DNA of 64,000 nt from Eledone cirrhosa (taxonomy: Eukaryota), in the NCBI GenBank assembly GCA_964016885.1, contig OZ024750.1, positions 1,426,001 to 1,490,000 on the forward strand, in the 5' to 3' direction. The translations under genes were made by a program, and so were the position numbers. Every line of letters begins with the position of its first letter. Position 1 is the first letter of the stretch. The notes below the pieces were generated by a model. The model saw nothing but the letters and a program-made list of their open reading frames with translations. It made no database searches and was not told the origin of the DNA. Positions 1 to 64,000 of the stretch are shown one piece after another.

Positions 1-21
1 CAAACTGTTGTAATACACATA

Positions 22-294
22 TTGAATTACGAAAGCTTGCGGGAAGTTATTCACCTGATCAATGACATGTTAATTTTAAGAGACCAACAATCCGGATTTC
101 GTGATAAGAGATCATGCACTGATATATTTGCATTGCAACGTATTATTGAAAGCACATTCGAATACAAATTAACGGCAGCTATTAACTTTGTCGACTTCCA
201 GAAGCCTTTTTACAAAGTGAAATGTTACATGGAAAATTGTCAGATATTACGTAACAATGGAAACTTTAAACAATATAATGAAGACAAGGAATGA
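22..294 (+). mobile_element. Degenerate non-LTR retrotransposon reverse transcriptase fragment (RTE-like)
   Basis: Translation LRDQQSGFRDKRSCTDIFALQRIIE...INFVDFQKPF matches the LINE RT motifs QxGFRxxRSxxD...FxDFxKAFD; the frame decays afterwards. Confidence 0.8.
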
Positions 295-390
295 ATTGCG
301 CAACGTTCCTTCTGCATCGAGCACTTTGGTGAGTAATGGCCTCACTGATATTCAGCGCCTCCATTCTGATATATATTAATATATATATGC

Positions 391-475
391 TTCGGCGGAA
401 GCAGGGGATGCGTGGTTCTGATGATCGCTAACCAGCCTGAAACAGACTGTTAGCTTCTCTCCCGTCTTTCGCCGA
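391..475 (+). ncRNA. Minimal type I hammerhead ribozyme-like motif inside an outer hairpin
   Basis: ggtt-CTGATGA(418-424)-tcgct aacc agcct-GAAA(439-442)-cag a ctg-TT-agct; flanks ttcggcggaag / ctttcgccgaa pair. Confidence 0.55.
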
Positions 476-477
476 AA

Positions 478-580
478 AGAAGTAAGTGACATAGTCAATA
501 CTTTAAAACCGATAGCGTAAGGTCTTCTCAATGTTGTTAATCAAACATACGGTATATTGCCAAATATACTATACATACAT
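478..580 (+). repeat. Dispersed repeat end, second copy at ~7989-8091
   Basis: gtaagtgacatagtca..actttaaaacc..atagcgta..aaacatacggtatattgccaaatatactatacatacat occurs at both loci; the second copy runs directly into (TA)n. Confidence 0.85.
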
Positions 581-615
581 TCATATATACATCGCTATTT
601 CAGAGCACCAATCTT

Positions 616-649
<34 letters not shown>

Positions 650-700
650 GTAGACCATATTTGGCACCACCCCACAATTCAGAAATGCTTCCACCACCCT

Positions 701-763
<63 letters not shown>

Positions 764-825
764 AATTAATATCTAGTAACATATATAGAGTCCTCGCTTT
801 GCCTGGATACTTAGCTGAGAATAGT

Positions 826-905
826 CTTCCCTGACGACGAAATGATTCTCCATACTTTCTTCGGAAAGTATATTTATTCCATTTCAGAAACTAATTAGTT
901 GGAAG
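826..905 (+). ncRNA. Type I hammerhead ribozyme, copy 1
   Basis: Stem I cttcc/ggaag; CTGACGA 831-837; extended stem II (gaaatg/catttc plus atactttc-TTCG-gaaagtat, a cUUCGg tetraloop); GAAA 887-890; palindromic stem III CTAATTAG; GUU cleavage triplet ending at 900. Confidence 0.85.
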
Positions 906-1316
906 TGAAATTTTAGTAAGTAAGTTAATTTTATAATTTTCTTATTTTACGTCTCTCATGCATTGAACCACAAAGCTACTAAGACAAAACCTATATATTT
1001 GCTAGCATTGATATGCATCTGTATGTATATATGTTACTAGATATTAATTCTTTATAATTATCTCCAAATTATTTGTCGAGCAATATTGGCCTGAACTGCT
1101 GCTATGGTAGCAGGCAGACCACTGTCTTATTAGCAAACCACTTTCCACTGATTGACCTCGATGTCACGTGATTAATTCTTTTTGAATTTGCCACCGACAC
1201 AGAGGCAGTGATTTTCTCAATGGCTAGGAATTCAGTCCACGCTTTGCTATCCACTGAATATTTTTATATAATTTTCCAGAGTCCTCGCTTTGCCTGGATA
1301 CTTAGCTGAGAATAGT

Positions 1317-1396
1317 CTTCCCTGACGACGAAATGATTCTCTATACTTTCTTCGGAAAGTATATTTATTCCATTTCAGAAACTAATTAGTTGGAAG
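1317..1396 (+). ncRNA. Type I hammerhead ribozyme, copy 2
   Basis: Same architecture offset by 491 bp; CTGACGA 1322-1328; predicted cleavage after 1391. Confidence 0.85.
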
Positions 1397-1442
1397 TGAA
1401 ATTTTACTAAGTAAGTTAATTTTATAATTTTCTTATTTTACG

Positions 1443-1531
<89 letters not shown>

Positions 1532-1569
1532 ATGTGTGTTTGTGTGTATATTTTTGTGTGTGTCAGTAT

Positions 1570-2620
1570 CAGTGTGTTAGCTGTAATCTATGCAGATAAC
1601 ATTAATTCAGACTCCCTGTAGTTTAGAGGTGTTCTTTCTTGTCGGTTATCTCTGCCAGTAACATGGCGTGACCAGTTCTGTATGTGTGTAAATCATCTGT
1701 TTATATTTTGATATTATTGAAACCATCTTTTCGCTGGTTAATCATGCACGTACAAGTCCCCATCACGACATTATTTTACAGTACAGACAACATTAGGTAG
1801 AGTAACATTAATTGATAGTAATTTACCTATGTAGAAAATCCAAAAATAAATGGAGCTTTATCGTTGATAATGTAATAATTCTGCAATATATTCAGATACT
1901 TTTCATTTTTGACGAAATCATTAAAAGATTGTTGTCTTATAATCATCAATTAATTTATATTCATTGACTAGAAATAATTATAATGTGGAAGACTTAGATA
2001 TAATTTGAATATGTGATGTCCTGACATTACTGAGAATATGTTGGATAATTTACATGAATATATTTGTCTCCTGAAGTTATAAATGTTTAGATGACACTTT
2101 AGCGAATCTTCAAAGATCAGAGGCAGCAGCCGTTAAATTACTTATCTTTTACAATCAATATATTTTTGCAGTACTTGAATTTATTTGAAAATGAAATGTT
2201 TCAAATATCTTACATTTTCTGATTATCGATACGAATATTTTTATAAAATTATTTCTAGTAGGTTTATGAATATAAATTATCCAGTTCGTCTTGTTGATTT
2301 GCTACATATATTATCAGACTTGTTTAATTGAGACCAGTGTTCTGATGGATAAATCAGTAGCGGTTGGCAACGAAGCCAACAATCTGTTATATTCAATGAA
2401 ACATATTCTATTATTCTTACCATCTGAAGCATATGATAACTACTGCAGCACATTATTAGCCTTAGCATCTAAATGTATTCGCTTCCATTAAAATATTCAT
2501 ACCACTGCCAAAGAGACTGCTGGCCTTCTTTGTCATTTTCCTCTCTTTTTTTTTGTTCAAATCTCACTGATCAATGAGATGATGCTTCGCTTAGATAAGA
2601 GCTTGCATTTTTATTTTGTG
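1570..2620 (-). pseudogene. Decayed protocadherin-like ectodomain remnant A (~EC1-EC3)
   Basis: Collinear minus-strand fragments: SQLNKSDNIC, NFIKIFVSII, EYKLI, INDKAPF (1848-1868, DxNDNxPxF-like), RDGD; many stops and frameshifts. Confidence 0.5.
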
Positions 2621-3340
2621 TTTCTCAGCCAATTATGTTTAGATGATATCATTTTATAATGTTACATGATTATTGCGGAAATAGCTTCACTTGGCTTTAA
2701 GTGAATTTAGTTTGAGAGACATAGTTTTGTGGTTAAAAAGTTCGGTTAGTAATCACGTGATCCTGGCTTGGAAACAACTCTCTTCTACCATAGCTTCGGG
2801 TTGACTTCTTGACTTGTGAATTAAACTTGATTGGGACAAATTTGCAGAAACCTATATATAAGTACGTATTTTGTTTTTAGTTTGATTTGTTACTACGTGC
2901 TGTGTCCTTAAGCAATACCCTTTATTCCACGTTGCTCCTAATCGATTTGTGTCTGTGACGTGAATAAACATCCATGTCATATACATTGATATATTGGATT
3001 TCCATGAGAATTATGTTAAAGGGACATGTGTCTATAAAATTCTCAGCTACTTGCACGTTAATTCCATGGTGATCAGGCCGAGGAACAAGATGAACACTCA
3101 TCCTCATGACCGACGGAGGCCCAACAACAATATATACTCATACACATGTGTGTATATTGTGTTTGTCTTTACTCGCCAGTAGCTAGAACTTTACACTTTA
3201 CTCATACAAGTATAGGATCCGATCCTGTCTTGCGAATCGAAACCCGTGTATTAAAATAACATTAGTAGGCGGCTAAAAAAGCAAGTATTGTTCTCCGTGT
3301 TGCTCACGTATATTTTACCTCCTGTCTGTTTTCACGCGCG

Positions 3341-3371
<31 letters not shown>

Positions 3372-3703
3372 GTGTGTGTGTATTATGGCGACGTAGTGAG
3401 TTTTGTCTGATGATCACGTGAGTCCGCAAATAATACTCCAGAGTAACAAGAGCCACTATTTAGCTTTAATAAACGTAATGAGTATTTTTGCTCTCGTAAT
3501 TAAACTACAAATGAACCCCCCCCATATATATATATATATATATTATGTACGCGTATATGTATGTCTAACTTCAATGTTTGCGTGTCTGTATATTTATGAG
3601 ATCAAATTCATTTATCTGTGCGTAAGGAAATTCTAAATACACGCTGGGTGATTTATGTAATGTGCAAATATATTTAATGATTCAAAATATATAATATTCA
3701 ATA

Positions 3704-3891
3704 ATTGTTTCTACTTCAGGTACAAGGCCAGAAATTTCTCAGTACATTACTGGTACTTTATTTTATCGACCCCGTAAGGATGAAAGGCAAAGTCAACCTC
3801 GGCGGGATTTGAACTCAGATCGTAAAGGGACGTAACTATGCTGGAAAGCATGGCGTCCGACCCTCTACCGATACTGCCAATCCATCGCCCT
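3704..3891 (-). mobile_element. Octopus-type tRNA-derived SINE, full length
   Basis: Reverse complement of the 63033 copy with A box (TGGCAGTATCGG) and B box (GTTCAAATCC); ~18-bp TSD tatataatattcaataat (3688-3705 / 3891-3908). Confidence 0.9.
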
Positions 3892-5556
3892 ATATAATAT
3901 TCAATAATGAAACGACATATATTGATTTCTCATTTTCGACAGTTATATTAAACTCACTTTTTCATTTCATTAAAAATATATGATCTGCGTGTGCTGAGGA
4001 TATGTTTGTTATATCTTATGTGGTGATGTGGCGTGATGCTCCCGTCTGATGAGTATTTAGTTGTCTGAACTACCTGAATTACCTCGTATGTATTTGAGTA
4101 TACTACAGATACAGTTACCCTTAATATATTCACCAAGCCGAACAAACACGTGACAATAGCGAACCTTTGAATTACATGTAGAATCCACCCGATGTGCTTT
4201 TATAGCAATCTCCCTCTACCCAATCTCACTTGGTTCGATCCAAGTCTATGATAAAGATATTTCTAGAAGATTCCAGACCGTAGGACCGAATGATTATAAA
4301 ATGAAATTCTTAATCATTTAGCCATGCCTGATATAATACTATATTAAAACGACACCACCTCAGCAGATGGAATACATATTTCAGTGGAACATATTTCTAT
4401 TTAAATCTATTAGTGTTATTCTGCCAACGGGAAACAACGATAACATTTTAATGAAGTCTATAAACGTCAAATAAAGTGGCATATTGATAGAGTTGTTAGA
4501 ATGTGGAATGGATTCATTAGCGGTATACGTTCCGGTCATTAGCGCTCTGATATTAAATCACATCAATGTCATTAAATAAGGTAATATTCTACTCATATTT
4601 TAAAAGCCTCAACATACGAATGTAGAGTGATTAAATATGTTTACTTCCTCGAGATTTCAGAAGTGGTTTTGTTTAAAATTACATACTTCTTGATAGAAAT
4701 TTGTATATAATATCACTACATAGAAGCATATCTTAAACTAGACAACAAATATTGTAATGCACCCCAGGTAAATTGTCGCTCAAATCGATGATCTTTCAGG
4801 TACACATTAAACCCGCTCAAACCACATAAATAAAATATCGAATATTTTGAAATTTTATGCTTGAGCACAATTGCAAAATATATCGAGGACAGTCAACGGA
4901 TTGCGGCACTAATTGCATAGATATAAAATATCATTAATTATGGACAAGAATAATTAAACTTCACAACTACACCGTTTATTAGCTCGAACATGTCTCTTCT
5001 CTGGGAAGAATGCATATTATTTGAACGAATATATCCATAGAAATTTCAAATCATATTCGTCTTGTGGTTTGGTGTATATTATATTTACAACACTCTGCCA
5101 AGGGCGGTGTTTATATATGACTTCTCTCTTTCTATCTAGCTCTCTCTCTTTCTACCTAGCTCTCTCTCTTTCTATCTAGCTCTCTCTCTTTCTCTAGAAA
5201 CTCTTACACACACACATAATATAAATATAATATATTGGATCGTCAAGTATGAAATATGTAGAAATGTGTAGAAAAAGCACAGATATCTACAAATTTCATA
5301 CTTGACCCAATATATTATATACATGAATTTCGATGAAGGTCTATATATTGATAATGGATTCACAGGCAACAAACATTTAGAAAAAAATGGGGAATATTCT
5401 ATGAAATAAGAAATGCCCTCCAGAAGGAATATGTTTTCATTTTCTTCTAATATAAACAAGTTTTTGTTGAATTAGAAATGTTTATATTCAAAGGGCTTTT
5501 CATTATATATACACACACACATATCAATATATACATGTACGTTTATATGTACACAC

Positions 5557-5612
<56 letters not shown>

Positions 5613-5714
5613 ATATATATATATATAAAAATAAATGTACGTATATGTATATATATATATACATGTCTACATATATATTTATATATAATTATATATGTAA
5701 ATATATATGTATTT

Positions 5715-5751
<37 letters not shown>

Positions 5752-6102
5752 CACTGTGGACTCGTACAATAAACCTGAAACACAGTCATGTTTTCAACAC
5801 GTTTAAAAGAAACGTATGAGCGTAGAGACAATTATATACGCACATACATAGATTTACATACACACATATATCATTTTTGAGGTTGTTTTAAAAATCGTAT
5901 TTAACAAGGCATCGTCATTGTGAGTTTGTCACGTATCTATGGCATCCTCACACGGAAGCCTCTATACAATTGTTTAACAAGATTGTAAACATTTCTATTT
6001 CTATACTACAACAGATGATGACTTATTTCTACATATATAGTTAGATAGATAGCAGTTTGCATACATATACGTATTAACACATAATTATACACACACACAC
6101 AT

Positions 6103-6139
<37 letters not shown>

Positions 6140-8082
6140 GGGTCGATAAAATAGTCGAATACTATAATCAACTCCAAACTGCTGGCATTGTGTATTTTAT
6201 TGAAACAATTTCTCGGTGATAAACAAACTTCTTTCTCTTTATTAATTTCATCATTCCTTATCCATTTCTATACATTGTACGATGAAAAGAGCAACTATAT
6301 TCATTTCAACATTGGTTATGGATACGAATAGTCAGTGAAAAAAAGAATGTATTTCACGTGAGTTAACTTGTAATTTTCTCCTGGATTCTATCTCAGATGG
6401 CGATGTGTGATAGTTGATGACATGTGTCTCTGTTATTTGACCTCTGTAAAGAAGCAGAGTAATTCCAAGCTTGATTTGATCAACTTGCTACAAAGAGCTT
6501 TGGCGAGTATATTTTACACACTTTCAAAATGTGAACTAAAAAAAATAATTGAATTCAGTTAATGACGTAAATTTAGATAATTCCGTTACGATGCCAAGTA
6601 CAGAATAACGCGAGAAAGAGGATTGTAATGAATTAAAATGTTTTTCTTGTATGGAGAACAGTAGTAAAATCCCACTTAAATTATCGGTGAAGCTACTTTG
6701 ATTTGCTTTCGAACGCCATTCTCTAAAACCCCTCCTACATGAATTATCTAAATGTATGCCATTGACTTATTTCAGTTAGAGCTCTTAACTGGAGTTTTAT
6801 AATAATGGAAAATATACAGAGCAAATTCTTTCTGCTTGTAAAACTACAGGTGTCTTGATTAAAGCCACCTTGAGGAAATTAATTTTTACTGAAACTTACC
6901 CGAAAACAAAGATCATGTTCCCCCACGAACGAAGAAAATTAAAATCATCTTTGGAACTAATTCTTAATTTCTTGAAATTATTTGCCTTTTCCGTTTGAAA
7001 AATGCTAAAATTTGCCGTCAGGGTTTGGTTGTCTCTCTCCATTTAAGATTTAAAGTTCAATTCAAGAATTCTTTGAATATGTCATAGAGTTCATCACCTT
7101 TTTATTCAATCGTGCTTTCGTCTATCTAAGTATTTATCTTTCACCACACACACACAAACCCTCTGACCCCCCCCCCCATATATATATATATATATATATA
7201 TATACTATTACACCCATGTCTCAAACTGTGCAAAAGAAGTTTCAGAAGAACATAAAACACGATACTCTCAGCCCTCATGCGTATATATATATACGCATAC
7301 ACAAACACACACACATGTATATATATATACACACACACACATATAATACACTTAGTTCTTTGAATTTACTCATGTTTCTGCTTCTCCTGAGTAGGTTCCT
7401 GATGATTAATCCTGTTAAAATTATTTTAAATTATATTTTCATTCCTGCCATTTTTAATATCTAATTCAATAATAAAATATAATTAAAATGTGAGCAACTG
7501 CGTAGTTAAAAGAAGCATTTTCAAATATCAATTTTTCTCTTATCAAATACAGATGGCCTTCGAAAAAATATATTGCTCTTTCAAACTTTGTAGTCTATTT
7601 AAACCACTTGAAAAATGTTTCATCACACTGCGACTGACAAATATTACAGTGGAACGAATAATATAGAATTTCTGGATAGTCTCCATGTAATCAAAGAGAT
7701 GTTATACGGCCTGTTTCTCATAAAATATTATTTAAGGGCATAAAATCCTTTCTGAGCCAAGAATATATTTTGAGAATGAGCCAAGGAAGAAGCATTCACT
7801 AAGACGTTCAATGTGTAAGACGTTGTTAGCAGCTAAATCACTCTAAATCATGCTCTACTGTTTTAAAAAACGTAAAGAGGTATTGGATAATATATTATAA
7901 AACTTCATGGTTCCTAACTAGGATGTTTTTGAGGGCTTGTTTTGCAGAATTTCGGTTGACATGTGACAAAATGCAAAACAAAACAAAAAGAGGTAAGTGA
8001 CATAGTCACTACTTTAAAACCAATAGCGTATGGTCTTCAACATGTTTTTAATTAAACATACGGTATATTGCCAAATATACTA

Positions 8083-8155
<73 letters not shown>

Positions 8156-10667
8156 AGTAACACTCACAAATACACACAAGCGCACAACTTATGTATGTAT
8201 GCATGTATGTGTGTATGTATATGTGTATGTATGCTTGTAAACGTAACTGAAAAACAATATAAATCCCAGGGAAATATTGCTTTCTCCTACAATTAAATTA
8301 CCCATGAGACTACAAAGTGAAAGCACTCAATGTGCCGCACAATAGCGAAAACAACAATGAAAGGAATTGGCAGCTGTCACACGGGAACATATAGTTTGAT
8401 ATTCACATCATTTGGTAAGGAAAAGAAAAAATGAAGTCTTTGTAAATGTTAATCTTTGACCAACAGATCTTTCGAGAGAATTTTGCAATACGCTTTTCAA
8501 TTACCAGAGAGGATTTGTGTCATTCAAATTTTACTACACAATTGCTTTTTAAGTGTGAAGCCTATATGCATTTAATGAGAGAAAAAAACATACACGTGAC
8601 AGGGGAGATAAAGATAGAAGTAAATTTAGATATATATATAGTGAGAGAGGGAAACGTTTAGAAAAGATGAGTGAGGGGAGAGAGGAGTGAGAAACACATA
8701 AATGTTGCATAATGACAGTTTCTCAGATTAAGAAAGAAAGCACTGATTTATGACATCCATTACAGATGTGATAGCTATGCAGTTATGAACGGATTTTATT
8801 TTTCTAGAGAAAAAAAATCCACTTAAAGAAACCCAGGCAGGTTTACAGCGATGTTTCCTTCAATTCATGTGTGGTATAAAATACAAATACACTAAACATG
8901 CAATGACAAATATTTCACATTAGAGATTTTATAATTTAATTTCAAGGCACCATGCCATATCACATTTTATCAGCACATAAATGGCTCTGATCATAATTAT
9001 GTAAAGAACGTTTTCCCCCCAGATATTTAATAGTTTTTTAGTGTAATAATTAAGTTGTGTGAAGCAACTCCATTCGTGACTGGTACTAATTTGTCGACTT
9101 CAGCCGGAGAGCAATGCCAACTCCAACAGGATTTAAACTAAAGGCGTACAAAGATGGAAATTAATATCATTATTTCCTGTAATAACATGTTCACATGACA
9201 TAGCCATGTTACTATTCTATACATTATTCACTACTAATTTTCATATGTGTGGAATATAGAAGACGCAAAGTCAGTAGTGTGACTCTCATAATACTATTTG
9301 TATTTGGTTTACCAATGTTTTAGAGATGAAAACCAATATCAACCAGAATTGCTTTGAACCAATACGATATTACATCTCTATTTTTATTGCTATTACTTGA
9401 TCCAATGCAATAGTAATTTAAAATGCAACTGAATAGCAGAAACAGAAATGCTACCCAATGGAATATTTGTTATATACTTTTGTTCAAACCTTATAATTCT
9501 GTTTAAAGTTCACAAAATCAATAATATAAGTAAGATATAGGTATTTGGTCAAGAAGTGAGTTTCAAAATTACAATGATTTGATTAGGATTTCACTGCATG
9601 ATAAATTATGAAAGTGACATCTATCATGGATTCAGGCGGACTACATTCATCTGAGGAATATCTAATAGATGAACATTTTTTTGAAAAGCTTTGTTGTTAA
9701 TGCATTCGGTCGTATAACATTGGAACTAAGCCCTTATGCGGCCTTTTGTGGAATTCACTCAGTTTCAAGTATTCCTGTCTGACCGTCACATGAGGATAAT
9801 TTATTTCTTGATACAAATCCCCTTGAAACAAATATCATGGATTTTCTTCCCTTCCTCACGCGGAACGTCACGAAAAATAATATTTTCGGATTTTAATTCA
9901 TTCAAATATTAATCTCCTCTCAAATCGGATCACTTTGCCGTAATATGAGAAAGAAGTATTGTTTCCTAAAGCGGGAAATCAATCGATAGACTCCAGGGTC
10001 TGTGACACATACCCCAGACTTGTATAGCTGATTAACACATTTTCCTGGGATATAATTGAAATCAATATACTAATTCTCTTTGAATTACGTTGTTTTTAAA
10101 TGTTTATAGACATCATCAGTTCAAGTTGGCCCTTGAGTGTCAAACAATGTCAGTGGTGCCCCCCCTCTCTCTCTCAAGCCATAAAAAAAAAACAACTGTA
10201 GGCTGTCAAACATAATCTCTTTCTTTGTTTCACATTTAATTTTAACGACTTGGTTGAAAAAGCAAAAAAGAGAAACGGCAATAAATTTTACAACAGTCTT
10301 TCAAATTTTCTGAGTAGTAGCGAAATACTTTCAATCGCTTTAATTTGTCTCGCCTTTGGAGAGTCGCCTTTAATAATCGGTGTTTACTTGTCATATGCAG
10401 AATAACAAAATATGCATTCATCATATTTTCTGCTCTTAATATATTCTAGTCTTATTCGATTTTAACGTTGGAGTGACAGATTAATGTTCCGCCTTAATCT
10501 CTGATATATCGACATATTTCAAACAGTACACATGGTGTTGTTTATTTCTATACACGTGTAATATTACACATTCTGGATTTGTTAAATTATTATTGGTTTT
10601 TGTTTGTTCTATTTGTAAAATCTTAAAATCTCAAAGTTTAAACATAGCCCAATTTTGTATATTAATA

Positions 10668-10804
10668 ACTGTTTCTATTTTAGGCACAATGCCAGCAATT
10701 ACCCAGTACATTACTGGTACTTTATTTTATCGACCCCGTAAGGATGAAAGGCAAAGTCAACCTCGGCGGGATTTGAACTCAGATCGTAAAGGGACGTAAC
10801 TATG
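10668..10804 (-). mobile_element. SINE, 5'-truncated
   Basis: Near-identical to the 3' two-thirds of the other SINE copies; flanking tatattaataac duplication. Confidence 0.9.
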
Positions 10805-11379
10805 TTTTTATATTAATAACGTTGCCCCAAATATTACTTATAAAGAAAGTATCAGGAACACTAGAGTGTAAATCTCATATGGGAAAACTACGACCCCTAA
10901 AAGTGGGAAGTACAAAATAGAAGAGTAATCATGCACAGAGCGTATGCACATGCACACATACAACTCAAAACATACATCCACACATACAATAACATCCATA
11001 CCTGCACACACATGCATGCAGACATGCATACATATCTACCTAGTTGATGTTGCGTAAATTCCAATGAGAGAGTCTTGTAACTATGTTAGAAACCGACTCT
11101 CTCTCTATTGGCAAAAATGTGTGAAATTACAAAACCAGAAGAACATACATATATAGTGTGAATATAATAATAATTATCTATAAAATAGGAACAATTGGAT
11201 AAAATACTGAATGGAATTGTACAATGGATATTTGAAGTAATCTCAACGCAACAAATCAAGAATTTCAAACCAACAAAACATTGCAAATTATATTCTCTAT
11301 TAAATAGCTATTCACAAACATATAAATTGAAAATCTGGAGAATAGTAGACATAGTAAATAGACTGGTCTGAGAATATTT

Positions 11380-12700
11380 ATTTAATAGAAACAAATGGTT
11401 ATATTTTGCCTTTTGTCGTAAAATTGCAAGATAATGGCGGAATAACATTTTGAAAAGCTGTTTATTATGATGAAACAACCTACGTTATAAGATATATCTA
11501 TAACAACATCAACATAGGAAGTACGCATTTTGTGTTCACTTCGAGCACTGATCATCAAGTGTCGTTTTATTATGAGGAAATCAATCATCGTCAATTCTTG
11601 CTGTCACTGTCCAGTCCAAGACATTCCTGGTTATACAGACTTCCCTGCGGTCACCGTTCCATTTTCGTTTTACAACACACTATATCATTGAATATATGAT
11701 GTCCTACAGTTTGGGAAACGGCAGAATGTGATTAAGGGTGATTTAGTTGCTATTTAGAGAAGAACAATCAGTTATGTAAAAATAAGGATCCAGCTTGGGA
11801 ACCTTTATGTCGTATCCTGATGATAACTTAATTTTATTGGGGTTGATCTGGAGCAAAACAGTGGCTGGAAATGTATTATCTTTATTTACCAGCGGAGCGT
11901 TGAACTCAAAACCGTTGTAGACATATTTTGTATACTAGCAATAAGATACTTTGAATGATGGTATCACTGATCCTTTTTCAACGTTAGCAGCTCCTCTAAA
12001 GATGACACCCTTCACGTACTGATCGATTAAAGTAGGCAAAGACAGGATATTGATTGACAGGCATAGTAACAAGAAGAAATATTGTTGTATGTTATTGTTG
12101 AACCAGATCGGGGAAATCAATAATCAAAGGTATTCAAACATGTACATCTTATTGAATATCGTATGTCTAGGACTAAATTGTTCAACGTGTACTTCCTTCT
12201 TTAGGTTAGTTTGGCTGCTATTTCTAGAATGGCTTAGAGCTCAGCGACTTTCTCCCCTTTAAACATGACAATAGTGTTATTTTCAGTGTAGTTATTGCCA
12301 CTGTTTGATACTTTAAATAATGTAACGTCTGATGGTGACGAAATGCCAATGGCCAAGTCTAACACACTGTTCTATATCCTAATGATTACGTTTCATTTTA
12401 ACTTCGATTTGGGTGGTTAGTTGTGTTGAGTATGTGTAGCAACCCTTATGATGATGACAGGTTTCATGTATCAATAGGTGAAATTATCTGGACAAAGAGC
12501 TGTCAGCACTTCAGTTATAATATTAGAACTAAGTACTTAGGTCTTTGGGGCAACAAAGAAATACATGATATCTTGAAAGATTATTTTCGTCATTTACTTT
12601 CCTCTTATATTATTTCAGACGCAATTTATTCCTCAGGATAACATATACCATTGTCAGAGCTAATAAAATAAAACTATCAGATAGAATCGATACTTGTACA
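11380..12700 (-). pseudogene. Decayed protocadherin-like remnant B (~EC4-EC6 plus possible TM)
   Basis: Fragments ANVEKGSVIPSF, EFNAPL, ENGTVTAGKSV and VDVVIDISYNVGCFIII in the expected order; weak individually. Confidence 0.3.
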
Positions 12701-12759
12701 GTAAACTTAAAACTGAATATTGAGACTTCAAATTGTATATTTAATGTATACGCTATCCA

Positions 12760-13185
12760 TTATATATATATAATGTATATATAATATATATATATGTTTT
12801 ATATATACATAATGTATATATATAATATATATACATGTTTTATATATACATGGTTTATATATATAATGTATATATATATATATAATATATATATATATAT
12901 ATGTTTTATATATGCATGTTTTATATATATAATATATATATATATAATATATATACATGTTTTATATATATATAATATATATACATGTTTTATATATATA
13001 ATGTATATATATATAATATATATACATGTTTTATATATATAACGTATATATATAAATATATGTTTTACATATATACATTATATATACATATTTTATATAT
13101 ATATAATGTATATATATATATACATGTATTATATATATATAATAAATATACATGGTTTATATATATATGTATATATATATATATA
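12760..13185. repeat. Compound AT-rich micro/minisatellite (tatacatgtttta motif within (TA)n)
   Basis: Direct reading. Confidence 0.9.
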
Positions 13186-13961
13186 CACAAAGCCCACCAC
13201 TATTAATGTGCCTTCTCGCGTGTCTACATTTTTTGTAGATGGTAGCTTCCTATGTACATATTTGAATTTAGTGACGTGTCTATCGAAATAGTGTTTACTA
13301 TTATTGATTTGTGCGACATTGAAAACGTGTGTGTGCGTTGGTGCGCGTGTAACTATGTGTATTTCATTTGTATCTTTATAAATACACTCACACACGCAAG
13401 TCTATGCCATGGTCTTTGGTGTTTATTATTATTTTTCTTTTGTTCTAACATTTCTGTTGATGTTGCTACATTTGTGTAGGTGTGTTTGTATATATTTGAA
13501 CTTCTATTTCAGGCAAATCTGCGATATTGATATAAATTGATGGTGATCTTATTCAGACAGTCTTCAACATAAATTCTGTTTATCCAAGAATTTCGACTGT
13601 TCATGCTAAATATCATTGGAGTCCAAACTCCTCCCCTCTTTCCTTTTTCTCTTTATTACAGACAAGTATTTATTTCTCCTCGCTATTCTCAACTTTGCTA
13701 TGTCTTTCACTATTTCCTTCCCTTGCACAAATCTGTGTATCACTTTTCCTATTTCTCTCTTTTCACCTCTTCCCTTTTACTTAATTCTCCCCCCCCCACT
13801 AGGTTCACTTCTCTCTCTACCTCTCTTTCTTCCTCATAACTCGCGGGAAAATAACTAAAGTATTTATCTTTTAAACTATTTATGTTGTATTTACATCCAC
13901 ACAGATACAATCGTACACACACATACACACACATATATATGTATACGTATATATATGTATG

Positions 13962-14023
<62 letters not shown>

Positions 14024-14054
14024 AAGAATCAAAGAACTGTTCAAAACATTATTG

Positions 14055-14101
14055 TGCTTACAGCTGTTTCCTCCAAACCGAGGTTTGGATTCTTCGGAGC
14101 A
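14055..14101 (-). ncRNA. Type I hammerhead-like motif (U4C core variant)
   Basis: Minus strand tgct-CCGAAGA-a tccaaac ctcg gtttgga g-GAAA-cagctg-TA-agca; lies in a ~230-bp insert between (TA)n tracts. Confidence 0.7.
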
Positions 14102-14639
14102 ATTTATTTTACATTGAGCTACTTAACTTACTGGTAATAAGGTAGTAATACATTACTGCCTACCACTATTTAGGGTGTGTGTAAAATACTTACAACTGCT
14201 TAAGGTTTTGTGTTTACATAACCATAAATAGTATAACTAATACTATATATATATATATATATGTATGTAAATTTATGTATATATATATATATATATATAT
14301 GAAAAGTGTAATTTTCTACACAAAACGAAGGTTATAGAGAAAATTGAGGTTGGTAATGGCACATGGAATATATAAGAGACAGAATACTTTTTTGTGAAAA
14401 AACATAATTTTATAAGGTAAGGAAATAATAAAGGGTATATATATATAAAGGGTATATATATATAAATATATATAAGAGCGGGGGCCTTGCGGTCGAGCTC
14501 TTGCCGTTACAGCTAGTTCCAGTCTGTAACTAGCTGTTGAAATGACAAGAGCTCAGCCGTCGGGTCGCAACTATCAAACGTTTCTCTCAGACTTCAACTA
14601 CACACACACACAATATATATATATATATATAATAAAGAA

Positions 14640-15200
14640 TTAGAAATAGAAGCCAGGACTCTCCATCATAAGTGGTCTACTAGCCATCATAGATATTTCT
14701 TTGCATTACAGACCATATACCTCAAGCTAGGGCGATACAATAACTAAATTAAGTTATTGGGCTAAAAAGAGTTGGGTGGTGAAAGAGAGACAGGTAAACA
14801 AACACGAATGGTGAGGCAACGTAAAGAGAGGAAAACATGAGAAAATCAAGTCAATGATTCATTTTGAACATAAGAATGCGCGAATATTGAGGAGAAGGCA
14901 AAAGACAGATCTGAGATGGAACTAATGTTCTTATGCGGGTAAGGAACAAATTAATTATCGGAATTTCATTCCTGATGTCCAGTTTCAATGCCATGATTAT
15001 CAAACAACCTGCAGGGTACGTGAAGTGTTGCAGGGGTATTTGAATAGTGAAAATAAACAGCGGGAAATGTGACATTGCTGTATAATTTGCTGTCAGCGAT
15101 TTAACCACCTTTCAGTGCTCAAACGACCTTTAAGATCTCATGCTAGGAAAGAGCAATTATAGGTACATGAGATGGTGAAACTCTTCAAGAGTCAACCACC
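14640..15200 (-). mobile_element. Degenerate Penelope-like GIY-YIG C-terminal fragment
   Basis: Minus-strand LKGR..EH-like, HFTYP and FLTRIRTLVPS resemble the PLE endonuclease tail (FIxxLxTLxPxGLN); bounded by (TA)n. Confidence 0.3.
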
Positions 15201-15203
15201 ATA

Positions 15204-15244
<41 letters not shown>

Positions 15245-15249
<5 letters not shown>

Positions 15250-15375
15250 AACACAAGGATATATATGTACATATATGTATATATATATATATACAAACAC
15301 AAGGATATATATGTACATATATATATATATATACAAACACAAGGATATATATGTACATATATATATATATATATA
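15245..15375. repeat. Three tandem units tacaaacacaaggatatatatgtaca(ta)n
   Basis: Direct reading. Confidence 0.9.
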
Positions 15376-15376
15376 T

Positions 15377-15425
15377 AACAAAGGTAGTGTGGTAAGGAAC
15401 CAGATGGACCATAACGCATCAGATA
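15377..15425. repeat. Microsatellite-embedded dispersed repeat; related copies at ~20792-20850 (opposite strand) and ~39263-39360
   Basis: Shared ggtaaggaaccag(a/g)tggaccataacgca core; the two longer copies also share agtactc.atact. Confidence 0.8.
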
Positions 15426-15540
15426 GCCATCGCAACGGCTTGAGCTCTGCCTTCGGGATCAAACATTTTCTTATATATATATATATATATATTGGTGGTT
15501 TACTATAGTTCTCTCTTTAGTGCGGACAATATCGGGGTTT

Positions 15541-15621
15541 TGCACATGCTGATGACCCACTAAGCCGAATTGGAACCCACTAGATGGCGAAACAATATCC
15601 TAGTGAGTTTGTACATGTGTG
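15541..15621 (+). ncRNA. Type I hammerhead ribozyme
   Basis: cacatg-CTGATGA(15549-15555)-c cca..tgg c-GAAA(15589-15592)-caa..ttg-TA-catgtg; within a ~370-bp insert flanked by (TA)n. Confidence 0.7.
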
Positions 15622-15856
15622 ATTTAGTTATGAGGTTGCTTTCTCATTTTAATTTATACATTTAATGATAATGTTTTTCCTACACCTCTCTTAGCTTATA
15701 TTCTCTTCACGCTGGTGGTTTAAAATCCTGTAAATGAAAACACACTCTCCTGTGTTTTTCTCCTCTATATAATGTACTTTAAAGTGCCCAGGAAAACTCT
15801 TTCCTTTGAGCTCATTTAATTACAGGATTATACGCGAGTCCTTTTCTCCGTTATTT

Positions 15857-15930
<74 letters not shown>

Positions 15931-16319
15931 TAAAACATGTCTATAGAATCACCAGATAAAATATATACCATTTCCTCTCCCAATTAGCATAATTAACCAT
16001 ATAACAAATCGAATAGACCAAGCTATAAGAATAAGGCTTCTATGAAGAAATCTCCAATATATATGCATGGGTATATGTATGTGAAGATTTGAGGAAATAT
16101 CTTTCAATTCATCCTTAATCTTATCGTTAGTGTAGTATACACACCTGTTTGTCTGAATGCATATGTGTGCGCGTGTGCATGCGCGCGTGTGTGTGTGTGT
16201 ATATAAGTCAATAATTACACGCTGATTCTTCCGCCATATATTTCCTATGTGTTCATGAGAAAACGAATGGACGTTATCCACAGTTAGAATCTAAATGTCT
16301 TATGGTTCCAGAGATAAAA

Positions 16320-16368
16320 CACACACACATATATAATCCTACACACACACACACTCATATATCTATAC

Positions 16369-16459
<91 letters not shown>

Positions 16460-16695
16460 TATATATATATACACATATATATATACACACATATATATAT
16501 ATACACATATATATATAAATATATATATACACACACATATATATATATATACACACACATATATATATATATATACACATATATATATAAATATATATAT
16601 TTATATATATATATATACACATATATATATAAATATATATATTTATACACACATATATATATGAATATATATATATATGTATATACATTCATGTA

Positions 16696-16726
<31 letters not shown>
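16320..16726. repeat. (TA)n/(CA)n compound microsatellite
   Basis: Direct reading. Confidence 0.95.
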
Positions 16727-16799
16727 CGTTTGTCTCTAAGGAATTCACGTCAGTTTGCAGCATGATGTCTTAATTAATCATATTTGGCATAACCATTCT

Positions 16800-17589
16800 T
16801 CATGCCAGACAAGAAGAAAATGACGTAAACAGCAAGAACACTAGTTGATTAAAGCCTTCTTTAGATCTATTATGGAACATATCTATAATGTAAAGTAGCG
16901 TAAACAGTCTGTAAACCAGCTCATTGTCCGCTCCGTTATAGAAAATTCTGTTTAGGTTATACAGAAATTAGGCCGTCATAGTTTCTTCCATCAGATACAT
17001 ATCACAATAAAATATGTTTCTCTTTATGTCGTATATTGCTATTGTTATTAAATAATATTTGTTGCTTTACTTTCTTACGTAATATCATCTATAAATTCTA
17101 TTTCCATTATATGTCGTTTGTTGGGGTTAATCTCTGAAATACTGGCCTATCAGAAACCAAGTTAATTTTGTTACGGTAAATTAAACTACATTTATCGCAC
17201 CATTGACGTCAGGTGTAAATAGAGGATAGTGTAAAACTTTGGTCATTTCTAGTTATATATCGTATATTATCTGACGTTGCATTCGTAAGATCACGTTGTA
17301 AATTTTGGTTTAACGCTCGGTTAGTAACCATGAATATGTGATATGCTTCGTAGAAAGCATCACTCACAACCACAATAGGCCACGTCATCTGCTTCATGTC
17401 ATGACTGAGGAGTATTAGCTACTGGAACAACATCACTTAATGCCTGGCCTCCCTCACCTTTGTAGATTTCGCTGTGTTTTACAGATATTAATGACTGAAA
17501 CACTTAGGGAGGGGTTTCTTCTTTGAACAGTTTCTGCTATCTAGCCAAGGGTGATACGGACTGAAATTTTATACCTAGGTACTTGACCA

Positions 17590-17655
<66 letters not shown>

Positions 17656-19560
17656 TGGTCAAGTACGTAAACAGAAATAACAACACAATCGGTACAGTAT
17701 ATGGAAGGGATATATTAGGTTAACGCTTGATAGAGCAGGAAGAGGGTCTTAACGTTTCAGACGCTAGTCCTTCACCAGCAGAATGAATGAGAAATAAGAT
17801 AGATTGATGGAACGGGCATGTTGGAATTGGGAAAAATGTCTTTAGATAAAAATAAGCTGTCGAAACGGCCGGAGCTCAGCCGTCGGGATCCCGACTATTT
17901 CCTATATATATATACATATATGATTGAGATAGGGAGGAGAGAGACATGTCTATGTTGAGGAATAGTGGGGGAATTCCAATAGTTACCACAATTTAATGAC
18001 ACGGGGCTTTCCAGTTAATATCAGGTGTATGATGTCATTGATGTAAGGTAATTCCACATACACACAGGTGACCCAATAAGTGCCCTGGTGAACTGAACTT
18101 TTATAGACGTGATTTAAAGAGTGATTGGCTGCTGTTCCAGACATCATGCAGATACTTACGGAAGCGATCACTCACACCAGAGACAGCCGGTTTCACCTAT
18201 GTAATGAAATCAATATATCTATATGATGGAATGGCAGAAGATGTAGAATACGTGGTTGAATAGTTTGACATTACTAAAGACTATAATTATATAAACTAAG
18301 GCGAATAGGTTTCGCCACAGTGTTTTGTATGTCGGTGAAACTGAAACGAGTATGAAGGATTCTATTTACACGAGGAGCATATGTTACGTGTATTTGAACG
18401 TTTGTGAATAAGTGTAATAAATTCATAATACGGAAGGGACAAGTGGCATGAAGATAAATATAACTCTTACATACTAAAACATCATTTGTAATCCCCAATA
18501 CATCTAACTTGGAATCACTCCTATTTAATCAAACAGTTTGAAGTTATAAAGCATCCTATTCCAGGCAAATGGATCAACGTAACATGAAATCTGAAACAAT
18601 TCTTCCTGCGTATAAATAAACCTAATGTCTTGGGTATATCACATAACATTCTTATAAGCGATAGCATTCCCTGATCATGACTTTGACATATAAGAATACT
18701 GTTGATCAGAGAAATATAGTTTTCACATTAATCACAAGAATCGAGTTATTAATTCACATTACAAACACGTTCTACCATTATTTTAAACGAGATATGCTGT
18801 AATAACCAGTTATCTCACGGACATAGAAGTAGACCCAACACGAGTTCACATATATAGTACTTCAGAAACGTATATTATTCTCATTTAAGGCCTTGCAATC
18901 GAATAACAATGCTACGTTGTATAGAAATAATGATCAAATATCAACTTTAACTATTGTGTAAAGAATACTAAGTGTGTGATATTAGACCTATTCTCTTTAT
19001 GATATTTTACATCTGTAATAGAAGTTTATTAGTCCTTGAATTAGGATTCCATTTATATCAAAGCTGGCTATAAACAATGGCCCAGATCGATAATTTAAGA
19101 TACAGTAGAATGTCTCATCTTTCAAAATAGGTCTAAATGCTATGTACATCTTAATAAAATTACTAATGCTTCACAGGTCACTAGGAATAAATACTCAAGT
19201 AGTAAAATAATAAAATATTCTTCAAAACCTAAGGAATCCTAGCATCGAAACGAAAACCATAATTGAAGATTTAATCTATACGAAAATTGGAAAGTTGTGG
19301 CAAATAAAGTTTAATGTGTAATAACATAGTAACAATTATTATAAATACTGTCGCGCTTCTTCTAATATTTGAAATATTCTTTTGTATAATATATTCCATT
19401 AAAACATGTTTTTACAATGGGAAAGCAAATATCTTTGATGAAGCATGTAGAGCAGCAATTAGAAAACCACAAAACTGTATTCCTATTGCTTCAGAACAAG
19501 TTTCAGTCAATTATTATAAATTTGTTTTTCAGTTGAAAACCTGATATTTATAGGATAACA
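16800..19560 (-). pseudogene. Decayed protocadherin-like remnant C (~EC3-EC6), interrupted by an insert at ~17580-17920
   Basis: Collinear fragments TIVKVDI, IIYVSE, VGS, NGRTCL, ILICQSHDQG (18669-18697), YNFKLF, PFRI, SGTAAN, RNPSLSVS. Confidence 0.5.
17747..17783 (-). ncRNA. Degenerate minimal PLE-type hammerhead
   Basis: Minus strand CTGGTGA-a ggac tagc gtct-GAAA-cg-TT; a more decayed copy of the same element lies at ~19975-20060. Confidence 0.5.
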
Positions 19561-20759
19561 ATTACCAATTTATTAACAGAATTCAATATTTAGGATATAC
19601 ACATAATATATATCAATATACATTACGTTGTTTTAGTATATTTGTGTATGTTAGAAGATTTTATCAATAAAATGCAAGTAACAATGTTATGCTTCAATAT
19701 ACATGAATGTAAAATAGAAAAACATCATTATTACAAAACATCATTAAAATTTTCCATTTTCGATAAGGTTTAAAAATTTATATGACAGATCTAGTTTGAG
19801 ATAATTATATATATTGTATTATCACTTCTCTATGCTTTTTTTCCTGAAAGTCATTCGATAATGATTGATGAATCGTTAGGAGCAAATTGTTAAAAATGGG
19901 TATTTTTTAATACACAATTTTTATATATACATGCATGCAACATGTAAACGGAAGCAACAAAACAAATAACATAGTACAATGAAGAAATATATTAGTTTAA
20001 CGCTTGATATAATAGGAAAGGCTTTATGTTTTGGACACTAGCCCATCAACGGAAGGGGGAATGAGAAAGAAAAGCAGAAATAGAAAGATAGAGTGGCAAG
20101 AGAAAGGAACGGAAAAGAAATTGGAAAAAGCACGTGTGTGTGTGTGTGTGTTATACTTATCTATATGTATGCGTAGATTTAAGGGAATGTTAACTTATAG
20201 AATAACGAAATAATTAAATAAAGAGAAAACCTGTAAGAAGAGGGGGAGGGGTAGAAATGAGGCAAGATTGCTTGAAAGAAGAGAAGAAAAGATGTAAGGC
20301 GAAAAACTAAAGAAAGAAATAAAGGAGAAAGAAATCTATGTTTGAAGAGGATAAATGTAAATATGGGAAAAAATCAATGCCATATTCATAGAAAGTTTAT
20401 ATTATGACAATGGAAATCAAAATACTTCCAAGCATAGGAAGAGTTAGGTAGATTTTCTCATTAGAACGTTCGGGAAAAAACTACCATACTGTAATAAAAC
20501 ACACACGAACACTGATACAAGTAAACAGACTCATCTAACGTAGTTAATACACACAGAAACACACACAAACATACATACACAATATTATACATGGATGTGA
20601 GGTTAAGAGGTTCGCTTGACAATTAAGGAGCTTCTGCTTCTGGATAAATCTTTCAACTTAACTTATGTGTTGTCTAATGTCTTGCGTGTAAGATTTTAAA
20701 AACAAACTCACACACGCATAGTTATAGACATATATGTACATATATGTATATACATGTAT

Positions 20760-20791
<32 letters not shown>

Positions 20792-20945
20792 ACTACCCCA
20801 AGTATCGAGTACTCTGGTGGGTTATGGTCCACCTGGCTTTTTACCACACCCTATCTGATCTGTACAAGTGTATATATATATACACACATATATATATATA
20901 TATATATTTATATATATCAACTCGTGTATTACTTTTCTACATTCG

Positions 20946-20977
<32 letters not shown>

Positions 20978-21498
20978 CCAGTCATGTATATATTTGTAAT
21001 ATATATTATATACGTGTGAGTGTGTGTGTGTGTTTTAAGTCAGAAAATGTAAATCATGTAGAAACACCTCCCATAAACTGCATCTAAAACATCCCATTCA
21101 TCAATCTTGTAACTACTCCAGCATTAATTCCTGCGAGACATGTTCTACTTCATGACACTATTGTCTTATCTAGAATCAAGTTGAACACAACAACAGCCAT
21201 TATTATTAAGACATTCAATAATAAGTAAAATATATGTTCAATTGTGTTAAATTAAGCAGTTCATAATTTACCTGAATTCAAAAACAGGCAATAAATCTCA
21301 CACACTACATCTTCATAAAGCTGAAATTAGCATTCTGGTACTTATTTCTTTCTTTGTTAATCAATTTCTTGACTTAATTAATATCCACACATTTCCTGCT
21401 AACGAACATCCATCATATAATTTTAAAATTAATTTTCCATTTGGTTAGACTGTGTAAATATGAAATACACAATAATAAATTTCGTTACTTCAACTAAC

Positions 21499-21547
<49 letters not shown>

Positions 21548-22218
21548 AGAATTAACCTTTAGACAGGTGTGACATAATTTTATTTATGGTATAATATGTA
21601 TTTCAATAACACCCGTTATGTCGTTATGCAATCATTAAAACAGCAGCCGACACTGGTGGTTAATCAAGATCGTTATGGGGCCTGCTAGTGCACGGCGCCT
21701 CTCTATTTCTTTCCATTCTTTGACACCTTGCAAGGTACAAGACTATAGTGAAACGATAAGGCGAAACTGTGTCAGCCTGCTGTAAACACTTTAGTATCTT
21801 GAGAGAGTTAATGCCTTCCTAATGATAATTCCATAAGTCTTTTAAACCCCTCAAATAATATCCTTCTGATATAACGTGTGTTTGCAGAATTTTGAGCATA
21901 TGCCTCGGGAATATCTGCAAATGTAATGTTAGCAGGTAATATCCTGGTCTTAGCATATCTTATCAGTTGTCAGATATAGTATATGTGACATTGGTGACCG
22001 CAATTACGGAAAATCCATTGCAATTTGATCTCAGGGGACGATCGGGCACAAATTAATTTCGGCTTATTCAGATTGTATATAACTATAATAGCTAAATAGC
22101 ATTACTATTTCTCTCAATATTCTCATATCTCCACACCGGTGAGAGATAGAGAAAGTGAACGTGTTATATATGTATATTTATACATACCTATACATATACA
22201 CACATACATCAGTGTGTG

Positions 22219-22250
<32 letters not shown>

Positions 22251-22411
22251 TATTCGTAGACACACATATATATTCATATATATATATATATACACACACA
22301 TATTCGTAGACACACATATATATTCATATATATATATATATTCATATATATATATATATTCATATATATATATATATTCATATATATATATATATTCACA
22401 CATATTCGTAG

Positions 22412-22454
<43 letters not shown>

Positions 22455-22475
22455 ATGAATATATATGTGTGTCTA

Positions 22476-22523
<48 letters not shown>

Positions 22524-23664
22524 ACGAACAAATGGTGTGCGATCGTTCACCACAACACTTGCCAAATGGGAAGGTTATTCATCTTTTTCTGACTCCGGAT
22601 GTATATGTAAAATAAGTTATGATTTCTGATAACCTCAATAAAATCTAATACTGAATTCGTAAACATTATGAATTTATAGGATGAATTCAGCTCCCTAATG
22701 CATAATTTGATATATAATTGAATATTCTAGCAGTGTAAGTACTAATACTTTGGTGCCAATTGTACTGTATTTTTATTTATTTCTGTTCTGCAGTTTTCAT
22801 TTTTCCTGTTGATCTTATAGGTTTGATAGCTTAACACTTGTTTGTTTTTTAAACTGTGACGGGGAACACAGATATATTTCATATATTCATGTTGTATTTA
22901 AGTTGATCTTAATTTTAATTATTATTAGTTTATTGTTCACAAAGACCGACAACGATTTGCTGGGTTTTTTTAAAATAATTACGACATGACAAACGTCAAC
23001 GACATTATCGTGGAAGCACGAAAAATACAGAAATTGCATTGTCGGGTTTCGAATAATTCAGTATTGGTAAATATGAGGCAGAATATGTTTATTTTATTTA
23101 CAAGGCAGGTTTACATATATGATAATGGATATAGTGTTAAGGAAAATGCAGATTGCTTTGAACTCAGAATAATAAATGAGAAAGCTGAATTGGGTGAAAT
23201 ATCCTGGGTAAATTTGAATTTCACTGCTGTTATGCCAACGGGTATTCACAGGAGTAGCTAAATAAACAAATAATAACAATAACCTGAAGCCTATAGAGAA
23301 ATAGCAATTTTGCGATAACCAGTATTTGGATAAATCAATAGATGATTTGAGCAAGCATTATAATCATATTCATGTTTACTGAGAATGTCATTCTTTGTTA
23401 GAAGGTGGCCATTAGAGTTGATTCCTGTGAGACGGGAATAGAATTAGAAAGCTGATTATGCTGTCCAAGTTTTAAACGATAATATAGAGAACTTTGCGTT
23501 ACAGAGAAATAAAAATGTTGTATTCTATAGTCATTACTACCATGTATTTTCGTAATTTAGTAAATTCATAAGCTTCTATATTATGTTTATACGTGTGCAT
23601 AGCATAGGGATTTGTCTGTTTGTCTTTCATTAGAAATATAAATACTAATCAACATGGGTTTACA

Positions 23665-23721
<57 letters not shown>

Positions 23722-23727
23722 AATGTA

Positions 23728-23806
23728 AGTATGTATGTATGTATGTATGTATGTATGTATGTATGTATGTATGTATGTATGTATGTATGTATGTATGTAT
23801 GTATGT
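23728..23806. repeat. (GTAT)n tetranucleotide microsatellite
   Basis: Direct reading. Confidence 0.95.
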
Positions 23807-23991
23807 ATACAGACGTACAGTAGTATGTATATATATACATACATGCACACATATATATATGCACGTATCGGTTTACCAAACATTTATTATAATGCTCGGT
23901 TTGTTTGTTTGTAAACAAACAAACAGCCCGAATTACGCCGTACAGTGTTTAGGCAACCACGTCACCTTTTTGTTCAACACTGACACAGGAA

Positions 23992-24032
23992 CAATGTACT
24001 AGTTTCAAGCTTATTAGATATCGTCAGCATCG
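23992..24032 (-). ncRNA. Minimal type I hammerhead (stem II decayed)
   Basis: Minus strand cgatg-CTGACGA-tatctaataagctt-GAAA-ctag-TA-cattg. Confidence 0.65.
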
Positions 24033-24329
24033 TATACCTTCCTGCCAGATGGTTGAACGTCTGAAAGTATATACTTTCCTTATGCATATTAACGGCTGAG
24101 CAGCCTAATTTGCATATCGAGTGAGTTCAATCGGCCGGACACACTGAAAACGATAAATGGAATAGAATGAAACGAAATTTCATTTCTCACTCTTAGTACA
24201 TATGTGTGCATGTGTGTATATATATATACATACTACTGTACGTCTGTATACATATATGTATGTACGTATACATACTTACATTTAAGTAAGTGCCGTACTA
24301 AGAAATGAAATTTAGTTTCATTCTATTTC

Positions 24330-24383
<54 letters not shown>

Positions 24384-25117
24384 GTGTGTATACATGGACA
24401 GACCTCTAGCAGCACATATCTACAGCCACATTTACCACTACGGTAGGTCCAGGATCTCAAGTAAACACACAATGATGTATAAACGTATAGAGATTGTTAA
24501 CACATATATACGAACTTGGTCACTCTCATACTAGTAATGCATATATATACAGACATATACATTCATCAACATTATGTGTATCCTCGAGCTCGCTCATATA
24601 TAGATGTCTCATACACAAACAGACAGATTTACAGGCAAATCCTTTATACACACGAACACATATGCATATACACATACGTATGTATCTCTTATTACATAAA
24701 TTAACAATACATTAAATATGAAACAACTTTTATTTTGATAGATTGTTATGATAAGAAATTGGTTGTAAGATATATATATTATCTTGACTATAACGCCTTG
24801 GACAACACTTATGGCATGATGTGTATTAGTTATTGTGAAATATTGGATAATATAACTAAATATCAGTGAAATGTGAATGTCGTTATCCTTTGTAATACTG
24901 TCAAACTGAAACGGGGTGTGTACGTATATGTTTCGTGTCACGGTTGGCCATAATTTCTTTCGGAACTGAAGAGAAATTATACCAACAATCGTCTTATTCG
25001 GGAAATCTCTGGTAATGAGGTAATTATATTGTATTGTTTATTATACATTAAATGTAGCTCTGGTACTTACATTATATATATACATTATATATATACATTA
25101 TATATATATATATACAT

Positions 25118-25180
<63 letters not shown>

Positions 25181-25231
25181 AGGATGAATATAAAATGAAA
25201 GTGGTTTTTTTAAAAAAGGAATTTATTAGGT

Positions 25232-25346
25232 ATTGACATATGTTTCTGTAACAGACTGAATACCTATGTATCGCTGCTTGCGTAATCATATAATGTTAGC
25301 AAGTATTCGATAACAAATGTATAATCAGTTGTCACTTCTTCAGAGA
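25232..25346 (-). ncRNA. Hammerhead core in PLE pLTR (minus arm)
   Basis: Mirror copy of 27151-27265. Confidence 0.6.
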
Positions 25347-25814
25347 TTTTGGATAAATTGGATAAAATCAGAAAAATTGAAGTATTTATATTAGTAATAG
25401 AGGAAGAAACAGAGGGGATAGTATATGACAGATGGTAAATTAATTTACTGCTAAACAAGTATATAATGGGTTTCTAATGAGAATACCATGAGTAAATCTA
25501 AATAAGAATTTTGGGAGTGCCAATTTTAATCTCTACTTGACCAACTGGACAGTGGACAGGGCTGGTCATTTGGTGCAGTAGTATTAATTATAAAGTGTCA
25601 ATTGGGGAAGGGGGAGATTTCGATTGCTACTAAATAACATCAATGCTAGTAGCCAGCTGGTATATGCATTAGGGAATTGAATCAAGAAATCAGAAATCTC
25701 ATTTTATCTATAGCAGTTTGTATTAAAAGGTAAATAATAGAAGAGTTGATAGAATTAAGACTAATAAAGAATGTTAATATCTATTTTGACAATCAAACGG
25801 GGATAGAGACAGGC

Positions 25815-26589
25815 GTTCAATCCTGGTAGTATTTATAATATGAAAATGTAGATTTTAAGCGATGGTTACAGTATAACGATCACTCTATTCTGTTATTTAA
25901 TAAAATGTTTTTGGATTTCATAATACAAAATAATTCTACATTACATAATTTACAAAATTCCTGTCCATGGGAATACGGGGGGGGTGGGGGGGGGGGGGGG
26001 GGGGGGGGGGGCAGCCGCTATTATATCCCATTTTAGGTGAAATTGTTGGTTATTTTCACGCAGCTGCCAAGCCTTGTCTGCGAGTGTTGTTACATAACGC
26101 TGGTTTTCATGTTTTATCGAGTAACGATGTCTATAAAGGCGTGATTTGAAGGAGGTGGCTGTAGATCCCACATAGTACCACTTCTGTCTATCCGATTCGA
26201 TAGTACATTTGTATACGATGTTGCGTTCAAGACACTGATTGTTCAACGGACACATTCCTGGTTGGACACAGTTGCAATTATAATTTTGCGTTGTTGTATT
26301 GCCATGGATGGGTTGATGAGGTTGCTTATGTAGGACAGGATGTTGTTTGTTGTTTTGTGATGTTATAGCTAATGTTTTACGTGTATTGTTATGTGTTGGA
26401 AGGCGTTTATACAACCGTTTTGCGTTAAGCTTTTTTATATGTTGTTCAATATTAGGGGCGGTTGAATATGAAAGTCGAATAGTGTTAGGGTTTAAGATTT
26501 TATTATATTTATGTGATGTTGGAAAGTGTTTTTTAACTAATCGAAAGAATTTTGAGGGTAGATTGGTTTTAATAGAGTTGTTATTAAAA
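25815..26589 (-). pseudogene. PLE linker plus GIY-YIG endonuclease coding remnant
   Basis: In-frame SIKTNLPSKFFRLVKKHFPTSHKYNKILNPNTIRLSYS..CNCVQPGMCPLNNQCL..NIVY..YYVGST..FKSRLYRH..LKWDII; a frameshift at the G-run 25977-26011; then PYS..CKLCNVE..LLNNRIE*SLYCNHR (this TGA is CGA in the other arm). Confidence 0.9.
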
Positions 26590-27150
26590 CATTTTATTAA
26601 ATAACAGTATAGAGCGATCGTTATACTGTAACCATCGCTTAAAATCTACATTTTCATATTATAAATACTACCAGGATTGAACGCCTGTCTCTATCCCCGT
26701 TTGATTGTCAAAATAGATATTAACATTCTTTATTAGTCTTAATTCTATCAACTCTTCTATTATTTACCTTTTAATACAAACTGCTATAGATAAAATGAGA
26801 TTTCTGATTTCTTGATTCAATTCCCTAATGCATATACCAGCTGGCTACTAGCATTGATGTTATTTAGTAGCAATCGAAATCTCCCCCTTCCCCAATTGAC
26901 ACTTTATAATTAATACTACTGCACCAAATGACCAGCCCTGTCCACTGTCCAGTTGGTCAAGTAGAGATTAAAATTGGCACTCCCAAAATTCTTATTTAGA
27001 TTTACTCATGGTATTCTCATTAGAAACCCATTATATACTTGTTTAGCAGTAAATTAATTTACCATCTGTCATATACTATCCCCTCTGTTTCTTCCTCTAT
27101 TACTAATATAAATACTTCAATTTTTCTGATTTTATCCAATTTATCCAAAA

Positions 27151-27265
27151 TCTCTGAAGAAGTGACAACTGATTATACATTTGCTATCGAATACTTGCTA
27201 ACATTATATGATTACGCAAGCAGCGATACATAGGTATTCAGTCTGTTACAGAAACATATGTCAAT
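27151..27265 (+). ncRNA. Hammerhead core in PLE pLTR with long stem II
   Basis: CTGAAGA 27154-27160; ~90-nt stem II (gtgaca/tgttac, actga/tcagt, tatcg/cgata, ttgc/gcaa); GAAA 27251-27254; palindromic CATATG; TC; stem I pairs poorly. Confidence 0.6.
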
Positions 27266-27424
27266 ACCTAATAAATTCCTTTTTTTAAAAAAAGCACTTT
27301 CATTTTATATTCATCCTTTCTACATTTTCTCCGGAATATAATTTATACTCGTTGAGCAAACCTGCACGTACGCTGTTCATCTCTAACGTAACGATATATT
27401 ATCACTACATTATTGATAACCTGA

Positions 27425-27465
<41 letters not shown>

Positions 27466-28979
27466 TACTCAATTCCAGGTAACGTTTACTGATATTGTCT
27501 AATAATATATATTCATAATTTGTAAAATATAAAAGTATAGAGCAAAATATAGAATGGTTGTTTAGAATCTGAAACATATGTATCGTATTATACAAATAAC
27601 TAACAACAATTGGAACCTGTTAAATTATTGAAAAGCAGCGAATAATATCAAGTTTATTTGAACTCGACAATATAATGTTTTACAATCCTCTGTGTCCTCT
27701 TAAACAATTAATGTAACACGTGTGAAATCTGTATAAAATATCCTGTTTAGTTAAATCTTAATTTCTAATAGGAATACTATGAAACTGTGTTTGTATGTGA
27801 AAAGCAGTATAAAACGTAAAGAACGTTTTCGTTTTCGAATAGGAAATTGTATTAACTAGTTGTTAATAGGAGATCTAAATCATTAATTTCGTATAATGTA
27901 ATTTATTTGTTTGGTTTAATCTACTTTAAAATGTATTTCCGATATCAGTTGAACAGCTTGGATTGATATTATGTTAACAATGATTATGGATAAATTCTAG
28001 AAAGTTGCTCGCATATCTACAGTGTTGTAACTAATTTCAACTTATCCAAGATAATTATGTGCAGATGAAGTGTGTGTATATCCATATTGACAACTAATAT
28101 TGCATGAATTTCATTTAAACGTCTTCTAGAAAGTTTATGTTAGAACAATGTATTTGAGCACTGAAAAAAATGAGACCATGTTGTAAAAAAAACAAACATC
28201 TAAAGAAGCAATAAATGATTGAACTGTTATTGGCTCACATTTAACAAGTGTAGTAGGCCGATGAAATGTATATCTAAATATACAGTTTTAAGATAACATA
28301 TTGCCCAAATTTCACAAACTTCTGAAAATTCGAATGATTTAGATTTATTGCAACTTGCAATTGAATTATTTAAAATAAACTCAATATGAGAGTTTCCATT
28401 TCTAGTTTGCAATCGAATCTAAGTTTTTCAACAGTTTTGAAATAATAACATTTTATAATTTAGCGTTTATCTTCTTAAAGATCCTCAGATGACAAAAGTC
28501 TTCGACACTAGAGTACGCTATAAATTTCTATTTTATTATGGTTACACAACTAGAGTAATTATCACACTCTTTCTTCATATATCATTTCGATCTTCATATA
28601 CCATTTCAATCGTTAGTTATTTGTGTTTTCCCTCCGCGAATCTAATGGCTATTCTGTTCCCCATTTTGTTGGACACATTGTTTTACCTAAAACTGTACTA
28701 CCTCTGCTACCACAAGACAATGAAGGAACTCATACTGGGTCATTCATCCTGATTGAAATGTTAGCCAATTCAATTTCGAAATTATAATCTACCTTCTCAA
28801 AAGAAGACATATGTACCTAGCATGAGTTAGCCTGAGATACATTGTAATGTGAAGAACATCAGGCTAATTATAGCAATTTATCATATCAGGGGCGGTGGAA
28901 GTATTTCAGAATTGGGGGGGAGGGATCAATTTAGTTGTGGTGATTACTTTAGCTCTTTGCAGGCTAAAATGGTCAGAAT

Positions 28980-29002
28980 ATTATGGCGATGAAGACTAAG
29001 AC

Positions 29003-29033
<31 letters not shown>

Positions 29034-29298
29034 GCGATGACGATAGAAATGATAAATATGATGATGATGATGTTGATGATGATGATGATAACAATGACAA
29101 CGACGAAGGTGATGATTTAATATCAACCGCAAACATCAAGTGGATGAAGAAGGAGATTATTTAAGATAGGGAAGATGTTACTTGTCTTTTCTGATAATAA
29201 CGTTGATAGTGACAGAAGTACAGCGATAAAAGTGACCACGATGATAACTGTAGCCGTAAAGGTGATGATGATGATGATAATGATGATGGGCATGATGA
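28980..29298. repeat. Degenerate (GAT)n low-complexity tract
   Basis: Direct reading; a similar tract lies at 50965-51115. Confidence 0.85.
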
Positions 29299-29973
29299 CA
29301 CTAATGCAATACTTTAAGAAACGATATCCACGTAGGAAATTCATTCAAGCTATTTGTAGTACATGCTAACGGAATATTCATTATATTTATTATTTTTGTT
29401 TCTGTTAACCTTAAAATTAATTATGTTTTAGAAACATTCTCCATTAAAACTGCTCGCTGTAAAAATATTAGTGTGTGTATTGCATGACTTGGAAGGACAT
29501 AGGAGAGATAAGAAGAATTGAAATATTCGTGAGAATGTATTGGATGAAAATTTTAGAAAATATAAAAACAAATTCAAATAAAATTGGAATATTATGTCAA
29601 GAAAAACTAATCAAAATTTTCATTCCAAAGTGAGAAAAAAAAAAAAAAAAAAAAAAAAAATATTAATTAATCTGAAGATATAAAATAGAAAATAAATAAC
29701 TCTCATATTGGGAAACTGATAACGAGTAGGCCATTACAGTTTATGGAATAAATCTGAAAATAATCATAAAAATTGTTACTAATATTTCTATCGACAAAAA
29801 AGTCGTGTGTGAATAATATTGCATGATATAACACATAACTACTATCACTCAAGTGTAATCATATATAAGTTGAAACATTTTGTAAGATATTTTAGTAAGG
29901 TAAAACTAGATTTTTTTACACGTCTGAGTAAACGTTTTCTTGCTTTAACAGAAGACACTCGACAGATCTAATG

Positions 29974-30168
29974 ACGAGGGTCGGCTGAAAGGTTCATAGG
30001 CTGAAGAGTTCATAGGCTGAAAGGTTCATAGACTGACCAAGATGGTTTCAAGGAATGACCCAAAGAGGTTTATTTTTCAACATAGTCCTTGGAAAGAAAC
30101 AATGTATATTTCACAGCTCTAGCATCACTCCTTCATAGTCAGTCGATGAAATATCAGCCGACTCTCGT
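29974..30168. mobile_element. Mariner-type MITE copy
   Basis: acgagggtcggctga...tcagccgactctcgt termini; internal tripled ctgaaaggttcatag; homologous to 59410-59610. Confidence 0.7.
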
Positions 30169-30393
30169 TCCTGCTGCAATGTGACAAAATATTCCTTCTA
30201 AATGTTTACAGCAGTAATTATATTCTGATTTACAAACTATGATTTTACGTATTAGGTAAATTGTATCGACATTGAAAGAATTAAATTGATAAATATATAT
30301 TTGAAGCATTTGAGAGAGAGAAAAGAAAGGTAAGAAAGGGATAGTGAATGAGTGTGAGTATATATTTCAATATTGTAGGTGAAACCAATCACA

Positions 30394-30577
30394 AGGGCGG
30401 TGGATTAGTGGTATCGGTAGAGCATCGGACACCCTGCTTCGTGACATAGAGATACAGCCCTTTACGTTCCGATTTCAAATCCCGCCTAGGTTAGCTTTCA
30501 TCTTTATGAATTCGATAAAATAAAGTACCAGTAACGCATTGGGGTCGCATTCTTCTTCCCCAAAATCAGAAACTATT
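30394..30577 (+). mobile_element. Older diverged SINE copy
   Basis: agggcggtggatt...tcgataaaataaagtaccagt, with more substitutions than the other copies. Confidence 0.8.
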
Positions 30578-30799
30578 AAACCTAAATCAGAAAACACTAT
30601 CTTTCAAATTACATGCATTAATATAGAAGGTTAAATAGGAATACATTAATAACATTGCTTTATTAGAAAAAAATAATTTTAAACGTATGATGCGAATAGT
30701 AAAATAGAAAAAAAAAAATTTAAATAGATTATCTGCGAGAAGTGTTGCAGAGCAAAGCAATGAGAAAAACATAAAACAAAAAAAAAAACAAAAAAAAAA

Positions 30800-31762
30800 A
30801 ACAAAAAAAAAACTGAGTTCGTGATTCGGGTTTGATTCACAGTTAAATTCGGGGAGAAAGATTAAAAGTAATGTGACTAAGAGAGATAAAAATGTATAGA
30901 AATTGGGAGGAGAGAATATTAGGAACATAAATAAAGACACAGCGGTAGAATGAAAAGTAATTATATCTGATATTAATAATTAACGATATCATTTTGTATA
31001 TAATATAGGAAAGAAGTCTAAAAACTTTGATTAGTCTCATAATATAAAATATAAAAACAGTTGGATTCCTAGCCACTGTGGTGACATGATTCTGTAGAAA
31101 AGTGAGACGAGAGAAACCAATAAATTCTTATTGTATTTTCCGATTTTATGTTAATATCAAATAACTACACTTGTATTTGAAACAATTTGAAATCACGTAC
31201 GGAATCAATAGTCATTAAAATAGTCCTAGAGAAATAAGATACCTGATAGTTTGAAAACCTAGAATGACTATAATTAAATTTAGACGTAAACTGTATAATA
31301 ATTATAGATTGATTTATAAAGCAGACGATAAGATGACAAAAAGGAAGGAAATGATTTTTATTGCATTTAACCCTCTCAGTGAAGGATTATATTCCATCTA
31401 TACACTTGAAATGGAAGCAAGGTAAATATGTAATAGGTTTTTATGTTGGTCTCCCTTTTGTTTTAAGGTATATATATATATATATAGAGAGAGAGATAGA
31501 AAACTGGTAGGTAATATCCGTAGTGGTAGAGCACTCAGTCCATGGGACGAGTTAGGTAGAAGTGTGTTACCACTTATATACATACACAAAATCTCTATAG
31601 GCTCTAGGCTATTTTCCTCTCAGTACTGGTTGAATGAATGTCACTGATGAGGGAAATATATATTTTTCTTGGGGAAGACAAATGTGCTTTGGTAGGGAGT
31701 CTCTCATTTGTTTATATACAATATGCATAAAGTATATTCTTTCATATACATTCCTAATATAT

Positions 31763-31814
<52 letters not shown>

Positions 31815-33960
31815 AACCTATATTTACACATACACACATATACGTATATGCGTGTGCACATATATTTTTATGTGTGCGTGTGTGTAAATATACATTTGTA
31901 TATATATATATAAGTACATGCTAAATGGCAGAACGCAATGCCCAGTCCGGGAATCAAACACATAACCTCACGATTCTGAAACACACTCTCCAAACACTAC
32001 ACCACGTGCCGTCATGCATATGTGTATGTCCCTCAAAAATGTATGTATTTCTACGCTTATTACGTCTTTTCTCTCAGCAGAGATCGAGATATATATTCAA
32101 TTCTCTTAATTTAGATTCCTCTAAATCTAGATATTTAGCAGTGGATTACATGTCCTGTTATTTTCAATATAGTGTCTAACCATTTTAGTTAACCCCCCCC
32201 CACCACCACCACACGCACATACAAACACACGCACACACACACAATTTCATTGTCAATTGACATCGTTGGTTTCTATTCGACCATCTACACCATTTCAATT
32301 CTTTGACAATTTCTCTCACACAAAAGCTAGATTCTCAATTGCTGAATATTCATCTACGTCTGAAATTATCGCCTATTAACTGATATATTGCCCCATTGTT
32401 GGAATAATCCATTTAAATTGTCAACTGAAGTCCTTGGAGATTACTGAATGCAATGCATAAGTTCTATTTACAAAAGAACGACATTACATATTGTATGAGG
32501 TGCTATTGATGATAGCGATTGTAATGTTTACCATCAGGTGATCGATAATATTTGATAACCTTCACGGAAGAAATAATTACTCAACAACACTTTTAATATA
32601 GTTTTCGTTGGTGAAGCACAAATCTCAACATATTACTTCTGTAAACCTCATCCCTTGACGATTGTATTTCTAACACTAAAGTGAATCACGAGGTGACTAG
32701 CTTGAAATTTCAGTGTTAGGTTAGTAATAGAAGTTGATCATTTACTTTGTCAGTTTAGTAACTGAAAATCTGTTTTCGGTGAGGATTGTTATAGTCATTC
32801 TCCGGTTGGAGGTGATTCACCTACAGTTGTAGAAATTAATATTCTTGTGATGATAGCGTTTTCTAGGCACGATAGTAATTAAAATTTTGTATTTTGTACA
32901 ATTATTTATTCTTTTAATATGTTGGAAAAGATTCAACTTAACTGTAATGAAAACAATATATATCTGTACATGTAAGGTTTCTTAAATAGGAAACAATAAA
33001 AAGTAAAATGCAAGAACTGTTACCTTAGCATGTATATGGACCCTAATTTCTAGTTTTTACATTAGGTATGAATAATTGTTTTAAAAATGATTGACTATAT
33101 ATACATTTTGTAATAGGTTATTTCATTTTATATAATTAATAACTAAAATAAACATAATCTGCAACAACGTTCCCAAGGCCTGGTATTACCATTATGCTAA
33201 TCTTGCAGTTGGGGACAAACACTTATTAATTTAATATTCTTCTGTTATTGAGATGGTAACCTTTTCTACTGGATATAAGTTATTGAAGTAAGGTATTGGA
33301 TGATGAAGGAACAAATAACATCTTTACGCCATATAAAATCAAGTCATGTACATCATTGTTGAATATCTTTCATAGCATTATAACACACCTGTGTAGTTTT
33401 AGCGTCATCACTGTATGTATTAGAAATGAACAAAGGAGTATTGTTTTTAACAATTCAGTCATAATTTTCTTTAGAAATATACAAATTAGCAGCATGTTTC
33501 CCCGATTATTCTTCAAGATTACCGTTTACTATTCCATTGTGATACAAACAATGTCCAACTTACCTGTCTTCAAACCCAGACTTCTCTGTTACGTTCAATA
33601 TAAAGATAACAGATACATTAATCTATTATCTTCAACATAGTGAATATTTGTGAATTAAACTCTTAAATTTCGGAATGTTACATTCGTGGATAGTTTGAAA
33701 TATCACAATCCAATAAATACTTAACTGAACGTATAAAGCTGCATGCCATCACGATGATGTGAACAGTTTAATAAAAGATAATATCACAATAAAAACAGCT
33801 CTTTTGCCTGGGAAAAACAATTACCTTAGATAATAGGATGAACGAATATGTTGAAAGAATAAATCAGAGAAGTTGAATTATTGTTCTGTTCATAAAATAA
33901 TATTTAAACGTTGAAAGATTACCAGCGAAATATTCCTTTTGAAAGAAACAATTCTTAATA
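30800..33960 (-). pseudogene. Decayed protocadherin-like remnant E (EC1-EC6 plus possible TM)
   Basis: Collinear FAGNLS, LDCD..HEC, LKIID, NNTPLFISNTYS (from 33445), ILVINY..NN, AKVTV, KYKILI (32877-32894), VGESPP, TENRFSV..VND, SDVDE..ENLAF; hydrophobic FLSLLVTLLLIF near 30870. Confidence 0.6.
31935..32010 (-). mobile_element. tRNA-derived SINE head fragment (different family)
   Basis: Minus strand ggcacgtggtgtagtgtt...gtttgattcccggactgg, degenerate A and B boxes. Confidence 0.5.
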
Positions 33961-34368
33961 ATATTAAGAAGGATTAACGTCCTATTTAGTTTACTATTTA
34001 ATTTATGCATTATTTATGCATCAGAGAAAAAAGCAAACATTACGTCAAAAGGTTTAAGAAATAAACAGGCTTACACACATCACGCAAGCGCACAAGTACA
34101 CAGGTGCACAAGTGCACAAGCGCAGAAGGGAAAACAGGAAAATACTATTGTGAGCATATATAATTATCTAGACAGATGAAAAACTTTTATTGATCAGAAA
34201 CAGATCAATATTAATCTTAAATTAAAACAAAGAGAAAGAACATTATAGTGAGCGAATCGAAGTAAGCATATTGCCACGTATTGATGTCATCATACACACA
34301 CGTACATACATATATGTATATAGATATATATGTGTGTATATATATTTATATGTGTGTATATATACATA

Positions 34369-34427
<59 letters not shown>

Positions 34428-34599
34428 AGGGAACCAACGAGATAACCAGTAAAGTCTTCGTAAGTATCTAAGCGCTGGTTCGTAATAGAGATAAATAGAG
34501 TGCCACTGCACCGCCCTCATAAGCCTGGACAGTAAAGGTAAAGTTTAAAAGAAGCAAAATATTTGCTACGTGTCCTTTTTATTTTATAATTCCACTTTT

Positions 34600-37300
<2,701 letters not shown>

Positions 37301-37398
37301 CTTGAATTGTTTTAGTTAGTTATATTGACATAAATATATATATTTCAAATATGTTACACATTGTATTGATCTTATTTTGTCGAATTTCTGGGGAAAAA

Positions 37399-37431
<33 letters not shown>

Positions 37432-37435
<4 letters not shown>

Positions 37436-38040
37436 TGGCTGCCAACTCGTTTTCGAGTACGGCCACTACTTTATATCCATGTAGGAGAACTCCTACCGAT
37501 GCGCTAAACGAGTGTGACTTTTTAGTCCTGCCTGCGACATGAAAACTCTGGTACAAACACTACACTTGTGACAATTATTGACACATAGTGCTGGGCCCAT
37601 GGTACCATGTGACGACAAGTGCAGAGAGATCTCCAGATATAAAGCAATGCCTGTGCCGTGAAGCTTTTATAGTGAGCAAAGGCACTGCACAAAGCCAGTT
37701 CCACTCTCTTAACCAAGATGATATTTACCAAAAAGAAGAACAAGTCAACATCATTGGATACCATCGGGGTTGCAGGTGTTATATCAGAGTTTTCCTTCTC
37801 CTAGAATTCTGCCTTGACAAAGGCTAAGGGGTCATCTCTCCCGGTGATTTTGGATGGCCATTGACTCTTTAAGAGCTCCTTTGCCCTTTGACAGGTTTTG
37901 TTTTTAGTCCTGCAGGATGGCTAAAGTCACCCTCCTCACCAAGAAACCTTGGTGGGGTTGCCAGTTTAGTCGCCAACGACCCGACCATGGGACAGGTTGT
38001 ACTGGGATACATGTTACCAGTAGCACCAACACAGACAGGT
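37432..38040 (-). mobile_element. GC-richer TE fragment; the right part resembles an RTE-type LINE 5' UTR
   Basis: Sharp compositional change between microsatellites; agttttccttctcctag and ggttgccagtttagtcgcc motifs recalled from RTE 5' regions (unverified). Confidence 0.4.
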
Positions 38041-38064
38041 ATATATCTGTACACATACATACAC

Positions 38065-38119
<55 letters not shown>

Positions 38120-38140
38120 TACATATACACATACATACAC

Positions 38141-38185
<45 letters not shown>

Positions 38186-39472
38186 TACATATACACATAT
38201 ATAGATAAATACATATGCATACATATACATACATACACATATATATACATACATACACATATATATATATACATATATACATACATATACATATATACAT
38301 ACATATAGATATATACATACATATACATATACATACATATACATACATATACATATACATACATATATATACATACATATACATATACATACATATACAT
38401 ACATATACATATATATACATATATATACATACATATACATATATATATATACATACATATACATATATATATATACATACATATACATATATATATATAC
38501 ATACATACATATATATATATACATACATACATATATATATATACATACATACATATATATATATATACATACATATACATATATATATATACATACATAT
38601 ACATATATATATACATACATATACATATATATATACATATACATATATATATATATATACATACATATACATATATATATACATATACATATATATACAT
38701 ACACATATATATACATATACATATATATACATATACATACATATACATACATATATACATATACATACATATACATATATATAAATATACATACATATAC
38801 ATATATATACATATACGTATATATACATACATATACATATACGTATATATAAACCTATACATATATATACGCATATATACCTATATATATATATACGTAT
38901 ATATACCTATACACATATATACGTATATATACATACACATACATACACATACATATATATACATACACATACATATATATACATACACATATATACATCC
39001 ACATACACACATACATATATATACATACACATACATACATATATACATACATATATACAAACATATATACATACATACATACATATATGCATATACATAT
39101 ATATATATATACATATATACATATACATATATATATATACATATATACATTTATATATACATTTATATACACATATATATATATATATATACATATATAT
39201 ATACATATATATATACATAAATATATGCATATATATATATACACATATATATACATATATATAACGAAGGAAATTTGGTAAGGAACCAGGTGGACCATAA
39301 CGCACCAAAGTACTCAATACTTAGGGTAGTAGAGTGGGTAATAGGAACAAGTAAGACCCCATATACATATATATATACACATATATATATACACATATAT
39401 ATATATATACACATATATATATACACATATATATATACACATATATATATATATACACATATATATATACAC

Positions 39473-39504
<32 letters not shown>

Positions 39505-39816
39505 ATACATATACATATATATATACATATATATACATATATACATACATATATACATATATATATACATATATATACATATATATACATATATACATAC
39601 ATATATACATATACATATATACATATACATATATATATATACATATATACATATATATATATACATATATACATATACATATATATATATACATATACAT
39701 ATATATATATACATATATATATAGACATATATACATATATATATAGACATATATACATATATATATATACATATATATATATACATATATATATATACAT
39801 ATATACATATATATAT

Positions 39817-39847
<31 letters not shown>

Positions 39848-39942
39848 TACATATATACATATATATATATACATATATACATATATATACATATATATAC
39901 ATATATATATATATATATACATATATACATATATATATATAC

Positions 39943-39989
<47 letters not shown>

Positions 39990-40248
39990 CATATATATAT
40001 ATACATATATACATATATACATATATATATACATATATATATGCATATATATATATACATATATATATATACATATATATATATACATATATATATATAC
40101 ATATATATATGCATATATATATATACATATATATATATACATATATATATGCATATATATGTATATATATACACATATATATATGCATATATATATACAT
40201 ATATATATACATATACATATATACATATATATATACATATATACATAT
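38041..40248. repeat. Very long (TA)n/(TACA)n compound microsatellite
   Basis: Direct reading; continues at 41149-41605. Confidence 0.95.
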
Positions 40249-41148
40249 ATGTTACTGAACAACATGTTACTGAACAACATGTTACTGAACGAAGACAAAT
40301 TCGAACTGATCCACTTTGGAAAAGAGGATGCTCTGAAACTCCCGTACTCCCTTCCCTCCGGGGAAACTCTCGTGGCATCTAACAACATCAGAGACTTGGG
40401 AGTAACCGTGGACAGCAACATAAGCTGGACCACGCATATAAGCAGCAAAGTTGACATGGCCCGCAGAATGTGTTCCTGGATCCTCAGAACCTTCCAGTCG
40501 AGAGATTCCCGCACCATTATCCTTCTCTTCTCTACTTTCGCCCGACCACACCTTGAATACTGTTGTCCACTGTGGTCTCCCCACACGAAACAAAGTATCA
40601 TGAAACTTGAAGCTCCTCAAAGGGCAATCACGAAAAAGATAGATGGCATGTCAGACCTTGACTACTGGGGTCGATTGGAAAACCTGAAACTTTACTCACT
40701 CCAACGTCGCCGTGAGCGTTATATTATCTGCATGATGTGGAAAATGTTCCATCATCACTGCCCAAATGATGTTGGCATCGCCTTCAAGATACACCCAAGG
40801 CTTGGGCCCCGTGCTATCCGTCCCATTCAAAAATCTAAATCGCAACTCATAACAACAATACGGCACAATTATTTCACCTCAATCGGCCCTGCTCTCTTCA
40901 ACATCACACCAGGACACGTCAAAACAGAAACTGACCACACAAAATTCAAGAAGTCTTTGGACAAATTCCTTCAAGTAATCCCGGACAAACCACCCACACC
41001 CGGATATGTCTCCGCAAACAGTAATTCTCTTCTCGAATGGGCCATGGTGCCCAAATCCTGAATTGAAAGACTTCGCCAGGTGGTGCTATTAAGTTAGACA
41101 TGGCCTGGGCCAATACTGGCCAAAACATTTCAAAGTTATTCAAAGTTA
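40249..41148 (+). mobile_element. 5'-truncated CR1-group LINE 3' end with uninterrupted ORF2 tail (to 41061)
   Basis: [56 protein letters not shown]; ~90-bp 3' UTR ending in a (ttcaaagtta)x2 tail. Confidence 0.9.
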
Positions 41149-41401
41149 TATACATATATACATATATACATATATATACATATATATACATATATATATA
41201 TACATATATATACATACATATATATACATATATACATACATATATATACATATATACATACATATATATATATATATATATACAAATATACATATATACA
41301 TACATATATATACATATATACATACATATATATATATATATATATACAAATATACATATACATATATATACATATACATATATACACATATACATATATA
41401 C

Positions 41402-41445
<44 letters not shown>

Positions 41446-43620
41446 GTGTATATGTATATATATGTATATATGTATATGTGTATATATGTATATGTATATA
41501 TATGTATATTTGTATATATAGATATATATACATATATACATACATATATATATATGTATGTATATATGTATATATATACATATACACATATATATATATA
41601 CACACACTTAAATGTTGCAATAGATGATAAAGAGGTAGGGAGAGGATAGCAAGGGAGGAGTGAAGGTATTACACAGCATGAGGAGAAACAATAACAAAAT
41701 AATAAGAAAGTACAAAAATACAGAGATAACAAAAGAGATAAATATACAAATACAAAACAATAAAGGAACAAAAGCGTCGAAAAACTAAAACAAAATATAA
41801 AACAAAGCATAGATATATGAAATCACAAGCAGTGCAAAAAGAGGGTGTACAGGCATATTAAGAGAGATTGCAAGCATGAGTCTGTGAGAAGAGTAGTTGG
41901 TTAGCAGTGGTGCAGCCTTACATGTATGATAGTCCATATGAGGGATGGTGTACTCTAATTATATCGCCTTGTAACAGGTCGATTCTCCTTATCATATCCA
42001 CACCCTACGAAGCACATCGATATGTTCCAGTTCCGAACGTTAAGTGAGATAATACTATTTTTCCAAAACCTATATCCAGGGGATTTATCACCATAGGCGG
42101 TCTGGGATATACACCTAAAATCTAAAATAAAAAGTAAAGAAAGTACGAGTTAAAGAAATGTATGGTACATATACAGAAGGCACACAAGTGAGGAAATTGA
42201 AACTACGCCAGGTCCGCAATAACTGGCATTCCCCAAAATCCTCACGTTCGGTCGCTCAACCCAACGTCCCAGGTGAAATTCACTGTATGTTCAAGTTGGC
42301 GTCCAACCAATGTGTCGTACCGTATACAACCATACCACAGTAAATACAAATCGTGATGGCTATCCCGTCACATAGAGAGAAAGTGTATATAGGAAACTCC
42401 GCTTCCAGAATTACATATAGCAGATATTGTTATAATAATAGGCGGGTTTATTAGAGTGAGTGCAAATTTCTGTAGAATATATAGATATATATATAGAAGT
42501 GAGAACTCACGGCCAAACCTGTCAATGTTATTTATATGTCCGCCACGTGGTTTTCGTTTAGATTATTGACTCCGGGGGTTGCAATCTATTCACAGTCAGG
42601 TGTGACCCCTCCTGGGTCGGCCGGAGTTCAATATCCAGTGCTGCACTTTGCCTTGAGTGTGGTTCTATAATTCATCAAAGCTGGATCACAATTCATATTC
42701 AACTAACTCCAACTTTCAAAGGTTAGTCTCTCGCTAGTAACACATAACGGTAGTCTGAATATAAACACAGGAAGTCGTAGTGTACGTATGAAAGGTATGG
42801 GAGGCAATTCGCGTCATAAAGGGCGGATTCATTAGATATCCAACGGGATGCTTGGGGCGAGTCTTTTGTTTGATTCGAATCCCTCAGCGATCAACTACCC
42901 CTTCCCCCCGGGGGCTTGATCGATTCAGCGGCACCTAGCCCACACGATTTGCTACCATAATTCACTATACTATGTTAGATCTATCACACACTTTAGGGTT
43001 AAGATATATATATATATATATATATATTTATATTGGCCTCCATACAGTTTCCCTTTAGCAAATTCCGGCCATAAGTCATCGGGCAACCGGCGGTTATAAT
43101 AAAAACCAACCACGTGCCAGGTCGCCACGTATTCTGAATGATATCGATACCACATTGCTGGAAAAAAGTATACTACTGAACCACGTAAAGCTACTGATAT
43201 ACATTATGTTGTCTCAGAGCATCGTGTGTGTATATATATATATGGGGCGAGGGGTATTTACACGCAATAATAATTGAATACGCAATACATGTAGTATTGT
43301 TCATTTTTTGAAGGAGGTTGATGATTCTCTCTGCCTGGATTATCGCACATATCTATCAATAATATTTATTTCGTGCTGCCGTGCAAATCAGGATAGTGTT
43401 AAAGTTGAGGACGTGATAATCTGTTTTAGTATTTGTTATTTGTGCCGTTTCAGTAACAAAAGAATGTTTGATAAACACCTGCTATAGAAGTGTGCAAAAT
43501 GTATTTGATAACCATATTTGGAAAAACGTATTTGGAGAGAAAGAGAGAAGGAAAAAAATAAATGCCTGTCGTTACAAATTTGCTTGGCAGTAATACTACT
43601 GTGTATTAATTATATGTTAG

Positions 43621-43796
43621 AGGGCGGTGGATTGGCAGTATCGGTAGAGAGTCGGACGCCATAGTTACGTCCCTTTATGGTCTGAGTTCAAATCCCGTCG
43701 AGGTTAACTTTGCCTTTCATCCTTACGGGGTCGATAAAATAAAGTACCAGTAATGTACTGGATAATTGCTGGCCTTGTGCCAAAAGTAGAAACAAT
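43621..43796 (+). mobile_element. SINE, full length with a small internal deletion
   Basis: 17-bp TSD attaattatatgttaga (43605-43621 / 43795-43811). Confidence 0.9.
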
Positions 43797-44702
43797 TAAT
43801 TATATGTTAGAACATGGTTTTCTTTAATTAGATCAAGGTAAATGAAGGCAACAACAAATGTTCCATGATATACTATATTAATGTTTTTTTTTTTTTTAAT
43901 CAACTTTGAATACCATTGTTTCACGAAAGAAGCATTGCAATAAACCTGATATCAAACTCATACACATATACACACATGTACATACGCACAAACACAATCC
44001 ATATTTTCATATGCAATATATGTGCGTTTAGCATAACCTAACACTCACCCACTCACCTCCAAAAATTCACACCCGCTCTGGCAAAATGTTGATATAAAAA
44101 TACGAACATGACTGACCGATAGATAGATACACGACTAAAAACAATAAAATAGGATTCGATTCGCTACTCTCCTTGCGTGCAGATAAATGATATGCTACCT
44201 GCAAGTCAATGGACGTGAAACGAAATGGATCATGTGCTATGAGAATTATTTCGAGTTGATATAACACATGATAATGAAAGTAAGATATTATTACCTACTT
44301 AAAAACCGAAACAAAATTCTAGCGAGGATTCTTCCATGCCAATAGATTAGCTCACTATATGACGTGTAGGTGTATGTAGGTGTATGTTAGAACCGTAAAT
44401 ACTGACGACGTTGTAAATGTAGAGAGGACCATCGTGATATACGGCATTTCTTGTGTATTTTAAACTACTGAGAACCCATAACACTCCAGCTCTGAACACA
44501 ACTGATATCTTCCCAGAGACGGTATACAGGAATTTGGGACCCTTTAATAAAGTAAAGTTAGCAATGTAATTTTTTTGGTGTACTTGGATAGGTAATAACT
44601 ATAATTTCTTCTGTTAATTACAAATATTTGGTGATCATTATTCTTTTCCATGTAATTATCCCCCGGACCATCACATTCCGCAGCAATATTGGATATTACT
44701 GC

Positions 44703-44775
<73 letters not shown>

Positions 44776-45355
44776 TATATATGTCTGTGTGTATAAAACT
44801 TTGTCTTGAGGCAGATTCTGTTGGTCAATAAATAAGAGAGAAGAGGGTGGATAGCACGAGACCCCAGCAATTTGAACACGGGATCTGCTTTTGACACAGG
44901 GCCCACAAGTGCGCTTATTAAACGCATGGAAGCGTTACTCTAATACCTATCTCTTTATCTATCTATCTTTGTATATATCTATCTCTCTTTCTATCTATTC
45001 CTCTATCTACCTATCTATTTATTTATCTATCTAAACTCATACATAAATACGTATTGAAAATCACGCGAAAACAAAAAATAATAACTTACTGACATGCCCA
45101 GCACGATTGTCAGTTTTTTTATAAACGAAGAATAACAAGTATGATATATATTCCAATTACAAATTGTTGCTGAAATTAATATGAAGAAAGAACAAAACCA
45201 AAATAGAAAAGAGTGAATAAGATCAAAAATCTAATTGTTTATCATATTACATTCATGATATCTAATATAACATATTTGGACGTGGTGTTACACGAGAAAA
45301 AAGTCACATTATATGAAGCGAAACATCATAGTTTCTAAGTCCGCTTAATTAAATG

Positions 45356-45404
<49 letters not shown>

Positions 45405-46879
45405 AAATGGCTTCTACAGGACTAGAACTTATATATATCCAGATTTGTACGGATTCTCTCGGCTGGCTTCGTAAACCAATATTTATCTCCCATGTGAGTG
45501 CTGAACTTGCTTTGATTGAAGTTGAATGTTTTTATCTATTCCTATTCGATTTGTATATATTTGTTTGCAACTCTGTCTTTGTTCTTTACATAATTTGGCT
45601 TATATTCAGTTTTTGAATTTCTGCAACGTGTTCCCTAACAATGCTCAGTTTCTGGAAGACCCCTTCTTTGGCTTTGGTCACGTGTTATTACAAGCCTGAA
45701 ACTGTTGCATTTGTGATGTCAGTGACTGGACTTGTATGAGTCGATTAAATACATTTTTCTTCTCGATGGATCGAGGATATGCTCAAGGGCCAAATTATGT
45801 AATGTCCTTATTTTGAGTTAATGGTGAGCTATTTCTAACATTAACACTTACCACCTTTATCCTATCGAGGTTGTGTAAAATAGACGACGTGCTATGTCAG
45901 TTACATAACAACTAAAACATTATGACACTGTCAGACGTACACGCAATGTCCATCTATTAAATCATATTCAGAAAGTTTTGTTCAACGTTACGCTATTGTG
46001 GAGAAGTGTTCTCAATGTGCAAGGTGCTACGCGAAACCACATAATTGCGAACTGAACTATTTAAACACAGCACCCCATTGTATACGGGCAGTGGCATACA
46101 TAACCAATTTATAATTAGACTATATTGTCAATAGGTATTTAATTATGAAGTAAAATGAAGAATCTGAGACAACAATTGATTGTCTGCTTCTTCAATAGTT
46201 ATTCAGTAAGAAAGGTCATGGAAGAGATTGACAATTTCAACTGGCGTTGAGTAGTGAAGGAGCTAACACTTGGGTGTCTGACAAAGAGAAGGACATAGAA
46301 AGCAGTATTATGGCATTTTTGTTGTATACAAATAAACGCAGACAGAATTTAAATTAAATAATATGTGTAGGTAGTGAAGAGGAAGGTAAAGAGATGTCTG
46401 GTGGGAAGGTTGGCGAGTCAAGCGAATGAGAAACATGTATTTGAATATGAGTAGAAAGAGCAGATTCCTCAGGTCAGATTGGTGATGAATACTGTGCTCA
46501 AACGAGGAGGGAAGAATTATCAAGTTTCGAGTCAGGATAATGTCATTTCAAGGAACAGATGACAATTATTAATCACACCGAGAAAGATATCTTAACAAAG
46601 ATAAGTAAAAGGCATTGATAAAGTTCTAAATTTATAGAGGGGATGATGTGGAACCTGAAATATCGAGAGAGAAATGGTTGTGAATGCTGTTTGTGGTGAT
46701 CCAAAGCGGGAGATAGGACTTAGAGTAGAACTGCAACTCGAGCCGGATACACACGTAAAGACAAGGCACATCTAAAGCTATATATAGTAAAGAAACGTAC
46801 AATTATATTGGTGAAACGTGGTCAGTAGCTCTAAGCGCACATTAATAAATGCCAAATATATAAGCACACCTCCATATAA

Positions 46880-46914
<35 letters not shown>

Positions 46915-47075
46915 TATATTTCGTTTCTGAATTTGTTTAGCAAGATTCTTTATATGAAAACGTGTGTTGAACCCGGATGTAACACATGCGCAAAGTAAGC
47001 ACAAAACACACACGAAAACAAGATGGCGTAGGACAGAACAAAGGAGAGGCACAAAAACAAAGAAAAGAATCCCCA

Positions 47076-47118
47076 GTCAATGAAGAGGTCACAGAATGTG
47101 TGACGAAAGAACTTTGAC
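47076..47118 (+). ncRNA. Hammerhead-like motif with C3A core defect
   Basis: gtca-ATGAAGA-g gtcaca gaatg tgtgac-GAAA-gaac-TT-tgac. Confidence 0.4.
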
Positions 47119-47270
47119 AATATATGAACAACCGTCCGGTTGTAGAACCAACCAACCAACCAACCAGAAATTTATAAATTCTTAAATTTATAAATTTAAT
47201 TTATAATAAATTGGAGTGAAAGCTACAGGTGCGTGTGTTTCTTATTGGCAACATGATCCTCCCAAAGCAT

Positions 47271-47347
<77 letters not shown>

Positions 47348-48668
47348 AACTCTTGTATGGAGAGGTTATGCATTGATACTAATTATATGTTCGCAGCATT
47401 TACACTGAATATGTTTAAGGAAGGAACACTAGCGAGTTTGGTAAACAGTGAAGGTATACTGGTAACACGAAATACTGATATATCTATAATGATATATATT
47501 CTGGTAGGTAATCCTGTCCGAAATAATCTATTATTCAGATGTACTGGTCCTTTTAATAAGTACTGCATGTTAAAGAAAATTCAAGTAATTATTTAATGAT
47601 GTTGATGGATAGAGTTGTGAGTCATTCTCTATCGATTAAATGTGATGTGAACAATGCTAGCGCAATTTAAATGTCTCTGCATAGAGCGAAACCTGTGAAT
47701 AGAAACATAGTGTTGAATCTACAGTCGTCACACGTAGACATCTCATGTTTGAAAGAAGATATTTGAGCTAAACTTAATTACATTTCAGCACAGTTTTGAT
47801 ACTATAGAAGTAAATTTGTCGTGACATATATATATCTGTTAAATGTTATAGTAGCAGAAGGAAATATATGTGGCAAATCTTCCATGGTGTATATTTGATA
47901 ATAGACTGTTTTATGGGACTGAGCTCATCAAACTAATGTAAAACTAGAGGAATTGGAATTACAAAATGCTAGAATATGGGTTTGAGACAAATAAATTAAC
48001 AGTATAACTTCGACAAAAATTATCTTCTTTTCTCTTTCGTTTACTTTTCTTCCTTCTGCTTCTTCTTCACACATTAGTAGAACGTGTTGTATGTGTTCAA
48101 CTTTATTGGCAATATATTATAGAAGACTTGGCCATCAATTCACCTTAACCCTTTACAGTCAATGGACCATTCTGTACCTTTCTTTTCCGAAAGAAATAAT
48201 ATTAACGGCGACTCATTCGCCTGATTTCCATTACTTTGTTTTCAAACTGTTTTAGTTTTGATTAATGTCAGACACGATTTTACATTAGTTCACTTATAGG
48301 ATGCTTTACTCAAATTAAGATTGGCATTCCATCATCAATAACAACTAATTGCTGATCATTTGCCACAAAATATCATATGTTTACTCCACGTGATTATTCA
48401 CTATATTCTCAACATATCCTTCACGCTGCCAAGTTTATCAAAATGTTCACTATTTAGTTAAACCATAAAGTTTAATACCAGCAGTCAAGTACGCTAAAAC
48501 CTATCTTCTAAAAATTGTTATCACTTAGATAGAAATTTACAGTTGAAGTTATAAAATTCAGAAATACATTTATGCTCTTTGATATGTAAACTATATATTC
48601 TTATTTCTCGTTTTTAGAAATATAAACGTCTACAATAAATATACTATAATTAACGCTAACGAATTATG

Positions 48669-48856
48669 TACGTGAATCGGCTGAAAGGTTCATAGGCTGA
48701 CCAACATACTCTTATGGAATGACCACATGAGGTTTATTGTTCAACATATTCTCTCATAAGAAATTATGCAGTTATTAATAAGAGTTGAAATTAATTCATG
48801 CAAAATTTCACAATTCTAGGATCAGTTCTTCATAATCACTCTATGAACCTTTCGTA
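48669..48856. mobile_element. Mariner-type MITE copy
   Basis: tcggctgaaaggttcataggctgacc start and ctatgaacctttc end. Confidence 0.7.
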
Positions 48857-49256
48857 AATACGAAAAGATATAACTCTTGAATAAATAAAACAATATTTGC
48901 ACCATTGTGTTCGGTGCTTCTGCCATAATTATGTACGTACTATGCGAAAGATTCCAGGAAAGCTATGTTGAGTCAGCTTTAGTTTTAACTAAATATATTG
49001 TTCTTAGAATATCACTCAAAAAGGGAACTACCTTAGAAAAATATCAGCCTATTGTTTAGATGTATTCATGAACAACTTCAAACACAGTGTATGCACACAT
49101 ATACAGGTACACACATACACACATACACACTTACATATACTTACAAATATGTGTGTATGGGTGTGTGTGTGTGTTTAGGAAGAAAATATATGACAGCAGT
49201 CTCCTGAGGTATCTACTCCAGATATTTCCGGACCCAGCAGTGCAGATACTCGATAT

Positions 49257-49324
<68 letters not shown>

Positions 49325-49453
49325 CAAAATATATATGTATATATATATATATATATATATAAAGAAAAAGAGATGAAATCGAAAATGCAACTGGAGTCTT
49401 ATTTTTTTAATTTTTTTTTATTTAAAAAAAAATATATATATATTTATTTGGTT

Positions 49454-49491
49454 CCTTTACCGGTTTCGCAGTTCTTCTGCTTTTCAAAAGG
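49454..49491 (-). ncRNA. Minimal hammerhead, U3-A8 variant (left arm)
   Basis: Mirror of 49561-49598. Confidence 0.75.
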
Positions 49492-49560
49492 TGAGTTGAG
49501 ATGGAGGATCTGTGGTTTTCTCACATGTGAGAAAAACCACAGACCCTCCATCTCAACTCA

Positions 49561-49598
49561 CCTTTTGAAAAGCAGAAGAACTGCGAAACCGGTAAAGG
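49561..49598 (+). ncRNA. Minimal hammerhead, U3-A8 variant (right arm)
   Basis: cctt-TTGAAAA-gcag aagaa ctgc-GAAA-ccgg-TA-aagg; stems I and II pair perfectly and stem III is the palindrome CCGG. Confidence 0.75.
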
Positions 49599-49733
49599 AA
49601 CCAAATAAATATATATATTTAAAAAAAAAAAAATAAGACTCCAGTTGCATTTTCGATTTCATCTCTTTTTCTTTATACTTTCACTGGTGTAGGACACCTC
49701 GGTTATTTTTCATTTTGTAAAAAAAAACCTCAC

Positions 49734-49767
<34 letters not shown>

Positions 49768-50577
49768 CAAGAACAACGTTTTAGTGTCCAGGATGAAGAA
49801 TTTAGAATATTTCCACTGGGAATCTTACAGTAATATTTTGATGACTTATATTCACAAATATCAGCGAAATATTTCTGCATCATTTTTGTTTTAAAATATT
49901 GAGGAATGCTTGCAAGTAGCAATCGGGGAAAAATTTATATCATGGTTATGAAAAAAGTGCAAAGAATAAGACAGATATATTAATAAACTTGTTTGAAATG
50001 TGATAGCTAATTACGATTCTTTATTGTACACAAAACTACTGGGATATAGTTTAAATACATATTTGTTGAGAAAGAGTACACAATTTAAACGACGTGTAAA
50101 TGGGCTGATGGTAAATATGACACAAACAAACATGTCATTGAATTGTACGTATTTCTCCACGGACACAAATTGCTTACACAAACTGTCATAAATTTTGAGT
50201 TGAAACAAAATACAAACCGGAAACACAGTTCGGTTCGTAGAGAAATTCGTAAAAAAAGACTTGTTTGCTCATGTCAATGTGTTTATTTACTGATTCACTC
50301 AGCTTTAAAACTTGTTCTGTTTCTGCAGAGATATATGACAAAGATTTTGAAGACACAATAAAAAAGAACATTTTAATCAATACTTTGAAAGTGGCTCATA
50401 ACCTGAAATTTTAATATCTTATCATCTTTAACTTCAGTTTTCATCTATTTTATTTTAAATTATTGAATAAATCAATAATTTGAAATTAATTAATTCGAGA
50501 TTTAGCTGTTTATAGTTAAGTATTAATATATAAGTTTGACATATTGACCTGTATACTGGAAACGAATTGACCGGATA

Positions 50578-50652
<75 letters not shown>

Positions 50653-50654
<2 letters not shown>

Positions 50655-50710
50655 CAGGGTGTCCCAAAAATGTATACACACTTATTAAAATGCTATTGAA
50701 GTGTATATCC
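50653..50710. mobile_element. Tc1/mariner-like terminal remnant
   Basis: TA-CAGGGTGTCCCAAAA terminus typical of Tc1/mariner TIRs; no partner end found. Confidence 0.4.
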
Positions 50711-50748
50711 ATATATGTACATATCTACTAATATACATTCATGCATAT

Positions 50749-50780
<32 letters not shown>

Positions 50781-51361
50781 GTATATATACACCTACCCTT
50801 ATATGTATGTATGCATATATGACTGTATATATATATGATTCAATACAAAAATCAGATGTATTCTGTACAACAGATCCCACCAATACTACACCGACAACTG
50901 CCTGAATAATATAGTCGCAGTAGCAAGAATATGAAAGAAGAACAGAAATGGAAATCAAGAAAGATTATGAAGATAATGATACTGGTGATTGATAATAATA
51001 ACGATGATGATGATGATATGAGGGAAGATGTGGAAGACGACGATGATGATGATGAGGAGGAAAACGGTGACGTTGGTGATGATAATGCTGGTTGAGTTCG
51101 TAGTGGTGATGATACAATTTTGCTAATTCAGTATAGCATTTGCTTTCAATGAGATGCAATATGAAATCAGGCTAACAAAGTATCTTTCTACAGAATCTGA
51201 AAGCGAATAAATCTTTATGTTAAACACGCCGCATTCTGAGTTGTAATCATTCTATATCCATAAGATTTAGTCACGAAATATTTTGTCTAAGTCCAATGAA
51301 TATCTCATGCTAACAAACACCATGCAAATCCCCTTCCATAACATTTAATATAATGATGATG

Positions 51362-51400
<39 letters not shown>

Positions 51401-51588
51401 GTTGTTTCTACTTTAGGCTCAAGGCCAGCAATTACCCAGAGCATTACTGGTACTTTATTTTATCGACCTCGTAAGGATGAAAGGCAAAGTCAACCTCGGC
51501 GGGATTTGAACTCAGAACGTAAAGGGCCATAACTATGCTGTAAAGCATGGTGTCTGACGCTCTATCGATTCTGCCAATCTACCGCCCT
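51401..51588 (-). mobile_element. SINE, full length, with (AAT)n tail
   Basis: Homologous to the other SINE copies; (AAT)n at 51363-51400. Confidence 0.9.
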
Positions 51589-52079
51589 AGAATATTTAAA
51601 GTGATCACGCTGTGGATCAAAGCTGTGGTATATCCATTTTGTCTCGCTTTTGCAGCAACAGTAATATTTTATATATGATTTTACAAACATGTGTTTCCTA
51701 CATTAATATAGAATATATATCGTTTGGTATCAGTTACATCTAAATGGAAGATTTTTTAGGAATACATTAAAATCTATATATGGTATAGAAGACTGAAATA
51801 TAGTTGGTGCGAGGAAGGGAATATTATATGTTGAAAAGGAAGGTGAGAGGAAAGATTTTAAAAAGTAGACAAAGCCTCAACATGTAACCATACATAACAA
51901 AATTAAAATATGGCTATAAATCCGATACTTTACAGGATATAAACATTATTAAAATATACAAATATATTTATATGTACAATTCTCTGGTTTTAAAGGATAA
52001 CTTATTCAAATAATACTCGGAAAAAATCTAAAAAAAATCTCACACATTCACTCAGACACACACACGCGTCTATATATGG

Positions 52080-52122
52080 AAATATATATATATATGCATA
52101 TATTTTTATATGTATGTATATA

Positions 52123-52171
<49 letters not shown>

Positions 52172-52209
52172 TATATATGTATATATATATATATATATAT
52201 ATAATTATA

Positions 52210-52263
<54 letters not shown>

Positions 52264-52321
52264 TATATAGTTATATATATGTATATATAAATATATATAT
52301 ATGTATATATATATATGTATG

Positions 52322-52418
<97 letters not shown>

Positions 52419-52480
52419 CTATATATATATATGTGTGTGTGTGTGTAGATAGATAGATAGATAGACAGATAGACAGATAG
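52080..52480. repeat. (TA)n/(GT)n/(GATA)n compound microsatellite
   Basis: Direct reading. Confidence 0.95.
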
Positions 52481-52820
52481 TAATGAGGAGAATATGCTGG
52501 AACATACTTCTTTCATTTGTAGATAATTTGAAGAGTATCACAAAACCAGAAACGTATACATAGCATACATATATAATAAAAAGTTAAAAGGGATTTGAAA
52601 TGTGGGAAAAAAACGATGCGATAGAGGCATTAACAATATGAAAATATACTTATGCACGATTTAACTTGTGGCTTTTTTTGAATAACAGTATTACCTCAAA
52701 AGGTTATTACACAAGTTTACAGGAAACACACTCTTTCTCTCTCTCACACACACATATATGTATATATAGATAACTATGTGTATGTATATATATTTATATA
52801 TATATATATATATAACTTAC

Positions 52821-52856
<36 letters not shown>

Positions 52857-53966
52857 ATATATATCATATAAGTATGCGCCATAAAATATGCCCGAATGAG
52901 AATACACGTGCTTCTTCTCAAGTATGTATGTACGTATATGTGTGCGTGTGTGTGTGTGTGCGTGTGGGGGGGGGGTATGAGTGTGTGTAGAGAAGTAATA
53001 AATGGAATATGTTTAATACTTCAATTTATGCAGTTTCATATATGTGTGTATATATATATATATATACATACATATGTAATGAAAACAAATCTTCTTTCCT
53101 ATTGTTTATTTTTATGTCTGGCCCTTATAGTGTAACCGACGAGTCGTGTTAATATACTTCTCTGACGTAATCTAATATAATCTCTATATATATATGTTGC
53201 TTTCATTAAGCTAGGGTATATAGGTTTTATGTGAGGAACCTCTTCACTGTATTGGCTTAAATACTTCCAAATGACTAGAAATAGATTATTGTATATGATT
53301 TATTTCCCTTATTTGTGCATCCAAAAAGGGAATATTCGTCTTGAAACTGCGAGACTTAGTTGCCCTGATTATGTTTCTACTTGTCTCATCTAGACTTCAA
53401 GCCTGTTTGTATGTATACACTTCGAGATTATCTTCGGTTCCTCCATATATCTCTGGACTCTCAGATATATTGACACGCACACACAGACAGCAAGGCACAC
53501 GCCCATAGAAACACACACAAACACTTACGCACGCACACACATACACCTACATACATATTTATATACATATGACCTAGTTCCTATTAGGTGTGCTAAACAT
53601 AATGAAGCACGTGATATTCTAGAATATCTATACTGTGCGATTGCAATTAAGTTTTATATTTATTCCATTCTTGAAAAATTTCCTTCAACACGAATATCAT
53701 TTTCTTGTGTTGACGAGTAGTTCTCTCGCAGCACACAGACACACACGCACACACACATGTATATGTGTGTGTGCGTGTGTGTGCATATGTGTGTGTGTAT
53801 GTGTGTGTATTCGTGTTTGTGTTCCTGTATGTGTGTGCTTCTGTGTGTCTGCGTGTATGTGTGTTTAAGCAAAAATACACACAGAAAAACATTTTGTTAA
53901 AACGAACAAACTTCATCTCTGCCTCGTCAACTAACATGCTGACATATCATTTTTCATTATTTTCAA

Positions 53967-54056
53967 TTTGCCTTTCATCCTTACGGGGTCGATAAAATAA
54001 AGTACCAGTAATACACTAGGATAATTGCTGGCCTTGTGCCAAAAGTGGAAACAATT
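53967..54056 (+). mobile_element. SINE 3' fragment
   Basis: 12-bp TSD attattttcaat on both sides. Confidence 0.9.
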
Positions 54057-54325
54057 ATTTTCAATATGGAATCTTATGATTTTTTTTTATGTATGTCATG
54101 CTTATTTAGCTAGCCTTGTAGTATGGTAGTAATTCCGTAATCAAACGAATGTCATTTTGACAATCAAGTGAGAGTACTCAACGATCACACTTGAAAATGT
54201 AATTTTGACTCGACATGCAAAATTGCAGTGGATATTCCGGCTAGCCGTTTTCAACTTACAGTTGCTATATTGATTATCAAATAAATCTTCAAGACGTGTA
54301 AATGTCTCTGGTAATATTTATTTTT

Positions 54326-54453
54326 TTCCCACTTGCAAGTGTGTATATATACATGTAGATGTAAACGTGAGTTGCTAGCGAGTGATCTACTTCCCACTTG
54401 CAAGTGTATATATACATGTAGATGTAAACGTGAGTTGCTAGCGAGTGATCTAC
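54326..54453. repeat. ~64-bp tandem duplication
   Basis: ttcccacttgcaagtgt...gcgagtgatctac twice, with a 2-bp indel. Confidence 0.95.
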
Positions 54454-54699
54454 GCTGATTACAACCTGTTGAAAACAGTTGCTCTAAGACTTCAGATAGA
54501 AGTATATGTTAAGGAGTGTGTAGGTGTATCATTGTGCCAGCATCTGTTACTATTTATGTACGGCTATGTCTATGTGTTTGTGCGTGATTGCATTTATGTG
54601 CATCTATGTATATATGTCGGTGTGTGATTTCAAATGTGTGTATATATGTGCGTCTATGTGTATGTGTCTGCATGATTGCAAATATGCGCAGTTATGTGC

Positions 54700-55470
54700 G
54701 TATATGTCTATGTGTGTATGTGTGTATGTGTGTATGTGTGTATGTGTGTATGTGTATATGTGTATATGTGTATGTGTATATGTGTTTGTGTATATGTGTT
54801 TGTGTATATGTGTTTGTGTATATGTGTATATGTGTTTGTGTTTGTGTGTTTGTGTGTATGTGTTTGTGTATATGTGTATATGTGTTTGTGTATATGTGTT
54901 TGTGTATATGTGTTTGTGTATATGTGTTTGTGTATATGTGTTTGTGTATATGTGTTTGTGTATATGTGTTTGTGTATATGTGTTTGTGTATATGTGTTTG
55001 TGTATATGTGTATATGTGTTTGTGTATATGTGTTTGTGTATGTGTTTGTGTATATGTGTTTGTGTATATGTGTTTGTGTATATGTGTATATGTGTTTGTG
55101 TATATGTGTTTGTGTATATGTGTTTGTGTGTTTGTGTGTATGTGTTTGTGTATATGTGTATATGTGTTTGTGTATATGTGTTTGTGTATATGTGTTTGTG
55201 TATATGTGTTTGTGTATATGTGTTTGTGTATATGTGTTTGTGTATATGTGTTTGTGTATATGTGTATATGTGTTTGTGTATATGTGTTTGTGTATGTGTG
55301 TGTGTATATGTGTTTGTATATATGTGTGTGTATATGTGTTTGTGTATATGTGTTTGTGTAAATGTGTTTGTGTAAATGTGTTTGTGTAAATGTGTTTGTG
55401 TAAATGTGTTTGTGTAAATGTGTTTGTGTAAATGTGTTTGTGTATATGTGTTTGTGTATATGTGTTTGTG
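54700..55470. repeat. 14-bp minisatellite (tatatgtgtttgtg)n
   Basis: Direct reading; block of taaatgtgtttgtg variants at ~55360-55440. Confidence 0.95.
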
Positions 55471-55599
55471 CGTGATTGCAAATATACGCGTAAACATATG
55501 CATAAACATGTACATAAGGATGTAGGTAGGCATATATGTCGGTATGTGTGTACATATGCCTTTATACGTGTGCGGCGGCGTGCATTTTGTAGATGCTAA

Positions 55600-57480
55600 A
55601 TATATATTCCTTACATGTCTATTTTATACGTCGTTTTTTAATAACTGTGTGTATCTACTATACAGAAAGATAGAACATTGCCTAGACATATAATTTGATT
55701 TTTTGCTTTCAAACAAGAATATTAGACTGTGGCTCTCAAGAGGCAGTCTTCTTTCTGACTGTAAACATATCTATATTACATTAACAAATACTCGAATAGT
55801 TTCAGTTTAAAAAAAACAAAACATTTATTAATTTTTTTATATCTGAGATTGTCAATAGTTTTCTGCCTCCAATATGGATTTACAATAAAGTATTACGTGT
55901 TCGTTCCATTTTACTATCATTGAGACCTTTAATGTCGAAGAATTTATCCACATATGTATTTATTATATAGTATATTTACGTCACATATAGCTAGCTGATA
56001 CATACACTCACACACACACTCACACACACACACACACACACACGCACACACACATATAAATCCCAATGTATTTCCACAAAACTTATAAACTTATTTCCCA
56101 ACGCATGATTAGACGTTTGTTATCCTTATGTTTCTCTTGTATAATATTTTGTCATGCCAAATACTTATTTTATAAGGATATCATAAACATTGTTTTGATT
56201 TAGGATTATCTATAATCGTTTTAAACAGAACCATTCCAGAAATATCTTAAATATATCAGTTTCTGATTAAGTATAATTGACAGGATAATTGAAAAACATA
56301 ATTCCATGTATAAAATATATTATTTGGTTATCGATGATTATACGTCTACCTATGTTTTGTATTTATTGCCAAAAATTAATTTCATATTTACGTTTTTATG
56401 TGATTTCGTAGGTGATAAAAGCATCTGAAGCACAAGGCGCAGTGTTTTTATAATATAACTATTATTACAGCCAGTGTCGTTGATAAAGAAGTAAGTTACT
56501 ATAGTAATTTTTAGTACAAATATAAGATTAAAGTTTGATAAAACTCCGGTAATCTCCGGGGAATCTTCGCCCGTCATTCAGCTTCAATATCCGCTTCAAT
56601 CTAATTAATTCTACTGGCAAATCACGTCAGACATATACAGCTGGTTACATGCAACTAACTTACACTCTCTCTTCTTCCCACCATCTCTCTCATTCTTTCT
56701 TCATCTCTTGAGTATACCCATTCGTACATTTAGAATATTAGATCATATTATAAATTTAAAAATATATTATTAATAGATCTGTTTATTATAAGGTAGCCTT
56801 CATAACATTCGCTTGTATATCACGACACTAATAGAAGGGTACAGGATAGAAATGAGAGATTAATAGAGCAGAAATAGTAACAATTTTCAGTTTCTGAATT
56901 TAAACGCTTCTATGTTTTTCATCCCTCCGGCTCCAGAAAATATGCACCATCATTTGTTTCAATCGAAAACATACCTCTCAGCTAATGGTTGATGTGAAAA
57001 ATCATTATCATTATCATTATCAGATGTCAGTGTTAATGGAGAAAGCTTTCAGCGGATACATCTTACCTTCAGAGAATCTGTTAGCTGGCTTTAAAAAAAT
57101 AAATATTGAGTATGAGTCGTTCTACTTCAGTTAATGCCCCTAATATGTCTGTGTCAGGCGCTGAGTGTGCTATGACCTATTGCTTTAGAGGAACCTTATT
57201 AATGAAAGGCTATATTTTAATGGTATTGATGTTTAGTAGATTGTAAAGTAAACTTTCAATGTCCTTTCTCCTGGGATTATCGATTGAGCAATTTCACATG
57301 AAAGGAAACAGTTCAATAAACATGGCAAAATATGTGATAGCAAGTAAATATATTTCAATGCCTGTTAATGTACATGTCTGAATATGAAATAGGGAGACGC
57401 CCACGTATATATTTTCACTTACACCATGTATGAAAGAGAGTATATAAATAAGTAGATAGACTATGAGACGAGTGTATGGT
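55600..57480 (-). pseudogene. Decayed protocadherin-like remnant H (signal peptide to ~EC3)
   Basis: LIVYLLIYILSFIHG (signal-like), FSEGK..FSINTD, IEAE..DSPEITGVL. Confidence 0.35.
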
Positions 57481-59409
57481 GGGTCTGTTTCTGTCACCTT
57501 CATTACCATATGTCTATGACTAAAACACTTAACCCTAAATGACTGTGTCTAATTTTGAACTGTTAGTAGACTAATTGTTCCTAATAAACGGGTTGGTGAA
57601 GTGACGATTTGTCGTGTTGAATATAAGTGTTCCTGTGAGAAAGATTATTCCGATCCACATACCCCAATTAAAATATTGGCTACCAAAATACAAATACTTA
57701 CCTTGCATATCTCTTAGATTCGTTAAATGGGTGGAATAAGTTTTGATTATATCTACAAATATCGAAATATATCGGTGCCCCTCACTAGTTGGCTTTAAAG
57801 ACCAAACCTACTTCTATATTACATTTTCTATATTTCTTAATGATTTCAATTGATCAATTTTATTTTATATATTTCAGATTTTATATAACACCCTAAAGTC
57901 AGGTTTTGTCACGTAATTGCCTGGATAATTTCAGTTAATCTAAGTTGGTTAACTCATTATATTATATAAGTGAAACCCTACTGCATTTCAATAGTGAAAG
58001 TTAGATTTATTTTTGTGCGTATTGATTTCCGCTTAAAGATTATTCTATTTCCGTTTTCTATAAACATTTTCTATCTAACATTCAATAAATTGGGCGATCT
58101 ATTTATTTTTTTGTGACAATTAAATCCCAAATTTCTAGTAAATATATTTTATTATGTATATTGTGTTTATTTGTTATGCTTTTGCCAGTGTTTTCATTAT
58201 TAATTTTAAATGTTGAGTGAATGTTTCTGCTTATAATGATACAGCATCCGTGATTTGATTTATCTATTTCTATATTTCCCACTCTGAAAGATGGTGGAAA
58301 CTATATAGATTGTGGCATTATGCTATTATTTTCTGAGATCAAATCCCGCCGAGAGTGACTTAGCATTTCTCTCTCAATACAATAGTGTCAATCAAATGCT
58401 GGGTTTCGGTGAGATCAAGTATGCCAACCCCTAGGTTACAAGGACACACTTCTAAGTTATAAATGATATGCATTGTTTCGAATGTGTATCAGTGATTTAG
58501 AAATACAATCAGAACATCCGATTCTATTTCTAATGATGGAATTTAAATCTGGTCTTAAATCTTCTTCGCTGCAATCCGATTGGTTTAACTTATTCTGGAA
58601 TAGTCTATGGAATGAATTTTCCCATGCGGCAGTTATAGTCTCAAACGATATATAATGCGTTTGTTTTCATAGTACAAGATTTAGAAATCTATTATGTATG
58701 TAGATATGAGATATAGGAAGTGTAGCATTTTGATTAATATTGTTGCTTAACCCCAAGATACCCTGATCGAACAGAATATCCTGCATTCCAGGCTTAACAC
58801 CTTTTGATACTTTTATACAAAATATATCCATGACTAAATTATACTATGTGCTATGTGCTATGTATCCTTATCTTTCACACATTATAGTGTGATTTTAATG
58901 CTATTACTAGTAACTTGAACCAACACGAAGATGTTCCTTAGTTTTGTCATGTTTATTTGGAGTAGGAAGTCATAGTTTTATTACGGTGCTCAACAATTAT
59001 AAGTTTGGTCTGTCTCACTGAATTTGAATACACTGTGTATCGGCTTAAGGTGAAGTGGTAAAGATTTTCCTAATTATTTTCATCTTTTATATTTCTCTTT
59101 CTGGATTTCTGTAGCTTCTAGTTTATCAAATTAACCCGTATACTACAACGGAATATAACCGTTCCGTATCTTCATATTTTTGATTGAGCTAACCATTTAT
59201 ATTTTTCTTCTATTCTGTCAAATAACGTCAGTCTTCAGGTACAGCATTGGGACCTCAGGAAGACTATATTAGCATGTATCACAGCTGAGCCTTCTTACAA
59301 AGTATTGCTTTATGAAATTAACACGAGTCTATTCCTGGTTATTAAAAGGAAATAGAACAGCCATGGTTGGAACAAACCCAACATGTGGCTAAAAAAGAAT
59401 AACAATAAA

Positions 59410-59610
59410 TACGAGGTTAGACTGAAAGGTTCATAGGCTGACTGAACGAGTGATGCTAGAGCTGTGAAATGTTGCATGCATTGATTCCAACTGTTCTAAT
59501 TAATTACTGCATCGTTCCTTTCCAGGAACTATGTTGATAAATAAACCTGATTTGGTCATTCCATGAGAGTATCTTGGTTAAGTTATTGAACCTTTCAGCC
59601 GACCTCCGTA
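59410..59610. mobile_element. Complete mariner-type MITE (~200 bp)
   Basis: TIRs tacgaggttagactgaaaggttca / tgaacctttcagccgacctccgta with TA at both ends. Confidence 0.85.
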
Positions 59611-60047
59611 AACGCACAAAACTAATGTACATAGTAACATGCTTAGGCTGATTGCCGTTAATTCCTACTATATCCGTTCATTATACGATATATACTTCGC
59701 TGCCTTAACAACGATGGTTTGCTGGGAAAAAGCGTTCAAACATACTGACGGAAAGAAAAGAAGATTATATTCTAAATCTCTTGAATTTACTCGTCTTACG
59801 AGACGTGGGATTAGCGTAAACTTCTCATCAACATCAATTAATCAGCAACAGAGAATACGTCATCTGTAGACAATGTTTGTATACAAATACACACAAATCC
59901 CAACTCATATATTTGCATACACATACATATATATATATATATGTATATACGTGTATATTTATATTCATTTATGAGAAAAGGTTAATTTGATTGGTCGGTC
60001 GATCACCACATACCATATATATCGCTCCAATATTACCAACTATACAA

Positions 60048-60500
60048 CTATTCTCCAGCCGGAGCCTGGTGCAGTCTGCGACTAACCCAGGTTCTGCTGC
60101 ACGTCGGGCTGAGGAGGCCAAGCTCTTCAAATCCCGGTCGCTCTCCGACAGGTTTGCGGTTGTACCCTTGGCAGTGGAGACTTCTGATGTCCTCGGCCCT
60201 AGGGCTACCTCTCTACTCACCACCATAGGCGCTGAGCTGGCCAGCCGCAGGTGTGAGCCCCGCGAGTTGGAATGGCTTTTCCAACGCGTCTCCCTTGCCG
60301 TCCTCCGGGGAAACGCCTTTTCTATTCTGTCCGCCGGGGCTGTGGGGAGGCCACCAATATGATTGACTGACTTGTCATTTTATCAGTCAGATGTTTTTAG
60401 ACCCGTTGTATGAATAATCTAGTGATTTGTTGGATGTTGTTCTTAGTTCTTAGTACTTAATAATGAGTGGATACTAAATCTGTTTATTTTAAACTAGTGT
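60048..60500 (+). mobile_element. CRE-clade non-LTR retrotransposon 3' end (restriction-like endonuclease tail; coding to 60362)
   Basis: GSAARRAEEAKLFK..VVPLAVETSDVLG..LFQRVSLAVLRGNA matches the CRE RLE C-terminus (AE..K..KY, P.AVET.G, QR.S.A..RGNA); GC-rich island. Confidence 0.85.
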
Positions 60501-60509
60501 ATATATTTC

Positions 60510-61347
60510 AATATATTTTCGGTGGAACAAGCAATATAAAGGACAGCTATAGCAACTGTATAGAATTGCTAATGGTGAACAAGATTCTTAACTTGAAGAA
60601 CAGTACTAGAGCTGGTAAAGTATGAACCCAGCCAAGACAGCTTACAATCGGTACTACACATTAAGTCTGCTGCCTTTTCTACTCAGTGGGTTACCAACTA
60701 TATAGTCCCGTACGTGAAACTATCAAAACGATGTTGATACTATTTAAATATTGTTTCTAAAATATTAGATTTTCAGAACTACTTTTTAATAATTTTGTTA
60801 CAAAAATAATTGTTTCAATTATCGTTGTTTGAAATGAAACAATTAAACATATTTTGTTTTTTTCATGAAATTTACCCTATTTTGATCTATTTTTTCTGCT
60901 GTAAATTACGTTATTATATAATTTCTTAATAACAATCAGATGAAAGAATCATTGTTTTAGTATTTTGTTGTCATTAATAATTGTTCAAACCGTTAAAGAC
61001 GGGTATTATAAAGCAATCATATGTCAGCATGATTCCCCACATTCATTTCAGATGAGAAACTTTCTCAGAATGTTTGCAGTCACCAAGGCTACAAATAATG
61101 AAGTTTACTTTTTTCTCCTATTCTTATGAATTTGTTTCCATTCATGTTGTCACAAAGCGAGTAATGTTATACTTCAGGTTTGTCACGATATCACGATATC
61201 CACGGATCTTTTTAATTTGTTTCTCGTTTACAACCTAACATGCTTACATCCACATCCACACGCGCTCTCACATACACGAATGCACATGTACACACACGCG
61301 CACACCCACTCACACACACACAGACACACACAGACAGACACACACAC

Positions 61348-61389
<42 letters not shown>

Positions 61390-61718
61390 AATTCCATACA
61401 AATTCGACATAACACTAATTTTTAAATATAATAGCTAAAAGCATTTTATGTTTTAGTGAGGAGATGCCTAATAAGTTTAACCAGTTGTTGGTATGCAAAC
61501 TACATCCTACAAATTATAGTCTGATGTAATAATAGCTATCTGAAATAGACTCTTTAAGACTGTTGATAGAACTATGTTTTCTGACCACGAAGCACATTAT
61601 TTTACCAACTTTTCCGAAGCATTAGAATAGATATATACGTTTTACTTTTATTCAGTGAATTCCAAGTCCCCAACTGTTAAGCCATGTGATGTAATTTAGT
61701 AAAGAATTCATTTACATT

Positions 61719-61765
<47 letters not shown>

Positions 61766-61827
61766 CAGAAATCTAAATTAATTCTTTTCTAGATTACATC
61801 ATATATATTTGTATATGTGTGTGTGCG

Positions 61828-61881
<54 letters not shown>

Positions 61882-63376
61882 TGTATGGGTATATATTTAC
61901 ATATTCAGAAAGAGAGATGTATCATTCTGTTCAACATACTATATTCCTAATTGCACCTGTTTCGCAAACGTCCAGCTCTGAGTCTCAACCGGCTACACAA
62001 TACTTCGGTAACATACAACTCATTTTTGTTCAAGAAGGATTACCCACAAAAAATATGCATTCCGTCTTGCAAAATATATTGACTTTGTGTCTAAATTAGA
62101 AATCAATCTAGGTTAATGATGAACATCAATTTAAAAATCTCTTCAAATATCCTACGCATACTTAAAAAAATATCGTAAGTATACTTATATAAATGTCGGC
62201 TGGACGGTCCAGACAATAGGAATATATATTTAACATATCTTTTCTATAGATATCTCCATACAGATTTGACCGACGCTGGCATGAGATTCCCCGAGATAAT
62301 TGCACACCTATGGGTTCCATCAGTATTCTAGTCGATCATCATTGACTGATGTTGCACTCTATCAACTCCTGTGTTTCGTCATGTAAGTTTTTAATGTACA
62401 GGAGGATCATTTTATTGAACCCCCCCCCCCCCCCCCAAAAAAAAACAAACTCCAATACCTGTGAAACACCAGAGATGTTAAAGTATGTGTCAATGAGTGC
62501 TGATAGGAGGTTTGGTATGTAAGACATGGATATCGTATTCCAGAGACCGCCGAAAGTGTATAAAGAACACTAGAAAAGATATTATATTTAAAATAATTTC
62601 CGTTTGTCTGGTGACTTTTATAGAATTATAAGACATCTAAAGATATTTAAGAAAAATAATCTCATATAAAATTGATGTAAATAGTTAATTGTTTTTAAAG
62701 TTTTCATAAATTTTATGAAGAGGTATAGAGTTATATTTGCTGAGTTTTGTCTTTTTATTTGATATTTTAAAAAATAGATCAAATGAAAAAGGAACAAATC
62801 AAGTGGAACAAATATGTCAAATATACATGATATTGATTGATCTAATAATTTCTTATGATGAGTATCTTCCCTTTTTCTTCTACCGAAATCATTCCTATCT
62901 CTATGTGAAAACATGCATCCTTGGATAACGTAGTAAATTAATAGTCAGACATTGAACAGGAAATCAAAACAGTTCTTGCATGATTATATTATTCTAATAT
63001 CATGATTATATTATTCTAATATCTAATATCTAAGGGCGGTGGATTGGCAGTATCGGTAGAGGGTCGGACGCCATGCTTTCCAGCATAGTTACGTCCCTTT
63101 TACGATCTGAGTTCAAATCCCGCCGAGGTTGACTTTGCCTTTCATCCTTACGGGGTCGATAAAATAAAGTACCAGTAATGCACTGAGTAATTGCTGGCCT
63201 TGTGCCTAAAGTAGAAACAATTATTCTAATATCTTGCGTAGTTTTATTTGTTGTTAAAATCTTATTTCTCCTCTTCTATTGTACAGTATGTCACGATTCA
63301 CAGATAGATCTCGAAAAGCGTTGAAGTAATGAAAACTAAAATAATTCGAAGGAAATGCTGCTTGTAGTTAGTTGAA
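60510..63376 (-). pseudogene. Decayed protocadherin-like remnant I (runs into the gap)
   Basis: LKYQIK, LDV..IKVT, VLYTLSA, TYFNI, NLDTK..VGNPS..LDVCE, HVRD..GNPLS and hydrophobic VAIAVLYIAC in order. Confidence 0.45.
63033..63222 (+). mobile_element. SINE, full length
   Basis: A box at 63046-63057, B box at 63111-63120; attattctaatatct duplicated at 63010-63024 / 63220-63234. Confidence 0.92.
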
Positions 63377-63576
63377 NNNNNNNNNNNNNNNNNNNNNNNN
63401 NNNNNNNNNNNNNNNNNNNNNNNNNNNNNNNNNNNNNNNNNNNNNNNNNNNNNNNNNNNNNNNNNNNNNNNNNNNNNNNNNNNNNNNNNNNNNNNNNNNN
63501 NNNNNNNNNNNNNNNNNNNNNNNNNNNNNNNNNNNNNNNNNNNNNNNNNNNNNNNNNNNNNNNNNNNNNNNNNNNN
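63377..63576. other. Assembly gap (200 N)
   Basis: Run of N, followed by a pure A/T tract to the window end. Confidence 1.
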
Positions 63577-63598
63577 ATATAATATATATATATATAAT

Positions 63599-63645
<47 letters not shown>

Positions 63646-63687
63646 TATATATATAATATAATATATATATATATATATATATAAATT

Positions 63688-63721
<34 letters not shown>

Positions 63722-63819
63722 ATATATTTATAAATATATATTATAATATATAAATATATATATATATAAATTTATATATATATATATATTATATTTATAT
63801 ATATATATATATATAAATT

Positions 63820-63871
<52 letters not shown>

Positions 63872-63890
63872 ATATATAAATATATAAATT

Positions 63891-63983
<93 letters not shown>

Positions 63984-64000
63984 ATATATATATAAATATA

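Follow-up and report, generated by a model that had tools for sequence, protein, structure and literature searches.

A non-coding, two-armed hammerhead repeat in Eledone cirrhosa, probably a PLE-type retrozyme insertion

A stretch of 64,000 nucleotides from contig OZ024750.1 of Eledone cirrhosa (assembly GCA_964016885.1, positions 1,426,001 to 1,490,000; hereafter the window) carries near its start two directly repeated hammerhead ribozyme motifs, which raises the question of what kind of element brought them there and how it was copied. The original prediction, made from the letters of the sequence, regarded positions 787 to 1450 as a candidate retrozyme, a non-coding unit mobilised by Penelope-like elements (PLEs). 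The locus is best read, with a probability of roughly 0.85 on the evidence of sequence, as a two-armed insertion of an abundant non-coding tandem repeat, likely a non-autonomous PLE-type (non-LTR) retrozyme that the reverse transcriptase-endonuclease of a PLE wrote into a (TA)n tract. This is a known kind of element, as the retrozyme class and its link to PLEs are already in print (Cervera and de la Pena 2020, PMC7229834; Li, Clavereau and Pollet 2026, bioRxiv 10.64898/2026.07.22.740005); no description of this particular family was found in the titles and abstracts of the literature searched. What the present analysis adds is a predicted internal ‘lock’, a segment complementary to the cleavage junction that appears to be kept across subfamilies and to change together with stem I. 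The insertion occupies positions 757-1452 and its parts are as follows.

703-760, no strand: left (TA)n target tract
757-787, minus strand: inverted arm of 31 bp, ending at the long end of the family (site B, unit position 293)
787-1452, plus strand: direct arm, one unit (787-1277) and then a partial one (unit positions 1-175) that stops at the short end, site A
808-924, plus strand: hammerhead 1, type I, predicted to cut between 900 and 901
901-1391, plus strand: predicted cut-to-cut monomer of 491 nt
960-1056, plus strand: ‘tail’, bounded by the two fixed 3' ends; its family length is 118 nt, of which this copy lacks 21 nt at the start
1139-1154, plus strand: internal lock, whose complement spans the cut site and comprises stem III and the 3' strand of stem I
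1299-1415, plus strand: hammerhead 2, predicted to cut between 1391 and 1392
1449-1531, no strand: right (TA)n target tract

The two 173-bp direct repeats were located precisely as predicted, at 787-959 and 1278-1450 with a spacing of 491 bp and exactly two mismatches (851/1342 and 916/1407). The limits of 787 and 1450 did not hold, however, as 787 is an inversion junction and the insertion extends over 757-1452 when its inverted arm is included. Positions 757-787 are an inverted copy of unit positions 263-293, and the element therefore consists of two head-to-head arms within a (TA)n tract. The length of 173 bp is that of the truncation and no property of the family, and the repeats have no fixed ends. 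The 491-nt monomer stands as the predicted cut-to-cut length of this copy but not as that of the family, whose unit is about 522 nt; the copy is a deletion variant that lacks 31 nt in four deletions of 21, 2, 7 and 1 nt, the largest of which begins at the short end (site A), with a similar loss in a second locus (L007). The unit, with a GC content of about 33% from base counts and thus under 50%, is indeed free of ORFs (the longest ATG ORF round the predicted circle is 29 aa) and adjoins (AT)n, seen as the (TA)n tracts on both sides (703-760 and 1449-1531). It lacks the ORF for RT and GIY-YIG between pseudo-LTRs that marks an autonomous EN+ PLE. A sigma-70 scan identified no promoter, this being a bacterial model that is irrelevant to an animal. 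Further to the left, window positions 1-294 give a weak reverse-transcriptase match (PF00078, E 0.07) that is probably a LINE relic.

Each repeat on its own is predicted to fold as a type I hammerhead with a proximal stem I of 5 bp that is extended distally, a 6-bp stem II with a distal hairpin and a palindromic stem III, which in hammerhead 1 are placed on the plus strand as follows.

826-830 with 901-905, plus strand: stem I, with distal extension
831-837, plus strand: core, with an extra C838
839-844 with 880-885, plus strand: stem II, with hairpin 852-871
887-890, plus strand: GAAA, after an extra A886
890-899, plus strand: palindromic stem III

Cutting is predicted after 900 and 1391, at a GUU triplet that was read from the sequence. 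The core had been called intact, and this is borne out by its letters and by the type I fold: C3-A9, G12-A15, U16 and H17 all agree with the criteria of Perreault 2011 (PMC3088659). It is nevertheless no plain consensus, because an extra C838 precedes and an extra A886 follows the G839-C885 pair, so that stem II is not paired directly beside the core as those criteria have it; the G-C pair is flanked by C in 175 of 176 copies and by A in 195 of 197. Judged from sequence, these bases lower the status of the motif as a ‘canonical’ hammerhead but not as one that probably works like a hammerhead. PLE hammerheads, too, are characterised by an extra base before stem II, a long helix II and a palindromic helix III (Cervera and de la Pena 2014, PMC4209133).

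Across copies the core positions other than N7 are 94-99% conserved, and the G839-C885 pair is kept in all 23 of the copies chosen for their diversity. Ten of the 34 pairs are altered on both sides, a figure matched by none of 500 shuffles and to be compared with 3-7 pairs in slid controls, although kinship of the sequences can inflate it. The proposed check for stem covariation thus gave a positive answer for stem II, whose second pair occurs in all four Watson-Crick forms; of the extended stem II with its UUCG cap, the cap proved specific to a subfamily. The hammerhead by itself has an unremarkable fold energy (z -1.1 and -1.6 for the two copies), and the fold of the monomer is unusually stable (z -4.1 when linear, and -5.4 when circular with 40 shuffles). 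The Rfam check did not recognise the motif: the window has no match at gathering score, and the 14 matches that 700-1550 gives at E<=10 include no hammerhead family.

The proposal that the palindromic stem III favours a dimer agrees with the modelled fold of 787-1450, in which each stem III palindrome is predicted to pair with the other (P 0.86). Under nearest-neighbour folding stem I is weak throughout the longer contexts, with a P of only 0.03 in 787-960, where the lock is not yet included. Slow, dimeric or protein-aided cutting can only be inferred, because the fold models omit tertiary contacts and magnesium. The 3' strand of stem I probably has a second short competitor, 791-803; stem I is unpaired once this segment is included. 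Other hammerheads were seen in passing. The window holds a third, unrelated type I hammerhead at about 23980-24033 on the minus strand, with similar motifs 511 bp apart in locus L101, and further families with a long stem II occur at 7194 and 7653 in L092 and at 2136 in L101, one of them in a 459-bp unit with U-U at the base of stem II.

The repeat is one of a large family. A first look in the 3.0-Gb genome returned 2,105 candidates for the unit, of which 40 were scored, and confirmed that it is multi-copy. A 21-mer over stem III has 2,510 exact genomic matches and a subfamily-tolerant hammerhead pattern (core plus stem III) has 9,942, the reversed control giving 0 in each case. There are 98 distinct cut-to-cut monomers of 500-560 nt, most commonly 522 nt, and the monomers of a sister group (558-561 nt) are 73% identical to this copy. 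The insertion had been taken as recent, and in relative terms it is so, since the divergence between its repeats, 1.2%, is below the median of 2.1% found within 74 loci, but the 560-nt sister subfamily is younger still (99-100%). Pieces of the unit are also present in contigs from runs labelled as three other organisms; four runs with two or three short contigs each (X7, X9-X11) were left out as evidence of range. A variant at three loci (L027, L176 and L177) lacks unit positions 35-114, that is the hammerhead up to the exact cut site, with one junction common to all three, and a similar joint is found in run X1. Copies of the family are also inserted within the (TA)n tails of other PLE-type insertions, a sister subfamily among them (L280 1353-1598; L039/L040).

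The way in which the copies end is the clearest mark of how they were inserted. The sample comprises 94 non-redundant loci, 40 taken by best similarity and 54 in order along contig 1, and is biased towards long arms; 21 overlapping loci were dropped and 16 variant-selected loci were kept out of the locus counts. In it, 141 arms terminate at one of two places, site A (unit 175, class 159-179) or site B (unit 293, class 288-298), which lie about 60 and 179 nt past the predicted cut and 118 nt apart, and 129 of the 141 adjoin (TA)n. The 5' starts are spread over the unit with no fixed position and there are no true LTRs. About ten TA-rich patches exist in the unit, yet only sites A and B are used as ends, and the homologous two ends are used by the 73%-identical sister subfamily and by further subfamilies.

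The two sites are not combined at random. Fifty-six of the 94 loci are head-to-head, and these comprise 45 with A and B, one with B and B, none with A and A and ten with one end elsewhere (binomial probability 7e-13), so that one site per arm is used in 45 of the 46 classifiable insertions. The 38 single-orientation loci end at A in 23 cases, at B in 14 and elsewhere in one. PLE insertions are recognised by microsatellite targets, by partial tandems with an inverted truncated copy, and by a tail that is confined to one end (Craig et al. 2021, PMC8557442); this tail is the sequence from one RT start site to the other (Frangieh et al. 2024, PMC11167929). All of these insertion marks recur here, in partial tandems with an inverted 5'-truncated arm, a one-sided tail and a microsatellite target. 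The original prediction of a retrozyme-like, non-coding, multi-copy element mobilised by PLEs is supported in these respects, by the 9,942 pattern matches, by the A and B ends in (TA)n and by a PLE of like grammar in the same genome that is described below.

The lock is predicted to pair with both sides of the cut, with a P of 0.98 in the linear monomer and 0.89 in the circle. In 91 of the 93 monomers scored no other segment is a better partner for the junction (98 were found, three without an anchor and two off size). In this copy only three of 300 body shuffles pair with the junction as well, the lock beating the other 297, and in nine other representatives the shuffles that equal it number 0-22 in eight and 79 in one; 21 of 23 further lock/junction combinations are beaten by only 0-7 of 200 shuffles, the other two being mis-anchored. 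A shorter lock accompanies a stem I whose 3' strand has one base fewer, and between these two groups the junction pairs better with its own lock than with a swapped one (-16.4 versus -13.9 and -17.7 versus -12.5 kcal/mol), although one derived variant pairs better with a foreign lock. The lock is thus kept across subfamilies and its sequence tracks stem I between them, a covariation that rests on few evolutionary events. With RNAalifold the stem III half of the lock is a consensus helix with one-sided changes only, two of its pairs being broken in the 560-nt subfamily; the lack of two-sided change is due to the invariant partner strand. The lock may have originated as an old inverted fragment. 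From the modelled pairing we infer that it could splint ligation and then block re-cutting.

It is proposed that tandem copies would be transcribed and that the hammerhead would cut slowly, as a dimer or with the help of a protein. By pairing with both of the freshly cut ends the lock would position them for ligation, and once the circle had closed it would protect it from being cut again. A PLE protein would nick both strands of a (TA)n tract, and cDNA would start at site A on one strand and at site B on the other. In its fullest form this describes a retrozyme with its own 16-nt ligation splint that co-evolves with stem I, a dimeric Penelope protein that copies the locked circle from two sites, one per DNA strand, and head-to-head insertions that each represent one circle read twice; such a complete scheme is tentative and, taken as a whole, rather unlikely to be right in every part. 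On the narrower matter of the template, the balance tips towards a circle or an end-clamped monomer, and an uncut linear multimer falls a little short of an even chance.

The strongest rival holds that the same element moves as an uncut linear multimeric transcript, with cutting rare, circles if any as by-products and the lock suppressing cutting during transcription. This account is plausible, though somewhat less likely than not. Counted for it is the lack of any enrichment of 5' junctions at the cut site (about five events versus about nine and seven at two control positions). As 131 of the 141 arms also read through a cut site, 50 of them through two or more, the usual template is not a linear monomer that has been cut and is then copied a single time. 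The junction test used patterns mainly of the subfamily to which this copy belongs; of 18 copies with a base other than T at the cut, 6 loci and 5 independent events held up by eye, against 12 of 29 and 8 of 14 at the controls. In folds of linear RNA the lock also engages the hammerhead downstream of it (P 0.97-0.98). Rare variants present in exactly two copies on opposite arms are in register in four of four cases (chance 1/16), one of them a core mutation common to both penultimate units of L010. A linear multimer, or gene conversion, explains this better than a single monomer circle does. Another sister array, of about a dozen units, is a mosaic and was counted for a linear multimer or later conversion. 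In the only PLE studied in vitro, that of the anole, uncut RNA is the main substrate (PMC11167929), and eight of nine Xenopus retrozyme dimers did not cleave (bioRxiv 10.64898/2026.07.22.740005).

Linear copying followed by 5' truncation can only shorten a copy, yet 72 of the 141 arms are longer than one unit and some cover 4-5 cut sites, in a sample that is biased towards long arms. A sister array of about six units is homogeneous, with six variants in common and one private change, and locus-private alleles occur in all covering units 19 times, in some 13 times and in one 260 times; both observations were counted for a circle. A comparison of terminal with penultimate units, which was unpolarised, gave no signal and no terminal-terminal excess (43/35/41), and was likewise set against the linear multimer.

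Far less probable is that the copies are a satellite or foldback repeat spread by recombination at the DNA level, with the hammerhead a dead relic. Some long arrays are mosaic, as unequal exchange would yield, and no strand-biased A>G marks of RNA editing were found (A>G 21.4 versus T>C 26.4 per 10,000 sites, and 4 versus 7 among alleles common to all units). Such an origin is at odds with fixed 3' ends and ragged 5' ends, with the strict pairing of A with B, with the targeting of (TA)n and with a core that is invariant while the stems covary across subfamilies 27% apart.

PLEs are present in the same genome, as is expected for a retrozyme, and PLE endonuclease matches are abundant (10,595 candidates). 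No coding PLE with this hammerhead or tail was seen among 46 GIY-YIG loci of these 10,595 and the flanks of the family loci, which makes the search for a partner a small one. The unit matched two of the 46 loci, L099 and L078; L099 was rejected as the partner as its copy reads as a separate insertion. When five PLE proteins were compared with the family loci, the three best-placed protein matches near family copies likewise turned out to be separate insertions and not linked ORFs. Two further leads were set aside, a 9-nt upstream match between L029 and a contig end that is unique in the genome, and 39 matches to a short-stem-II pattern that were read as deletion or subfamily variants. A 231-aa open frame at 25953-26645 on the minus strand of the window resembles a PLE RT-endonuclease linker by eye, with no tblastn match to the five PLE proteins of the genome.

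The genome does contain a coding PLE with RT and GIY-YIG that has its own hammerhead and terminates in (TA)n, either about 125 or about 170 nt beyond its cut. This family (L094, L095, L098, L103, L250 and L280) has a compact hammerhead with U-U at the base of stem II and fixed ends about 45 nt apart, and both head-to-head loci seen have one of each end. Its copies are near-identical and therefore probably young. As it has no sequence in common with the unit, it demonstrates the grammar and is not the partner.

The least probable reading takes the copies for pseudo-LTRs, truncated 3' ends left by a long coding PLE. It could draw on the PLE-type traits of the hammerhead (helix II is long, helix III palindromic and stem II preceded by an extra base; PMC4209133) and on the 10,595 endonuclease candidates, but it is largely refuted in this sample. 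Upstream of the hammerhead the copies run into the previous unit and not into an ORF, the nearby PLE protein matches (the three best-placed cases and L099) are separate insertions, and the 98 distinct tandem monomers are 500-560 nt long. In the loci examined the copies did not prove to be mere 3' ends of a coding PLE, the outcome that would have refuted the original prediction.

The cited papers leave open whether the circles of retrozymes and PLEs are real templates of transposition and why their own ribozymes spare them. The family offers a short construct for both questions, with natural subfamily variants of lock and stem I and two mapped start sites, and the rule of one site per arm in 45 of 46 insertions is a figure for which every model of PLE integration must account.

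Among known systems, the plant LTR retrozymes (as described in PMC7229834 and bioRxiv 10.64898/2026.07.22.740005) likewise have two hammerheads that flank a non-coding monomer and a ribozyme that is predicted to be blocked by complementary sequence in the circle. Their type III hammerhead, true LTRs, PBS/PPT, 4-bp TSD and Gypsy partner do not fit this family, whose hammerhead has type I topology and whose repeat length varies. With PLE hammerheads (PMC4209133) the motif shares the extra base between 9 and 10.1, the conserved G10.1-C11.1 pair, a long helix II, a short helix I and a palindromic helix III. It differs from them in two further features, an invariant A inserted between 11.1 and 12 as a second extra base and another hairpin on stem II. 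Neither is mentioned in the text available of that paper, and both may be described by Lunse et al. (RNA Biol 14:1499).

EN+ PLEs (PMC8557442, PMC11167929) have in common with the family the partial tandems, the inverted 5'-truncated copy, the one-ended tail, the (TA)n targets, two internal RT start sites and a hammerhead near the end. The family differs in having no ORF and a tail of 118-122 nt, compared with 30-40 nt in PLEs. Both of its ends coincide with short TA microhomologies; in the anole PLE, by contrast, the start site has no homology to the target (PMC11167929).

The closest likeness is to the metazoan non-LTR retrozymes (PMC7229834; bioRxiv 10.64898/2026.07.22.740005), which the preprint already derives from PLE ends. 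Cleavage and circles have been demonstrated for the published members and are predicted here. The unit of about 522 nt compares with 170-450 nt in PMC7229834 and up to 972 nt in the preprint. The hammerhead is of the PLE type and not canonical, and the copies are mostly dispersed two-armed insertions of one or two units. The predicted blocking of the ribozyme in the circle is reported in PMC7229834 for plant retrozymes, viroids and only some mussel circles, and is said there to be absent from most animal ones. The family agrees with them in its tandem non-coding units with a type I hammerhead each, its low GC content, its thousands of copies, the PLEs in the same genome and the proposed mobilisation by these. 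As far as the letters can tell, and leaving aside a terminal sequence shared with an autonomous PLE, of which the small partner search gave no example, every feature by which metazoan non-LTR retrozymes and PLE-type insertions are recognised in sequence is present in this family.
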